Source: a virus
IMG/VR virus record: IMGVR_UViG_3300047353_000337
Location: 1-64,000 of that record
Reading direction: 5' to 3' (one strand)
Length of the DNA: 64,000 bases
Position numbers and translations under genes: made by a program. Below, in pieces: positions 1 through 64,000 of the stretch. The notes below the pieces were generated by a model, which worked only from the letters and a program-made list of their open reading frames with translations, searched no databases and was not told the origin of the DNA. The stretch's first letter is position 1, and every line of letters begins with the position of its first letter.

Positions 1-433
1 TACGCTCAAACTACTTACACTTCGTTTTGATTAAAGTAATAGATATGAATTAAAGCAATATTACGTAGTAATATTGTAATTGCTTCATGTAGATTGTTTC
101 AGTCAGACGGAACCTACTACGGTTCCATCTAATCTCAAAGTTTGCACTTCATGTGAGTTCGTCACAGCCGAGATTCGGAAGTAGGTGTTTTCACTGTTCA
201 ATGGGCTCTGACCTTTCCCAACCTACGTCGACATCGCTTACGCTACCTCTCGCTTCGTTCCTGTTGCTAAAGAGTTTTTATGAACATTGTGGTTCTTGAC
301 TAACAGCAACTAGCCTATATTGATCGTTATGGTTCGTATGAATCAATATGTTTCGTGTGTGGTTCTCACGCCACCCTTTACACAGCGGAATTATCTATCT
401 GGCCCGCTATCCTTATGTGCTGTATTGATTTGC
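1..433 (-). ncRNA. Candidate large structured non-coding RNA downstream of the GIY-YIG gene (3' end may run beyond the window edge)
   Basis: No ORF. Inverted repeats at 56-64/68-76, 103-114/121-132, 152-156/162-166, 168-171/175-178, 181-186/221-226 enclosing 202-205/217-220, 263-269/304-310, 317-325/341-349, 359-362/371-374 and 383-388/404-409. Plus-strand C.A mismatches in these stems become G.U wobbles on the minus strand. Family not recognised. Confidence 0.65.
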
Positions 434-856
434 CTATATATTTTGTAAGTGTTCTTTTAGAATTTTTGATCCACCAACTCTAACATTAATAATACCATTA
501 TAGTATTCATCTGTTTCGAGTACTCTGCGTTCAAACTGTTCTCGTGCCTCTAAGTAACTTGCAATGCCTCTGCTTGGACAATAATGTAATATTTCTCTAG
601 TAAAGTTATCTTCGCCTAGTTGTTCAACGTCTGCGTTAAGTCTATCACTAGATCCCCAATAAGTTTGCCAGTCACTTTCTTTTGTTCCACGTCTTTTGTT
701 TTTTTTGCCTTTTAGCGGGGGCTTTGTTGTCTTGAATTTTGCTAGTTTTTTGCCTACGTACTTCATGCCATTGACTTTATTTGTTATCAAGTAGACAAAT
801 GCTTCAACGCCTTCAGGCATTTCTTTCACTTTTTTACCTTGATAAGTCCATTGCAT
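434..856 (-). CDS. Stand-alone GIY-YIG family endonuclease (catalytic domain only)
   Basis: FVYLITN...KYVGKK (GIY-YIG signature), DWQTYWGSS, conserved Glu (LEAREQ) and YYN; 140 aa with no C-terminal DNA-binding module. Confidence 0.8.
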   Translation of the reverse strand: MQWTYQGKKVKEMPEGVEAFVYLITNKVNGMKYVGKKLAKFKTTKPPLKGKKNKRRGTKESDWQTYWGSSDRLNADVEQLGEDNFTREILHYCPSRGIASYLEAREQFERRVLETDEYYNGIINVRVGGSKILKEHLQNI

Positions 857-861
857 ATTGG

Positions 862-867
862 TACTTA
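862..867 (-). promoter_or_regulatory. Putative late promoter TAAGTA, 5 nt upstream of the GIY-YIG ATG
   Basis: Minus strand reads GGTAAGTACCAATATG; variant of the T4-type late motif TATAAATA; no Shine-Dalgarno. Confidence 0.45.
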
Positions 868-874
868 CCGTTGC

Positions 875-1075
875 CTATGATTCTGGGGCCTCGTTCTTGG
901 AATTATGCTTGTGATGTATCTCGTCCATACGTTCTTTTGCTAGTGATCGTATCTCACGTAACCACTTTCTGCTCTCACGATGCGTTCGTACAGAGTTACG
1001 AGCCTCAAACTTTTCGTTTGCCTTAAAGTATGCCATATATGCCTTAGTCAATTTATCGTGTGTATCGTCATTCAT
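875..1075 (-). CDS. Small basic helical protein, possibly histone-H1/Hc1-like nucleic-acid-binding phage protein
   Basis: 66 aa; YFKANEKFE...RESRKWLREIRSLAKERMDEI pattern; start overlaps the gp46 stop. Confidence 0.5.
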   Translation of the reverse strand: MNDDTHDKLTKAYMAYFKANEKFEARNSVRTHRESRKWLREIRSLAKERMDEIHHKHNSKNEAPES

Positions 1076-2843
1076 TGTGTATTTCTACATCGTTCTCATA
1101 TGATGTAAAGCCATTTTCCTTTATAACCTTAAGAACGTGTGTTACTCTTCCTACTAATTCATCTTTATGGGATATAAGATAAACATTCTTCTGTCTTTCT
1201 CTACCCATCTTCTTCAAAATACCTAAAGAGTTTTCAACTCCGCTAGTATCCATTCCGCTATCAATCAACTCATCAATAAACAATAAGTTGATATTCTGAT
1301 ATAAACTTTCCCAAACATCTCTAAATGCAAAACTCATACCAAGTATAAGTCTATTACGCTCGCCCCTACTTAAATTATCAAAGTCTAGGTCTTGTCCTAG
1401 TTGTGTAATCTCAACTGACAAGTCATTTTGGAATACAACACTATGTGGTAATCCAAGTTTGTCAAGATAATTTGTAAGTCTGTTGTTTAGGTATGCTAAG
1501 TTTTGATCAATAATTTTCTTACGAATAAAACTATCTTTGTTTGTTAATAGTTTTAACATAAAGTCTTGATGTTCTTTTAGACTTGTCAAATTGTTTACAG
1601 TGTCCCAGTTAATTTCTTGGATAGCACTATTGTTTAATTCATCAATTTGTTCTTGATACGGATCAATTTCAGTTTTAGAACGATCAAGTGCTTCTTGTAA
1701 TTGTGCTACGTTTTGTTTATGATCATATACTTCTTTAATAGTTTCATAGAACGCTGTAGGCTTACCATTAATATCACCAATGTCAGTAAGAGACTTTGTT
1801 ACATCTATAACTTTATCACTTACTTCTGTTTGATATGCTATTGCATCTTCAAGTTCTTTATTCTTTTTAACTGCTAGTTCTTCTTTTTTCTCATCATGTA
1901 GCTCTTGACCACATGTATGACATGTACCTTGATCTAAGTTTTCTGCATCTTTTTGTGCTTTTTCAACACTTCTATCTGCACGTACTAATGCTGGCTCTAA
2001 TGTGCTTAACTCTTTTTTAAGAGCCAAAATAGCATTATTTTTTTCTTCCCAAGTAGATAGTTTTTCGTGTTTATCTAGTTCATCTTCTACATCTAAATGT
2101 TCTAATTCGTCAATTGAGCGTTCTAGTTTAGCAATGTCTTCTTTTTGTTTTGTATTCCAAGCACTTTGTTTTGTTTGCAAACTACGTACAGTTTCACCAA
2201 TACGTGTATTACTAGTTTCAATAGCATTAATACGAGCCGTTTCGTCTGTAATTGCTTCTTTAGTTTGTCTTACTTTTTCTTTAAGTACTTCTGCCTTTTC
2301 AGACAATATTGTAATACCAAGTAATTGTTCAATAATATCTTTTTGATCATTAACTCGCATACTTAAGAACGGTTCTGTGTATGTGTTTAGTGCAACAATA
2401 TGCTTAAACATATTATGCGACATACCTAATAGATGTATAATGTCTTCTTGCGTTTTACGTGAATCGCCTTGCGACTCATCTAGCATTTCTTGCTCTTGAC
2501 CGTCTACATAAAACTTTAATAAGTTAGGACCACGTCCTCTTTCAATCTTATAATCACGCCCATCTTTTTCAAAAGACAGCGTAACTAACATACCTTTGTT
2601 GTTAGTTTTATTAATTAAATTATTGCGTTTAATATTTGTTAAAGCAAGCCCGTATAAGGCATAACTTAATGCATTAATAATAGTAGTCTTACCTGTACCG
2701 TTACGTGATCCGCTATCATCGCCACCTTGGTCAAGGTTTTCTCCTAGCACAAGTGTTAGTTGTTGTTTATCAAAATCAACTGCTTGGGTCTGATTGCCCA
2801 CACTCATGAAGTTCTTTACGGTTAAACTTTTTATTTTAATCAT
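1068..2843 (-). CDS. gp46: Recombination endonuclease ATPase subunit (T4 gp46 / SbcC / Rad50-like)
   Basis: Walker A NGTGKTT, coiled coils, zinc hook CHTCG, signature LSRGE, Walker B FIDELID, H-loop ISH. Confidence 0.93.
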   Translation of the reverse strand: MIKIKSLTVKNFMSVGNQTQAVDFDKQQLTLVLGENLDQGGDDSGSRNGTGKTTIINALSYALYGLALTNIKRNNLINKTNNKGMLVTLSFEKDGRDYKIERGRGPNLLKFYVDGQEQEMLDESQGDSRKTQEDIIHLLGMSHNMFKHIVALNTYTEPFLSMRVNDQKDIIEQLLGITILSEKAEVLKEKVRQTKEAITDETARINAIETSNTRIGETVRSLQTKQSAWNTKQKEDIAKLERSIDELEHLDVEDELDKHEKLSTWEEKNNAILALKKELSTLEPALVRADRSVEKAQKDAENLDQGTCHTCGQELHDEKKEELAVKKNKELEDAIAYQTEVSDKVIDVTKSLTDIGDINGKPTAFYETIKEVYDHKQNVAQLQEALDRSKTEIDPYQEQIDELNNSAIQEINWDTVNNLTSLKEHQDFMLKLLTNKDSFIRKKIIDQNLAYLNNRLTNYLDKLGLPHSVVFQNDLSVEITQLGQDLDFDNLSRGERNRLILGMSFAFRDVWESLYQNINLLFIDELIDSGMDTSGVENSLGILKKMGRERQKNVYLISHKDELVGRVTHVLKVIKENGFTSYENDVEIHNE

Positions 2844-3850
2844 AGTTCGTCATAAATTCCCAATAATAACTTCTTGTCGTAGTTTTCTGTATCCAATGCA
2901 GTAATTTCTTTAGTAACAATTTCATCTACACTTTCAAATGTACTAATGTCAATGTCTGTATGTATTTCTTCGTCTTGCTGACTAGGAATTAATGTAATTT
3001 CTCTGCAATCGTATTCATTAATAAATGTTTCTTTGATAAAACTTGCTTCCTCGTAACTAATTGGAAGATCAAGTGTTACTCTAAGATACATTTTGTTTTT
3101 AAGTAGTGTGTCTTTTTCGTCTAGTAGTTGACTAAGTTTAACTGTACGATACTTAGGACAGTCAAGCCAATCAATATAATGAGGTTCTTTGTTATTTTCT
3201 TTATCAAGTATCATCATTCCACGTTTATCATCCCATGCATCTGCATAGTTGTGTGGAAAAGCATTACCCATGTAATGTACTGCACCTTGTACTTGACGTT
3301 TGTGGAAGTGTCCACTAAACACATAATCTTGATGTTTGAAATGTTCAGCTTTTAATTCACCGTGATCAGGCATCTGTACCATTGCGTTCATATAGAAACT
3401 AGGCAGTTCAAAGTGACCAAACATATATTTTGTTTTTATGCTACTAATCTTCTTCCATTCTTCGCCAACAAGCCAAGGAACTAATGCAACATCATCTTCA
3501 ACTAGTATTTCATCAACATATGTAATACCAGGAATATGTTTACCAAACTCTACACTGTAAACATCACGTTTGTCTTTGTAGTACAAGTCGTGATTACCTG
3601 CAAAAAAGTAAAACTTTTCAAATGCCGCACCTAATTTTTCTAGGCAACGTGTAGTTGCATCTAGTGTTTGTACATTAATGGTATTTCTATTGTGATGCCA
3701 ATCACCACAAAAAATACCGGTTTCACAACCGTTAGCTTTTGCTTGTTCAATAAACCAATCTACAAAGTCTTCACAATCTTGTAGGTGTAGTCTACTGTTA
3801 GACTTCAATCCAAGATGAATATCTGTAAATACTGCCGCTTTTTTAAACAT
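2840..3850 (-). CDS. gp47: Recombination endonuclease nuclease subunit (T4 gp47 / SbcD / Mre11-like)
   Basis: Metallophosphoesterase motifs DIHLG, GDWHH, GNHD, GHF, GHFH; adjacent to gp46. Confidence 0.93.
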   Translation of the reverse strand: MFKKAAVFTDIHLGLKSNSRLHLQDCEDFVDWFIEQAKANGCETGIFCGDWHHNRNTINVQTLDATTRCLEKLGAAFEKFYFFAGNHDLYYKDKRDVYSVEFGKHIPGITYVDEILVEDDVALVPWLVGEEWKKISSIKTKYMFGHFELPSFYMNAMVQMPDHGELKAEHFKHQDYVFSGHFHKRQVQGAVHYMGNAFPHNYADAWDDKRGMMILDKENNKEPHYIDWLDCPKYRTVKLSQLLDEKDTLLKNKMYLRVTLDLPISYEEASFIKETFINEYDCREITLIPSQQDEEIHTDIDISTFESVDEIVTKEITALDTENYDKKLLLGIYDEL

Positions 3851-3869
3851 CCGTACTCCTCTTTTGTAT

Positions 3870-3898
3870 ATTATACGTTATATTTTAATATAAGTCAA
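3870..3898 (-). promoter_or_regulatory. Sigma70-type promoter for gp47-gp46
   Basis: Minus strand TTGACT-17 nt-TATAAT, then AGGAG RBS and ATG at 3850; the -35 overlaps the upstream stop codon. Confidence 0.8.
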
Positions 3899-4740
3899 GC
3901 GTTTTTGGATGGATTTGGAACAGGTTTAGCTTCTTGTGTTTTAACACGATCCCATTCGCCTTGTGCTTGCCTAGTATAACTAGGATTCATATTGTTCATT
4001 TCTAATATATCATCTCTAATATTCTGATTGCGTTTTTCAATATTAATAACTCTTACAAATGAGTTAGTAACTGCCGCAGTATAATAAGCAAACGGATTGT
4101 TAGACTTTGATTCGTCAAACTGTAAACCAATTTGTGCTAACTGTAGAATTGCTTGTCCACGCATTTCATCATTGTAAGTATATCCACGTACATTGCCTCT
4201 TGTTGCGTATCTATCACATAACTTCATCCACATCATAGCAAGTTTGTTAGTTGCTTTACCGTGTGCTTTGTTAAAGTATCCGTTATCCATACCACCTTCC
4301 CAGTGGCTTTTTCCAACACACACTAAACTATCACCGTCGTCAAATTTATAATGTTGAAAAGGAGGAAAGTTTAACTTAACTCTATAGTCTGCTGGTGTTT
4401 TAGGATTCTTTTTCCGTCCCGGTTCTTCTGGAATATGTTCAAATGACATAATCCTAAAAATTAACTCGTCTTTTTGTATCTTTCTATAGTCAATTTCAAA
4501 CTCAGCAAGTTTTACTCTTTTACCTGCTAATTTTGCGGCTTCAAAGGCTTGTTGCTGTAAGCGTTTTGCTTTATTGCGTTTTGCTTCAGCTATTGTTCTA
4601 ATATTAATTTTACCAATTTCTGGTAAGATTATATCAAATTGGCCATATTCAGGATCAACATAACTACAGAATGTAGTCTTTGATTTGTGTATTTCCTTTA
4701 ATATGTCCTTGTTGTTTAGATAATTTACACGTTTATTCAT
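3895..4740 (-). CDS. gp55: Late-transcription sigma factor (T4 gp55-like)
   Basis: NYLNNKDIL N-terminus; GYTYNDEM...FDESKSNNPFAYYT...RVINIEK motifs; T4-like gp55-gp47-gp46 gene order. Confidence 0.8.
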   Translation of the reverse strand: MNKRVNYLNNKDILKEIHKSKTTFCSYVDPEYGQFDIILPEIGKINIRTIAEAKRNKAKRLQQQAFEAAKLAGKRVKLAEFEIDYRKIQKDELIFRIMSFEHIPEEPGRKKNPKTPADYRVKLNFPPFQHYKFDDGDSLVCVGKSHWEGGMDNGYFNKAHGKATNKLAMMWMKLCDRYATRGNVRGYTYNDEMRGQAILQLAQIGLQFDESKSNNPFAYYTAAVTNSFVRVINIEKRNQNIRDDILEMNNMNPSYTRQAQGEWDRVKTQEAKPVPNPSKNA

Positions 4741-4762
4741 ATTTTCTCCAATTGTTTGTTAT

Positions 4763-4791
4763 ATTATAAACTACTCTGTTAATAAAGTCAA
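4763..4791 (-). promoter_or_regulatory. Sigma70-type promoter for gp55
   Basis: Minus strand TTGACT-17 nt-TATAAT, followed by GGAG RBS before ATG 4740. Confidence 0.8.
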
Positions 4792-4792
4792 C

Positions 4793-4798
4793 TAAATA
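4793..4798 (+). promoter_or_regulatory. Putative late promoter (TAAATA) heading the baseplate operon
   Basis: CTAAATAATG, upstream of AGGAG RBS and ATG 4822. Confidence 0.55.
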
Positions 4799-4821
4799 AT
4801 GTATATAGGAGACAATTAATT

Positions 4822-5739
4822 ATGGCAAGAGAAGACGGACCAGGTACACGACAAGGAACCCCGCCAAAAGGTAAAACAGGCACTAAATCGGCAGGACAAA
4901 ATCCATTAACTAACATTCCTGAATTTGTTTCAGGCGGTATCGAAAAAATGAAAGATATCGGCCAAGACATGTTTTCAGACGTAGCAGGAGATTTAGGCTC
5001 TAAGATGCGAGGCAAAAATCTTCCTGGAAAAGGTTCTAATAATTTTGAAGCTAAAGAAAAAGCATATTTTAGTACTGAACTTGAAAATAAAGATTGGCGA
5101 GTCAAATTATCTGTTCCTCCGTCAATTGCCGCAGATGGGTTGCTGTCTCCCTTACAAGAATCTACTACAGGTGGACACATGGTTTTTCCTTATACACCTA
5201 CAATTATTATTAGTCATTCAGCCGCATATAATACTGTAAGCCCTATACATAATAATTATCCGTTCTTTGCGTATCAGAACTCACAAGTGGAAGCAATGAC
5301 TATTGTAGGACAATTTTATTGTCAAAATAGTGTGGAAGCACGATATTGGATGGCATGTTTGCATTATTTAAGAACAATGACTAAAATGGATTATGGTTTG
5401 AACAGCACAGGATCTCCACCACCAATTGCAAAATTAAATGGATATGGAGATTATGTTTTTAATAATGTTCCAGTTATACTACAAAACTTTACAGTTGATA
5501 TGCCTAATGAAGTTGACTATATTAGCACAGCATTTACCACTGGACCAAAGTTGACAGGAGCAGACGCTCGCCAGGCTATGATGAATCCAGAAGGTGGAAC
5601 AAAACTTAATTATGGTTGGGCACCAGCAGAATCACAATTTTCAATTACTGTACAACCTATATACAGTAGAGCTAAACAGTCTCAATTTAACTATACAGAC
5701 TTTACTAACGGATCTAATCTTGGACAAGGATATATTTAA
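4822..5739 (+). CDS. Putative baseplate tail-tube initiator/cap protein (gp48/gp54-like)
   Basis: FPYTPTI...GSPPPIAKL.GYG..F.NVPV...F.VD.P pattern; first gene of a tube initiator-LysM-hub-spike-PAAR-gp25-gp6 order. Confidence 0.5.
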   Translation: MAREDGPGTRQGTPPKGKTGTKSAGQNPLTNIPEFVSGGIEKMKDIGQDMFSDVAGDLGSKMRGKNLPGKGSNNFEAKEKAYFSTELENKDWRVKLSVPPSIAADGLLSPLQESTTGGHMVFPYTPTIIISHSAAYNTVSPIHNNYPFFAYQNSQVEAMTIVGQFYCQNSVEARYWMACLHYLRTMTKMDYGLNSTGSPPPIAKLNGYGDYVFNNVPVILQNFTVDMPNEVDYISTAFTTGPKLTGADARQAMMNPEGGTKLNYGWAPAESQFSITVQPIYSRAKQSQFNYTDFTNGSNLGQGYI

Positions 5740-6026
5740 TGAGTAGCCCATACAAAAATACACAATCGCAACTAAACGGTGCTCTTGATATTTTAACAAT
5801 CAGACCTGTGCCAGCATATGCTGATGATCCGTTATATACTATTGAGCCACAGTATACACATAGACCAGATTTACTAGCTCATGATATGTACGGGTCAAAC
5901 AGACTATGGTGGATATTTGCACAACGAAACTTAGACGTTATCGAGGATCCTATTTACGATATGGTTCCAGGTGTACAAATTTTTTTGCCGGACCCTAAAC
6001 GTGTTAAAGAACTAATAGGAGAATAA
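5739..6026 (+). CDS. Baseplate wedge protein, gp53-like LysM fold
   Basis: RPDLLAHDMYGSNRLWWIFAQRN motif. Confidence 0.7.
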   Translation: MSSPYKNTQSQLNGALDILTIRPVPAYADDPLYTIEPQYTHRPDLLAHDMYGSNRLWWIFAQRNLDVIEDPIYDMVPGVQIFLPDPKRVKELIGE

Positions 6027-6028
6027 AT

Positions 6029-9000
6029 TTGTCTACATACCGAAAGGATCCTAAAACTGGACAAACACTAATCACTCCAGGTAATAAAGTAGATCCATTA
6101 AATAAAAACGGTAAAACATATAACGAGTTGGGTACAAAGCCTCCCAAACAACCTCCTCCGGCTGAAGGAGATCCAGAAGAAGCTAAAAAGTTTATGCGAG
6201 CCCTTGGCATGCATGGTCTTGCCGACATGTATGAAACAAACGGAGATGCGGCAGTAAAAAATCCTGGCCAGTTGCCACCTATGTTTCAGAACCATCCATT
6301 TGCTGGAGTTATTGAACAGCCAAATGTAACATCAAGTCCTACAGTTAAAATTTTAAATCCAGAGGAAATGTATCCTCAAGCACAAAATTATGGGTCACGA
6401 AGTGGCGGCGGAACAGCAACAGTTGGTGATGTTGCAAGAGTTAAGACACCACCTAAAAAAGTAGTATCTCAAATAGCACTAGAACCAGGATCATTACCTT
6501 TACCAAACGAATTAGAATCGTTTGCATCTTATAATAATATATTTTCTTTTGGCTGTCTAAGCCCGGAAGAACTAAATTTTCCAGATGACACTTATAGAAA
6601 AACTGGACTTAGAAATGGACACATGGTTCTTAAATCAGGCGGAGCATTTGATGGTACTCAAAAGCCAAGAACACATGCAGAGAAACACTACAACATAGAC
6701 ACACAATATTTTATAGATAATGTAGATATAGAAACTGTAATTGCACCAAACAAAAAAAGTAGAATGACTAACTTTCACAATTTAAGTTTTGAAGTTAGAG
6801 AACCATATAGTATGGGCCAACTTCTACAAACAATGCAATTAGCATCAACTAACGCAGGATATTCTAATTATTTAGAAGCACCTTGGTTACTAACAATTAA
6901 TTTTGTAGGCTGGCAGGATATAGGTGAAGGCGAAGTTAACCCTCAACTATCGGCGGCCAAACGATTGTTACCTTTAAAAATTGTAAGTGTTGATTTTAAT
7001 GTTGATACAGAAGGTTCAATTTATAGATTTTCTTGTAGTGCATTTAACGATGAAGCATTTATGGACGGAACACAAAACTTGCCATGTAATGTTACTATAC
7101 ACGGAACAGACCTTCAAGAAATTTGTCAATCAGGATTAGGAAGTTTAGCAACACAAATTAACACACACTTATTACAAAAACAAAAGTTTCAAAAAAACAA
7201 AATTGAAACGGATGAATTTGTATTTACTTTTCCATTAGATACTTCAAGTGCTTCAGCTTCAAATTTGTTAAAAAATGCTACAAATTCTGGAACAGCATAC
7301 GGCACGAATAAAGCAACTGAAGGAGATGAATACCTAGTTAAAGAAGGAATTGATTATGAAGCGGCCTTTACAACGATTGATTCTCGAAAAGATAGTGCAG
7401 GATATGTAGAAGACAACAACGATTGGGCCGCTGGTAAGACTCAGCAGAAAAAAGACTATGTTAATTCATTGTTAGGTTATAGTATTAAAAGAGGTAATCT
7501 AAGCGAAACAATTAAAAAAACGTTAGCAAACAGAGATGCAGGTATTAATGCTATTGGCAGAAATAAAATTACAACTGAAATACCAACAGCATATGGAGAT
7601 ACTCCATTTGGCAAATCAGGATTTGCTTTAAATCCTAAAACAATGACATATTCAAAAAATGGTACACAAATTAATCCAAAACAACGCACTATACAGTTTA
7701 GAGCCGGAACACCAATACAAAGGGTCCTTGAAGAACTTGTGTTGTTAAGTGCCTTTGGTGAAACTATAATGAGAAAAGAACTTCAAGCCAAAGACGGTAC
7801 TATACCTTGGTTTAGAGTTGAAGCTGATGTATATATTGTTGAAGATCAAGAAGCTGAAAAAGCACAAGGAAGAATGCCAAGAATCTATGTGTATAGAATT
7901 GTACCATATAGAGCAAATACAAGTATATTTAAACTACCTAATGATCCTCCAGCAGGATACAATAAACTAGTTGAAGATGCGGCCAAAGCATATAATTATA
8001 TGTATACAGGACTTAATAAAGATATTTTAGAATTCAATATTGAATTTAATAATGCATTTTATAAATCTATAGCAACTGATTACAATAATAAAAGCGGTAA
8101 CAATGATGCTTCAAATCAGTCTACAACAGAAAAAGGTACGCAACTTGAGTTAGACAACGATACTACAAATAGAACTGGTGCTAACGTAACAAACATACAA
8201 AACGATACATCACAGTCTAAATCAAACGAACTTGCTGGTGCAATGACCGAAACAGCAGAAAGAAGAATGGCTAGACAGTTTAACGAAGCTCTTGTAAATA
8301 GTGATGTTGACTTAATTACAATGACTATTAAAATTTTAGGAGATCCTTATTATATTGCAGATAGCGGAATGGGAAATTATAACTCAAGTGTAACTGAATG
8401 GACTAATGTTACTTCAGATGGAAGTATTAATCACCAGAACGGACAAGTTGATGTACTACTAAATTTTCTAACTCCTATAGATATTGACGATCAAATTGGA
8501 AATTATAAAATGGACGGTCCAGCAGTTGGAGTTTCAAACTTTAGTGGATTGTATACTGTTATTGGAGTCAATAATAACTTTTCAGGTAACTTGTTTACAC
8601 AAGAACTTGAACTAGTAAAACGTCCTAATTTTGATTTAAAAGATCTAGAAGAAGCGGCGGCAAAGAAAATACTAGATGAAGAAAAAGCATATATAAAAAG
8701 ACAAAATGAAGCTAGAAAATTTGGCGAAGATAGTCCTCAGTATAATTTTGCTGTAGCTGATAAAGACGGTGATGGCGTAATAAATGTTAGTGAACAACTA
8801 CAAGCCAATTTAACTGCTGAAGAAGCGGCTAAGTTAGCAAATAATAAAGATAAACCAAAACCATCACAACCAAAAGTAGCTAAAAATGCACAAGTTGAAT
8901 CAGATGCTAACTATCAAAGAGAAGCATTTGGAACAACAAGTAACCCAAATGCTGGTATAGATGGTGGCTATGGTCCAGATAACACAGCTAACTCTAACTC

Positions 9001-9043
9001 AGCTGAATTACCAGGCGATGACGGCGACTATGGAGTACAATAG
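6029..9043 (+). CDS. Baseplate hub protein (gp27/late-control-D-like), large
   Basis: 1004 aa between the LysM and spike genes; C-terminal I.GDPY...FSGLYTV..V.N.F..N.FTQ.LEL motif typical of hubs; TTG start uncertain. Confidence 0.55.
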   Translation: MSTYRKDPKTGQTLITPGNKVDPLNKNGKTYNELGTKPPKQPPPAEGDPEEAKKFMRALGMHGLADMYETNGDAAVKNPGQLPPMFQNHPFAGVIEQPNVTSSPTVKILNPEEMYPQAQNYGSRSGGGTATVGDVARVKTPPKKVVSQIALEPGSLPLPNELESFASYNNIFSFGCLSPEELNFPDDTYRKTGLRNGHMVLKSGGAFDGTQKPRTHAEKHYNIDTQYFIDNVDIETVIAPNKKSRMTNFHNLSFEVREPYSMGQLLQTMQLASTNAGYSNYLEAPWLLTINFVGWQDIGEGEVNPQLSAAKRLLPLKIVSVDFNVDTEGSIYRFSCSAFNDEAFMDGTQNLPCNVTIHGTDLQEICQSGLGSLATQINTHLLQKQKFQKNKIETDEFVFTFPLDTSSASASNLLKNATNSGTAYGTNKATEGDEYLVKEGIDYEAAFTTIDSRKDSAGYVEDNNDWAAGKTQQKKDYVNSLLGYSIKRGNLSETIKKTLANRDAGINAIGRNKITTEIPTAYGDTPFGKSGFALNPKTMTYSKNGTQINPKQRTIQFRAGTPIQRVLEELVLLSAFGETIMRKELQAKDGTIPWFRVEADVYIVEDQEAEKAQGRMPRIYVYRIVPYRANTSIFKLPNDPPAGYNKLVEDAAKAYNYMYTGLNKDILEFNIEFNNAFYKSIATDYNNKSGNNDASNQSTTEKGTQLELDNDTTNRTGANVTNIQNDTSQSKSNELAGAMTETAERRMARQFNEALVNSDVDLITMTIKILGDPYYIADSGMGNYNSSVTEWTNVTSDGSINHQNGQVDVLLNFLTPIDIDDQIGNYKMDGPAVGVSNFSGLYTVIGVNNNFSGNLFTQELELVKRPNFDLKDLEEAAAKKILDEEKAYIKRQNEARKFGEDSPQYNFAVADKDGDGVINVSEQLQANLTAEEAAKLANNKDKPKPSQPKVAKNAQVESDANYQREAFGTTSNPNAGIDGGYGPDNTANSNSAELPGDDGDYGVQ

Positions 9044-9049
9044 AACATA

Positions 9050-11815
9050 ATGGATCAATTAGAATCAAATAATATCAATAAACGCTCTTCGGGTGTAGGC
9101 TTTGCAAAAATGCCTCCAGGTCCTTTTCTAGCAAAAGTAGTCAATCATTTAGATCCTAAACGTCAAGGAGCATTGCGGGTACAATTATTACCTAACACAG
9201 TTAGCGGCTCAGACGATTTAGATGACGGACAATTATTTACAGCTAGATATTGCTCACCGTTTTACGGAACTACAGATGTTCGTAGTAACGGAAAAAATAA
9301 CGACTATTATAATACGCAACAGAGTTATGGATTTTGGGCAGTACCGCCTGATCCAGGAACTAAAGTTCTTGTTATATTTGCAGAAGGATCACCAAACCAG
9401 TGTTATTGGATAGGATGTGTTCAAGACGAATATATGAACATGATGGTTCCGGGTGGCTATCCAGCAGACAAGTCAACTAATATTGTACAAGACGGGATAC
9501 TAGATGACTTCAAAGGTAAAAGTTTACCTGTAGGAGAATTTAATAAAAGTATTGGAGCTAACGCAACAGGACCTCTAGATATACGTAAAGGAAATAATCC
9601 AGATAAATTTCCAAGACCTATTAATCCTATGATGTCTTTGACACTTGCAAAGCAAGGTCTTGAACAAGATGTTATTAGAGGAACAACAACTACAAGTTCA
9701 AGACGTGACATTCCTAATACTGTTTATGGTTGGAATACTCCAGGACCTTTAGATAAACGTGACGGCAAGCCAAAAGGAAAATATGGAGATGTACGAAGTT
9801 CAGCTTATATGTTTAGAAGCAGACTAGGCGGATCTGCATTTACAATGGATGACGGAGATCCTACTATTCTTAGAAATGGAATAGCAAAAGAAAATCCCGC
9901 ACTATATTATGATATTGAGAATACTCCTGATAATATTAGTAAGTCAGATGTTACATTACCGTTTAATGAACATATTAGATTACGTTCAAGAACAGGCCAT
10001 CAAATTTTATTACACAACACAGAAGACTTAATTTACATTGGTAATGCAAATGGTACAGCATGGATTGAATTAACATCAAATGGTAAAATTGATGTGTATG
10101 CACAAGATAGTATTAACCTAAGAACTGAAACAGATCTTAACATAAAAGCTGATAGAGATATAAACATTGAGTCTGGTAAAGATATTAACTTTACAGCAGG
10201 ACGTAATTATAAGTTAATGGTTAATAATGATAGAGATGTTAAAACAAATAAAAACGAAACTACATTTGTTGGAATGGATAAAAACGAATGGACAGGTAAT
10301 AATCATACAGTTGCAGTAGGTAGCGACCAAGATATTCAAATTAAAGGAACACAGCGTTCTACTATTAGTGGAGATTATAATTTACAAGTTAGTCAAGATG
10401 GACATATTGCTATAAACGCAAACTTGCATAGTAAAGTAGTTGGCGATTATAGACAAACTGTAAATGGTGCATTCAATTTAAAAACCGCTGGTGATAACAA
10501 ATTTACTAGTGGAGCAAGTACACAAATTAAAAGTACTCTTGCAAATAAATTAGATGCAGGAACATTAACTTCTATTTTAAGTGTAGGAACACATTCAGAA
10601 ACTGCATCACAAATACACATGAATAGTACAGTGCCTGCAACAACAGCAGATGTTGCCGATACAGTTGGCGATGCATTTAGTTTTCCGGTAACTAATTCAG
10701 TAATAGATAATACTAGCCGAGTGCTTGATAAAGATAATGTAGTTATGAATGATGCAAGCGGAAATCCATTAAGAGTAACAGCAGATGCACTTAGAGCAAG
10801 TGTTGCAGTTGAAGCAAACAGACCAAGACGTATTCCAAGACACGAACCATGGGACGGACACGAAAACATTAATCCAGCAGGACATACTCCTAGTGCTACA
10901 GCAAGTATATTATCACCGTCACCAGAAGTTAGATTACAACAACCTCAGATTGATAAAGATAGTGATATACCTGATTACTCAGAAACATCGGGTATCTATA
11001 ATGCACAAGATGCATATATCCGAGATCCAGTAACAGGTGAGCGTGTAAAAGAAACGTTTGATGCTGACAAAATTCCAACTAAAAACACAGATAATGCATC
11101 AGGTAACCAGCCAGCAGATCCTGTGCCTGTTGACGATATGCAACGGTATTTCTTAAGCGAACTTATAAAAGGTTTAGGATTAGATCCATTAACTTGGAAA
11201 TCAACAAATGCTCATGCACTAGCAATGGCTTGTGCCCAAGTACAAAAAGAATGTAACTTTGAACCAAGGTCAGAAAATATGAACTATAGAGTATCAACTC
11301 TACAGCGTGTATGGCCAAATAGATTTGGCGGATCAGCAGGCAAGCGTAAAGCTGAAACACTTGTTGCAGGTGGACCACCTGCTATTGCAAACTCAGTATA
11401 CGGAAATAGAATGGGCAACGGCTCTGCAGAAACAGGCGACGGATTTAGATATAGAGGTAGAGGACTTATACAAATTACAGGAACAAGTAACTATAAAAAA
11501 TATGGCGGACTAGCAGGTGTTGATATTTACAACAATGCTGACATGGCAAACGATCCTACAGTTGCTACAAAAGTTGCAGTAGCATACTTAAAAAGTAAAA
11601 GTGTAGATTGGACAAGTGCAGATTTTAATGCTTTAGGTACACAGTTTAAAAAAGCAGTAGGATACGCAGATGCTGGTGGATCAAACACAGCAAGCAGAAT
11701 TGGATTAGGAAAAGGATTCTATCAAAAAATCATTAATAATGAACTTACACCATTAGCAAGTTTAATCTTATCAACACCTATCGATAAAGGTGCAGGAACA
11801 TCACAGGTACAGTAA
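9050..11815 (+). CDS. gp5: Baseplate central spike (gp5/VgrG-like) with C-terminal GH19 lysozyme/chitinase-like domain
   Basis: N-terminal OB fold (DPKRQGALRV...PPDPGTKVLVIF), beta-helix repeats, HEPW..HEN, then QVQKEC.F...ENMNY, ANSVYGNRMGN, DGFRYRGRGLIQITG..NY. Confidence 0.85.
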   Translation: MDQLESNNINKRSSGVGFAKMPPGPFLAKVVNHLDPKRQGALRVQLLPNTVSGSDDLDDGQLFTARYCSPFYGTTDVRSNGKNNDYYNTQQSYGFWAVPPDPGTKVLVIFAEGSPNQCYWIGCVQDEYMNMMVPGGYPADKSTNIVQDGILDDFKGKSLPVGEFNKSIGANATGPLDIRKGNNPDKFPRPINPMMSLTLAKQGLEQDVIRGTTTTSSRRDIPNTVYGWNTPGPLDKRDGKPKGKYGDVRSSAYMFRSRLGGSAFTMDDGDPTILRNGIAKENPALYYDIENTPDNISKSDVTLPFNEHIRLRSRTGHQILLHNTEDLIYIGNANGTAWIELTSNGKIDVYAQDSINLRTETDLNIKADRDINIESGKDINFTAGRNYKLMVNNDRDVKTNKNETTFVGMDKNEWTGNNHTVAVGSDQDIQIKGTQRSTISGDYNLQVSQDGHIAINANLHSKVVGDYRQTVNGAFNLKTAGDNKFTSGASTQIKSTLANKLDAGTLTSILSVGTHSETASQIHMNSTVPATTADVADTVGDAFSFPVTNSVIDNTSRVLDKDNVVMNDASGNPLRVTADALRASVAVEANRPRRIPRHEPWDGHENINPAGHTPSATASILSPSPEVRLQQPQIDKDSDIPDYSETSGIYNAQDAYIRDPVTGERVKETFDADKIPTKNTDNASGNQPADPVPVDDMQRYFLSELIKGLGLDPLTWKSTNAHALAMACAQVQKECNFEPRSENMNYRVSTLQRVWPNRFGGSAGKRKAETLVAGGPPAIANSVYGNRMGNGSAETGDGFRYRGRGLIQITGTSNYKKYGGLAGVDIYNNADMANDPTVATKVAVAYLKSKSVDWTSADFNALGTQFKKAVGYADAGGSNTASRIGLGKGFYQKIINNELTPLASLILSTPIDKGAGTSQVQ

Positions 11816-12018
11816 TGCATAAATTTGTAATAATGAAAAACAATGAACTTTTTACGTACACAAATTTTGAGGATATTCCTCTAGACTTTGATCACATAAT
11901 TGAATTCAATCCTTCAGTACCCCCTGAGCCACATACTGAAGAACAACACCAAGAAATTGCACAATGGCCAGATAGATTAGAAACATTAATGGAGATAGAA
12001 CGTGCCCGCAGTAACTAG
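11815..12018 (+). CDS. Small hypothetical protein adjacent to PAAR
   Basis: 67-aa ORF overlapping both neighbours; PPEPHTEEQH motif. Confidence 0.6.
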   Translation: MHKFVIMKNNELFTYTNFEDIPLDFDHIIEFNPSVPPEPHTEEQHQEIAQWPDRLETLMEIERARSN

Positions 12019-12292
12019 AATTGGAGATGCAGATGTAGCTCACTGTTCGGGTATGACTAGAGCAGAAGGATCAGGTGATGTATTTGCAAATGGAATATCT
12101 GTAAGTAGACAGGGTGATAATAATACTTCACATTTACTACCTCCTGTACCATGTCCAAGTCATGCCGCACCAATAGCAGTAGGATCAACAACAGTTTTTA
12201 CAAATGGCAAAGGAACAGGCAGAATAGGAGATGCGATATCAGGTTGTACAAGCGTAGCGGCTGGCAGTCCTAATGTTTTCGCCGGCGGATAA
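12002..12292 (+). CDS. PAAR spike-tip protein (gp5.4-like)
   Basis: PAVTRIGD, RQGD..H, GS.TVF.NG...RIGD, GSPNVFAG repeats with His/Cys zinc ligands. Confidence 0.9.
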   Translation: MPAVTRIGDADVAHCSGMTRAEGSGDVFANGISVSRQGDNNTSHLLPPVPCPSHAAPIAVGSTTVFTNGKGTGRIGDAISGCTSVAAGSPNVFAGG

Positions 12293-12299
12293 AATAAGG

Positions 12300-12305
12300 T
12301 AAATA
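12300..12305 (+). promoter_or_regulatory. Putative late promoter TAAATA, 5 nt before the gp25 ATG
   Basis: GGTAAATATTAATATG. Confidence 0.55.
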
Positions 12306-12310
12306 TTAAT

Positions 12311-12745
12311 ATGGCAACAGATTTATACAAAACAATTAAAATTACTCCTAAAAGGCAGTCAAAACCTCCTGTATCACAGAAGGCATACAGAGGATTCAGC
12401 ACAGTTAATCCTGACAACAATTCTTTCCAACAATTTGATGTTTCATTAATTAAACAAAATTTATTAAATCATCTTAATATACGCCAAGGAGAAAAGTTAT
12501 CTGATCCTAGATTTGGTTGTATTATTTGGGATGCCTTATACGAGCCATTAACATCACAACTAAAAGACGCAATTACAGAAAATGTTACAAATATTGTAAA
12601 TTACGATCCAAGAACTAGAGCTACAGGAGTTCAAGTTTCGGAATACGAAAGCGGATTACAAATAGAATGTACGTTGATGTACTTAGACTACAATATTAGT
12701 GAACAACTAAGATTACAGTTTGATAAAAGCGTTGGATTGTCGTGA
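12311..12745 (+). CDS. gp25: Baseplate wedge / sheath initiator (gp25-like)
   Basis: LIKQNLLNHLNIRQGEK..DPRFGCIIWD.LYEP...YDPR pattern of GPW/gp25. Confidence 0.85.
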   Translation: MATDLYKTIKITPKRQSKPPVSQKAYRGFSTVNPDNNSFQQFDVSLIKQNLLNHLNIRQGEKLSDPRFGCIIWDALYEPLTSQLKDAITENVTNIVNYDPRTRATGVQVSEYESGLQIECTLMYLDYNISEQLRLQFDKSVGLS

Positions 12746-12774
12746 CACAATTAACTACTAGTATTATTGTTTTC

Positions 12775-12787
12775 AATAAATACAGTA
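12775..12787 (+). promoter_or_regulatory. Putative late promoter AATAAATACAGTA before gp6
   Basis: The same 13-mer recurs at 31409-31421. Confidence 0.6.
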
Positions 12788-12808
12788 GAGTTTAAAGAAG
12801 GATAATCA

Positions 12809-15800
12809 ATGTCATCAACCGACAGACAAAATAGATTGCTACTTGCAGAAGATTGGCAAAAAGTATATCAAAGTTACCGTAATGCGGAATTCCGTAGCTA
12901 CGACTTTGACACACTTAGACGGGCAATGATCACCTATCTAAGACAAAATTACCCAGAAGATTTTAACGATTATGTAGATACATCAGAGTACCTTGCACTA
13001 ATTGATATGATTGCATTCTTAGGTCAGAACATTAGTTATAGAGTTGACCTAAACGCAAGAGAAAACTTCTTAGAACTAGCAGAACGTAGAGAATCAGTTC
13101 TCCGTTTAGCTCGTATGCTTTCATATAATCCTAGACGTAATCAGTGTGCAAACGGACTACTTAAATTTGAGACAGTAAGCACTACAGAAAATTTAATTGA
13201 CAGTAATGGCACTAACTTATCAGACCAAACTATTATCTGGAATGACCCTAGTAATGCTAACTGGTCAGAACAATTTAGGCGTGTGTTGAATTCAGCACTT
13301 CCACAAAACGGAACAGTTGGTAAGCCATCAATAACCAAAGCAATTAATGGAGTACTTACACAACAGTATAGATTTACATCTACAGGTAACGATGTTCCTA
13401 TATATACTTTTAGTAAATCAGTTAACGGTTCTTCAACACAATTTGAAATTGTATCAACAGGTATTGATACTGACTTTAATGTAATAACAGAAGAAAATCC
13501 TGTACCAGGAAATAGTCTAGCATTTTTATATAGAGAAGATGGAAGAGGTTCAGGAAGTTCAAACTCAGGATATTTTTTACATTTTAGACAAGGAAGTTTG
13601 AAATCTAACGCATTTGACGTTTCAGCTCCGTCAGCTAATCAAAGGATTTCAATTGAAGCAGAAAATATTAATGATACTGATGTTTGGCTTTATGGTTTAA
13701 CCAGTAATGGTATTCCTAGTAAAATTTGGACAAAGGTAAGTTCAACTGAAGGGAACAATGCAATCTATAATAGTTTAAACAAAAAACTTAAAGATTTTTA
13801 TGTTGTACAAACTAGAGCAGATGACGAGATTAGTTTAGTATTTGCAGACGGCACATTTGGTAACTTGCCGCAAGGCGGATTTAGAGTTTATTATAGAACT
13901 AGTGCTAATAGATCGTTAAGTATTGCTCCAAGTGAATTAACAGATATTACTATTAGTTTTCCTTATCTTTCTAAGGCAGGAACAACAGAAACAATGACTG
14001 TTGGCTTAGAACTTAAAACACCAGTAACTAATGCTACTATTAGTGAAACAACTTCAAGTATTAGAACTAACGCTCCGCAAACTTACTATACACAAAATAG
14101 AATGGTTACTGGCGAAGATTATAATATTGTTCCTTTAACAACTAATCAAGAAATTATTAAAGTAAAATCAACAAATAGAATTGCTAGTGGTATTAGTAGA
14201 TATTTTGATCTTAAAGATGCTACTGGAAAATATTCTAGTACAAATTTATATGGCAGTGATGGAATACTTTATAGAGAGCCATATGAAAACAAAACGTCTT
14301 TTACGTTTGGCACTCAAACAGATATTGAAGGCGCTATTGAAAATACAATATTGCCTATTATACAAAATAGAGCAATTAGTAACTTTTACTTTGCAAACTA
14401 TGCTAAGATTATTGTTAGTGATCTTAATGCTACATGGAAGCAGTCAACTAAGACAACTAACAGTTCAACAGGACTATTAAATAATATTAATGATGTTGCA
14501 TATCAACTTGGAACATTTACAGGCGGTTCTTTAAAATATGTAGAAGCTGGAGCATTGCTTAAATTTAAACCACCAGTAGGATTTTATTTTATTGGTAATG
14601 GAGAGCTTACAAGTAACGCATCAGCAAAAGGCGCAAGTACATATAAATGGGTAAAAGTTATAAGCGTAGATGGTGCAGGCACAAGTGTTAACAGTGCAAC
14701 AGGTTTTGGACCAGTTGTGTTTAATGAAATATTACCTGCAAACAGTATACTAGAAGAAGTTAAACCAAAACTAGTAAAAGACATTTCAACAGATGTTAGA
14801 TCACAAATTATTGATCAAGTATTTTCATATAAAACTTTTGCATTAAGATATGATCAAGTTACAAGAAACTGGCGTATTATTATTAACGAAAATTTAAACA
14901 CAGTAGATGTGTTTAGTAATGGTAAAACAGGTGATGTAACAAATAATCAACTTGACTCAAGTTGGCTAATATTATTCGAAACAAACGGAGAAAAATATAC
15001 AGTTACAAATAGAGGACTTAGATATATTTTTGAAAGCGATAAAGAACTTTCTTTTTACTTTGATGGACAAAATAAAATTTACGATTCACAAACAGGACAG
15101 TTAGTAAAAGACAAAGTTGCAATTATGAACTTTAATACTAAGCCTGACGAACTTACACCATTTAATAATGATGTTAATTGGGAAATTGTTAATGCTTTTC
15201 GAAACACAGACGGATATATTAACAGCAAAAAAGTAGAAGTTAGTTTCTTTGATTTAAATGATGATGGCAGTATCGACGATCCAGACATATTTGATGCTGT
15301 AGTTGCACCTTTAACAAATACATCTACAAAATATATTTTCTTAAAGAAAGAATCATCGGATCAAGGATTTAACAAATATAATTATTATAATGCAGGTAGT
15401 ACAATCCAAACAGTTACAACAGAAACTGAAATTGGAGCATACAGTCAGTATTCAACAGGCCAAGTTTTTTATATTATTGATAACGATAACTTTAAAGTAT
15501 TAACTAATAATGTTCTTGTAGTAACAGCAGATTATAGAGCACACGTTGGCAGACCAGATCTTAAATTCCAGTACGTACATAGTGCAGATGATGGTAATAG
15601 AATTGATCCGAGTGTAAGTAATATTATTGATGTTTACATGCTTACACAAACATATGATCAAAACTATAGGAAGTATATTAGTGGAGCGATTGCTACTGAA
15701 CCTTTACCACCAAGTACAGATGAATTATTCCAAAACTACGGTGCAGAAATTGGCCAGTATAAATCAATTAGTGATGAAGTAATTTATCATTCCGTACAAT

Positions 15801-16372
15801 ATAAGCCTTTATTTGGTGTGCATGCACAAGAGAATTTACAAGCAACATTTAAAATTGTAAAGAATAGCGGTGAAGTAGTTAATAACAATGAAGTAAAAAC
15901 ACAAGTGATTAGTGCAATTAATTCGTTCTTTAGTTTGCAAAACTGGGATTTTGGAAATACATTCCATTTTACTGAACTTGCAACACATATAATGAATAGA
16001 ACAGCACCAGATGTTGTTAATATTTTATTAGTACCCAAACAAGCAAATCAAGGGTTTGGAAGTTTATATGAAGTTAAAGCAGAAAATAACGAGATCTTTA
16101 TTAACGATGCTACAGTTGAAGATATTGAAATTATTGATTCTGTAACAGCATCTAGAATCCAATCGGCAGGAAATGTAGTTACATCTACAGGAACTATTAA
16201 TACAGGAATTAAGAGTCAAGCATTATCAACAACTACAACTACTACAGCAACTACTACTAGTACAACAAGTTCGAGTAGTTCAAGCAGTTCGGGTAGTTCA
16301 GGTAGTTCAGGTAGTTCAGGATCAAGCGGTGGAAGCGGAAGCTCCGGCGGCGGCGGAGGTTATGGATACTAA
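12809..16372 (+). CDS. gp6: Baseplate wedge subunit (gp6-like)
   Basis: YDFDTLR, ENFLELAERRESVLRLARMLSYNP, FADGTFG.LP, IRTNAPQTYYTQNRMVTGEDY motifs. Confidence 0.85.
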   Translation: MSSTDRQNRLLLAEDWQKVYQSYRNAEFRSYDFDTLRRAMITYLRQNYPEDFNDYVDTSEYLALIDMIAFLGQNISYRVDLNARENFLELAERRESVLRLARMLSYNPRRNQCANGLLKFETVSTTENLIDSNGTNLSDQTIIWNDPSNANWSEQFRRVLNSALPQNGTVGKPSITKAINGVLTQQYRFTSTGNDVPIYTFSKSVNGSSTQFEIVSTGIDTDFNVITEENPVPGNSLAFLYREDGRGSGSSNSGYFLHFRQGSLKSNAFDVSAPSANQRISIEAENINDTDVWLYGLTSNGIPSKIWTKVSSTEGNNAIYNSLNKKLKDFYVVQTRADDEISLVFADGTFGNLPQGGFRVYYRTSANRSLSIAPSELTDITISFPYLSKAGTTETMTVGLELKTPVTNATISETTSSIRTNAPQTYYTQNRMVTGEDYNIVPLTTNQEIIKVKSTNRIASGISRYFDLKDATGKYSSTNLYGSDGILYREPYENKTSFTFGTQTDIEGAIENTILPIIQNRAISNFYFANYAKIIVSDLNATWKQSTKTTNSSTGLLNNINDVAYQLGTFTGGSLKYVEAGALLKFKPPVGFYFIGNGELTSNASAKGASTYKWVKVISVDGAGTSVNSATGFGPVVFNEILPANSILEEVKPKLVKDISTDVRSQIIDQVFSYKTFALRYDQVTRNWRIIINENLNTVDVFSNGKTGDVTNNQLDSSWLILFETNGEKYTVTNRGLRYIFESDKELSFYFDGQNKIYDSQTGQLVKDKVAIMNFNTKPDELTPFNNDVNWEIVNAFRNTDGYINSKKVEVSFFDLNDDGSIDDPDIFDAVVAPLTNTSTKYIFLKKESSDQGFNKYNYYNAGSTIQTVTTETEIGAYSQYSTGQVFYIIDNDNFKVLTNNVLVVTADYRAHVGRPDLKFQYVHSADDGNRIDPSVSNIIDVYMLTQTYDQNYRKYISGAIATEPLPPSTDELFQNYGAEIGQYKSISDEVIYHSVQYKPLFGVHAQENLQATFKIVKNSGEVVNNNEVKTQVISAINSFFSLQNWDFGNTFHFTELATHIMNRTAPDVVNILLVPKQANQGFGSLYEVKAENNEIFINDATVEDIEIIDSVTASRIQSAGNVVTSTGTINTGIKSQALSTTTTTTATTTSTTSSSSSSSSGSSGSSGSSGSSGGSGSSGGGGGYGY
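16228..16362 (+). repeat. Low-complexity Thr then Ser/Gly tail of gp6, with 9-bp tandem repeat GGTAGTTCA x3 (16292-16318)
   Basis: Read directly; encodes STTTTTTATTTSTTSSSSSSSSGSSGSSGSSGSSGGSGSSGGGGG. Confidence 0.85.
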
Positions 16373-19300
16373 TGGCACAAGATGAAAGCCCAATCCCAAC
16401 AAGCGGGGATGCAAAAAGAAGAACAGCTGATTTACTACCAAGATATTTTAGAACAACAGCAAACAAAAAGTTTCTAAGTAGCACAATTGATCAGCTAACG
16501 CAACCCGGGTCAATTGAAAAGATTGATGGCTATATTGGTCGTAGAGATGCAAAGGCATTTAAGTCCACTGACAATTACGTTTCTGATGTTTCAGCAGAGA
16601 GAGAAGACTATCAACTTGAACCTATTGCAACAGTTACAGATAACTTAGGTAATACAACGTACTACGGTGATTATCGAGATTATATAAACAGTAGCAAAAT
16701 TAGAAATACAGACAATATTGATCACAGCCTATACAGTTCACAAGAATATTATGCTTGGGATCCTCATATTAATTGGGACAAGTTTGTAAACTTTAGAGAA
16801 TACTATTGGTTACCTTCAGGACCTAACGAAGTTCCAGTTTACGGAACAGCTCGAAATATTATTAGTACTTTTGCAGTAGCTAGACAAGATAATGTAGATA
16901 ATAATTCTTATATTTTTAGCAAAGAAAATAAAGTAAGTAATCCAACACTTACTTTGTATAGAGGCCAAACGTATAACTTTGATATAGATGCTATTGATAT
17001 GCCTTTAAGTATTAGAACTAGTAATAGTATTAACGATGATACAAACCTATATAACATTGGTGTTAGCCAACAAAAAGTAGAGCAAGGTAGTATTACTTGG
17101 ACAGTTGATTTAGAGTCACCTAATGCGTTATATTATACAAACGGAAACGATCCTGAAGCATCAGGTCTTATTATTATTAAGGATATTAGAGATAATACAC
17201 AACTTAATGTAGGCGAAGAAATTATTGGTAAGAAAACTTATACTATGCAAAATGGTTACGAATTAACTAATGGCATGAAAGTAAAGTTTTACGGAACAAT
17301 TACACCAGCCAAATACGGAGAAGGTAATTGGTATGTTGAAGGTGTTGGAGAATCTATTACATTAATAGCAGAAGAAGATTTAGTTATTACTGCCGATTAT
17401 TTAACCGACGTTTCAACAGAATTTGATGCACAAGGATTTAGTGCATTACCTTTTGACGATGCAACTTCATACGCTATCCTAAAAGATTATATTGTTGTTA
17501 ACAAAGCATCAAAAGATGGAAACCAATGGTCACGTTATAATAAATGGACACACAAAAGTGTCATCGAAACTATTGCGGCAGTTAATAACGTTCCTGTAGT
17601 ACTAGATCAAACTTATAGAGCTACAAGACCAATTATTGAATTTGACGCAGGACTAAAACTTTATAATTTTGGTACACAATCAAAAACATCAGTTGACGTA
17701 GTTGATACAGTTACTAAAGATGTGTTTTCAAATATTGAAGGACAAGCAGGTTACTTTGTTGACGGTGTTGAATTAGTTACAGGTATGCGAGTATTGTTTA
17801 CAGCAGATCCGGATAGTTTTGTTGCTGGTAAAATTTATGAAGTAGGTTTTATTAGTCAGAATGGCCAAGCTCAAATTGCACTAAAGGAAACTACAGATAC
17901 TACTCCTTTAACAAATGAAACAGTTCTTGTAAAAGCAGGCACAAACTATAAAGGTAAGATTTTTTATTATAACGGTACTACGTGGAAACAAACACAAGAT
18001 AAAATAAAAGTTAATCAACAACCGTTATTTGATTTGTATAATGATGCAGGAGCACAACTTTCTACACTAGAGTCAAGTACATTTGCTGGTAACAAAGTGT
18101 TTAGTTATAAAGTTGGAACAGGCACTAACGATTCTCAATTAGGATTTCCGTTAAGTTATAGAACCATTGAAAATAGCGGTGATATTGTTTTTGACTTTAA
18201 CTTATTAGCAGACACGTATCAATATGACGAAGTTGCTGATGTATTTACAGTTAGTACTGACACTGCACTATTAAGACAATATACTGGCAGAACTTCATAC
18301 ACAAATGTATCAGGATGGACTAAAGCACCAACTAAATCTACACAACCAGTTGTTGAACAATTTACAGTTGCAGAAAGAACAAATAATTTTATTATTGATG
18401 TTTATTTAAACAGTGGTAACTTAAATGATTTAGACATTAAAGTTTATGTAAACAGTACTCGTAAAAGAGATGGCGTCGATTACACAATCAATCGAGTTAA
18501 CGGATATGCATATGTTGCATTTTATACAGACTTAGTAGAAAGTGATAAGTTAGTTTTAAAAACAACATCAAGTGCTAAAAAAATACAAGGATTAGGACAT
18601 TACGAATTTCCAATCAACTTTGAAAAAAATCCGCAGAACGAAAACGTTACAACTTTTACACTAGGCGAAGTATTAGATCATGTTGATAGTATTGTTGATA
18701 ATGTAAGCGGGTTCAAAGGCTTATATCCAGGTGTTAGTAATTTACGTGATTTAGGCACTCCATCAAAGTACGGTTTAAAATTTGTACAACATAGTGGACC
18801 AGTTAATCTTGCATTATATAATTTAACAGATAAAGACTATGATGCTATTGAAGCTATGAAATGGTCAGGGTTTGAATACATTAAATTTAAGAGAGAATTT
18901 TTAAGAACAGCAAATGATCTTGGATTTGAAGGATACGATAAAGTACATGTTGACAAAGTACTTACTGAACTTAATTTAAACAAAACTAATAAAGATGCAT
19001 TTTACTTTAGTGATATGTTAGCACACGGTGGCGAAACAACAGTAAGACATGCAATTGAAGATGAGTCACAAACAATATTTTCACTAGCGAATGGTATTGA
19101 CTTTACAACGTTATCAGAAAAAGCAGTATTAGCATACTTAAATGAAAAACAACTAGTACTTAACAAAGACTATACAGTTAGTACAGATGGATTTTTAACA
19201 TTATTAAATGCTCCAAGTGCTGGAGATGTATTAGACGTTTATGAATATGTTTCAACTGATGGTTGTTGGGTTCCGCCAACTCCTACTAAGTTAGGATTGT

Positions 19301-22300
19301 ATCCTAAGTTTACTCCAGAAATATTTTTAGACGACACTTATATTAAAACACCAACAGACGTAACAGGTCCTTATAAAATATATGGCAGAGATGAAACAAC
19401 AACACTGTCTTATAAAGGAAAAGTTGGTTGGTTCTATCCGTTATACACTGATGAAGTATCAGCACAACAAGCAGATATTGCCGCAAGCGGAAACGGCACA
19501 GCCCATGTTCATATATTTGCAGGAAGTAATAAATTATTTTACATGCCAAACGGCACAATGAATCATGCTACTAATGACAGTCAACTATATTCTGAATATG
19601 AAGGTGCAAGAGCAATGCTACAAGGACATGACGGATCTTTGTGGAGATGCTTTGGAGACTTTAGAGACAATTTGTTATTAGATCTTGAAAAAAGAATTTA
19701 TAATAATTTAAAACTTCCTTATAACGAAAATATTTTTAATATTGCAGACTATGTCTCTAGTAAAAATAGAAATACTGGATTTACTAGAAGACAAGTTTCT
19801 AAAACAATGATTTCAGAATTTAACAGTTGGTTAGAAACTGTTGGTAGCCCAGACTATGTATCTAATACAGTTTATAGAGCTGGTGACGGATTTACATATA
19901 ACTATGCATCAGCAGGAGATCCTAACAACAACCCTCTAACAGGTTTTTGGAGATCAATTTACAAAGACTTTTATAACACAGATAGACCACACAGTCATCC
20001 GTGGGAAATACTTGGCTTCAAAGAAAAGCCAATTTGGTTTGATTCTGAGTATGGTTCAGCACCTTATACTAGTAGTAACTTATTACTTTGGGAAGATTTA
20101 TCCAAAGGTATTGTAAGAGGTGTAGAAGGTTCAAAAGTAACATATAGAAACAAGTTTAAAAACGAAGATATTTACAAGTATATTCCGGTTGATGCTAACG
20201 GAAACTTATTAGCACCAAGTGCAACAGGTTATGCTGTAGGGAATGTTCCTACTACTAATGGTAACGAATTTGCATTTGGCGATGAAGGTCCTGTAGAAAC
20301 AGCATGGCGTAGAAGTTCACACTACCCATTTAGTTTAATGATATCGTGGGCATTAAATCAACCAGCACAGTTTTTTGGATTAGCGTTTGATCGCAGTAGA
20401 ATTGTACGTAATGGAGCTGACCAATTAGTTTATAAAGATACAAGTAAGCGTATCGAATTAAACAAATTAGTATTTCCAAATAGTGCAACAGATTCAGCAA
20501 GAGTATTTACAGCAGGTATTGTAAATTACATGCAAGGATATTTAATTGACAACGATACGCTCAAATTTAATGAATATACAAAGAGTTTAAAAGTAGTTGA
20601 AAACAAACTAGGATCTAAAATTGGCGGGTTTACACAAAAGTCAAAATTTAAATTAATATTAGACTCAAGAACACCAACAAATGAAGGCAATGTTTTTGTA
20701 CCAGAAGAAAATTATAAAATACATTTAACTAAAAGTATTCCTTTAAATGTATATTCCTATAGTGGAGTTATAATTGAAATAGCTCCTGGAGGATATATTC
20801 TAAAAGGGTATGATAAAGATAATCCAGTATTTAAATATTATCCTGTTAGAAGAAAAAACAGTGATGTAGTAATTAATGTTGGAGGAGTTAGTGAAAATTT
20901 CCTAACCTGGACAACAGGAAAAACATATCAAGTAGGACAGATTGTTGAAATATCTGATTCTTATTATAGAGTTAAAATTTCGCATACAGCAGGTAATGCA
21001 TTTAATCAAGATAATTTTCAAAAATTAGCTGAACTACCAGAAGAAGGTGGAGCAACAGCATATGTATCAACTAACTTTGAACCAGAACTACAAGAAATGC
21101 AATACGGAACATTGGTCAGAGAAAAACAAGATGTAGTTGATCTATTACTTGGGTATCAACGATATTTAACTAGTGTAGGTTTCAAATTTGATAATTTTAA
21201 TCAAGAGATTGAAGAAATTGAAAATTGGGTACTAAGTGCAAAAGAATTCTTATTCTGGACTACGCAGGCTTGGGATAGCGGAACTATTCTTACACTAAGT
21301 CCAAGTGCAAGACAAATTGAATTTGCAAAAGAATATACTGTTGTTGACGACATATACGATAATTTTTATGATTACAGTTTATTAAAAGCAGACGGTAAAC
21401 GATTGCTTGCAGATTTTGCAACAACTGAGCGTGATAATACAAATGATTTTGGAATCTTTGTAAGAAATACAAATGATGGAATATATCATCTTAAGATTCC
21501 TGTAGTACAGCACGAACATGCAATTATTATTGATAATAATACTATCTTTGGCGATGTAATTTATAATAGAGCTCAAGGTTACAGACAAGAAAGAATAAAA
21601 GTAAAAGGATATCGTTCAGATGAATGGAATGGCTCATATAATATTCCAGGATTTATTTTTGATGATGCAACACCAACTGAATGGACTTCTTGGCAAGATT
21701 ACTCAATTGGAGCATTAGTAAAGTACAAACAATTTTATTATGTTGCTCCAAAAAATATAACTGGAACAGAAAAGTTTGTAGATTCAAACTGGGTAAGATT
21801 AAACGAAAAACCAGAACAGCAGTTATTACCTAACTTTGATTATAAAGCAAGACAGTTTGCAGATTTTTACGATCTTGATTCTGATAATTTTGATATAGAA
21901 CAGCAAAAGTTAGCACAACATCTAACAGGATATCAAAAACGTAAGTATCTTGAAAATATTATTAACGATGATATAAGTCAGTATAAATTTTATCAAGGTG
22001 CTATACAAGATAAAGGAACAAGAAATGTCCTTACAAAACTTTTTGATAAATTAGGAAGTGCTAATAAAGATAGTTTAGAATTTTATGAAGAATGGGCTGT
22101 ACGTGTAGGACGTTATGGAGCAACAACTGGTGACGAACAGTTTGATCTTATTCTCGATGAAGAAAAATATAGACAAGAACCACAACTAATTGAACTAGTT
22201 GATGCAATTAATCCACAAGATACAAGTTTAATTTATAGATTAGATAGAAATGGAGTATATGTTACACCAGATAACTATGATCATAAACCTTTACCAACAA

Positions 22301-25300
22301 AATATTTCAATGATGACAACAGTTATACTAAGTCAGCAGGTTACGTAAATCCTTTAGATGTTACAGCGTCATTAGTATCCTATGATGCTATTTTAGATCA
22401 GACTTTGTATGCTTCAGGTAGTTATATTTGGACTGCCACAGATAAAAGCCAACAAACATGGGGAGTGTATAAAACCCAATCAACAGATTATCGAATTACA
22501 GCAGTAACTGAAAGCCAACAAAATATATTTACAGTTACTTTAGATAAACAGGCTAATTTTACAAAAGGTGATATTATTGGTATCCATGATATATCAGATG
22601 CAACTAACGGATATTATAAAGTTGACAGTACTGAGCTTAATGTTGTTAAACTAGCATCAGTTGAAGGCGAAGATGTTGAAGCAACAGAAGCTGATGCAGA
22701 AGTAAACGGCTTTATTACTGAACTTAAAAAAGCAAGACTATCTACACTATCACTTGCTAACGATAGTATTAAAAAAGATCCAAACAATTTGTTTAGTTTA
22801 ACCGGAAATAATAATGCAACTAATACAATTTGGGTTGACGATGACGACACTGGTAAATGGATTGTACTTAAGAATAGACAAGTTTTTGAATTAAAACCTA
22901 ATATTATTAATACTGCGGCAGGATTGCTAGACTCAACTGAAAAAGATTTTGGTAGTGCATTTAGTGTATCAAAGAATAATAACCGTATTGCAATTACTGC
23001 GCCTAAAGATTTAAATGGTAGTGTTTACGTTTATCAAAGACCTAGCGACAATACTGAATTTGGATTCTTACAACAAATTGACGAACAACTATTTTTGTTT
23101 GATTCAAATGGCGGATTTGGTCAAAGTGTTGCAATGAGTCCAGATGGCAAGTATCTTGCAATTGGTTCACCGCATGCTTCAAATGTTAAAAGTAAATTAA
23201 AGGGTGACTTTGAAAATAATATTTCTTACTTACAAAATGATATTGTACTATATTCAAGTCAGTTATGGAAAGCGGCAAGAAATATTGAAGCTGATGCATT
23301 ACAGTTATACCAAAATCATTCATCCAATGCTCAAGCTAAAGGGAATGATTATATAAGCGATACTCAAAGCTATCCAGAAATTGAATATATTGTACGAGGT
23401 GATTATACATTAGGCGCTAATTCAGATACAGATCATATTTTAGTTAGAGCAGAAAAAGAACAGTTTGAAGGAACTAAGATAGGTGATATATTAACCCTTA
23501 AATGGAATCAGTATACAGCAACAAATCTTGCAGGTAACTTACCATTTAACAACGATAGTACACTTACTCAAACATTATTAAATGGACAACACACTATTGC
23601 TAATAAAGTACAACACATTGTACATATTCAAAGTGCATTAAGTGTTCCCGACGCTGGCACAGAAATTACTACAGATACTTGTAGAGCAACATTAGCCTAT
23701 AGAAGAACTAATGATGAAAACGAGATGCAAGTTTATATTAAAAATGTAAACGGAGCATTTACAGGATCAGGTTCAATATATGCAAATGGCATTCTAGTTG
23801 GAGAATATGAAGAAGTACTTCAAATTACTGATGATTATCATACAGGTTGGTGGTATATTGATGTTGGTTCATCATTTAATTCAACAGAGCTTACAGAGAA
23901 AAATGCAAATCTAGTAATACAAAATATTACACTAGAAGGTAATGTAGTTAACGATCCTTACTTTAGTAATATTTTAGATACTAAACAACTACAAAATATT
24001 CTTAATCCAACTAAAGTTTCGGAGTTAGGAATACTATCTCATACACAAGGACAAAGTAATGTACAAGTGCTTGATAGTAAGTGGTGGATTAGAACACCGT
24101 TAGTTCACGGAAACAGTATTAGTGTAGGTGATAAAACAAGAGTTTGGTTAAATGACATTCGTGTTAACGGAGTAGTACAAGATCCAACTGCTATTGGATT
24201 AACATCAACTTATATTAATGATACAGAGCATACTGTAATTGATGTATGGAATGGTTATGTAGAAGTTAGATTAACAAACTTTGATTTGAACGGTGATCCG
24301 TTTATTCCAAATGTTGGAGATACTCTAACAGATACTGCAACAGGATCAACAGCTGAAATTGCATATATTGAAAGATCGTTTGCTACAGCAAAAATTTATG
24401 TTAAAAATAGAAACGGCACTTGGGCAGTAGGATCAGACTTTGGTACAAATTCAAATGCAACATTTATTGAAAATGATTCAACTGTAAGAACTATTGGTCC
24501 TATTAATTCAGCACACATGGAAAATAGTATTTCAGGACCATTATTAATATTAGATACAGCAACAAATATTCCTGTAGTAATTGGAGGCGCAAATTATTTA
24601 AGAGACTTAGAGTACTGGATTTATTCTTCCAACAGTATTGCAGGTATTACAGATACTGCTAATCCGCCATCAAATCTTAACTTAGATTGGACAAGAGTAT
24701 ATAACCTTCCTGTTGTTGCAGAAGGTTATGAAACAGGGTTAAATGAGCAAGGTACATTTGCAATTTACGAAATAAAAGGTGTTACGTATAGTCTTATTAA
24801 TTACTTTACGGTTCCTAACAGTGCTAACAATAGAAAATTAGGAACAAAATTAAGATTTGTACAACCAAATTCAGATAGTTATAAACTTTATATTCATGCA
24901 GAAGGTGATGCAACAGAAGAAAATCAAGGTAGAATATATTTTGTAAATAAAAATTCTACAGAAGATTGGGCATTATCTGTACAGAAAAATTATAGAGGAA
25001 CCTTTAGGACTTCAGCAACTTATTTTGAAAACGAATATGTTAGATTTGGAGAAACAGTATATAAAGCAAATACTAATTTAATCCCAGGAACATTTAATGT
25101 TAGTCAATGGACTGCACAAACTACTGGACTAGATTTATTAGGATATGTGCCTAACGATACAAACTTCTCGTTAGTTGAAAGTACACTTGATCAAAACAAT
25201 CTTGAAGCATTTGGTACAGACTTTGATGTTAATGCTAATGGTCAAGTATTAGTTGCTAATTCAATGTATACAAGTGTATATGAAATTGAATCAGGCGATG

Positions 25301-28300
25301 CAGTAATAGGATTAGATAGTAGTATTGCAAATAGAAAAGTTGTAGTATACAGACTTAATGATTCAAGTTATGAATATTCGCAAATACTAGAACCTTTTAA
25401 TCAAACAGAAGACTTTGGTACTAGTATTGCAGTTTCAGAAGATGGTACTAAAATTGCTGTTGGCGCTCCGTTAAACAGTGAGATAGAATCTAACGCTGGA
25501 GCAGTATACATTTACACACAAAATGGAACAACATTTAGTTACAGTCAAACTATTCGTCCTGTAACAATTCAACCTAACTCACAGTTTGGGTTTAAGTTAG
25601 ATTTTGACGGCAATACACTTGCAGTCACATCAAGAGGCGGCGATATTGTTACAGCAACAACGTTTGATGCTAATTCTACTTCATTAGATAATGCTTCAAC
25701 AGCATTTAAAGTTACTGATAGAGGAAGCGGAGTTGTAGGTTTATACGAAACAGTTAACAACACGTTATTATACAGCCAAGACTTTGCATACAATTTAGAC
25801 ACACAAGACTTTGGTAATAGAATGCTTGTAAATAATAATCATGTTTATATTGGATTACCTAAACAGCAAATACCAAATAGTAGTGTAATTGATAAAGGCT
25901 TAGTTGCCGAATATAGAAAACCATTAAACACAGAATCTTGGGCAATTACAAGACAACCAGTATTACCAGTAGATACTAGTAAGTTTAAAGGCGTGTACTT
26001 GTATAATGTAACTGATAATAGTTTAATTACTTACTTAGATTATATTGATCCTATTCAAGGAAAGATTGCAGGTCCAGCAGAACAAGAGTTAACTTTCAAA
26101 ACAAGTTATGACCCGGCAAGGTATTCAAATACTACTACAGATTCTGGTATAACTGCACATCCTTTAGATTACACAAGTGATAAATGGATTGGTAAGTTAT
26201 GGTGGGATATCGATAGTGCTAAATTTATTAATCATCATCAAGGTGATATTACAGAATCGACTGCTACGTTTAATAAACTATTTGCAGGAACAACAGTAGA
26301 TGTTTATGAATGGGTAGAATCTACTTTATTACCAAGTGCATGGGACGCTCAGACAGATGACGAAACTGCACTTGATCAAGGTATTAGTGGAACTACATTA
26401 TATGGCGACGGAGCATATAGCGTTAGAAGAAAATTTGATACAGTATCACAAACATTTACAACTTATTATTATTATTGGGTATTGAACAAAGCAACACTAC
26501 CAAATGTAGAAAATAGATTGCTAAGTGCATCTAATGTAACAAGATTAATTTCAGATCCTGCAGGATTAGGTTATAAATTTGTTGCTATGTTAGGATCTAA
26601 TAGATATGCACTACATAACTGTGAATCTTTTATTAATAATAGAGATACTGCAATCAGTTTTAATTGGTGGACAATTGAAAACCAACAACAGCAAACACAC
26701 CTTCAATATCAATTAATTACCGACGGATTAGATACAAGTGTACCTAATAGCGAAATTGAACAAAAATGGTTTGATAGTTTAGTTGGATTTGATAAAAATG
26801 ATAGACCAGTACCGGATATTAATTTACCAGTCAAAGAGAAATACGGTTCATTAAACGAGCCAAGACAAAGTTGGTTTGTTAATAGAACAGAAGCACGTAA
26901 ACAGTTTGTTGAAAGAACAAATAATTCACTAAGCAAAAATTTAATTGTTGATGATTTTGACTTAACTAAATTAACAGGGTTTGATCCTCAACCTACAGTG
27001 GCAACAGGATTATATGATACAACTTCAGACAGTTATGCTGAAATTAGATTTGTTAGTGTTGCTAGAGTTAAACCTGCTAGTTTAACACTAGAAGTTGAAA
27101 ACGGTGTAATTATTAATGTGTTAATTAATGATGCAGGCGCAGGATATATTAATGTTCCTACATACAAAATTACAGATACCGGCGGTAGTGGTTGTGTATT
27201 AGAATTTACACTTGATGCTAATGGCGCAATATCAGATGTTACTATTGTTAATGGCGGTAGAGATTATACAAGTAGTGTAGCAGTTACCATTAGAAAATTT
27301 GCAGTACTTGTTAAGAGTGACGAAACTATTGGCGGCAAATGGAGTGTGTATCAATGGGACGGCACAGAATATTTAAGAACACTAACGCAAAGTTATGATA
27401 TTAATTTATATTGGAATTATGTTGATTGGTACTCACCAGGATATAATCAGTTTACATTTATAAATCATACTATTGATTCTAGTTTCCAAATTTATGCACT
27501 TGATGATCAAATTGATGATATTATTAAAATTAATAATGTTGGTACAGGTGGTTGGTTATTACTAAGAAAAATTAGTAATGCAGATACACAAGATTACACA
27601 TTAAGTTATCAAACTATTGGTAGAGAAAATGGAACTATTGCATTTAAAAATAGTCTTTATGATGTTAATGCAAGTAATACAGCATTTGACGGCGCAAGTT
27701 TTGATAAAATCTTTTATGACACAGAGCCAAACACAGAATTTAGAAAAATACTTGAAATTCTAAAATCAGATATTTTTGTAGATAATCTTTCAATTTACTG
27801 GAATGAATTATTTTTTGCAGGGATACGTTATGTATTCTCAGAGCAACCAAATGTTGATTGGGTATTTAAAACAAGTTTTGTAAAAGCCAAACATAATATT
27901 GGCGAGCTACAACAAAAAGTTACCTTCCAAAACGACAGTTTACCTAGTTACCAAAAATATGTTGAAGAAATGAAACCTTACAAAACTAAGATTAGAGAAT
28001 ATTTAAGTTCTTATGAAAAGGTTGATCCAGCAAGTAATGTTATAACAGATTTTGATCTTTCACCGTTCTATAGCGACTCAGAAGGAAAGATTATACCGCA
28101 AGATGTTAAAATTATTAACGGAGAAATTTCTGTAGGCGATGCAAACGTTTTGACATACCCAGGAAAGCACTGGATAGATACTGTTGGATTTGAAGTTATA
28201 TCTTTTAATATTGCTGACGCAGGACAAGGATATACAGTTGCACCTAAGATTATTATTACCGGCGGCGGCGGCACAGGCGCAACAGCAGAAGCATTTATTG

Positions 28301-31300
28301 GTACTAATGGTAAAGTAACAAGTGTGAAAGTTACAAATACAGGTAGTGGTTATTTAACAAGTCCTACTGTACAAATTATAGGATCATTTGGCGACACTGG
28401 TACAGTTGCTAGATTAAGTCCTGTACTTGGCAAAGGTAAAGCAAGATCTGCACACATTAGATGTAAATTTGATAGAGTTACAGGAAATTACTTATTCCAA
28501 ACACTTATTGAAACTGAAACATTTACTTCAACTATTGATCAACAGATATTTAATTTAAAATGGCCAGTACAACTAAAAGCAACTGAAATTAAAGTTACAG
28601 TTGATGGACTAGAAGCATTGCGTAGTGAGTATGCATTTAGTAATGTTGAAGATACTACTAAAGGTTATACACGAACTTCAGGACGTATTACATTTACTAA
28701 TGCACTTGCAGTAGGTAAAACAGTCGTTATTACATACAATAAAGCACCTGAACTACTACAAGCACAAGATAGAATTAATTTGTACTACAATCCAACTACT
28801 GGAATGTACGGAAACGATCTTGGACAGTTAATAGAAGGCATTGATTACGGCGGAGTAGAAGTAAGTAGCTTTAACTTTGGTACAGGTAGTGGTTGGGATT
28901 CAGATGAATGGTTTACAACAACTTACGATACATTTGATACTACATTTGAAGATGAAATTTTCCAGATTGGTGATGATAGTACACGAGTATTAAATTTTGC
29001 TAGTCCATTAGTTTCAGGAACTATTTACAATGTTTATAAAAACGGTGTAAGAATTGATGATCCTAATTACGGAACAGCAAGTCAAAAAAATGTTAATGCT
29101 AAAATAACAAGTATTACAGGCGCCGGACAAACAGGTGTTGCATTATATGACGATGCTGGTGATTTAGCAAGTAGTATAATTGTACTTAATGAAGAAGATA
29201 TTCCAACAGGGTCTGGAGATATACTTGTATTTAGAAAAACTACTTCAGACGGAGCGTTTTTACCAGATCCAAGATCATATGATACTGTATTAACAGGCGG
29301 CGACTTAGCATTTAGCACAGCAAGAGGTATCAACCCAGAAGAGATTATTATCGATGGTGATGACTTTATAAGTCCAACAACATCAAAAGGTCCTGAGGAA
29401 CAAGTTCCAGGTCAAGTTTTAGACACAGTAAACATCAGAGTATTCCATAGACCAAAAGATGGCGGCAGTATATTATCAAGTAATTCTTATAGAACAGATG
29501 GTATAATAGGATCTTATAACTTTGGTATCCAACCACAGAATAAAGACGGTTTAATTGTTAAAATTGGTGATGTAATACAATCTCAATCGTTGTACACTGT
29601 AGACTATAGAACTAAAACGGTTAAGTTTAATACAGTGCCTAACATAAACCAAGATGTAAATATTTTATCAATTAGCGGTAACGGTAAAAACTCTTTAGAG
29701 CAAAATGAGTTTAGAGGTGATGGTAGTACACTTGCTTATGTAACTAAAATACATTATGATAAAAAGTTAGATTTTTATGCTACAGTTAACGGTGAACTAG
29801 TTGAATCAGTATTAGCGTCAAGTGGTGATAGTACTGAAAAAGATCCAAAAGCAATGATTGTATTTGGTAGCCCACCACCAGATAATAGTATAATCAATTT
29901 TGCAATTTATACAGCAGTAGACTCGTTTAGTAAAATAGAAACATCAGAATTTGTAGGTGACGGAAGTACTAAGGTATTTACACTAGCAAAAACTCCGTAT
30001 AGTGCAAAACCAAATAGTCATAATGTGATTGTTAAACAAGGAAATAAAATTTTAAATCCTGGATACAATCAACAGTTTCCAATAACAGCATTACAAAGAG
30101 AATATTACTTAGAAATATGGCAAACGCCAATTGGTAGTTTTGATAACTCGGACTTATTAGTATTGCTTAACGGTGTAGAACTTACTATTGCAGTTGAGTA
30201 TAATATACGTCCTGCAAACAGTAGTGTTATACTTGAGCCAGGAATTGGAGCTGAAGGTGATATTTTGGAAGTTTACTTACGCACTGACGGTGAGTATGCG
30301 TTTGGTGATATACAAGTTATTAACAATCAAAATACTTGGGTAGACAGCGGAGCAAACTTACAATTAATTACAGCACCAGCTGAAGGCGAAAAACTTACTG
30401 TTTATACATTTAACAAACATGATAGTATGGACTTTGAAAGACAGAACTTTGATGTTGTTGCAAGAAGTGTAATTTCTGTAGGTACAGAAGACCACATACA
30501 GTTTAATCATATCAAAGCAGGGCTAGTTAAATTAAGATATCCTGCAATCGATGCACAATATGTTTGGTTAACTATTAATGGTATACTACAAACACCAAGT
30601 GTTGATTACAAACTAACAGATGATAGAAACTTTGTAAAATATAACGGATCATTTGCAGATAATGATGTAGTTGAAGTTATACAATTTAGCTCTCAAGGAG
30701 AAATTACTCCTAAGTTTGGATTTAGTCAGTTTAAAGATATTTTAAATAGAAACATTTATAAACGACTTGGAGATGTTGCACCACTTAAACTTGCAAAAGA
30801 TTTAGCAACATTTGACAAAGAAATATTCTTAGATGATGCAAGTAATCTAAGCCAGCCTGATAAGAATAGTAGTATTCCGGGTATTTTGTTTATTAATGGA
30901 GAACGCATTGAATACTTGATTAAACAAGGCAATGTGTTGCGTCAAATACAAAGAGGAACATTAGGAACTGGTGTTGCAAGTATACACGAAGCAGGTAGTG
31001 ATGTATACAATCAAGGCCCAATACAAACAGCACCATATATGGATCAAACTATTGTAGATGAACAAATAGGTGACGGATCAACAACAGTATTTCCATTAGC
31101 ATTTACTCCTAAAAGCGTAAATGAGTTTGAAGTATTTGTTGCAGGCAAAAGATTACGTAAAAACGCAGTACAAGTGTTTAATCCAGCATTAGATCAAGAT
31201 TCACCCGAAGCTGATGAAACAGCACTAGCTGAGTTTTCAGTAGATGGTACAACAGCAAGTGTAACTCTGTTAAATACACCAGTAGTGAATGCTAACATAA

Positions 31301-31413
31301 AAATTGTCAGAAGACAAGGAAAACGCTGGACAGACCCAGGAATTTCACTTAATGATGCGGAAAGTTTGGTAGCACGTTTCTTTAAGGCGGAAAAGGTGGA
31401 GCTACCCAAATAA
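16372..31413 (+). CDS. Giant 5013-aa virion structural protein (baseplate wedge gp7-position / adhesin-like)
   Basis: Uninterrupted 15-kb ORF after gp6; LLPRYFRT N-terminus; FG-GAP-like blades, CBM5/12-like W...Y..G..V motifs, GxGY...P repeats, GDGST..F Ig-like repeats. Confidence 0.75.
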   Translation: MAQDESPIPTSGDAKRRTADLLPRYFRTTANKKFLSSTIDQLTQPGSIEKIDGYIGRRDAKAFKSTDNYVSDVSAEREDYQLEPIATVTDNLGNTTYYGDYRDYINSSKIRNTDNIDHSLYSSQEYYAWDPHINWDKFVNFREYYWLPSGPNEVPVYGTARNIISTFAVARQDNVDNNSYIFSKENKVSNPTLTLYRGQTYNFDIDAIDMPLSIRTSNSINDDTNLYNIGVSQQKVEQGSITWTVDLESPNALYYTNGNDPEASGLIIIKDIRDNTQLNVGEEIIGKKTYTMQNGYELTNGMKVKFYGTITPAKYGEGNWYVEGVGESITLIAEEDLVITADYLTDVSTEFDAQGFSALPFDDATSYAILKDYIVVNKASKDGNQWSRYNKWTHKSVIETIAAVNNVPVVLDQTYRATRPIIEFDAGLKLYNFGTQSKTSVDVVDTVTKDVFSNIEGQAGYFVDGVELVTGMRVLFTADPDSFVAGKIYEVGFISQNGQAQIALKETTDTTPLTNETVLVKAGTNYKGKIFYYNGTTWKQTQDKIKVNQQPLFDLYNDAGAQLSTLESSTFAGNKVFSYKVGTGTNDSQLGFPLSYRTIENSGDIVFDFNLLADTYQYDEVADVFTVSTDTALLRQYTGRTSYTNVSGWTKAPTKSTQPVVEQFTVAERTNNFIIDVYLNSGNLNDLDIKVYVNSTRKRDGVDYTINRVNGYAYVAFYTDLVESDKLVLKTTSSAKKIQGLGHYEFPINFEKNPQNENVTTFTLGEVLDHVDSIVDNVSGFKGLYPGVSNLRDLGTPSKYGLKFVQHSGPVNLALYNLTDKDYDAIEAMKWSGFEYIKFKREFLRTANDLGFEGYDKVHVDKVLTELNLNKTNKDAFYFSDMLAHGGETTVRHAIEDESQTIFSLANGIDFTTLSEKAVLAYLNEKQLVLNKDYTVSTDGFLTLLNAPSAGDVLDVYEYVSTDGCWVPPTPTKLGLYPKFTPEIFLDDTYIKTPTDVTGPYKIYGRDETTTLSYKGKVGWFYPLYTDEVSAQQADIAASGNGTAHVHIFAGSNKLFYMPNGTMNHATNDSQLYSEYEGARAMLQGHDGSLWRCFGDFRDNLLLDLEKRIYNNLKLPYNENIFNIADYVSSKNRNTGFTRRQVSKTMISEFNSWLETVGSPDYVSNTVYRAGDGFTYNYASAGDPNNNPLTGFWRSIYKDFYNTDRPHSHPWEILGFKEKPIWFDSEYGSAPYTSSNLLLWEDLSKGIVRGVEGSKVTYRNKFKNEDIYKYIPVDANGNLLAPSATGYAVGNVPTTNGNEFAFGDEGPVETAWRRSSHYPFSLMISWALNQPAQFFGLAFDRSRIVRNGADQLVYKDTSKRIELNKLVFPNSATDSARVFTAGIVNYMQGYLIDNDTLKFNEYTKSLKVVENKLGSKIGGFTQKSKFKLILDSRTPTNEGNVFVPEENYKIHLTKSIPLNVYSYSGVIIEIAPGGYILKGYDKDNPVFKYYPVRRKNSDVVINVGGVSENFLTWTTGKTYQVGQIVEISDSYYRVKISHTAGNAFNQDNFQKLAELPEEGGATAYVSTNFEPELQEMQYGTLVREKQDVVDLLLGYQRYLTSVGFKFDNFNQEIEEIENWVLSAKEFLFWTTQAWDSGTILTLSPSARQIEFAKEYTVVDDIYDNFYDYSLLKADGKRLLADFATTERDNTNDFGIFVRNTNDGIYHLKIPVVQHEHAIIIDNNTIFGDVIYNRAQGYRQERIKVKGYRSDEWNGSYNIPGFIFDDATPTEWTSWQDYSIGALVKYKQFYYVAPKNITGTEKFVDSNWVRLNEKPEQQLLPNFDYKARQFADFYDLDSDNFDIEQQKLAQHLTGYQKRKYLENIINDDISQYKFYQGAIQDKGTRNVLTKLFDKLGSANKDSLEFYEEWAVRVGRYGATTGDEQFDLILDEEKYRQEPQLIELVDAINPQDTSLIYRLDRNGVYVTPDNYDHKPLPTKYFNDDNSYTKSAGYVNPLDVTASLVSYDAILDQTLYASGSYIWTATDKSQQTWGVYKTQSTDYRITAVTESQQNIFTVTLDKQANFTKGDIIGIHDISDATNGYYKVDSTELNVVKLASVEGEDVEATEADAEVNGFITELKKARLSTLSLANDSIKKDPNNLFSLTGNNNATNTIWVDDDDTGKWIVLKNRQVFELKPNIINTAAGLLDSTEKDFGSAFSVSKNNNRIAITAPKDLNGSVYVYQRPSDNTEFGFLQQIDEQLFLFDSNGGFGQSVAMSPDGKYLAIGSPHASNVKSKLKGDFENNISYLQNDIVLYSSQLWKAARNIEADALQLYQNHSSNAQAKGNDYISDTQSYPEIEYIVRGDYTLGANSDTDHILVRAEKEQFEGTKIGDILTLKWNQYTATNLAGNLPFNNDSTLTQTLLNGQHTIANKVQHIVHIQSALSVPDAGTEITTDTCRATLAYRRTNDENEMQVYIKNVNGAFTGSGSIYANGILVGEYEEVLQITDDYHTGWWYIDVGSSFNSTELTEKNANLVIQNITLEGNVVNDPYFSNILDTKQLQNILNPTKVSELGILSHTQGQSNVQVLDSKWWIRTPLVHGNSISVGDKTRVWLNDIRVNGVVQDPTAIGLTSTYINDTEHTVIDVWNGYVEVRLTNFDLNGDPFIPNVGDTLTDTATGSTAEIAYIERSFATAKIYVKNRNGTWAVGSDFGTNSNATFIENDSTVRTIGPINSAHMENSISGPLLILDTATNIPVVIGGANYLRDLEYWIYSSNSIAGITDTANPPSNLNLDWTRVYNLPVVAEGYETGLNEQGTFAIYEIKGVTYSLINYFTVPNSANNRKLGTKLRFVQPNSDSYKLYIHAEGDATEENQGRIYFVNKNSTEDWALSVQKNYRGTFRTSATYFENEYVRFGETVYKANTNLIPGTFNVSQWTAQTTGLDLLGYVPNDTNFSLVESTLDQNNLEAFGTDFDVNANGQVLVANSMYTSVYEIESGDAVIGLDSSIANRKVVVYRLNDSSYEYSQILEPFNQTEDFGTSIAVSEDGTKIAVGAPLNSEIESNAGAVYIYTQNGTTFSYSQTIRPVTIQPNSQFGFKLDFDGNTLAVTSRGGDIVTATTFDANSTSLDNASTAFKVTDRGSGVVGLYETVNNTLLYSQDFAYNLDTQDFGNRMLVNNNHVYIGLPKQQIPNSSVIDKGLVAEYRKPLNTESWAITRQPVLPVDTSKFKGVYLYNVTDNSLITYLDYIDPIQGKIAGPAEQELTFKTSYDPARYSNTTTDSGITAHPLDYTSDKWIGKLWWDIDSAKFINHHQGDITESTATFNKLFAGTTVDVYEWVESTLLPSAWDAQTDDETALDQGISGTTLYGDGAYSVRRKFDTVSQTFTTYYYYWVLNKATLPNVENRLLSASNVTRLISDPAGLGYKFVAMLGSNRYALHNCESFINNRDTAISFNWWTIENQQQQTHLQYQLITDGLDTSVPNSEIEQKWFDSLVGFDKNDRPVPDINLPVKEKYGSLNEPRQSWFVNRTEARKQFVERTNNSLSKNLIVDDFDLTKLTGFDPQPTVATGLYDTTSDSYAEIRFVSVARVKPASLTLEVENGVIINVLINDAGAGYINVPTYKITDTGGSGCVLEFTLDANGAISDVTIVNGGRDYTSSVAVTIRKFAVLVKSDETIGGKWSVYQWDGTEYLRTLTQSYDINLYWNYVDWYSPGYNQFTFINHTIDSSFQIYALDDQIDDIIKINNVGTGGWLLLRKISNADTQDYTLSYQTIGRENGTIAFKNSLYDVNASNTAFDGASFDKIFYDTEPNTEFRKILEILKSDIFVDNLSIYWNELFFAGIRYVFSEQPNVDWVFKTSFVKAKHNIGELQQKVTFQNDSLPSYQKYVEEMKPYKTKIREYLSSYEKVDPASNVITDFDLSPFYSDSEGKIIPQDVKIINGEISVGDANVLTYPGKHWIDTVGFEVISFNIADAGQGYTVAPKIIITGGGGTGATAEAFIGTNGKVTSVKVTNTGSGYLTSPTVQIIGSFGDTGTVARLSPVLGKGKARSAHIRCKFDRVTGNYLFQTLIETETFTSTIDQQIFNLKWPVQLKATEIKVTVDGLEALRSEYAFSNVEDTTKGYTRTSGRITFTNALAVGKTVVITYNKAPELLQAQDRINLYYNPTTGMYGNDLGQLIEGIDYGGVEVSSFNFGTGSGWDSDEWFTTTYDTFDTTFEDEIFQIGDDSTRVLNFASPLVSGTIYNVYKNGVRIDDPNYGTASQKNVNAKITSITGAGQTGVALYDDAGDLASSIIVLNEEDIPTGSGDILVFRKTTSDGAFLPDPRSYDTVLTGGDLAFSTARGINPEEIIIDGDDFISPTTSKGPEEQVPGQVLDTVNIRVFHRPKDGGSILSSNSYRTDGIIGSYNFGIQPQNKDGLIVKIGDVIQSQSLYTVDYRTKTVKFNTVPNINQDVNILSISGNGKNSLEQNEFRGDGSTLAYVTKIHYDKKLDFYATVNGELVESVLASSGDSTEKDPKAMIVFGSPPPDNSIINFAIYTAVDSFSKIETSEFVGDGSTKVFTLAKTPYSAKPNSHNVIVKQGNKILNPGYNQQFPITALQREYYLEIWQTPIGSFDNSDLLVLLNGVELTIAVEYNIRPANSSVILEPGIGAEGDILEVYLRTDGEYAFGDIQVINNQNTWVDSGANLQLITAPAEGEKLTVYTFNKHDSMDFERQNFDVVARSVISVGTEDHIQFNHIKAGLVKLRYPAIDAQYVWLTINGILQTPSVDYKLTDDRNFVKYNGSFADNDVVEVIQFSSQGEITPKFGFSQFKDILNRNIYKRLGDVAPLKLAKDLATFDKEIFLDDASNLSQPDKNSSIPGILFINGERIEYLIKQGNVLRQIQRGTLGTGVASIHEAGSDVYNQGPIQTAPYMDQTIVDEQIGDGSTTVFPLAFTPKSVNEFEVFVAGKRLRKNAVQVFNPALDQDSPEADETALAEFSVDGTTASVTLLNTPVVNANIKIVRRQGKRWTDPGISLNDAESLVARFFKAEKVELPK

Positions 31414-31421
31414 ATACAGTA
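31409..31421 (+). promoter_or_regulatory. Putative late promoter overlapping the giant gene's stop codon
   Basis: AATAAATACAGTA, identical to 12775-12787. Confidence 0.6.
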
Positions 31422-31433
31422 TAGGACAAAGGT

Positions 31434-32045
31434 ATGATTGATAACATAAAAGAAGAAAACGGAGTAATGCTCCAAGGACATATTAAAATTTCGAACCCTG
31501 AAACGGGCGAAGTTATAGTCGATAAACGTAATGCTATCCACTATGAGAACATGAGTATATCTCTTGCAGAAAGTTTAGCTAATGCAGGGCAAGGTACCAT
31601 TTATCAAATGGCATTTGGCAACGGAGGAACTAGTATTGACCCAACTGGAATTATTACATACCTAACACCTAACAGTACAGGTACTAATGCTAGCCTTTAT
31701 AACCAAACGTTTATTAAAGTTGTTGATGATAGAAGTGTTAATAACACAGATCCTGCAAGAAACAAAATTGAATCAAGGCATGTAAGTGGCACTAACTATA
31801 CAGATATCGTTGTTAGTTGTTTGCTTGATTACGGTGAACCATCAGGACAAGATGCTATTGACAATGCAACTAATGCTGATAGTTTATATGTATTTGATGA
31901 ATTAGGATTAGTAAGTTATCTACCATCAGGACAAGGTAGACTGTTAACACATGTAATTTTCCACCCAGTACAAAAGAGTTTGAATAGACTTATCCAAATT
32001 GATTATACTGTGCGTGTACAAAGTTTATCGGGGTTTAACGAATAA
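31434..32045 (+). CDS. Virion structural protein (baseplate/fibre attachment)
   Basis: GHIKI...KRNAIH, MAFGNGG, FDELGL, LLTHVIFHPVQKS..R.IQIDYTVR pattern; structural operon. Confidence 0.6.
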   Translation: MIDNIKEENGVMLQGHIKISNPETGEVIVDKRNAIHYENMSISLAESLANAGQGTIYQMAFGNGGTSIDPTGIITYLTPNSTGTNASLYNQTFIKVVDDRSVNNTDPARNKIESRHVSGTNYTDIVVSCLLDYGEPSGQDAIDNATNADSLYVFDELGLVSYLPSGQGRLLTHVIFHPVQKSLNRLIQIDYTVRVQSLSGFNE

Positions 32046-34126
32046 TGGCATATACAATTAACTACTCAGACACGAATAAGGGAACTATCTCAATTGAAGA
32101 TAGTACAATTAATCAGCAAACAAGTCTAGATATTCCTGGACGTAACACTACTAGTTATGGGTCAGTTATTGCCGAAAACTTTTTAAAGCAATTAGAAAAC
32201 TTTGCTAATACATCAGCACCAAGAAATCCGATACAAGGACAGTTATGGTACGACAGTTCAACAGGAATTGATACACTTAAACTATACGATGGTACAGGTT
32301 GGGTTAACGCTAGTGGACTTAAAAAAGGAAACACAGCACCAGACGTATCAAATGCACTACAAGGCGACCTTTGGTCAGACACAGACAACAATCAGTTATA
32401 TATTTTTACAGGTAGTGGTTGGACACTAGTTGGACCAGAATACAGTGATGGTTTATTAACAGGCGCAAAGCCTGTTGTAGTAACAGGTAAAGACGAAGTA
32501 CTTTATACTATACTACAACTTGAAGTAGGCGGCAATCCTATTGCAATTTATTCTACTAGAACATTCCAACCGAAAAGTACTATTCCGGGATTTACAATTA
32601 TTCAGCCTGGACTAAACTTATCTACAGCAAACATTGGCGGCGATGGCATAGCTAAGTATTTAGGTACAAGTGAAAAAGCAGAAAATTTAGTTATTGCTGG
32701 TGCAAGCGTTGCGGCAAGTAACTTTTTAAGATCAGACGTAGCAAGTACATCATCACAAAAATTAACAATTAGTAATAACTCAGGAATACAAGTAGGACAG
32801 GATGCTATTGTTACATTTGATGTGCAAGGTACATCAGGTGTTGTTACTAATTTAACATCAGGTGCACCAATTGACTTTAAAGTTAATAACTTAGGTGTAC
32901 AGAAAAATGTTATTAGAATTGACTCAACTGAAAAGGTCGGTATTAACACACTATCACCTGCAGAAGCACTAGACGTAGCAGGTTCTATACAAGCAAGTAC
33001 AAACTTAATTGTACAAGGCACAACAGATAGTGCAAGTATTGGAACTGGAGCAGTTAAAATTAGCGGTGGTGTTGGTATTGCTAAAAAGTTATTTGTTGGT
33101 ACAGACTTAAATGTTGCAGGATCAAGCATAGTAGGTGCAGTAACACCAATTGCAACACAACAATATTCCTTAGGTACAAGCGACAAACGTTGGTCAGCAG
33201 TACATGCAGTTGAATTTAGAGGTAACTTAATTGGTAATATTACAGGTACAGTTACAGGTGGAGCGGCAAATGCTAATAAACTTACAAGTGCATCAACATT
33301 CCAACTATCCGGAGATGTAAGTTCTAATCAAATTACATTTGATGGACAAATTGGCGGAACTACAAAAACATTTAACACAGCAATTAGTAATACGTTTATT
33401 GCTAACAAGACACTTGCTACAACACCTAACACAGATGATGAAATTATTATTAACAGAATCTCAGGTGATGACACAGGTGTGTTTAAGATTTCACAAGCGG
33501 CACTAGTTAGTAGTGTTCCTGTTATACCAGTTGGAACTATTGTACCGTTTGGCGGAGTTAACACTCCAGCAGGTTGGGTATTGTGCGACGGTACAGAAGT
33601 TAGAATTTCTGATTATTTAAATTTATACAATGCTATACAATATCAATTTAAAGACCAAAGTCAAGTTGCATCAGGCTTTTTTGGACTACCAGACTTTAGA
33701 GGTAGATTTCCATTAGGTGCTGATAACATGGGCGGGTCGAGTGCTAATAGAGTATCAGATGTTAACGCTGATACAGTTGGACTAGCATCAGGAGTTGAAA
33801 GTAGAGCAATTGACGTTAAAAACTTACCAGAACACGAACACGATTTAAGATCACCAAAAGGTGCTCAGTTCTATGTTATACTAGATGATAGTGGTGCACA
33901 ACAAGATGCTGATACTATTCCATATGATGCACCAACAGGATCAGGCGCAGGCCAAGCAAGAACTTCAAGTGGTGGATTACTTAACAGAAGAAACATTGTT
34001 TATAATAGTAATACAGGACTAGAAGAATTTGAAACGTTTGATATTACAGAACTTGGAACTCCGTATAATGTTATGAATCCGTTCTTAACAGTCAAATATA
34101 TTATCTATACAGGAGTAGGGGGCTAA
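32045..34126 (+). CDS. Tail fibre / baseplate protein with phage tail-collar domain
   Basis: PVGTIVPFGG...PAGWVLCDG...LPDFRGRFPLG collar; LPEHEH; N-terminal domain shared with the next two genes. Confidence 0.8.
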   Translation: MAYTINYSDTNKGTISIEDSTINQQTSLDIPGRNTTSYGSVIAENFLKQLENFANTSAPRNPIQGQLWYDSSTGIDTLKLYDGTGWVNASGLKKGNTAPDVSNALQGDLWSDTDNNQLYIFTGSGWTLVGPEYSDGLLTGAKPVVVTGKDEVLYTILQLEVGGNPIAIYSTRTFQPKSTIPGFTIIQPGLNLSTANIGGDGIAKYLGTSEKAENLVIAGASVAASNFLRSDVASTSSQKLTISNNSGIQVGQDAIVTFDVQGTSGVVTNLTSGAPIDFKVNNLGVQKNVIRIDSTEKVGINTLSPAEALDVAGSIQASTNLIVQGTTDSASIGTGAVKISGGVGIAKKLFVGTDLNVAGSSIVGAVTPIATQQYSLGTSDKRWSAVHAVEFRGNLIGNITGTVTGGAANANKLTSASTFQLSGDVSSNQITFDGQIGGTTKTFNTAISNTFIANKTLATTPNTDDEIIINRISGDDTGVFKISQAALVSSVPVIPVGTIVPFGGVNTPAGWVLCDGTEVRISDYLNLYNAIQYQFKDQSQVASGFFGLPDFRGRFPLGADNMGGSSANRVSDVNADTVGLASGVESRAIDVKNLPEHEHDLRSPKGAQFYVILDDSGAQQDADTIPYDAPTGSGAGQARTSSGGLLNRRNIVYNSNTGLEEFETFDITELGTPYNVMNPFLTVKYIIYTGVGG

Positions 34127-34127
34127 T

Positions 34128-35969
34128 ATGGCATATCAAATTAATAAGACTAGTGGTGCATTACTTGTTAACCTAGCAGATGGACAGATTGACGTATCAA
34201 CTACTGATATCACACTAATTGGTAAAAACTACACAGGATTTGGCGAAAGTATAAACGAAAACTTTGTTAAAATGTTAGAAAATTTTGCAAACGTTTCTTC
34301 TCCGGCTAATCCACTTGCAGGACAAATTTGGTGGGATACATCAAACAGTAGGATAAAAGTTTACACAGGCACTGACTGGACTACAGGCGGTGGACCAATT
34401 GTACAACCTACACAGCCAACAATGGTTGCTGGCGACATGTGGATTAATAATGATGCAAATCAGCTTTATTTCTTTGACGGAACAGACTTAGAACTAGCAG
34501 GACCAATTTACAATGCATTCCAAGGTAAGTCTGGACCTGAAGTAATTACAGTACTTGACCAAACAGGTACAAGTAGAACTATTGTAAAATATTGGATTGG
34601 CGGATCATTTGTAGGTTTATGGAGTAAAGTTGCATTTATACCACAAAACGTAGATACTATTCCCGGATTTACAGGTAACGTTGTTAAAGGATTTAACGTT
34701 GTTGACGCAGACTTTATTTTTGCTGGCACAGCATCAAAAACATCAGCACTAGTTGATAGTAATAATGTATCAAGAACAGCGGCACAATTCCTTGCAAGTG
34801 ACTCAGATGATGCAACATCTGGTGCGTTAACAGTTAGAAACAACAATGGACTTACAGTAGGACTTACAGATAACAATGTTGTAAAAGTAACATCAGAAGG
34901 TGTTGTAAACGAAAATAATGTTAGTAATCAAAACTACACATTTAGAATGACCACAAGTAGTGGTAAAACTGATGCAATGACAATTGATTCTACTAACAAT
35001 AGAATTGGTATCTATAATACAAGCCCAACACAAACATTAGATGTTGGCGGCAACTTACGTGTAGCAGGAAGTTTAATTGTTGACGGTGATACTACTAGTA
35101 TCGATGTACAAACATTATTAGTAAGAGATAAAAGTATTGAACTTGCCAAAGGCGACGACAGTACATTATTAGATGACACAGGAGTTGATCAAGCTGGATT
35201 TACAATAGCATCGTCAAACGGTACTAAAGAATTTTTATGGCGTAACTCAACAAATGCATTTACGTCAAATGTTAGTCTTAACTTAACAGGCGGAAGTTCA
35301 CTTAAATTTAATGGTGTTGATATTATTACAGGATCAGCAGGTGTTGGTATTACAAGTATTGGTGCGTTAACATCAGCTAACATTGGTAGTTTTAGTTTTA
35401 CAGGCGGTAACAACCTAACTACAACAACAGTTGATGGTAGTGGTAATGGTATAAACTTAACTGCGGCAGGCAATATTAACCTTGTTACAGCAAGGCAGAT
35501 TAGAAATGTTAGTGACCCAACAGCAGATCAAGACGTTGCAACTAAAGCATATGTTGATAGTAGTATTAATTTAGAAGTAATAGCACTAGCATTAGATGTT
35601 ACAGGACTAGGTACAGCAGGTACTAGCCAACAGCATACGAATATTGCTACTATTTTAAATGATATTTCACCTGCAAATACAAAGCAAGACGGTACAGAAG
35701 CTAGAATTCACTGTACAACTACTACAGGTGCTACAGCAACACTAACTGGATCAGCTTTGAACACAGCATTTAACGAAAGTACAACACTTGTACAGCAAAA
35801 AGACAACAGCGGCAATGATGATGGGTCTGTAAGTGTTATTCAAAGTGCTACATTTAATGATGCTACTGGTAACATTACATCTACAGTAACAAGAACACTA
35901 AAATTATTTAGAGTAAGTTCAGGAGCATGGGGATATGTGCAAGACTTAACTCCAGGCGCTTTGGTATAA
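34128..35969 (+). CDS. Tail fibre / baseplate protein (paralog)
   Basis: Shared N-terminus MAYQIN...GKNYTGFGE..NENF..MLENF...P..GQIWWD; RIGIYNTSP and VSDPTADQDVATKAYVD fibre motifs. Confidence 0.7.
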   Translation: MAYQINKTSGALLVNLADGQIDVSTTDITLIGKNYTGFGESINENFVKMLENFANVSSPANPLAGQIWWDTSNSRIKVYTGTDWTTGGGPIVQPTQPTMVAGDMWINNDANQLYFFDGTDLELAGPIYNAFQGKSGPEVITVLDQTGTSRTIVKYWIGGSFVGLWSKVAFIPQNVDTIPGFTGNVVKGFNVVDADFIFAGTASKTSALVDSNNVSRTAAQFLASDSDDATSGALTVRNNNGLTVGLTDNNVVKVTSEGVVNENNVSNQNYTFRMTTSSGKTDAMTIDSTNNRIGIYNTSPTQTLDVGGNLRVAGSLIVDGDTTSIDVQTLLVRDKSIELAKGDDSTLLDDTGVDQAGFTIASSNGTKEFLWRNSTNAFTSNVSLNLTGGSSLKFNGVDIITGSAGVGITSIGALTSANIGSFSFTGGNNLTTTTVDGSGNGINLTAAGNINLVTARQIRNVSDPTADQDVATKAYVDSSINLEVIALALDVTGLGTAGTSQQHTNIATILNDISPANTKQDGTEARIHCTTTTGATATLTGSALNTAFNESTTLVQQKDNSGNDDGSVSVIQSATFNDATGNITSTVTRTLKLFRVSSGAWGYVQDLTPGALV

Positions 35970-35972
35970 ATA
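35965..35972 (+). promoter_or_regulatory. T4-type late promoter TATAAATA
   Basis: Exact consensus overlapping the stop of 34128-35969. Confidence 0.65.
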
Positions 35973-35998
35973 CATATAACACAATTAGGGGTTTATAA

Positions 35999-37483
35999 AT
36001 GGCATACGTAATAAATTTAACAAATGGAGGGTCGTTAGTAACGGTTGAAGACGGCACCATTGACCAGAGTACTTCACTTAAATTAGTAGGTAAGAACTAT
36101 GCTGGATATGGTGAGATTCAAAACGAAAACTTTATCCATTTACTAGAAAACTTTTCTAGTGCAAATCAACCAGCAGGTCCACTATCTGGACAGATTTGGT
36201 TTGATAATTCATTAAAAAAATTAAAGTTCTATGACGGAACTAAGTTTAGAACAACAGGTGGAGCTGAAATTTCCACAACACAGCCAGTTGGTTTAACAAC
36301 AGGTGATTTTTGGTGGGATACTAGCAATAATCAACTATATGCACAGAACTCCGATGGTGGATTTGTCCTAATTGGTCCACAATCTATTGGTGAAACAGTT
36401 AGTGCTATGGTTACTGCACAGGTACGTGATAGCAACCAAGTAAACAGAACTATTATTAAAGGTACTGTTGATGATGGTGTTGTGTTTATTGTTAGCAACT
36501 CAGAATTTACTATTGATACTACTGATCCAGCAAACGTTATATCTGGTTTTGATGTAGTACGTCAAGGACTTACCCTAAGAAATACAACTAGTTCAGCAAA
36601 TGGTGTTACTAGCTCGGCACATAGATTCCATGGTACAGCAACTAATGCTGAAGCATTAGGCGGTGTTATAGCGGCAAACTTTGTACAAAATACGCCAGGA
36701 CAAGAAAGTTCATTTGGTGAAATTGTAAGGTTTGCAGACGCAGGATTTACAGTTGGTGCGGCAAACGATTTAAAAGTTCATATTGATACAGCAGGTGCAG
36801 GTAATGAAGGTATTATTGATAACACAGTTGGGCAGAAAATTAGATTTAAAGTTAAGTCAACTGGCGGAGTAACAACAGAAACATTCCATATTCAAGCAAC
36901 TGGACTTATTCCAACAACTACAGCAACTTTTGACATAGGTGATGCAAACTATAAATGGAGAAACATGTATGCAACTTCATTTAACGGATTAGCAACGCAG
37001 GCGATTGCACTACAAGTTGGATCAAATTATAGAACGGGTGATGTAAATGCAACAAACAATACAGTTGCAGTGCGTGACTCAAGTGGTAACATATCAGCAA
37101 ACGTATTTAACGGTGTATCAACAAGTGCAAGATATGCTGACTTAGCAGAAAAATATACAACAGACCAAGAATATCCAGTAGGCACAGCAATGTGTGTAGG
37201 AGGAGAAGCTGAAACTACAGCGGCAAAGACAAGTAGTCATTGCATTGGTGTTATATCTACAGAACCTGCATATTTAATGAACAGTGAAGCAGAAGGTCAA
37301 GCAATTGGTCTTAAAGGGCGTGTTCCAGTAAGAGTAAAAGGTATTGTAGCAAAAGGTGATCCAATTTACGCTTGGGAAGATGGAGTATGTTCAACTGTTG
37401 CGGCAACAAGTTTAGTTGGTATTGCACTAGAAGCTAGTGACGATGAGTCAGAAAAGCTAATAGAGTGTGTACTTAAAGTATAA
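35999..37483 (+). CDS. Tail fibre protein (paralog) with C-terminal peptidase-G2/intramolecular-chaperone-like domain
   Basis: Shared N-terminus; C-terminal ARYADLAEKY...IGVISTEPAYLMN...GRVPVRV.G...KGD. Confidence 0.7.
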   Translation: MAYVINLTNGGSLVTVEDGTIDQSTSLKLVGKNYAGYGEIQNENFIHLLENFSSANQPAGPLSGQIWFDNSLKKLKFYDGTKFRTTGGAEISTTQPVGLTTGDFWWDTSNNQLYAQNSDGGFVLIGPQSIGETVSAMVTAQVRDSNQVNRTIIKGTVDDGVVFIVSNSEFTIDTTDPANVISGFDVVRQGLTLRNTTSSANGVTSSAHRFHGTATNAEALGGVIAANFVQNTPGQESSFGEIVRFADAGFTVGAANDLKVHIDTAGAGNEGIIDNTVGQKIRFKVKSTGGVTTETFHIQATGLIPTTTATFDIGDANYKWRNMYATSFNGLATQAIALQVGSNYRTGDVNATNNTVAVRDSSGNISANVFNGVSTSARYADLAEKYTTDQEYPVGTAMCVGGEAETTAAKTSSHCIGVISTEPAYLMNSEAEGQAIGLKGRVPVRVKGIVAKGDPIYAWEDGVCSTVAATSLVGIALEASDDESEKLIECVLKV

Positions 37484-37486
37484 GTA
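37479..37486 (+). promoter_or_regulatory. Putative late promoter variant TATAAGTA
   Basis: Overlaps the stop of 35999-37483, upstream of AGGA RBS. Confidence 0.45.
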
Positions 37487-37502
37487 TTAAAAAGGAAGCA
37501 TT

Positions 37503-38417
37503 ATGGCAGTAGGCGATACAATTACCGCGGCGCGGTATAACATTATTCAAGCAAGAATAGCGGCAGTTATTGGATTAGGTTCTGGTGACGAAGGCTATGG
37601 ACAAGCCCGTACAAGTAGTACAGCGGCAGTAGGTGCTACAATTACAGCACAAGACATGGCAAATTTGTTTACTGACATGAACAAGATTAGATTACATCAA
37701 TCAGGATCAGTTCCTACAGAAATTATAGCACCAAGTGTAGGTGATACAGTTGAAGATTCAAACTCAACTTCAAAAGAAGGTTATGTACAGTACGAAACAT
37801 TAAGTACAACATGCCAAGCATCAAGATTAACTGCGGCATCAGGCCAACTAGGATTGCAAGCAGGTACAAGTAGTCAAAGAACAGCAAGCTGGTCAACAGA
37901 TATTAATCATATTTTTACTGTTACTTTTGGTGGATATGCAGTTACTAATGGAGACGGAAGTACTACAACAGTTAGTGGTGCAGATCATATGCGTGTGTTT
38001 TTCAATGCAGGCGGCACAATAAATTTAAGTGGTACAATTGGTAGTGGTAGTACAACTATTAACAATGACTGGCGTAACTTAATGACGAGTGTTGGTACAG
38101 TTGTATTTGGAAGATCAACTACTTCAAATGGTTCAGTAGGTACTAACTATGGGTATTCAAACTTACCTACAGGTTACACAACACTTTTTAATAAAACTGC
38201 AAGTGCGTATAGTGCAAACGATTACTTAATTGAAGGTCAAAAGAACGGTGCAGTTTTAACATTCCGTGTTACATTTAACGAAGATAAAGGTCCAAATCCA
38301 AACTATGACGAAGCAGTTACAGCAACTACAACTAGTACTGTACAGTTAAATAGACCTAACAATGCCAGCAGTGTAAATATTGCCGCGCCAACTTTCGCCA
38401 ATACAAACAACCTATAA
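37503..38417 (+). CDS. Virion structural protein (Thr/Ser/Gly-rich, fibre-associated)
   Basis: GDTITAARYN, GYGQ, R.FFNAGG.I motifs; composition typical of virion proteins. Confidence 0.55.
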   Translation: MAVGDTITAARYNIIQARIAAVIGLGSGDEGYGQARTSSTAAVGATITAQDMANLFTDMNKIRLHQSGSVPTEIIAPSVGDTVEDSNSTSKEGYVQYETLSTTCQASRLTAASGQLGLQAGTSSQRTASWSTDINHIFTVTFGGYAVTNGDGSTTTVSGADHMRVFFNAGGTINLSGTIGSGSTTINNDWRNLMTSVGTVVFGRSTTSNGSVGTNYGYSNLPTGYTTLFNKTASAYSANDYLIEGQKNGAVLTFRVTFNEDKGPNPNYDEAVTATTTSTVQLNRPNNASSVNIAAPTFANTNNL

Positions 38418-38420
38418 GAG

Positions 38421-38426
38421 TAAATA
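38421..38426 (+). promoter_or_regulatory. Putative late promoter TAAATA heading the enzyme island
   Basis: GAGTAAATAGTT, then AGGAG RBS and ATG 38454. Confidence 0.5.
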
Positions 38427-38453
38427 GTTATACTATAAAGTAGGAGTATAATT

Positions 38454-38801
38454 ATGGACGAAGCACTAGAAAAAGCATTAGATTTTTCTAATTTTACCTC
38501 CACTCTAAATGCACAAAAACGTATACTACATGAAAAGTATCTAGGTACTCTTGTAATGTATTCGAATAACGGCAAATTCACAATTACAAAAGAGATATTA
38601 AATTTTTGTTTTATGTTAGTATCAACAAATATAAACAAAACTATTTTAATTGACGATAATCGCACTCCTATACAAATTGATGATGTTGAGGCTTTTATGT
38701 TACAAGCTACACAACATTTTACTGATGCAAATAACATGTACTTAGATGAGTACAAAACACTTAGTACTAAACGTAGTGTAGAAGGTTTAGTTGATGAATA
38801 A
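38454..38801 (+). CDS. Hypothetical protein
   Basis: 115-aa ORF with AGGAG RBS; overlaps the next gene. Confidence 0.7.
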   Translation: MDEALEKALDFSNFTSTLNAQKRILHEKYLGTLVMYSNNGKFTITKEILNFCFMLVSTNINKTILIDDNRTPIQIDDVEAFMLQATQHFTDANNMYLDEYKTLSTKRSVEGLVDE

Positions 38802-39618
38802 TGGTGTATTATGTTTTGCACACAATAACGGAAAAGTAGATTATTTAAAGCAAGCAGATTTTCTTGCAAAACGTGTAAAGCAACATTTAAATTTACCAAC
38901 TACTTTGGTCACGTCAACACCTCAAGATATTATTGAAAATAAAGTATTTGACAATGTAATCAAAATACAGGACGACAATAGTAACGTAAAGCGTTATTAT
39001 AACGGATCCTTTCATCATCAACAATTATCATTTAAGAATCATGACAGAATAAAAAGTTATGAATTATCTCCATATGACACTACATTAGTACTTGATACAG
39101 ATTATGTTATTTGTAATGATTCTTTTAAACATGCATTTGATAGTACACACAATTTTCAAATATATAAAGATGGTATTGATTTGTGCAACTGGCGTAATTA
39201 CAAAGAGTTTGATTATATTAATGATGCCGGAATTCCTTTCTATTGGGCAACTTGTTTTTGTTTTACAAAAACATCAGAAACAAAAATATTTTTTGATTTA
39301 TTACAACACCTAGTAAATAATTGGAAGCACTACGAACAAGTATACAATTTAGGTAGCAGAAACTTTAGAAATGATCATGTGTTTAGCATTGCTATACATA
39401 TGATGAACGGATTTACAGATGGTAATTGGGCAAAAACTCTACCAGGTCAAATGTTTTATACACTAGATAAAGATATTGTAAAAACAATTAAAGATAATTC
39501 TCTTACGTTTTTGTTAGAAAAAGAAAATTGTACAGGCGAGTATATACTAGCATCTACTAAAGATTGCAATGTGCATGTTATGAATAAGTTTAGTTTAGGA
39601 GAACTTATAAATGACTAA
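38791..39618 (+). CDS. Glycosyltransferase, GT-A fold (GT8-like)
   Basis: ELSPYDTTLVLDTD (DxD), FRND..FSIA; paralog of the next gene. Confidence 0.7.
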   Translation: MMNNGVLCFAHNNGKVDYLKQADFLAKRVKQHLNLPTTLVTSTPQDIIENKVFDNVIKIQDDNSNVKRYYNGSFHHQQLSFKNHDRIKSYELSPYDTTLVLDTDYVICNDSFKHAFDSTHNFQIYKDGIDLCNWRNYKEFDYINDAGIPFYWATCFCFTKTSETKIFFDLLQHLVNNWKHYEQVYNLGSRNFRNDHVFSIAIHMMNGFTDGNWAKTLPGQMFYTLDKDIVKTIKDNSLTFLLEKENCTGEYILASTKDCNVHVMNKFSLGELIND

Positions 39619-40408
39619 AGGATATATTATGGTAGCTATGGGCGACGACTATGTACGCCAAGCATATTTGTGTGCTGTGAGTATTAAGAAAACACAGACA
39701 ATTAACAACGTGTCAATAGTAACAAGTGATACAGTTCCAGAAGAATATAAAAGTGTGTTTGATAAAATCATTGAAGTACCGTGGCACGACAAAGAGTCAA
39801 AGAGTTTTTATAAAACAGAACACCGTTGGAAAGTATTTCATTTAACTCCTTACGAAGAAACAGTTGTATTAGATACTGATATGTTATTTTTAACAGATGT
39901 ATCGCATTGGTGGAAACATTTTGCACAAAAAAGTATAGGGTTTGTTAACAATGTAATAGATTATCGAGGAAACACTATTACAAATGATTATTATAGAAAA
40001 TCATTTACAGCAAATAATTTGCCTAACATTTATTGTGCATTTCATTATTTTAAGAAAGATGATACAGCATTAGAATATTACAAAATTCTAAATAGAGTAT
40101 GTGGAAATTTTGAAAAATATTATGAAATATATACACCTAAGCAAACACCTAAACTAAGTAGTATGGATGTAAATCATGCTATTGCATTACTTGATAGTAA
40201 TATGAACAATTATACTACAAACTTTGGATCGTTTGTACATATGAAAAGCAAAGTGCAAGGCTGGGCAAATCCAACAGATACTTGGACAGATACTGTTCCT
40301 TATTATATAAGCAATGAATTAAAAGTTGGAAACTATACACAGCACGGAGTTTTTCATTATACTGAGAATAGTTTTTGTGAGGAGATGCTATGCAACATGT
40401 TAAAGTAG
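39611..40408 (+). CDS. Glycosyltransferase, GT-A fold (GT8-like)
   Basis: GYIMVA...Y..QA..CA.SIK, HLTPYEETVVLDTDM, FVHMK, FHY. Confidence 0.72.
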   Translation: MTKGYIMVAMGDDYVRQAYLCAVSIKKTQTINNVSIVTSDTVPEEYKSVFDKIIEVPWHDKESKSFYKTEHRWKVFHLTPYEETVVLDTDMLFLTDVSHWWKHFAQKSIGFVNNVIDYRGNTITNDYYRKSFTANNLPNIYCAFHYFKKDDTALEYYKILNRVCGNFEKYYEIYTPKQTPKLSSMDVNHAIALLDSNMNNYTTNFGSFVHMKSKVQGWANPTDTWTDTVPYYISNELKVGNYTQHGVFHYTENSFCEEMLCNMLK

Positions 40409-40929
40409 ACACTCCACAATATGTTTGTTTTAATCAAAAGTCTGGAGAAATTTTTAGTATAGGACCTAGCATTGAGCCAGGCTATCAGTATTTTAAAGTT
40501 ACTGAAGAAGAGATTGAGCCTATTAAAACTTTTAAAACAAACATGACTGATTATGTTGTAGCTTACAATCGAGCTGAAAAAGCATTTGTACTTAAAAAAA
40601 ATATCTATATCGAACATGAAGCACAGTTTACACAGATTATGCCTCTAGATGAGTCTGCAATGTATGATTTGCTTTTAACGGTTGACAATAAGGCTAAAAG
40701 ATGTTATATTAGTACAGGTATAGAACTATTAGATACAATGAAAACAACTAACGTAGATTTACAAAAAGAAATTACTTTTAGTTTTACAAAGAAAGGTGAT
40801 CCGCACATATTATACGATATAGCAACATTTAATATTGCAGATCCAAAAGAAGCAAAAATTAACATAAAAGATGTGTATAGCATCTATGCAAGTAGTGATA
40901 TGGCAACTTGTATGTATAAGGAGTTGTAA
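40390..40929 (+). CDS. Hypothetical protein
   Basis: 179-aa ORF with GAGGAG RBS, coupled to its neighbours. Confidence 0.65.
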   Translation: MQHVKVDTPQYVCFNQKSGEIFSIGPSIEPGYQYFKVTEEEIEPIKTFKTNMTDYVVAYNRAEKAFVLKKNIYIEHEAQFTQIMPLDESAMYDLLLTVDNKAKRCYISTGIELLDTMKTTNVDLQKEITFSFTKKGDPHILYDIATFNIADPKEAKINIKDVYSIYASSDMATCMYKEL

Positions 40930-41822
40930 TGAAATTAAAAATTGCAGAACAAGATATTGTCTACCTAAGTTACGATGAACCTAATGCTGAAGAAAATTAT
41001 GCCGACTTATTAAGTAAAGTGCCGTGGGCAAAACGTGTACACGGAGTTCATGGTAGTGATGCCGCACATAAAGCCTGTGCCGAGTTATGCGAAACTGATA
41101 GGTTTATTACAGTTGACGGAGACAATACTATAGATCAAAAGTTTTTAAATCAAACTATTGATCTTGATGATGGACAAGATTTGACAAAGTGTGTAATTAG
41201 TTGGTGTGGCAAAAATATTATTAATGGACTTACGTATGGCAACGGCGGACTTAAATGCTGGCCAAAAGAATATGTATTAAATATGCGTACTCATGAAAAC
41301 GCAGATTTAACCAACCCACATGCACAAGTAGATTTTTGTTGGGACGCACAATACATTCAAGTAAAAGATGCGTTTAGTACTACACATAACAATGCAACAG
41401 CACAACAAGCCTGGAGAGCAGGATTTCGTGAAGGTGTAAAATTAGCACTTGACAGAGGCGAACGTATATCCAAAGAAGATTTTTTTACAAAGAATCATTA
41501 TAAGAATTTACATATGTTATATGTATGGATGATGGTTGGTAGTGATGTGCCTAACGGTAATTGGGCTATACTAGGTGCTAGAGAAGGACTTAGTATGACA
41601 ATGCTTAGTGATTGGGATTATATACAAGTACGTGACTTTGAATATCTAAATCAATTATGGGGTGGCAGAGATGAAATGCCTGCAGATGTATTACACGATG
41701 AAATTTTTAATTATGGAAGTGATTTAATTAACCAATTAGAAATACCTATTGCTATACAGCCTTTCAACGAAGAGCAAAGCGAATTTTTTAAAACAGTGTA
41801 TCAAGGACCACAAATAAGATGA
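40929..41822 (+). CDS. Glycosyltransferase-like protein (GT2-like)
   Basis: SYDEPNA, KRVHGV.G...AH, VDGD (DxD), NGLTYGNGGLK, WRAGFREGVKL. Confidence 0.6.
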   Translation: MKLKIAEQDIVYLSYDEPNAEENYADLLSKVPWAKRVHGVHGSDAAHKACAELCETDRFITVDGDNTIDQKFLNQTIDLDDGQDLTKCVISWCGKNIINGLTYGNGGLKCWPKEYVLNMRTHENADLTNPHAQVDFCWDAQYIQVKDAFSTTHNNATAQQAWRAGFREGVKLALDRGERISKEDFFTKNHYKNLHMLYVWMMVGSDVPNGNWAILGAREGLSMTMLSDWDYIQVRDFEYLNQLWGGRDEMPADVLHDEIFNYGSDLINQLEIPIAIQPFNEEQSEFFKTVYQGPQIR

Positions 41823-43174
41823 CATCATTAGAAGATCCTATTATTGTAAAAACTAAGTTAGACAATGTAGGTTGTGGATTCTGCCTGGCTAAATGGACAC
41901 AGGTAACTATTCATTTAGGATCAGGACTTACACACAGTTGCCATCATGTTAAAGCACATCCAATTGATTTAAATGAGCTTGCAGAAAATCCAGGAGCATT
42001 ACACAACACTGGATTTAAAAAGAACGTAAGAAAGCAAATGCTTAATAACGAGCGACCAAACGAGTGTGATTACTGTTGGCGCATTGAAGATAACACCGGC
42101 ATGACAAGTGATAGGGTTTTTAAAAGTAGAGATCCTTTTAGCTGGCCCGATTTTGATGCTATATCTAAGATGACCGGTGATGAAAATTTTTATCCACGTT
42201 ATGTTGAAGTTAGTTTTAGTAATGTCTGTAATTTTAAGTGTGGGTATTGTGGTCCTGCATTTAGTAGTAAATGGACTGACGAAATTAAAGAACATGGTCC
42301 TTATAAATTTAAATATGTTAATTGGAAATATAACCAACCAGATGAATCGCAAAAACAAATACCACAACGAGAAACTAATCCGTACGTTGAAGCATTTTGG
42401 AAATGGTTTCCTGAAGCAGTAACACATATGCATACTTTCCGTATTACAGGTGGCGAACCTTTAATGAGTAAGAATACTAATAAGGTAATAGAATACTTAA
42501 TTAAAAATCCTCAGCCTAATTTAGAGTTTGCAATAAACACAAATGCATGCCCCCCAGGAGAAACACAATGGAAGGAATTTGTAGATAGAATTAAAGTTTT
42601 AGAAGACAATAATTGTATTAAACGATTTGTATTGTTTGTAAGTGCTGAAGGTAAAGGTGCTCAACAAGAATATAACAGATATGGTATGGACTGGACAATG
42701 TTTACAGATAATGTTAAGTATTATCTAAAACAAACACAAGGTAGATGTGTGTTCATGAGTGCGTTTAATGTATTAAGTATTCCTACATTTTTACCTTTTC
42801 TAAAATATGTTTTTAAACTTAAAAGCGGGTATAAAAATGATATTAAAGTAGATATACCTTATGTAAGAAGCCCTGGATTTTTAGATGCTAAAATTGCTAC
42901 AAAAGATTTAATTAAAGAATACTTACACCCATGTATTTCCTACATGGAAGAAAATAATTTTGATGACAGAGAAAAGTCTCAGATGAAACGTATTGTAAAA
43001 GACTTAGATGTAAGACATGCTGATTTAGCTAATTGGGAACAAGAGGCTATTGAAGGACGAAGAATGTTTTATGAATGGATACAACAATACGATAAACGTC
43101 GAAATGTTAATTTTTTAGAAGTATTCCCTCAGATGAAAGAGTTTTACGAGGAGTGCAAACAGTGTATGATATAG
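41819..43174 (+). CDS. Radical SAM protein with N-terminal Cys-rich (twitch-like) domain
   Basis: CNFKCGYC, TGGEP; N-terminal CLAKW, SCHH, ECDYCW. Confidence 0.88.
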   Translation: MTSLEDPIIVKTKLDNVGCGFCLAKWTQVTIHLGSGLTHSCHHVKAHPIDLNELAENPGALHNTGFKKNVRKQMLNNERPNECDYCWRIEDNTGMTSDRVFKSRDPFSWPDFDAISKMTGDENFYPRYVEVSFSNVCNFKCGYCGPAFSSKWTDEIKEHGPYKFKYVNWKYNQPDESQKQIPQRETNPYVEAFWKWFPEAVTHMHTFRITGGEPLMSKNTNKVIEYLIKNPQPNLEFAINTNACPPGETQWKEFVDRIKVLEDNNCIKRFVLFVSAEGKGAQQEYNRYGMDWTMFTDNVKYYLKQTQGRCVFMSAFNVLSIPTFLPFLKYVFKLKSGYKNDIKVDIPYVRSPGFLDAKIATKDLIKEYLHPCISYMEENNFDDREKSQMKRIVKDLDVRHADLANWEQEAIEGRRMFYEWIQQYDKRRNVNFLEVFPQMKEFYEECKQCMI

Positions 43175-43839
43175 TGTTTATAAGCTATTACGAACCAAAT
43201 GCGGAACAAAATTTTGACGATTTGTACAGTAGATTTAATACTATTGGTGTATTTGGTGATAGAGTAAAGCGTGTTTCTAATGTCAAAGGCATACACAATG
43301 CACATATCGAAGCGGCTAAACTTGCAAAAACTAGTTACTTTTATGTAGTAGATGGTGATGCAAAGGTCGTACAAGACTTCAAATTTGCTCATACAGCAGA
43401 GGAAAGAGATACAGTACACGTTTACCATAGTAAGAATCCTGTTAACGATTTAACATATGGTTACGGCGGTATAAAACTATTGCCTACTACACTTACACAT
43501 AACATGGATACAACTACTACAGATATGACTACAAGTATTAGTGATAAATTTAAAGTAATAGACGAAGTTAGTAATATTACAGCGTTTGATACAGATGCTT
43601 TTAGTACTTGGAAAAGTGCTTTTAGAGAATGTGCAAAATTATCAAGTAAAACAATAAACAGACAAGACGAGGAGGAAACTAATGCAAGACTTAAAACTTG
43701 GACTACTTATGCTACTGGAAGTTATAAGCGAGATGCGTTACGAGGTGCTAATGCTGGTATGCAGTTTGGCCTTTCTAACAGCTCTGATCTTAACTTAATA
43801 AATGATTTTGATTGGTTGAAAGGACAATTTAATGAGTAG
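43153..43839 (+). CDS. Glycosyltransferase-like protein (paralog of 40929-41822)
   Basis: SYYEPNA, KRVSNVKGIHNAH, VDGD, NDLTYGYGGIK, WKSAFRECAKL; true start may be GTG 43162 (RBS GAGGAG). Confidence 0.6.
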   Translation: MQTVYDIVFISYYEPNAEQNFDDLYSRFNTIGVFGDRVKRVSNVKGIHNAHIEAAKLAKTSYFYVVDGDAKVVQDFKFAHTAEERDTVHVYHSKNPVNDLTYGYGGIKLLPTTLTHNMDTTTTDMTTSISDKFKVIDEVSNITAFDTDAFSTWKSAFRECAKLSSKTINRQDEEETNARLKTWTTYATGSYKRDALRGANAGMQFGLSNSSDLNLINDFDWLKGQFNE

Positions 43840-44485
43840 ATTATTTGCTTTTGGATGCAGTCATACTTACGGTGAAGGCCAAATAGACTGTCTTAATAGT
43901 CAAGGACCAAATGGCATAGTAATGGCAGATAAGCCTAGTCAGTATGCTTGGCCAACATTGCTAGGAAAAATGTTAGATAAAAAAGTTGTGAATTTAGGAC
44001 GCCCTGGGTGTGGTAACAGATACATATCTCAGCAAATATTAAACACTACTATAGAAAAAGACGACATTATAGTTATATTATGGACAGAGGTCAACAGGTC
44101 AACAGTATTTACATCCGAGAGTATAGAACTAGCAAAAGTAGCAACGAATATACACCCTACAAGAAATAACAATGTGTGTAAAAACTATTATAAATGGATT
44201 CATGATCCGTATAATAGTTTTCTTGAATCATTAGAAGCTGTAAATTTAGCAAACTATACCCTACAAGAACATCGTCATGTGTATAATTTTAAAGCTAATT
44301 TTAATTCAAAGTTAGGCGTTAACAAGACTGATATCGAATATGTATATCCTAAATGGAATAAAGTAAATCTAATTAATCAGTCTTTATATTATGTTGATTT
44401 TGCATCTGATAATGATCATCCCGGACCAGAATCGCAAAAGTTAATTGCTAGAGATATGTTAAAATATGTAAAGGAAACAAATTAG
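43832..44485 (+). CDS. SGNH/GDSL hydrolase-like (acyl esterase/transferase)
   Basis: FGCSHTYG block I, NLGRPGCGN block II, DNDHPG block V. Confidence 0.65.
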   Translation: MSRLFAFGCSHTYGEGQIDCLNSQGPNGIVMADKPSQYAWPTLLGKMLDKKVVNLGRPGCGNRYISQQILNTTIEKDDIIVILWTEVNRSTVFTSESIELAKVATNIHPTRNNNVCKNYYKWIHDPYNSFLESLEAVNLANYTLQEHRHVYNFKANFNSKLGVNKTDIEYVYPKWNKVNLINQSLYYVDFASDNDHPGPESQKLIARDMLKYVKETN

Positions 44486-44487
44486 CT

Positions 44488-45345
44488 ATGATTAACATTG
44501 TTGTAACAAGCAAACCAGTTGACGGCTTATTCTATTACAGTTATGAATACTGTGATATGCTTAACAAAGCTGGTTATTCTGCACAGGTTGTTGTTATAAC
44601 ACATCGAAACTTTACTAAAGAAGATTATCTAGATTCAATTAGCAACAAATATATACATTGTCAAAATATAATTATTGACGATTATGTTCCGGCACTAAAT
44701 GATATTACACTTATTATGGGCCGTAGTATGATGACACTTAGTTGGCAAAGTTTTAATGATTATACAGATATACAAAAACGTATATTATATCGCTTGTTTG
44801 ATGGTGATATCATTAGCGTATATTCTGAAAATCATGTAGATGGTTATCCTAAGGCTGTTAAGTTTTATAATCCTAAACAAATAGTAGACCTTTGCGATAC
44901 CGAAGTTTATCCTAATGGCGCTGGCGCTCATTTCGAAAAAACTATTAATTTTAGTATATACAAACCACACAAAGATAACATACAGTTCAAACACTTGTTT
45001 TTAGGCACAAACCCAGAATACTATACTAGTGTTGAAAAAGTTATTGATAATTATCCTGACCATGGGATCTTGACATATGATGAAAAGTATGTTAATATAA
45101 AGAATAATAATATATTTGTACCAGTAGAAAATCTTATGAGCTTGTTTGAAACATATGTATACACCAAAGAAACATTCGATCCTGCTCCAAGAATTTTTCA
45201 AGAGTGTAAATACTATGGAAAAGATGTAGTGTACCTTAGAGATAAAAATATACAAGACGGTGGTAGTGTATATTGGAGGCGTGATTGTAAAGAACCAGAT
45301 GTAACACCTATTGTAAAAGTAGTGGAGGAATTAAATGAAAATTAG
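44488..45345 (+). CDS. Hypothetical protein (possibly glycosyltransferase-related)
   Basis: 285-aa ORF with AGGA RBS; FDPAPRIFQEC.YYGK resembles a GT-B C-terminal motif (weak). Confidence 0.55.
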   Translation: MINIVVTSKPVDGLFYYSYEYCDMLNKAGYSAQVVVITHRNFTKEDYLDSISNKYIHCQNIIIDDYVPALNDITLIMGRSMMTLSWQSFNDYTDIQKRILYRLFDGDIISVYSENHVDGYPKAVKFYNPKQIVDLCDTEVYPNGAGAHFEKTINFSIYKPHKDNIQFKHLFLGTNPEYYTSVEKVIDNYPDHGILTYDEKYVNIKNNNIFVPVENLMSLFETYVYTKETFDPAPRIFQECKYYGKDVVYLRDKNIQDGGSVYWRRDCKEPDVTPIVKVVEELNEN

Positions 45346-45694
45346 GCCAAAGTGTTTAGCATTTGGTGAAAGAGATCGAAAAGGAGCCGCTTACACTAGT
45401 GACGGCTTTATGTTACCTTGTTGCTGGATGGATGATCCTCCTGTATTAAATCATATTATTAAGGCAGGATTAAAAGACCCAGAACTTGCTTTAGCAAATA
45501 ATGAAAAATTAGAAGATATCTTTACAAGTGATCAATGGGAAAACTTTTTTCAAAAACTTTACAATGCCCCAGATGAATGTTCGTATATGTGTAAGAAAAA
45601 GTGTGGTGTTGAACTTACAGAAGATGAGCATAATATTCGTAAACTAGAAGAAAAATTAGAGAGTGTAAAACAACGTGTCGGAAAGAATTACTAA
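45335..45694 (+). CDS. Stand-alone SPASM/twitch-like Fe-S domain protein
   Basis: PKC...DGFMLPCCW...LEDIF...C...CKKKC; no CxxxCxxC. Confidence 0.6.
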   Translation: MKIRPKCLAFGERDRKGAAYTSDGFMLPCCWMDDPPVLNHIIKAGLKDPELALANNEKLEDIFTSDQWENFFQKLYNAPDECSYMCKKKCGVELTEDEHNIRKLEEKLESVKQRVGKNY

Positions 45695-46400
45695 TAATTA
45701 CGTAGAACAACAGGTATGGTCTAGGCCTAACCTAGACATTTCGCATCGATGTATTTTGAAATGCCCACAGTGTATTCGTCAAAAAATATCTAGTCAAGAT
45801 CAAATACGTAGATCTTTTGATCTAGAAGAAAAAAACTTTCAAAAAATATTAGATTATTATAAAGGTATTACATTTTGCGGACAAATTTCCGACCCTATAT
45901 ATCATCCTAATTTTTTAAAATTTTTAGAAATGTCTGATGGTAAGCAAGTACGTATTGCTACTAACGGAAGTGGACAATCTTTAGATTGGTGGAAACAAGC
46001 ATATAGTTACGGTAAGAACACAAACGCTTGGTACTTTGGTGTAGACGGTATTGATAAAAAGAGCGAACTTTATAGAATTGGATCAAACTTTGAAAATGTC
46101 TGGGAAATGATGAAACTAGGCAGAGACCTCGGGCATACTATTGTTTGGCAGTATATTATATTTGGTTACAACGAACACGAAGTTGACCGTGCTATAGAAA
46201 TTGCTAAAGAGGAAAACTTTGCTCTATTATTTGTAAACACAAATAGAGGATTTAATCCTGATAATCCATTGTTAAGAAAGAATGTAGATTTTAAACTTAC
46301 ATCTCCAGATAAAAAACATTTGCAAGATCGGGTTAAGAAAGAATGGATTGGGCATATGTCAAAAGAACTTGAAAACTGGCGTCGGGCACCATGGAGTTAA
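45675..46400 (+). CDS. Radical SAM protein (core only)
   Basis: CILKCPQC, CGQISDP, ATNGS, FGVDG, WQYIIFGYNEH. Confidence 0.85.
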   Translation: MSERITNNYVEQQVWSRPNLDISHRCILKCPQCIRQKISSQDQIRRSFDLEEKNFQKILDYYKGITFCGQISDPIYHPNFLKFLEMSDGKQVRIATNGSGQSLDWWKQAYSYGKNTNAWYFGVDGIDKKSELYRIGSNFENVWEMMKLGRDLGHTIVWQYIIFGYNEHEVDRAIEIAKEENFALLFVNTNRGFNPDNPLLRKNVDFKLTSPDKKHLQDRVKKEWIGHMSKELENWRRAPWS

Positions 46401-46404
46401 TATT

Positions 46405-47097
46405 ATGATTGAAGATTCTCTTTCACGAAGAGCCCATGTATGGAAATACTGTGAAGATGTAATACCTACAGAAGCTGAAATTTTTGAAATACTGCAAACT
46501 GCATATCCTCTTGTTACATCTAAACAAAAAGCATATGCATACAAAGCACATATACTAGGACCTAATAAGGCAAGAAGCAGAAAACTTTGGAATATGTGCG
46601 AAGGTAACAAAATTCGAACTGACGAAGAAGAATTTGGCGACAGTGACGAAGCCTATAGATCTAACCCAGGACTTTATCATATATTAAGTGCTCCTTACAC
46701 TATTATATATACTCCTAGAATAGCACCACCAAACCCTTTTCATAAAGGAAACTTTGAAAGAGAAAAATCAAAATGGCAATTAGAAGATCCAACATTTATT
46801 AATACACGTAATAGATCTTCTAACTCCATAGAAGTTGGTATGCTTGCTAAAACAGTAACCGGTGCTGTATTAGACAGAGGATGGGATTCTTCGTATACAG
46901 TTTGTCTTCCTAAAAATATGGAGGACTGGAAAGATTTCCCCTACATAGATTTTTACCCTGACCTTATACAAACTATTGGAAAAGCTGAAAAATATAAATG
47001 GCAGTTCTATCATCCAGAAAGATTAAAAACAGATACTGATGCTCCATTTGAAGATATTTTTAATTTTGTTGATAATAGTCAAAGGAACACAGCATGA
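46405..47097 (+). CDS. Nitroreductase-like (FMN-binding) protein
   Basis: LSRR....Y....P....I.EIL..A....SKQ and IEVGM; start set at ATG 46405 after GGAG. Confidence 0.55.
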   Translation: MIEDSLSRRAHVWKYCEDVIPTEAEIFEILQTAYPLVTSKQKAYAYKAHILGPNKARSRKLWNMCEGNKIRTDEEEFGDSDEAYRSNPGLYHILSAPYTIIYTPRIAPPNPFHKGNFEREKSKWQLEDPTFINTRNRSSNSIEVGMLAKTVTGAVLDRGWDSSYTVCLPKNMEDWKDFPYIDFYPDLIQTIGKAEKYKWQFYHPERLKTDTDAPFEDIFNFVDNSQRNTA

Positions 47098-48167
47098 CAG
47101 CATATGATGCTTGGGATAGAGAATATCAAGAAAACAAACAAGACTATTTAGAAGTGTTTGATCGTTTTATGAGTCAAACAAATTATGAAAATAATGAGGA
47201 CTTTGAAAGTGGTTTTGCTGAACGTGTTGGGCGTAAACATTGTGTTAGTGTAGCAAGTGCTACAGACGCTCTTCATTTTACACTACTAGCACACAACATT
47301 GGTCTAGGCGACGAAGTGCTAGTAACAAATTTTAGTTGGATTTCAAGTTCAGCTTGTGCTAGTATGGTAGGCGCTGTTCCTGTGTTCTGTGACATTGATT
47401 TAGATTCATATCACATTAGTTTAGATAGTGTTAAACGTATGTACAGTGATAAAGTAAAAGCAATAATTTATCCACATCTATTTGGTAACATGACTGATAC
47501 TACAGAGCTACAACAATTTTGTAAAGACAAAGATATATTGTTTATTGAAGATGCCGCACAAAGTTTGGGTAGTAGTTTACATAATATAAAAGCAGGTACT
47601 ATTGGAGATTGTTCAGTATATAGTTTTAACTCAAATAAAGTTATTGCTGGCATCAATGGTGGCGGAGTTGTATTAACAGATAACGAAGATATTGCTCGTC
47701 GCGTAAAAATGATTAGACGCCATGGCAAAGACAAAGACTTTAGTATACTAGGATATAACAGTCGTATGTATGTGTTAAATGCAGAAATTATTAATTTAAG
47801 ATTAAGACATACTGAACGTAATCAAGAACGCAGACAACAAATAGCACAAGAATACAATACAGCATTTAGTAATTTACCTGTGGTAACACAAACAATGTCA
47901 AATGGGCTTAACCATAACTACCACAAATATGTAGTCCGTTTCAAAGACAAAGACACAAGGAAACGTGTAAAAACTGCTCTAAGTGCCAGTATACACTACG
48001 AAACACCTTTAAGTGCTAATAGTATGTACGATAGTATAGAACACAGGAGAGACGATTGTATGCAATCTAAAACGGCATCTGATACTGTTTTGTCGTTGCC
48101 CATTCATGCTTGGCTTACTGAGGATGAAGTAATAAGTATTATTAACAATGTAAAAAATGCTTTATAG
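47094..48167 (+). CDS. DegT/DnrJ/EryC1/StrS PLP sugar aminotransferase
   Basis: SATDAL, GDEV, PVFCDID, HLFGN, IEDAAQSLG, SFNSNK..GG, GYNSRM, LSLPIH. Confidence 0.92.
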   Translation: MTAYDAWDREYQENKQDYLEVFDRFMSQTNYENNEDFESGFAERVGRKHCVSVASATDALHFTLLAHNIGLGDEVLVTNFSWISSSACASMVGAVPVFCDIDLDSYHISLDSVKRMYSDKVKAIIYPHLFGNMTDTTELQQFCKDKDILFIEDAAQSLGSSLHNIKAGTIGDCSVYSFNSNKVIAGINGGGVVLTDNEDIARRVKMIRRHGKDKDFSILGYNSRMYVLNAEIINLRLRHTERNQERRQQIAQEYNTAFSNLPVVTQTMSNGLNHNYHKYVVRFKDKDTRKRVKTALSASIHYETPLSANSMYDSIEHRRDDCMQSKTASDTVLSLPIHAWLTEDEVISIINNVKNAL

Positions 48168-48187
48168 ATTGAAATTAAGGAATCAAC

Positions 48188-48946
48188 GTGTCAAAAATAT
48201 ACGAACTTTTTAAAAAACGCAGACAAATAAGATGGGCATGGGATCAAGAACGTATTCCTAGTAAGGAACTTATCCACAGTCTTATTGAAACAACTTTTGA
48301 TGTGGCTCCTTCTAAGCAAAATTTATTTCCATTTAAGATTCATATTATTGGTCCTAAAAATAACAAAGATAATCACATAGTAGGCAAAATTTGTGCTTTA
48401 TTTAAAAATGGATCAGTAAATCAATGGCAGATGGAAGAAGCGCCTCATCCAAATCACAAAGCACCTTGGGTGCTGATATTTGAATTGCGGAAGTGTGAAC
48501 CAAATGATTTTATAGTAAAACACGGAACGAAATACAAAGGCGGAGAAAAAAGATTTACACAAATAGATGAACGATTTCGCGGACCTACCAATAGTAAACT
48601 TGCCTGTATCGAAGTTGGCATGTTTTTAAAGATACTTGCTGGTCAGTGTTTAGAAAATGACTTACAGATCAGTTATATAAAATCATTCCCAGAATGGAGC
48701 TGGAAAGGTATAAGAAATGAATATCATAAAGACACTAACAAAGGTTCTGGTATAGATTGGAGTGCTTTACCTTATATAAAAGAAATGCCTATTATTGTAG
48801 CACAGATTGGCTATAAAGCAAACATTGCAGATATGCTTGCTACAAACATTGATAATCCAAACGTGCCTCTTCTTGAAAGAGGAGCAGAAACAAAACCTGC
48901 TTTAGAAGATATTATCAAATATCATTTAGAAGAAACTGACGAATAA
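48188..48946 (+). CDS. Nitroreductase-like protein (paralog of 46405-47097)
   Basis: KKRRQIR..W....P....I..LI......PSKQN, APWVLIF, IEVGMF. Confidence 0.6.
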   Translation: MSKIYELFKKRRQIRWAWDQERIPSKELIHSLIETTFDVAPSKQNLFPFKIHIIGPKNNKDNHIVGKICALFKNGSVNQWQMEEAPHPNHKAPWVLIFELRKCEPNDFIVKHGTKYKGGEKRFTQIDERFRGPTNSKLACIEVGMFLKILAGQCLENDLQISYIKSFPEWSWKGIRNEYHKDTNKGSGIDWSALPYIKEMPIIVAQIGYKANIADMLATNIDNPNVPLLERGAETKPALEDIIKYHLEETDE

Positions 48947-48947
48947 T

Positions 48948-49781
48948 ATGATAACACTTGAAGAATTAAAAGGATCAGAATATAGAACAGTAGACTTTTA
49001 CTTGTCAAAGTCTTGCAACAAGTCTTGTCATTATTGTACTGCGTGGACTTTAGAAATGCGATACCTACACACAGATATGGATCTAGTTCGTACTATTCTA
49101 AAGGGACTTGCTCCTTACAAAACACGTATCTGTTTATTAGGCGGCGAACCCGGACTTATTAAAAACTTAGATGAGATTATAGCAGAAATTAAAAAATATC
49201 CTAATCTAATTCCACAAGTATTATCTAATAGTTTAGTACGTAAGTTTTATCCACACATACTTGAAGATCCTGAAGTCATCTATATTGAACACTTAATATT
49301 AGACTTTTACGAAGATAAAATTGAAAAACTAGGAAACTATGATTGGTTTAAACCTAACGACTTAAACAACTATAATCTTATTATTGAAACACCTGGTTAT
49401 TTTGCATATAGAGACAAGCACGATATAAGTCATATTGATCATAAAAATACAGAATTTAAAGAATATAATTCACGTTCGCCTGATTTCTTTAGTGATCACG
49501 AACTTGTACAAGCACCTGAATTAGAAAGACGTATTTGTGCTAAGTTTCCTCAAGTACCTGTGTTTGATTTTGAAATACAAAAGATTAGACATTGTAGTAG
49601 AAAAGCAATTAACGGATCACGTGAGTTTGATATTACAGTAGAAAATATTACTAAAATGATGGAACATGACTTATTCCAGTTTGAAAAATATTGTACAGTG
49701 TGTATGGATATTATTCCGCCTCGACCTAAAGTACGTAGGCAGGCAATACTAGAAAAAATAGCATTAGAGGAAATAAAATGA
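48948..49781 (+). CDS. Radical SAM protein
   Basis: CNKSCHYC, LGGEPG; C-terminal C...HC...C..C. Confidence 0.85.
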   Translation: MITLEELKGSEYRTVDFYLSKSCNKSCHYCTAWTLEMRYLHTDMDLVRTILKGLAPYKTRICLLGGEPGLIKNLDEIIAEIKKYPNLIPQVLSNSLVRKFYPHILEDPEVIYIEHLILDFYEDKIEKLGNYDWFKPNDLNNYNLIIETPGYFAYRDKHDISHIDHKNTEFKEYNSRSPDFFSDHELVQAPELERRICAKFPQVPVFDFEIQKIRHCSRKAINGSREFDITVENITKMMEHDLFQFEKYCTVCMDIIPPRPKVRRQAILEKIALEEIK

Positions 49782-51241
49782 AACTATTTTCTGTAGCACT
49801 TAATATGCACGACCATAATACGTATAACGGAAAGACGCATTTACAAGTTGAAAGACATACTCGTAGAAAGCATAACTTGAACACAGATCCGCATGACGGC
49901 AAACCTAGTAGAGAATTCTTTGAACAGTATGTAAAAACAGAAGATGAAACATTATGCTTTACAGTTTCTAATCTTGGACAAGAGTTTGTAATTGATCTTA
50001 TTGAAGAAAAGTTTGGTACAAAAGAATTTTTAGATTTTAAACCTACTAACTTATGGGACTACCATCAAGGGCAAGACTTTTATTATATTGACCATCATCA
50101 AAGTCATGCCGCATACGCTTTTTTAAGTTCTAAGTACGAACAGTCAGACATACTTGCTATTGACGGTAAAGGTTGGAAATTTAATTGCGTGTTTATCGAC
50201 AAGCACGGACATATACACGACTTATCAGATAAACTATCAATTGGCGGATTGTGGAACAGACTATCACAAGACTTAGGATTTGGTTACTTAGGTGCCGGTA
50301 AAGTTATGGGTCTAGCAGGTTACGGTCAGTACGATTATCAAATACATGCTTTAATTGATTATTATATGAACAATGACTTTACACTACCAGAATGGTCAAA
50401 GAAAGTTTTAGATAGACATTTAAAAGAAGATGTTGCTTATACACTACAATGGGTAACTGAAGACTTAATCAAAAAATATGTGTATCCTTTAAAAACTTGT
50501 GACAACTTATGTGTAGCAGGAGGTGTTGCATATAACGGTTATGTAAATGAAATGTTTACTAAACATTATACTAATGTACATATTCCGCCAGCAGTTGGTG
50601 ATGAAGGACAAGCACTTGGCACATATATGCATGCCGATTATGTACTAAACAAAAATATACACTTACCTAAAACAGCATCAGGTAAACATTTTGATTATGT
50701 GCTATCTGATAATTTTATTGATTTGGATATAAAGAAAGTTGCACAAGATATTGCAAACGGAAAAATTGTTGGATGGTTCCAAGGGTTATCTGAAAGCGGT
50801 AACAGAGCATTAGGAAATCGTAGTATACTTGCTGATCCTCGGAACCCTAACATAAAAAATATTATTAATACTACTATTAAAAAGCGTGAAGACTTTAGAC
50901 CGTTTGCTCCAAGTGTGTTAGAAGAATATTACCAAGAATATTTTGATACTAATCAACCAAGTCCGTACATGAGTAGGATTATGCCAGTAAAATCAGATAA
51001 GATTCCAGGTGTAACACATGTAGACAATACAGCAAGAATACAAACAGTTAATCGAACACAAAACGAAAAGTTTTATGATCTTATTAATGAGTTTTATAAA
51101 ATTACTGGAATACCAATGTTACTGAATACTAGCTTTAACTGCCAAGAACCTATTGTAGAAAACCCATACGAAGCATATGAAACTTACGAAGAAACTGCAA
51201 TTGATATACTTGTAATAGATAATAAGATGGTTAGCAAATGA
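49778..51241 (+). CDS. Carbamoyltransferase (NodU/CmcH/TobZ family)
   Basis: HD, DHHQSHA, IDGKG, GKVMGLAGYG, AGGVAYN, GDEG, GNRALGNRSILADP, KKREDFRPFAP, HVDNTARIQTV, LNTSFN. Confidence 0.95.
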   Translation: MKLFSVALNMHDHNTYNGKTHLQVERHTRRKHNLNTDPHDGKPSREFFEQYVKTEDETLCFTVSNLGQEFVIDLIEEKFGTKEFLDFKPTNLWDYHQGQDFYYIDHHQSHAAYAFLSSKYEQSDILAIDGKGWKFNCVFIDKHGHIHDLSDKLSIGGLWNRLSQDLGFGYLGAGKVMGLAGYGQYDYQIHALIDYYMNNDFTLPEWSKKVLDRHLKEDVAYTLQWVTEDLIKKYVYPLKTCDNLCVAGGVAYNGYVNEMFTKHYTNVHIPPAVGDEGQALGTYMHADYVLNKNIHLPKTASGKHFDYVLSDNFIDLDIKKVAQDIANGKIVGWFQGLSESGNRALGNRSILADPRNPNIKNIINTTIKKREDFRPFAPSVLEEYYQEYFDTNQPSPYMSRIMPVKSDKIPGVTHVDNTARIQTVNRTQNEKFYDLINEFYKITGIPMLLNTSFNCQEPIVENPYEAYETYEETAIDILVIDNKMVSK

Positions 51242-51822
51242 TAGATTTACAACTATTTAAAAATATTATGGCTGAAGCTAGGAACAATTCAACGTTACTA
51301 GATTCTTATAGCCCAAATCAATTTAAAGCAAAAGAAAAAATAGTAGACAATGTTAATCAATTTGTAGATACTAACAGTGAAATTGTAATTTTAGGTGGAT
51401 GGTACGGCAGTATATTAGTTCCGTTTTTTAAACATGTAAAAAGAATTACAATAATTGATTTAGATGATACTGCTATAAGTATATCTAAAAACAGGTTGTT
51501 TAGTCATTATAACAATATTGATTATATAGCAAGTGATGTGTTTGACAAAAAAAGACACGGAAGAATTATGAACGCTGATCTTATAATTAATCCTTCTTGC
51601 GAACACATGCCTTCTATGAAAACGTTAGATGCATTAAAAACATCTAAAGCATATTTTGCATTCACTTCAAACAACATGTACGATATTGAAGGACATACTA
51701 ACTGTGTAAGTAGTATTCAAGAATTTAAAGATCAACTGCCAGATAATGCAACCGTGACAGTTGAAGACGAAATAAAAGATTCACGTGGCATTAGGTATTT
51801 AATAGTAGGTAAATTATGTTAG
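51238..51822 (+). CDS. Class I SAM-dependent methyltransferase-like protein
   Basis: ILGGWYG motif I, IDLD, INPSCEHM, HTNCV. Confidence 0.7.
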   Translation: MIDLQLFKNIMAEARNNSTLLDSYSPNQFKAKEKIVDNVNQFVDTNSEIVILGGWYGSILVPFFKHVKRITIIDLDDTAISISKNRLFSHYNNIDYIASDVFDKKRHGRIMNADLIINPSCEHMPSMKTLDALKTSKAYFAFTSNNMYDIEGHTNCVSSIQEFKDQLPDNATVTVEDEIKDSRGIRYLIVGKLC

Positions 51823-52445
51823 ACTTATATCAAAATCTTACAGCATACGGTACAGTGTATGAAACTAGATACACAATGTCTAATGTAGACAAGTTTGTTG
51901 ATTGGACAGAAGAAAATTTTGACTATGTAAGATATAATCCTCGTAAAGAAATTGATAGATGGGGACTAAGTATTACAAGTCTTGATGGCGGATTAAGTGG
52001 TACACCAGACTTAGATAGTCTTCCAAATTATAATAAAGAAAATAACACACAATATTACGAACAACATTTTAAAACACCTACTCCTGTTTATGATTTTCCT
52101 AGTGTTAAAGAGGTTCTTGATCCTATTAAAGATTATATATGTAGAACGCATGTATTAAAACTAAACAGCGGCGGATATTTTCCTCCTCACAGAGATTTTA
52201 CAAGAGACATTTTTAAAACATATAGACTTATTATTCCTTTACGTAATATTGAACCACCTTGTTTTAATTTTGTTATAGAAGATAAAATACAAAACTTTAA
52301 AAACGGTGTTGTATATTTTGTAGATACTGCTAAGATGCATTATCTTTTTAATGCTAGTCAAAACCCTAGCTATATGATTGTTGTAAATGTAATCATAAAC
52401 AAAGAAACAGTGGAGTTTGTTACAAACAATTTTTTATATCCATGA
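51816..52445 (+). CDS. 2OG-Fe(II) dioxygenase (Asp/Asn beta-hydroxylase-like)
   Basis: GGYFPPHRD (HxD), RLIIPL, YFVDTAKMHYLFN. Confidence 0.72.
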   Translation: MLDLYQNLTAYGTVYETRYTMSNVDKFVDWTEENFDYVRYNPRKEIDRWGLSITSLDGGLSGTPDLDSLPNYNKENNTQYYEQHFKTPTPVYDFPSVKEVLDPIKDYICRTHVLKLNSGGYFPPHRDFTRDIFKTYRLIIPLRNIEPPCFNFVIEDKIQNFKNGVVYFVDTAKMHYLFNASQNPSYMIVVNVIINKETVEFVTNNFLYP

Positions 52446-52999
52446 GAATAGAAGTAATACAAGATAAACATTTAGAAATGTTACAAGAATTTTGTAACAA
52501 CTGTAAAGAATTAGGTTATGTAAACAATTCTAGTTTTGAACAAATGAGGCTCCTTTGGTGTAAGGAGAACGGAGAGTACTGGTGTGCTATTAAACAAGGA
52601 AAAATAGTAGCAGTAGCAGGATGCCATACTTTACCTGAAGTTAGTGATTCTGCCTACAGAATTTTATTTAGAGGTTGTGAACTTCCAAAATCAGATAATT
52701 TTAAAGGACTTGGAAAAGCACAGTGGAACAGTATTACGTTTAGAGATTTTGTTCCACAGTTTATTAAATATCTTCCAAATAGCCTTTTATACATTACTAC
52801 AAATATTAATAACGACCATAGTAACGGTAGATCATCAAGGAATCATCGTACAATGACTTTAATGTCTAAGCAAGGCATATTAGACAACTGCGGAGACATG
52901 TTCTTAAACAACACTAACCAAACACTATGGCGGTTAAATACTAGTGAATACCTAAGACGTAGAGAAAGGATAGGTAATGAGTACGTGGCTAAATCCTAA
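52442..52999 (+). CDS. GNAT-like N-acyltransferase
   Basis: KIVAVAGCH...YRILFRG...GLG resembles GNAT motif A. Confidence 0.45.
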   Translation: MRIEVIQDKHLEMLQEFCNNCKELGYVNNSSFEQMRLLWCKENGEYWCAIKQGKIVAVAGCHTLPEVSDSAYRILFRGCELPKSDNFKGLGKAQWNSITFRDFVPQFIKYLPNSLLYITTNINNDHSNGRSSRNHRTMTLMSKQGILDNCGDMFLNNTNQTLWRLNTSEYLRRRERIGNEYVAKS

Positions 53000-53240
53000 A
53001 CATTTAAATGAAGCAAAAACAAAAGCTGGCAAACCTACAGCAGGTTATTGGTGGCATTTTGGTTTGGCAATAAAAGAATTCTTTTTCCTATTACTAGTTT
53101 GTATAGGAAGTTTAATTCATGCAGTTTTTCCTTGGGTACTTGATTTTAAATTATTAGAATGGAGAATCAATAGATTAAAAAAACTTAAGAAACAACTGCC
53201 TGATGACCCCCAACTACAAAAGGTACATTTTGATGACTAA
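52977..53240 (+). CDS. Small membrane protein (DUF6356-like)
   Basis: HL......Y..HF..A + hydrophobic helix + IHAVFPW. Confidence 0.55.
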   Translation: MSTWLNPKHLNEAKTKAGKPTAGYWWHFGLAIKEFFFLLLVCIGSLIHAVFPWVLDFKLLEWRINRLKKLKKQLPDDPQLQKVHFDD

Positions 53241-54069
53241 CGTATTAGACTTAATAGCATATAAAAACGGTGAATATAAACCACTAGGAGAAATTGGACC
53301 AAGTATACTCGACTTTGGGTTTATTCATTGTGATGCTACATATGATGTAATGCCAGTTTATAACGGTAAAGCATTTTGTTACGAAAGACACTTAGAAAGA
53401 TTTAAGAATAGTGCAGAACGTTACGGGCTTACTATTCCAGACGTTGATCCTCTAGAGATTATTAAAGAACTTGCAAAGCGTAATCCAATTGATAATGCAT
53501 TTGTATGGTTTTTAATCTGGAGAGGATTCCCGCCTAGTGGTAATCCAAGAGACTTAGAAAATTGTCCTGTAAACTTTGCTATGTATATCAAACCAAGTTA
53601 TCCTATAGCAAGTACACCATTAGTAAGACTTTACTTAGATAAGAAAACTAATAGAGTTAATGATGACTATTACGGACAAGAATATAAAAATATGGCTTGG
53701 ATAGACTTAACAATGAGTCAACGCAACACACCAGCAGGCTATGATACAACTGTGCTTGTTGATATAGATGGCCATGTAACAGAAGGACCGGGATTTAATG
53801 TGGGTATTGTTAAAGATGGTGCAATCTATACAGCAGATAAAAATGTTTTAAAAGGCATTACTATGAGCGTAGTTGAAGATATTGCTAACGAAAATAATAT
53901 TTCTTTTAAACGTATGCCAATTACACAAGAAATGTTCATGTCAGCAGACGAGACTTTTATTACAAGTTCAAGCGGTGGAGTAACGCCTACTACTGTAACT
54001 GGAGACGTTACACATTTACTAGTATCAAAATATAAAGATAAAAAAGAACAGTATGCTACAGAACTGTGA
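53233..54069 (+). CDS. Class IV PLP aminotransferase (BCAT / D-amino-acid / ADC-lyase family)
   Basis: DFGFIHCDATYD, HLERF..SA, catalytic K (EYKN), EGPGFNV, LKGITM, ADETFITSS.GG; start set at ATG 53233. Confidence 0.9.
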   Translation: MTNVLDLIAYKNGEYKPLGEIGPSILDFGFIHCDATYDVMPVYNGKAFCYERHLERFKNSAERYGLTIPDVDPLEIIKELAKRNPIDNAFVWFLIWRGFPPSGNPRDLENCPVNFAMYIKPSYPIASTPLVRLYLDKKTNRVNDDYYGQEYKNMAWIDLTMSQRNTPAGYDTTVLVDIDGHVTEGPGFNVGIVKDGAIYTADKNVLKGITMSVVEDIANENNISFKRMPITQEMFMSADETFITSSSGGVTPTTVTGDVTHLLVSKYKDKKEQYATEL

Positions 54070-54574
54070 TCCTTATTATAGAACCATTCCTTATGCAATA
54101 GGCAATTCTACAAAGCAAGAGCTTTTAGATATAGCTCTTACTCCTGATGCATTTATAGATATAAGTTATAAAATAAGTTTCTTTAAATTACCTAGTACTA
54201 TACAAAAATTTAACACAACTGGTTTAGACTGTGTATGTCAAATATTAAAAGTATCAGAGTCAGGTAGTAAAATACACAAGGATAAAAATCGTTATAACGA
54301 ATACGAAAATATATACATGCCACGTCAAACTGTAATTAGTTTTCCATTAACAGAAAATTGTGGAGAAACATGGTTTTATAATGACAAAGAAGAAAATGTT
54401 GCAAAGATAAATTATGACGGCTATGGTGCAGTGTTAAATACTGGTGAACACTTTCATAATGTTTACTTCACAGAAGACGATAATACTAGAATTGTTTTCC
54501 AGTTATGCTTTGAAGAAACATATAATGAAGTATGTACTTTGTACGAAGAGCATTTGAAAGGATTTGTGCTATGA
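54053..54574 (+). CDS. 2OG-Fe(II) dioxygenase-like protein
   Basis: IHKD, ISFPL, LNT...HNV......RIVFQ. Confidence 0.6.
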   Translation: MLQNCDPYYRTIPYAIGNSTKQELLDIALTPDAFIDISYKISFFKLPSTIQKFNTTGLDCVCQILKVSESGSKIHKDKNRYNEYENIYMPRQTVISFPLTENCGETWFYNDKEENVAKINYDGYGAVLNTGEHFHNVYFTEDDNTRIVFQLCFEETYNEVCTLYEEHLKGFVL

Positions 54575-55146
54575 ACAACGATTATATTTTAACATTACCT
54601 AGTCTTTTAGATGAAGATTATATGAAAAAAATAGGTAAAGAAACTTTAACAGAAGAATGGTTAAGCATAGGTGATGTACAAGCACTCCGTAAATTTACAG
54701 ATACAGTTACTATAGATGTTGAATCAGATCCGTATTTAAAAAGTATAAGAGACACATATCCTAAATTAGAATCTTATATAAAGTTATTAAAAATGGATAA
54801 AGGACAATGGCCTACTCATGTTGATACACAACGTAGTTGTGCAATAAATATTCCTATTCAAAATTGTGATGAAACTAAAGTCACACAAATGGGTAAAAAA
54901 GGAAAACTAGTAAAGAGTATTGTAACAACTTTTGGTGATGTAGAAGCTGAATGGCATTCACATCAGTATGTACAATATGTAGCTGACGCTGTAGTAGATT
55001 TTGAATTTGCATTACAAGGGCCAACTTTATTTAACACTAAGATTCCGCATGGCGTTATTAATTACACAGATACTCAAAGAGTTATAGCTACATGGTCATA
55101 TGATGACGATTTTGATAATGCAAAAAAGGATTTCCTTAATGGATAA
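54571..55146 (+). CDS. 2OG-Fe(II) dioxygenase-like protein
   Basis: THVD..R.CAINIP, LFNTKIPHGVIN.....RVI; start set at ATG 54571. Confidence 0.62.
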   Translation: MNNDYILTLPSLLDEDYMKKIGKETLTEEWLSIGDVQALRKFTDTVTIDVESDPYLKSIRDTYPKLESYIKLLKMDKGQWPTHVDTQRSCAINIPIQNCDETKVTQMGKKGKLVKSIVTTFGDVEAEWHSHQYVQYVADAVVDFEFALQGPTLFNTKIPHGVINYTDTQRVIATWSYDDDFDNAKKDFLNG

Positions 55147-55714
55147 TAAAAAGTGGGACGAAGTCTACACAAGTAAAAACATTGCTTGGGGTAAGTCTAC
55201 TAGTACCTTCTTAAAAGAAGTAATACATATGTTTCCGGAAAAAGGCAAAGTTCTTGACTTAGGTTGTGGTGAAGGCAGAAATCTACAGTATCTTATTAAT
55301 AAAGGATATAATGCTGTAGGGTATGAATTTTCAAATGTAGCAATTTCTCAAGCAGTAACTAAAAATATAAAACATAAAGATCTTATACAAGAAGAATGGA
55401 ATATAGGTAAATTTGATGTAGTTATAGATTTTGGCTTTTATCATTTTTATCCAACAGATAAACAAAACGAATATTTTAAAAAGTTAGATAGTGTATTAAA
55501 CACTGGCGGAATTTATATAAATGAATCTGCTAGACTAGTGGGAGATCCTTGGACAGGCGAAGATAATCCTTTAGGTTATAAACCCCCTCAGCTTCAGCGA
55601 TCTGACTTTGATATTTTTGATAATTATAATAGAGTAGTTCTTAATAAAGGAGAATTGCCTGCTCACGGAGATTGGAAAACATATCTTTGTTGGCAAGCCG
55701 TATATAAAAAATGA
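55139..55714 (+). CDS. Class I SAM-dependent methyltransferase (TehB-like)
   Basis: WDEVY, VLDLGCGEGRN, FDVVID.G.YH, LNTGG; start set at ATG 55139. Confidence 0.85.
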   Translation: MDNKKWDEVYTSKNIAWGKSTSTFLKEVIHMFPEKGKVLDLGCGEGRNLQYLINKGYNAVGYEFSNVAISQAVTKNIKHKDLIQEEWNIGKFDVVIDFGFYHFYPTDKQNEYFKKLDSVLNTGGIYINESARLVGDPWTGEDNPLGYKPPQLQRSDFDIFDNYNRVVLNKGELPAHGDWKTYLCWQAVYKK

Positions 55715-57222
55715 AAAATGCAATAATTTTTAACGATAGTGGACAGGATCTTACCCGTAGAACTATGGGAGCATATAAAGTAGCTGATATGATGAGAAAG
55801 GTTGGCTGGACAGTTGAGATAATAGATTGGGTTGAGCATTGGTCAGATAAAGAGGTACAACAGTTTGTTGATCAGTTACCTTATAAAGTTACTTTGTTTG
55901 CCTTTGGTAATCTATGGATGACAGATACAACTGTCGTAAATAAAATAAGTTTTTTGAAAAAAACATATCCAGGTTCAAAGTTTTTATTAGGAGGACCTAA
56001 GCCATACCAAACAGACTTTGGTGCTGACTGTATGGTGTTTGGTTATAGCGAAAAAGCTCTTTTGCCTGTATTAGACTGGATGTTTGACGGTGGCGAACAA
56101 CCTAAAGGAAGGTATCCTGAATGGGCACCTAATAGTTTGCTAGTAGATGCTAATCATATGTATGCGGGACTAGACATAGATAAATTTGATTGCGAATATC
56201 ACTCTCATGATTTTATTGAGAATCATGAAGCACTAACATTAGAAACTAGTAGAGGATGTAGATTTAAATGTAAATATTGTAATTATGCATTTTTAGGAGT
56301 CAAAGAAGATTATGGTAGATCTGAAGATGATATGTATAATGAACTAATGCGTAATTACGAAAAATGGGGTACAACAAATTATATTATAAGTGATGATACT
56401 TTTAATGATAGAGATAACAAGATTGAAAAATTAGCGTTAGCTGTTGAAAGACTTCCTTTTGAACCTAACTTTACTTGTTTCATAAGATTAGATCTAGTTA
56501 TATCAAAACCACATCAAGTAGACTTATTGATAAGAGCAAGGTGTTGGGGACATTTTTATGGAATAGAAACATTTCATCCACAAGCGGCAAAAGCAATTGG
56601 AAAGGGTATGCACCCTGATAAAATTAAAAAAGGGCTGTTATGGATTAGGGACGAATTTAATAATCGATTAGGTCTATATAGAGGCACTTGTGGAATGATA
56701 GCTGGACTACCATATGAACCTGTACAATCTTGGTATGATAGTTTAGACTGGTTAGATAAAAACTGGGAAAGTTTCTTCTATTGGGGATTACATATAAGTG
56801 ATGATCCTGATACACAAACACAAAGTGACTTTAGTGTTGACGCACAGAAGTTTGGTTACTTTGAAACAAAAAATCAAGAAGTACTTGACTGGTCTATTGA
56901 AAAAGGATATAACGTTCCTTTTAAAGCTGATCCTATGGGAAGACTTAATAACAAGTTAGATAATAGAGCGTTAGTATGGGAAAATGATATTACTAATTTT
57001 AAAGAGGCATCATTGTTTGGAGAAATGTATCACAACAAATACTTTTTTAAACAACGACTTTCAAATTTTGATATGACTGAATATATAGGAAAGTTTCCAG
57101 AAGATAAAAAAGAACTGTTAAGTTTGACTTTAGATGAAATGTACTTAAAAAGAAAATATTCTTCTGTTAACAAAAAAAGAATAGAACAGTATAAACAACA
57201 TAAACTATCTCTTTTTAAATAA
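55711..57222 (+). CDS. Cobalamin-binding-domain radical SAM protein
   Basis: N-terminal B12-binding-like region (LGGP...GYSE), ETSRGCRFKCKYC, SDDTFN, GIETF, IAGLPYE. Confidence 0.88.
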   Translation: MKNAIIFNDSGQDLTRRTMGAYKVADMMRKVGWTVEIIDWVEHWSDKEVQQFVDQLPYKVTLFAFGNLWMTDTTVVNKISFLKKTYPGSKFLLGGPKPYQTDFGADCMVFGYSEKALLPVLDWMFDGGEQPKGRYPEWAPNSLLVDANHMYAGLDIDKFDCEYHSHDFIENHEALTLETSRGCRFKCKYCNYAFLGVKEDYGRSEDDMYNELMRNYEKWGTTNYIISDDTFNDRDNKIEKLALAVERLPFEPNFTCFIRLDLVISKPHQVDLLIRARCWGHFYGIETFHPQAAKAIGKGMHPDKIKKGLLWIRDEFNNRLGLYRGTCGMIAGLPYEPVQSWYDSLDWLDKNWESFFYWGLHISDDPDTQTQSDFSVDAQKFGYFETKNQEVLDWSIEKGYNVPFKADPMGRLNNKLDNRALVWENDITNFKEASLFGEMYHNKYFFKQRLSNFDMTEYIGKFPEDKKELLSLTLDEMYLKRKYSSVNKKRIEQYKQHKLSLFK

Positions 57223-57901
57223 TTTGATTTTCTATTTGGTAATCGATATGATTATCTAAATGCGGTATTAGGTTAAAGTTAAGAACATATCTATCGTTAT
57301 TGTTGTGAGAATTTACAGCACCGTGTGGCTTACCAGTATCAAGATAAAACATTTTATTTGACCTTGTAAAAGAATAATCTTTACCTAAAACTCTCCAAGT
57401 ATAATCAGCACCTGGAGTAATACAAATGTGCATCCTAATTCCTCTATACCAAGGATAATCAATATGTGCAGTTTTTTCTTGACTTAGTAAATCGTGTCCA
57501 GCTTCTAGTTTTATTAATCTTATTTGTGTTACTTGTCCTTTAAATTTACTAACAACTTCATCTAAATAAGGAAACCAAGCAGGACTCTTTTCTGTATATT
57601 CAATATCTATTGGACTATCAATTGTTTTATGAGAATGTACATTACTTGATAATCCTTGCCCTAATGGGTCTTTAGAATTTAATGTTGATTTAAAACAAAG
57701 TCCGTAGTAGCCCGGAACCACATGTTTCCCTACAGGACTGTCAACAGTATATGGAATCATTTTAAAATTATTTAAAACATCTTTTATTCCTCTATCAATT
57801 TCATCTAAATTTACATCGTATCTATTGGGTAACCCAACTACATTATGTTTGCTTGGCTGGTAGTTGGTATATAGCTCTTGCCATTTATTCACATCGTACA
57901 T
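57215..57901 (-). CDS. 2OG-Fe(II) dioxygenase (Asp/Asn beta-hydroxylase-like)
   Basis: RLIKLEAG...HIDYP, RMHICI, YLDTGKPHGAVN...R; start set at ATG 57901, 5 nt after a minus-strand TATAAATA. Confidence 0.72.
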   Translation of the reverse strand: MYDVNKWQELYTNYQPSKHNVVGLPNRYDVNLDEIDRGIKDVLNNFKMIPYTVDSPVGKHVVPGYYGLCFKSTLNSKDPLGQGLSSNVHSHKTIDSPIDIEYTEKSPAWFPYLDEVVSKFKGQVTQIRLIKLEAGHDLLSQEKTAHIDYPWYRGIRMHICITPGADYTWRVLGKDYSFTRSNKMFYLDTGKPHGAVNSHNNNDRYVLNFNLIPHLDNHIDYQIENQII

Positions 57902-57906
57902 GTACA

Positions 57907-57925
57907 TATTTATAGGCAATAAATA
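57907..57925. promoter_or_regulatory. Back-to-back late promoters: TATAAATA (minus, 57907-57914) and AATAAATA (plus, 57918-57925)
   Basis: Read directly between two divergent genes. Confidence 0.6.
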
Positions 57926-57952
57926 CTAACAGTTAAAAAAGAGAACCCTAAT

Positions 57953-58885
57953 ATGACCAAAGACATAGATCTTAACAATATGAATTATTACGAGCTCGAG
58001 CCAGAGAATAATTCGTTTTATGATATAGTAGTTGATATTACTCACCGTTGTAATATGGAGTGTAAGAACTGTTATGTTCCAAATAGATTTATACCAGATA
58101 TGCGACTAGCTGAATATACTAAATTTGTAGCAAAATTACCAAAGCCAGTTATGTTACGCATTGTAGGAGCGGAGCCAACTCTTCATCCAGAACTTACAGA
58201 GTTTATAAGAATTGGATTTGAACACGGGCATAATTGTATCTTAATTACTAACGGACTTCGATTAGCTAGTCAACCCTTTGTAGATAAAGTAGAGGCAACT
58301 GGACTAAAACATGTATACATGAGTTTGAACGGTATAGATAACGATGATTGGTACGAACAGATAGATGAAATGAGATGTGCTACTAAAAAAATAAAAGCAT
58401 TTATAAATTGTAAAGATAAGTTTAATATGAATGCAGGAATAATTTTAGTAAAAGGTATTAACGAAGAAGCTCCAAGAGCCGCCTTTGATTTAATTACTAG
58501 AGAAAAAGTTCCTGATATAACCTTGCGTTTTAAGAATGTAGGGCAACTTGGAAGATATCAAAAAGATGCTGACGAAAATTTAAAAATGGCAGATATGGTA
58601 AAACTATGTGCAGATCAATTAGGTTTTACAGAAGATTATATTTGGAGTCATTATGGTAAGCCTCATCGATATAGTAATGTTGTAGAACCAGGCACTATTG
58701 AGTTTCCATTAGATCCTAATAATAAAGAAAGATACAAAGGGCAATGGGTAAAGATAACCGATTGGGATACAGATAACGAAGTAGGTATTCCTGATCCTGG
58801 TAGTGTACGTAGAGGGAGAGTAACTAAAGATTGGAAAGTAGCACCTTTCTATGAGCATGTTAAGATGAACGAAGGCGAGTACTAA
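57953..58885 (+). CDS. Radical SAM protein (MoaA/NifB/PqqE-like core)
   Basis: DITHRCNMECKNC, GAEPTLHP, ITNGLRL, VKGINE; no C-terminal MoaA Cys cluster. Confidence 0.85.
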   Translation: MTKDIDLNNMNYYELEPENNSFYDIVVDITHRCNMECKNCYVPNRFIPDMRLAEYTKFVAKLPKPVMLRIVGAEPTLHPELTEFIRIGFEHGHNCILITNGLRLASQPFVDKVEATGLKHVYMSLNGIDNDDWYEQIDEMRCATKKIKAFINCKDKFNMNAGIILVKGINEEAPRAAFDLITREKVPDITLRFKNVGQLGRYQKDADENLKMADMVKLCADQLGFTEDYIWSHYGKPHRYSNVVEPGTIEFPLDPNNKERYKGQWVKITDWDTDNEVGIPDPGSVRRGRVTKDWKVAPFYEHVKMNEGEY

Positions 58886-59913
58886 TGAAAGTAAAGGATC
58901 TAAAGTTAGATTTTAGTGATGTACTTATTGAGCCTTGTGAGAGTGAGATTACTCTTACACGTAAAAGTGTTGACATTGAAATAGAGTGGTTAGATACTAC
59001 AGCAACTCCTGTAATAGTATCTAATATGCTTAGTACTGGTACTTATAAGATTGCAAATATACTTACTCCAGAACGCATCTTTACATTCATACACAAAGAA
59101 TATACTGTTGAACAGCATATTAATGAATTAGAAAAAATGAAAGATAGAAGGTTCATAGCTATTACTAGTGGTGTACGCTTACAAGATAGAGAAAAAACAA
59201 TCGAAGTAATTAGTAAGTTTCCTGATATCGGAATAATCAATGTTGACATTGCAAATGTATATGCTAATATACAAGGTATGATTGATACAATAAAATTATA
59301 TAGAGAAAAATTTCCTAACATACAAATATGTGCTGGCAATGTAGCAACAGCAAGTCCTATACAAAAATTTGTTAAAGCAGGAGCAACATTAATTAAAGTA
59401 GGTGTTGGTAGTGGCGCCGCCTGTAGAACACGTTCAGAAGTAGGTACAGGTGTACCGCAACTAAGTGCTATTATGGATTGTTATACAGAAGCACAAAAGT
59501 ATGGTGTAGGAATTATATCTGATGGCGGATGTGTTACTGCTGGCGATATTTGTAAAGCAATTGGCGCTGGTGCTAAAATGGTAATGATAGCAGGTATGGT
59601 GTCTAAGTCAGAAGAGTGTGATAATATTGTAGAAATAGATGGTAAAAAATATATAAACTTTTACGGTTTAGGTAGTACAACTATGTACAATCGTACAAAT
59701 CCAACAGAACAAGAGTATAGGCCTAACGAAGGTAGAGACTTGTTAATACCGTGTAAAGGGTCGATTAAAAGCATTTTAAAGCAGATACAAGGCGGTTTAC
59801 GTAGTGTATGCACTTATGTAGGTGCAGAGAACATAACACAGCTATATAAGTGTACTACGTTTGTTCGTGTAAACAACCAAATTAACAACAGTTTGGCGAA
59901 GTATGAACAATGA
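58885..59913 (+). CDS. guaC: GMP reductase (IMPDH/GMPR family)
   Basis: KLDFSDVLI, DIANVY, AGNVAT, KVGVGSGAACRTR (catalytic Cys loop), GVPQLSA, ISDGG, GGLRS.CTYVGA; no CBS domains. Confidence 0.82.
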   Translation: MKVKDLKLDFSDVLIEPCESEITLTRKSVDIEIEWLDTTATPVIVSNMLSTGTYKIANILTPERIFTFIHKEYTVEQHINELEKMKDRRFIAITSGVRLQDREKTIEVISKFPDIGIINVDIANVYANIQGMIDTIKLYREKFPNIQICAGNVATASPIQKFVKAGATLIKVGVGSGAACRTRSEVGTGVPQLSAIMDCYTEAQKYGVGIISDGGCVTAGDICKAIGAGAKMVMIAGMVSKSEECDNIVEIDGKKYINFYGLGSTTMYNRTNPTEQEYRPNEGRDLLIPCKGSIKSILKQIQGGLRSVCTYVGAENITQLYKCTTFVRVNNQINNSLAKYEQ

Positions 59914-60617
59914 TAGATTATGCTAATATATTAAACAATGGTGTAGAAATAAGCAGTAGTGGTACTACAGGACCTGCTAAAAAGGTCTTTAGAACGCCAG
60001 ATAACTTAAAGGCTTGTATTGATGTTGCTATTGAGGCTCAACAGCTTGTACGAAGCTCTAAGGTGCTTACAGTAACTCGTATGACACATGCAGGCGGCTT
60101 ATTAACACAAACATTACCTGCTTATAGTATAGGTGCAGATTTTAAAGTACAACAATTTAATGCTTTTACATTTTTAAAAGATTTTAAAGATTACACACAT
60201 ACATTCCTCGCTCCGGCACAAATGACCGCACTTATGAATACAAAAGGATTTGAAGATTGTGATCTTACAGGCAAACGTATACTAGGAGGAAGTGATCCTG
60301 TTAGTTGGGAAATGGTTGAAGCATTTGTAAGTAAAGGTGCTGTTGTACAGCCTAACTGGGGAATGAGCGAAATAGGACCAATTACTATTAATATAGAATT
60401 TGATAGCATTGATAAAGTACAACACGTAAAATCAAAAACACCAGAAGGTTATACTATATTAGGAGATAAATTTTATTGTGATTGGAAAATAGTCAAACAC
60501 GAATTATATGTAAAAGGACCGACTAGTATATATAATGATTGGTATGCTACTGGAGATTTAGTATCTCTTGATATGGGTAGACGGATGTACTATCTTGGAC
60601 GAAAGGAAAACATATGA
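59910..60617 (+). CDS. Truncated ANL-superfamily adenylation (AMP-binding) protein
   Basis: SSGTTGPAK P-loop, HAGG, WGMSEIG, ELYVKGP, WYATGD, YLGRK; only 235 aa. Confidence 0.75.
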   Translation: MIDYANILNNGVEISSSGTTGPAKKVFRTPDNLKACIDVAIEAQQLVRSSKVLTVTRMTHAGGLLTQTLPAYSIGADFKVQQFNAFTFLKDFKDYTHTFLAPAQMTALMNTKGFEDCDLTGKRILGGSDPVSWEMVEAFVSKGAVVQPNWGMSEIGPITINIEFDSIDKVQHVKSKTPEGYTILGDKFYCDWKIVKHELYVKGPTSIYNDWYATGDLVSLDMGRRMYYLGRKENI

Positions 60618-61183
60618 AAAAGTGTATGTTCAAATTTGATTTTGATTATGATAAAGAAAAACTTTTAAAAGAATCACAGTTACTAAATTATACACCTGTT
60701 AATTATAATAATTTTTTAACACGATCATCTAATGAAACTAACAATGATAATCTTTCTTTTGTTGAAAAAGACAAACAATGGTGGGATAAACAAACATCTT
60801 GGAATGCATCAAGAGAGCCTAAAAGCAAAAATGCTAATCTTTCTGAAAGTAAACGTATTATAGAATTATTCAAAAAAGTTTGTAATACTGATAAAATTAG
60901 ACCTAGTTTCTTAACTCAAAAAAAAGATACAGAAGTTTTATTACATATTGATCCAGGTACATTATGTAAAATCAATCTTGTTTTGCAAGGAGGTCAAACT
61001 CCTATAAATTTTCAAGGATACGGAGACGAACTTTACGAAGTAGCATTATTAAATATAACGTTGAACCATAGTGTACCAATTCAAACAGACCAAGATAGAA
61101 TATTATTTACACTACGTTTTACACATCATAGTTATAACTATGTACGTCGAAATCTACAAAATTATTTTAGGAGCAGTAAATGA
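60614..61183 (+). CDS. 2OG-Fe(II) dioxygenase-like protein
   Basis: LHID...CKINLVL, LLN....HSV......RILF. Confidence 0.62.
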   Translation: MKKCMFKFDFDYDKEKLLKESQLLNYTPVNYNNFLTRSSNETNNDNLSFVEKDKQWWDKQTSWNASREPKSKNANLSESKRIIELFKKVCNTDKIRPSFLTQKKDTEVLLHIDPGTLCKINLVLQGGQTPINFQGYGDELYEVALLNITLNHSVPIQTDQDRILFTLRFTHHSYNYVRRNLQNYFRSSK

Positions 61184-61770
61184 GACCATACTTTGAATAT
61201 GTAGAAGGTATAAACTTTTCAGAAGAAACACGCAAAGCACTAGCAGAAAATATTCTATCTAATGCTGAAGATTATATTCGCAGTTCAAACGATCATGCTA
61301 ACAAGTACGGAAAGTATGATTGGAATTGGTTTTGTCCAAGGGATTTAATTCCTACACAACTTATGGACGAAGTAGGAAAACTTTTTAAAATAGATGTAGC
61401 ATATGAAATACTAGGACAAACACCTTACACTGACGGTAAGATACATATTGATCGTAAAGTAGAAGGACTACCTCCTAGAGTAACACTTATTAATTTTCCT
61501 ATATATCCATTTGATATGAATACATACGGACCAACAAACTTTTTTAAACTTACGTCAGGAAAATATTCTGATTACGATAACGCTGTATTTGAAAAACAAT
61601 GTAGTGTTGACTACAAACATAATAAGCCTGTAATTTTTAACTTACAAGAATATCATAATGCTGTTAATGATACAAATGATTATAGATTTAATTGCCAGTT
61701 TACAACTGGTTTAGAATTTAATGAAATTATTGAATTGTATGATAATAAAGAATTATTTAAACTAAGTTAA
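61180..61770 (+). CDS. 2OG-Fe(II) dioxygenase-like protein
   Basis: IHIDR, LINFPI, PVIFN...YHNAVN....RFN. Confidence 0.62.
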   Translation: MRPYFEYVEGINFSEETRKALAENILSNAEDYIRSSNDHANKYGKYDWNWFCPRDLIPTQLMDEVGKLFKIDVAYEILGQTPYTDGKIHIDRKVEGLPPRVTLINFPIYPFDMNTYGPTNFFKLTSGKYSDYDNAVFEKQCSVDYKHNKPVIFNLQEYHNAVNDTNDYRFNCQFTTGLEFNEIIELYDNKELFKLS

Positions 61771-62872
61771 CCCAAGCACTGTTTTCATAGCCTTGGAATT
61801 TATTATCAGTAGTATTGTAAATAACCATTCCGTTTGCGGCTGTAAGTGCATTACGTTCTGTAGTTGTCATTGATCCAAACTGTACAAATCCACCTGAAGT
61901 TACATTACCTGCTGAAACAAGATCGTTGTTACCTTTAATACGTAATGCTTCACCGTACGTGCTAACTGCCCCGTTTCTAGTTCTAATAATAATATCAGCA
62001 TCAATATTTACTGTGCTTGCTGAATTGATAACAGTAGTCATATTTGCTGTAATCATATTATTGCCCGAATCATCTAATGCTGACCAAGCAAAGCCGCCAA
62101 TACTATCTCCTGCTAGAGCAGTTGTTTTGTTGGCAATAGTACCTCTTGCTTTATAAAAACCAAATTCGTGTGATATAGCACTATCTTGTACGTTTCTCAA
62201 TTGAAACGTTGATAATGGAAATGATCCGGGTACAGTTGTGTTATAATAAAACACATTTGGGTTAACACTTTTTGTACCAATATCAATATTGTTGTCAAAT
62301 GTAGACGCCTGCATAGCATTAATTTTACCAAGCAACTCACCTTTAACAGCATCTACTAAACTTGTACTGTCATCACTAAATAATGAACCAACTACATCAC
62401 CGTTAACATTACCAACTACGTTTCCAAAGTGTGTACCTGTTGTAGTACCAACTACGTTACCTGTAACTGATCCTGTAACATCACCTGTTAAGTTACCAAC
62501 TACATTAGTTGCTGTAACTGAACTAGTTACTACTGGTCCTACAATTCTTCCGTTTATAGCGTCAACTAGGAGCGTTGAGTCATCACCATAAATGTTACCA
62601 CGTATGTCAATTGCTGGATTATCTGTTGCCGCCCAATTTGAACCGTTGTATACAAGGATCTGATCGTTCTGTGCGGCTAACGCTTGTACGTTACCTAAAT
62701 CTTCTAAATTCTGTGTTGATACAGATACTGGAGTACCACCTGTTGTGGCTCCGTCTCCAACAAATACTTCTTTGCTGTCTGTTGTGTAAACAAGTTCACC
62801 TTCAGCTGGTACATAACCTGGACTGGTTTGTAGTGCTGTTTTGGTGCCTCGTTTGATTCGTAAAGTACCCAT
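61757..62872 (-). CDS. Tail fibre protein with Mtd/hyaluronidase-type N-terminal anchor
   Basis: LRIKRGT...PAEGELVYTTDSKEVFVGDG; GxVT repeats; C-terminal MTTTERNAL...GMVIYNTT.NKFQGY. Confidence 0.75.
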   Translation of the reverse strand: MGTLRIKRGTKTALQTSPGYVPAEGELVYTTDSKEVFVGDGATTGGTPVSVSTQNLEDLGNVQALAAQNDQILVYNGSNWAATDNPAIDIRGNIYGDDSTLLVDAINGRIVGPVVTSSVTATNVVGNLTGDVTGSVTGNVVGTTTGTHFGNVVGNVNGDVVGSLFSDDSTSLVDAVKGELLGKINAMQASTFDNNIDIGTKSVNPNVFYYNTTVPGSFPLSTFQLRNVQDSAISHEFGFYKARGTIANKTTALAGDSIGGFAWSALDDSGNNMITANMTTVINSASTVNIDADIIIRTRNGAVSTYGEALRIKGNNDLVSAGNVTSGGFVQFGSMTTTERNALTAANGMVIYNTTDNKFQGYENSAWVNLV

Positions 62873-62899
62873 GTAATGCTCCTAATTCATTGTTACATG

Positions 62900-62907
62900 T
62901 ATTTATA
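62900..62907 (-). promoter_or_regulatory. T4-type late promoter TATAAATA for the minus-strand fibre gene
   Basis: Exact consensus, followed by AGGAG RBS and ATG 62872. Confidence 0.65.
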
Positions 62908-62924
62908 TCAAAACTACGATATCT

Positions 62925-63239
62925 CTACTTTTTCTTTTTAGTAGGATTCTTTAAAAATGCTCTAGTTTGCTTTTGAACATCACGTTTTACCTTTGTTGTA
63001 TTTAATCTAAAGTCTACATGCACAATATCATCGCCGTATTCGTTAAACAAATCGGCGATAGTGTCGTCTAAATTTGCGCCTGTACTACGTTTAGCATTAC
63101 AATCTATCTCCCATATTTTACCTTTTTTAAACTCGATACGTATCGAATGAAGATAATTTATGGGTATAGTCTGTATATCTATATCTCTAAAAACTTCAGG
63201 CCAGTGTTTAATTACATCATCAGGTAGTGGCTTTGGCAC
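62925..63239 (-). CDS. Hypothetical protein
   Basis: Likely GTG start at 63239 (PKPLPDDVIKHWPEVF...), which avoids a long overlap with the upstream gene. Confidence 0.6.
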   Translation of the reverse strand: MPKPLPDDVIKHWPEVFRDIDIQTIPINYLHSIRIEFKKGKIWEIDCNAKRSTGANLDDTIADLFNEYGDDIVHVDFRLNTTKVKRDVQKQTRAFLKNPTKKKK

Positions 63240-63879
63240 TAGTTTTCTTCTTTGTAGTAGGAACAAGCTCTTCTGCTTGTGCTCTAAGCGCCTTTGCTTC
63301 TTTGTATAGTCTGTCAGCATCACTGCGATATTTTGCGGCTAAATCAGCATCAGTTAATACACCGTCATTAGGTGCTTGTAAATTAGCGGCTTTTGCTTCA
63401 GCTACCACTGCCGGATTTGTTGGCTTTGGCATTTCACTAACACTACCAGCTTCAGTAATACTTTCACCTGGTTTTAGTTCATTGGGATCTTTAAGAGCCA
63501 AGTCACTAATAGTAACACCTCTTTGATCTGCAATAATTTTGTTAAGTTCATCTAGACCAATTACGGTTGCAGTGTTTGGTGTCATTTCAATTTCACTCAT
63601 AGGTAACGGTTGTAATTTACCTGTGCTATGAAACCTTGCTAACATGTTAGCACCATCACTAAGTTGAGTTCTTGACATTACTTCAGCAAATTCAAATGCT
63701 GTTTGTGCCGAATTACTTTCAACTGTTTTAATTAAGACATCGTGATCTTCATCTCTAAGTGTAGCAGTATCAATTACTAAAGAATTCACAGGTGGATTTT
63801 CACCTGGAATAACTCTGTATGCTACTACAACTTTACGATTATTTTTCTTAAGTCTGCCTACGTGTTTAATTTCGGCCAT
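63220..63879 (-). CDS. Hypothetical protein
   Basis: 219 aa, AGGAG RBS, C-terminal coiled coil and basic tail. Confidence 0.75.
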   Translation of the reverse strand: MAEIKHVGRLKKNNRKVVVAYRVIPGENPPVNSLVIDTATLRDEDHDVLIKTVESNSAQTAFEFAEVMSRTQLSDGANMLARFHSTGKLQPLPMSEIEMTPNTATVIGLDELNKIIADQRGVTISDLALKDPNELKPGESITEAGSVSEMPKPTNPAVVAEAKAANLQAPNDGVLTDADLAAKYRSDADRLYKEAKALRAQAEELVPTTKKKTSAKATT

Positions 63880-64000
63880 TATGCATCTCCTTTAGGTGCT
63901 TCCGCTGGAGCAGTTCCTTCAGTCTTTGCTTTTGCTTCTTCTTCAGCTTTCTGGACTGTTTGTAGGAATGCATCTAATTTATTAAATGTTTTTCCAACTG
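63879..64000 (-). CDS. Partial hypothetical protein (C-terminus only)
   Basis: Open frame VGKTFNKLDAFLQTVQKAEEEAK...KGDA*, stop overlaps the next ATG (TAATG). Confidence 0.6.
   Translation of the reverse strand, partial: VGKTFNKLDAFLQTVQKAEEEAKAKTEGTAPAEAPKGDA

What the first reader, a model, noticed from the sequence alone, without database searches (positions are those of the whole stretch)
1..867. Minimal GIY-YIG nuclease transcribed with a large structured RNA: candidate RNA-associated or RNA-guided nuclease system
Seen: a 140-aa GIY-YIG protein is followed immediately (stop at 434) by at least 433 nt of non-coding sequence, by far the longest gap in this window. The gap carries about ten stems whose mismatches resolve as G.U only on the gene's strand. 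The protein is catalytic domain only, and has a Lys/Arg-rich insertion (KFKTTKPPLKGKKNKRRGTKE) right after YVG. Established: GIY-YIG homing endonucleases such as I-TevI need extra DNA-binding modules, and IscB/omegaRNA (HEARO) and TnpB/reRNA are compact nucleases that pair with an adjacent structured RNA. Inference: the RNA may be a scaffold or guide supplying specificity, making a GIY-YIG ribonucleoprotein. It could instead be an independent late ncRNA or a replication-origin region.
Basis: partly seen in the sequence, partly recalled or inferred. Interest (0 to 1): 0.85.

Follow-up and report, generated by a model that had tools for sequence, protein, structure and literature searches.

The report
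Large phage RNA beside GIY-YIG nuclease
An intricately folded RNA gene of about 470 bases, matching no catalogued RNA family, sits next to a small DNA-cutting enzyme gene in many uncultured ocean phages; the RNA is real and unusual, but nothing shows that the enzyme uses it as a guide.

Summary
Window 434-856 (-) encodes a 140-aa SegE-type GIY-YIG nuclease with its catalytic residues intact. Window 1-433 (-) is the 5' ~92% of a ~470-nt structured RNA, cut off by the contig end.

The RNA has at least 12 helices, two of them pseudoknots. On 81 homologues 93% of cells pair (32-43% when slid) and 22 of 43 pairs show double changes. G.U outnumbers A.C 269 to 54 on the gene's strand. No Rfam 15 family matches, even at E<=10, and no cultured phage record matches by blastn.

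The RNA and the nuclease gene usually lie together: 93 of 101 loci counted from the RNA side, about 55 of 65 from the protein side. The link is not obligate. A 30-kb record rated 100% complete has the RNA but no GIY-YIG. Relatives of the protein in Melnitz, P-HM1 and FelixO1 have no such RNA. Other nucleases (PD-(D/E)XK, phrog_314) occupy the same flank.

Best reading: an independent new RNA gene whose flank collects homing-type nuclease genes. The RNA-guided reading is not supported, but it is not excluded.

One feature is unexplained. Two identical 6-8-nt single-stranded elements flank a hairpin and change in concert, at least 10 times.

The parts
434..856 (-). 140-aa SegE-type GIY-YIG nuclease gene (phrog_447 family), catalytic domain only
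   Evidence: ORF. PF19835 at E 9.9e-34. phrog_447 at E 1.5e-37 over its full length. Y22, Y33, G35, R87, E103 and N120 are invariant in 30 homologues. AF2 model has pLDDT 86.8. The best PDB fold hit is the I-TevI catalytic domain, not significant.
1..433 (-). Structured non-coding RNA: the 5' ~92% of a ~470-nt gene, with its 3' end lost at the contig end
   Evidence: Conserved in relatives. Covariation. Strand from G.U counts. Covariance model R1 gives a single window hit at 81-297(-), 223.6 bits. No Rfam match.
303..423 (-). 5' domain. Helices P1 (423-418 with 308-303), P2 (409-404 with 388-383), P3 (374-371 with 362-359) and P4 (348-340 with 326-318)
   Evidence: RNAalifold on 45 sequences: 24 pairs, 17 with compensatory changes. 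Coordinates.
181..285 (-). Doubly pseudoknotted core. Helices A (285-281 with 200-196), B (274-266 with 253-247, with the invariant loop AGGAACGAAG at 262-253), C (245-234, GNRA-capped), D (229-227 with 212-210), E (226-221 with 186-181) and F (220-217 with 205-202). A crosses E; D crosses E and F.
   Evidence: the count of structure pairs on 81 sequences. Cells paired: helix A 90%, B 87-98%, C 92%, D 99%, E 99.6%, F 97%. All of them have pairs changed on both sides. Coordinates.
147..158 (-). r1, the first twin element (ACTCACATGAAG). It lies between the strands of weak helix K (173-168 with 138-133).
   Evidence: The six bases CAT-N-A-N are identical to r2 in 110 of 111 sequences, with 6 variants. 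Helix K is only 80% paired.
105..130 (-). Hairpin I, a 10-bp stem between the twin elements
   Evidence: 96% of cells paired; variation is mostly through G.U and one pair shows double changes.
83..94 (-). r2, the second twin element (ATCTACATGAAG)
54..82 (-). Hairpin T1, directly 3' of r2
   Evidence: RNAalifold pairs 201-205 with 213-217 show 2 to 6 double changes in 20 sequences.
1..11 (-). Start of the GNRA-capped tail hairpin (GTTTGAGCG-NN-AGCGAAAAC). It is cut by the contig end. In relatives a covarying terminal hairpin follows.
   Evidence: Compensatory variants GAGTG..AACGA and GAACG..AGTGA were read by eye.
875..1075 (-). Conserved 66-aa ORF of unknown function between gp46 and the nuclease gene (upstream context)
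   Evidence: tblastn finds it in most loci at 36-100% identity. It has no Pfam or PHROG family.

Best explanation
Window 1-433 (minus strand) is most of a stand-alone gene for a ~470-nt, compactly folded non-coding RNA. The family is new, is specific to uncultured marine phages, and belongs to a wider group of sister RNAs found at the same locus.

The RNA has three parts:
- a 5' four-helix domain;
- a doubly pseudoknotted core with invariant single-stranded blocks;
- a 3' part in which two identical 6-8-nt single-stranded elements (r1, r2) each precede a hairpin, followed by a GNRA-capped hairpin and a terminal hairpin.

The 140-aa protein upstream is an active-looking, catalytic-domain-only GIY-YIG nuclease of the widespread phrog_447/SegE-like phage family. 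I read the two as neighbours rather than as one machine. The conserved RNA gene's 5' flank is a site where free-standing, homing-type nuclease genes settle and persist. The RNA is then made either by read-through from the nuclease gene, as is likely in this window, or from its own sigma-70-type promoter, as in some relatives.

Inferred, not shown: the RNA acts in trans, and a single complementary partner reads both twin elements. That partner would be host-encoded or lie elsewhere in the phage genome.
For: The RNA is real and structured.
- 93.3% of 3322 cells pair, against 31.8-43.2% when the partner is slid. 22 of 43 pairs are changed on both sides. 300 such cells were seen against 84.7+-11.1 in shuffles, and 0 of 500 shuffles reached that.
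- In the 5' domain, 17 of 24 pairs are compensated.
- G.U 269 against A.C 54.

The RNA matches nothing catalogued.
- Rfam 15: 0 hits in the window, L005, 5 exception loci and 7 sister loci. The one hit was a chance miRNA match at E 0.8.
- ARAGORN: 0.
- No blastn hit in 50,697 phage records.

The RNA stands without the nuclease.
- R1 scores of 94-158 bits in L084, L097, L169 and L202 with no GIY-YIG nearby.
- Record G006 (30,115 bp, CheckV 100%) has no PF19835 and no PF01541.

The flank collects different nucleases.
- PDDEXK_15 (E 1.1e-25) replaces GIY-YIG in L149.
- An extra phrog_314 homing endonuclease ORF (E 2.5e-16) lies between GIY-YIG and the RNA in L160.
- In L083 and L147 a 47-50% identical GIY-YIG lies downstream of the RNA instead, in another genomic context.

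The protein family stands without the RNA.
- 783 cultured phage records hold relatives.
- The P-HM1 and FelixO1 copies sit in gene-dense regions and give no R1 hit.
- Melnitz.

The nuclease gene can move separately.
- For L004 against the window, GIY-YIG dS is 0.50 and gp46 dS is 1.75.
- GIY-YIG copies 79-83% identical lie in loci without gp46 and without the RNA.

The RNA can have its own promoter.
- 12 of 12 consensus in L023 and 11 of 12 in L014, just after the nuclease's stop codon.
Against: - The pairing is tighter than simple synteny predicts. 93 of 101 RNA loci with enough upstream sequence have the GIY-YIG gene upstream on the same strand. The GIY-YIG-RNA pair also appears inverted as a unit relative to gp46 in L060, L068, L076 and L077, and in a different order in another genomic context in L083 and L147.
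- The nuclease gene is intact in all loci seen and is under strong purifying selection. Its dN is 0.05-0.20 at dS of 0.4 to saturation. It is more conserved than gp46, whose dN reaches 0.42. That is unusual for a purely selfish homing gene and suggests a function useful to the phage.
- No 'empty' gp46-ORF66-RNA site was seen among the 95 gp46-context loci.
- The protein has no DNA-binding domain, so where its specificity comes from is unexplained.
- No cleavage site, homing event or transcript end has been shown.
Confidence: 0.55

Rival explanations
1. GIY-YIG ribonucleoprotein. The RNA binds the domain-only nuclease and supplies scaffold or target specificity, with r1/r2 as short address sequences that pair with the target.
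For: - High co-occurrence in both directions, and in three different arrangements.
- The nuclease lacks any DNA-binding domain.
- It is under strong purifying selection.
- r1/r2 vary freely while no GIY-YIG residue tracks them: highest mutual information 0.29 of 0.82 bits. Guides are expected to behave this way.
- No terminator-like site separates the gene and the RNA in the window.
Against: - The RNA occurs without any GIY-YIG, including in a record rated complete.
- The protein family is widespread without the RNA.
- Other nuclease families sit at the same flank.
- The same protein (77-85% identical) sits beside RNA families that have diverged beyond blastn recognition.
- Only 2-3 positions vary in a 6-8-mer.
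- Neither r nor its complement is enriched in the 72.8-kb contig: 4 and 6 seen, 9.0+-2.9 and 5.6+-2.2 expected.
- The Lys/Arg-rich stretch is a family-wide part of the Pfam domain.
Confidence: 0.12
2. One mobile cassette. The nuclease is the homing engine. The RNA is either its cargo (a ribozyme or self-processing, intron-like RNA) or the element that marks or immunises the homing site. The recalled analogy is the T4 mobA nuclease with the gene 60 bypass insert.
For: - The GIY-YIG-RNA pair appears inverted as a unit, and in another phage backbone with the order reversed.
- The RNA occurs in at least four genomic contexts.
- Many contigs break inside it.
- GNRA-capped hairpins and pseudoknots are typical of ribozymes.
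- Identical direct repeats flanking a hairpin recall the T4 take-off and landing sites (recalled, not tested).
Against: - No interrupted host gene or exons.
- No Rfam intron or ribozyme match, even at E<=10.
- No ORF runs through r1 or r2, and their spacing varies without regard to codon phase.
- The nuclease gene also moves without the RNA.
- No spliced or skipped r1-r2 form was seen, although those bases had no read cover.
Confidence: 0.15
3. A cis-acting 3' element, or an RNA antidote, for the nuclease gene: a long 3' UTR that stabilises or limits the nuclease mRNA, or an RNA that neutralises a toxic nuclease in the manner of a type III antitoxin.
For: - Directly abuts the stop codon with no terminator-like site.
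- Contigs from 4 metatranscriptome libraries bridge the stop codon.
- It carries two repeated modules.
Against: - The RNA exists with no nuclease gene, with its own promoter, and upstream of the nuclease gene in L083 and L147.
- About 470 nt with pseudoknots is far more than a UTR needs.
- Most relatives of the protein have no such RNA.
Confidence: 0.08
4. A DNA-level element (replication origin, recombination site) or a decayed gene, rather than an RNA gene.
For: - The 5' leader carries 1-5 AGGCA repeats, about 9-10 nt apart in some relatives (read by eye).
- r1/r2 are direct repeats, as crossover sites are.
- GC content is higher than in the neighbouring genes.
Against: - Compensatory changes in 39 of 67 tested pairs and a five-fold excess of G.U over A.C on one strand are RNA-level constraints.
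- There is no conserved reading frame.
Confidence: 0.04

Closest known systems
Free-standing GIY-YIG homing endonucleases of T4 (Seg proteins), especially SegB in the tRNA gene cluster (recalled from the literature, not retrieved here)
   Same: A GIY-YIG gene sits in an intergenic site next to conserved structured-RNA genes. The Pfam family is named after SegE. There is evidence of separate horizontal movement, and other nuclease families occupy the same site.
   Different: This protein has no C-terminal DNA-binding domain (140 aa). It is nearly fixed and strongly conserved in its clade rather than sporadic. No cleavage site is known. The neighbouring RNA is a single ~470-nt RNA of unknown function, not tRNAs.
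HEARO RNA / IscB omegaRNA and TnpB reRNA (compact nucleases with an adjacent structured guide RNA)
   Same: A small nuclease gene abuts a large structured RNA on the same strand, with high co-occurrence.
   Different: The nuclease fold is different (GIY-YIG, not RuvC/HNH). There is no guide-length variable end and no transposon ends were seen. The RNA and the protein each occur alone. Rfam's HEARO model does not match.
Phage group I introns carrying GIY-YIG endonuclease genes (for example T4 td with I-TevI)
   Same: A GIY-YIG gene is physically joined to a large folded RNA with pseudoknots and GNRA loops. I-TevI's catalytic domain is the best, though weak, fold match.
   Different: No exons and no interrupted gene. 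No group I intron model of Rfam 15 matches. The ORF lies upstream of the RNA, not inside it. The helix order does not fit P3-P9.
Large 'ornate' bacterial and phage RNAs of unknown function (GOLLD, ROOL, OLE, raiA)
   Same: Size class, many covarying helices, pseudoknots, a link to phages, and discovery by comparative genomics.
   Different: No sequence or structure match (Rfam holds these families). The twin elements that vary in concert are not a described feature of those RNAs, as far as I recall.
Systems with identical direct repeats read by one complementary strand: coronavirus TRS-L/TRS-B, retroviral R, telomerase and DRT template ends, T4 gene 60 take-off and landing codons (all recalled)
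   Same: Two short sites must stay identical rather than complementary, and they flank a structured segment.
   Different: No polymerase or reverse transcriptase was found: PF00078 is absent from 7 records. No reading frame crosses the sites. No product has been shown.

Membership tests
GIY-YIG superfamily, SegE_GIY-YIG (PF19835) | Profile match above the curated cut-off | tested here: met
   116.7 bits against a cut-off of 25, E 9.9e-34, covering the whole profile. The own-genome scan gives the same.
GIY-YIG superfamily, SegE_GIY-YIG (PF19835) | GIY and YIG motifs plus conserved Arg, Glu and Asn. The catalytic roles are recalled from work on I-TevI. | tested here: met
   FVY (20-22), YVG (33-35), R87, E103 and N120 are invariant in 30 homologues. 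Activity itself was not tested.
GIY-YIG superfamily, SegE_GIY-YIG (PF19835) | GIY-YIG alpha/beta fold | tested here: inconclusive
   AF2 pLDDT 86.8. The best PDB hits are I-TevI 1LN0 (E 0.28, probability 0.66, TM 0.35/0.50) and a GIY-YIG-type restriction enzyme. None reaches E<=0.001. There is no PDB sequence hit.
Free-standing homing endonuclease (Seg-like) | Separate DNA-binding domain joined to the catalytic domain | tested here: not met
   140 aa, with Pfam covering 3-123 and no other domain. Homologues are 137-154 aa.
Free-standing homing endonuclease (Seg-like) | Inheritance incongruent with flanking genes, and sporadic or multiple contexts | tested here: inconclusive
   Incongruent in L004 (GIY-YIG dS 0.50, gp46 dS 1.75) and found in loci without gp46. 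Against this, it is present in 93 of 95 gp46-context loci and its dS is mostly as saturated as gp46's.
Free-standing homing endonuclease (Seg-like) | Site-specific cleavage of the nuclease-less allele | not testable with these tools
   Needs biochemistry or mixed infections.
RNA-guided nuclease with adjacent guide RNA (IscB/omegaRNA, TnpB/reRNA type) | Obligate co-occurrence of nuclease and RNA | tested here: not met
   RNA without the nuclease in L084, L097, L163, L169 and L202, and in the complete-rated record G006. Nuclease without the RNA.
RNA-guided nuclease with adjacent guide RNA (IscB/omegaRNA, TnpB/reRNA type) | A variable guide segment of a dozen bases or more next to a conserved scaffold | tested here: not met
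   The only concerted variable element is 2-3 positions inside the twin 6-8-mers. The other variable parts are stem extensions.
RNA-guided nuclease with adjacent guide RNA (IscB/omegaRNA, TnpB/reRNA type) | Physical protein-RNA complex | not testable with these tools
   The complex predictor offered here takes proteins only. No job was sent.
Group I intron with endonuclease ORF | Match to intron models, and exons of a host gene on both sides | tested here: not met
   No Rfam hit at E<=10. A complete ORF lies upstream and, in L005, a convergent gene lies downstream.
tRNA / tmRNA / RNase P RNA | Detection by ARAGORN or by Rfam models | tested here: not met
   0 genes in the window and 23 loci. 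0 Rfam hits. A P4-like pairing suggested by eye was rejected by distant homologues.

The most novel reading that the evidence does not exclude
The RNA is a programmable element. Its two identical 'address' sequences are read by one complementary strand, which could be target DNA, target RNA or a nascent copy. In the gp46-locus phages the domain-only GIY-YIG nuclease would work with the RNA, giving RNA-directed nicking or RNA-marked homing. That would be the first RNA-directed GIY-YIG system. In RNA-only phages another partner would take the nuclease's place.
Probability: 0.1. Interest if true: 0.9.

Novelty: new variant of a known kind. Interest (0 to 1): 0.7.

Why it matters
Very few large, intricately folded bacterial or phage RNAs are known, and those that were solved opened new biology. 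The recalled example is HEARO, which turned out to be the guide RNA of IscB.

This RNA is abundant in marine viromes:
- near-identical copies occur in runs from 18 marine studies;
- it spans several phage backbones, from a 30-kb genome to records that CheckV rates only 20-49% complete at 73-176 kb.

It also carries a kind of covariation, identity between two sites rather than complementarity, that points to a definable mechanism and can be tested at the bench. For phage genomics it marks a hotspot where nuclease genes accumulate next to an RNA gene. It also corrects a misleading 'NAD synthetase' label carried by the protein family in GenBank records.

Tried and rejected
- tRNA, tmRNA and permuted tmRNA: ARAGORN found none.
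- All Rfam 15 families: none.
- RNase P-like P4 pseudoknot (GGTCAGA with TCTGACT). Distant homologues change the first strand while the second stays fixed, and the second strand is used in hairpin I.
- RNAalifold's pairing of GTAGGT with ATCTAC. Compensatory changes favour ACCTAC instead, for example in L033 and L117 and in the GCAGGT/ACCTGC variants.
- A local hairpin CCAA-GTC-TTGG against helix K: not resolved. Helix K is only 80% paired.
- A cis partner for r1/r2: no complementary column for the A/T/G position within -480..+230.
- Co-evolution of r1/r2 with the nuclease: none.
- Targets for r1/r2 in the phage's own 72.8-kb contig: no enrichment.
- Small ORFs starting at the AUG inside r1/r2, a repeating 'endless' ORF, or a translational hop: the frames and the spacing are not conserved, and AUA and AUC variants exist.
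- Reverse transcriptase as a partner: PF00078 is absent from the window's contig, from 5 records of 104-176 kb and from G006. All but G006 are fragments.
- Expression: contigs of 4 metatranscriptome libraries cover roughly 185-1290. They gave no cover of 1-184 and no r1-r2 joint. Contigs cannot show strand, ends or level, and DNA carry-over is possible.
- Cellular origin: a scan of 185,579 species genomes gave 7 hits. Three are chance matches, as expected for a 19-base pattern. Four are phage-like contigs binned into two MAGs.
- Literature: four full-text searches listed no paper that describes this RNA or an RNA-associated GIY-YIG. I saw the listings, and passages of PMC10690425, PMC3037559 and 10.64898/2026.09.22.753630. 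PMC10690425 mined IMG/VR for more than 10,000 candidate structured RNAs.
Full report
WHAT IS THERE

The window is the first 64 kb of a 72,813-bp viral contig, so base 1 is a contig end. CheckV rates the contig 20% complete. On the minus strand lie gp55-, gp47- and gp46-like genes, a conserved 66-aa ORF (875-1075), and a 140-aa ORF at 434-856.

The 140-aa protein matches Pfam SegE_GIY-YIG over the whole profile (E 9.9e-34) and PHROG 447 over its full length. In 30 homologues the GIY and YIG motifs and R87, E103 and N120 are invariant. The AF2 model is confident (pLDDT 86.8). Its best PDB match is the I-TevI catalytic domain, but the match is not significant (E 0.28). The Lys/Arg-rich stretch lies inside the continuous Pfam match, so it belongs to the family's domain.

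Bases 1-433 hold no conserved ORF. This is the longest ORF-poor stretch in the window; the next is 347 nt.

THE GAP IS A STRUCTURED RNA

I collected relatives of the protein from IMG/VR. At least 599 were found and 80 loci were kept. The downstream DNA is conserved in many of them. Alignment shows invariant blocks interrupted by hairpins whose two sides change together.

I wrote down a model for the core (window 81-296) and counted pairs on 81 non-identical homologues:
- 93.3% of cells pair, against 32-43% when the 3' partners are slid by 1-3 columns.
- 22 of 43 pairs have changes on both sides.
- 300 doubly changed cells were seen against 84.7+-11.1 in shuffles, and 0 of 500 shuffles reached that.

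Two helices are pseudoknots: A (285-281 with 200-196) and D (229-227 with 212-210). The 5' domain adds four helices, with 17 of 24 pairs compensated in 45 sequences. G.U cells outnumber A.C cells 269 to 54, so the RNA is read from the nuclease's strand.

In L005, whose gp46 is 95% identical, the element runs about 470 nt from the stop codon. It ends in a GNRA-capped hairpin and a covarying terminal hairpin. The window lacks roughly the last 35 nt.

Nothing catalogued matches:
- Rfam 15 gave no hit in the window, in L005 (even at E<=10), in five exception loci or in seven sister loci.
- ARAGORN found nothing.
- blastn against 50,697 phage records found nothing.

A covariance model (R1) finds exactly one copy in the window (81-297, 223.6 bits). 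It also finds one copy in each of five records of 104-176 kb.

HOW THE RNA AND THE NUCLEASE GENE ARE LINKED

Of the 118 new loci, 101 have at least 800 nt upstream.
- 91 have the GIY-YIG gene on the same strand, ending 257-696 nt before the motif.
- Two more (L160, L172) have it further away, behind an inserted ORF.
- This set overlaps the protein-derived set of contigs.

From the protein side, 35 of the 80 loci have the family-1 RNA; five of these are cut by contig ends. Of the 65 loci with at least 450 nt downstream, 55 fall into three blastn clusters that I read as this RNA and its sister RNAs.
- For one sister cluster I checked structure: 95 predicted pairs, 28 compensated, in 8 sequences.
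- For the other clusters the reading rests on inspection only.

The GIY-YIG-RNA pair also occurs inverted relative to gp46 (L060, L068, L076, L077). In another backbone the order is reversed: the RNA comes first, followed by a 47-50% identical GIY-YIG (L083, L147).

THE LINK IS NOT OBLIGATE

The RNA without the nuclease:
- L084/L097 (94 bits), L169/L202 (158 bits) and L163 carry the RNA with no GIY-YIG in the locus.
- The whole 30,115-bp record of L084, rated 100% complete by CheckV, has neither PF19835 nor PF01541.
- In L149 a PD-(D/E)XK phage endonuclease (PF24608, E 1.1e-25) sits where the GIY-YIG gene normally is.
- In L160 a second nuclease ORF (phrog_314 'homing endonuclease', E 2.5e-16) lies between GIY-YIG and the RNA.

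The nuclease without the RNA:
- The 75% identical protein of Methylophilales phage Melnitz lies after the ribonucleotide reductase genes. It has only 148 nt before the next ORF and gives no R1 hit.
- L019, L020, L027 and L038 (79-83% identical) lack gp46 and are followed at once by a ~130-aa ORF.
- 783 cultured phage records hold 30-44% identical relatives.
- The P-HM1 and FelixO1 copies are in gene-dense regions with no R1 hit.

In L023 and L014 a consensus sigma-70-type promoter (12 of 12 and 11 of 12 matches) stands between the nuclease's stop codon and the RNA. In the window no such site and no terminator-like site was found.

SELECTION ON THE NUCLEASE GENE

Against the window's copy, GIY-YIG dN is 0.05-0.20 while dS runs from 0.4 to saturation. 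For the same pairs gp46 dN reaches 0.42. The protein is therefore old in these phages and under strong constraint. One pair, L004, shows clear incongruence (GIY-YIG dS 0.50, gp46 dS 1.75), which implies transfer of the nuclease gene between lineages.

THE UNEXPLAINED FEATURE

Two 12-nt single-stranded elements each precede a hairpin:
- r1, ACTCACATGAAG, window 158-147;
- r2, ATCTACATGAAG, window 94-83.

Their six bases CAT-N-A-N are identical in 110 of 111 sequences although six variants exist. I built a tree of 108 cores without these columns. On it the state changes at least 10-11 times, and r1 equals r2 in 107 of 108 tips. The tree comes from a short alignment, so that count may be inflated. 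Six variants still require at least five changes.

Sister family 3 behaves the same way: 8 of 8 identical 7-mers, with five variants. By eye, the other sister families do too.

I looked for an explanation and found none:
- No complementary column exists in cis for the A/T/G position.
- No nuclease residue tracks it.
- The phage contig is not enriched for r or its complement.

Covariation by identity, rather than by complementarity, is what one expects if a single complementary partner, or a nascent complementary strand, must pair at both sites. The precedents I can name are recalled, not tested. No reverse transcriptase was found in seven records.

EXPRESSION AND ECOLOGY

Near-identical sequence is held by runs from 18 marine or seawater studies, six of them metatranscriptome libraries. 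In the four libraries I laid, contigs cover about 185-1290 and bridge the nuclease's stop codon. This is compatible with co-transcription, but contigs cannot show strand, ends or RNA origin.

In 185,579 species genomes the RNA pattern occurs only in phage-like contigs of two MAGs, plus three chance hits. The nearest cultured phages share under 48% identity in gp46.

VERDICT

- The most likely reading (0.55) is an independent new RNA gene whose flank collects homing-type nuclease genes, with the SegE-like GIY-YIG nearly fixed there.
- Rival readings are a single mobile cassette (0.15), a GIY-YIG ribonucleoprotein (0.12), a cis or antidote RNA (0.08) and a DNA-level element (0.04).
Prior unnamed listing of this RNA therefore cannot be excluded.

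Noticed in passing
L046, L039, L051, L052, L069, L022; L045, L047, L060, L077, L031, L040, L050, L067; L026, L059, L081; L017, L023 (400-650 nt after the GIY-YIG stop codon): Sister RNAs sit at the same position, too diverged for model R1. By eye they share three traits with the window's RNA: twin identical 6-8-mers flanking a hairpin, a GNRA-capped tail hairpin, and a 5' leader with 1-5 AGGCA repeats. Structure was checked for one cluster only (95 pairs, 28 compensated).
   Followed up: partly
L149:1517-2071 (-) and L160:1380-2012 (-): Other nuclease genes lie at the RNA's 5' flank. In L149 a PDDEXK_15 endonuclease replaces GIY-YIG. In L160 an extra phrog_314 homing endonuclease ORF lies on the opposite strand between GIY-YIG and the RNA.
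   Followed up: partly
Record of L084 (G006, 30,115 bp): A small phage genome, rated 100% complete by CheckV, carries a divergent copy of the RNA (94 bits, twin elements CATCAA) near a weak terminase-small-subunit match. It has no GIY-YIG and no reverse transcriptase.
   Followed up: partly
window 1 (contig end); L002, L003, L011, L012, L016, L018, L037, L063: Many contigs, including the window's own, end inside or just after this RNA. The invariant blocks, shared by co-occurring phage strains, probably break assemblies at this point.
   Followed up: no
GenBank records NC_015280.1 157848-158333, NC_005282.1 70861-71361 and many cyanophage records: Relatives of this GIY-YIG protein (phrog_447) are annotated 'NAD synthetase'. 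The GIY-YIG match makes that label look wrong.
   Followed up: no
window 62873-63219 and 53000-53202: The next-longest stretches without an ORF of 45 aa or more (347 and 203 nt). They give no Rfam match at gathering score and no R1 hit.
   Followed up: no
L200 and L202 (one Crocinitomicaceae MAG); L205 and L206 (one Marinimicrobia MAG): Phage-like contigs carrying this RNA are binned into bacterial MAGs. One MAG holds both a GIY-YIG-linked copy and a GIY-YIG-less copy of the RNA. These could be two copies in one phage, two phages, or a hint to the host.
   Followed up: no
window contig and records G001-G005: CheckV rates records of 73-176 kb as only 20-49% complete, which suggests a genome of roughly 350 kb. 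The best gp46 matches among cultured phages are jumbo Pseudomonas phages at 47.6% identity.
   Followed up: no
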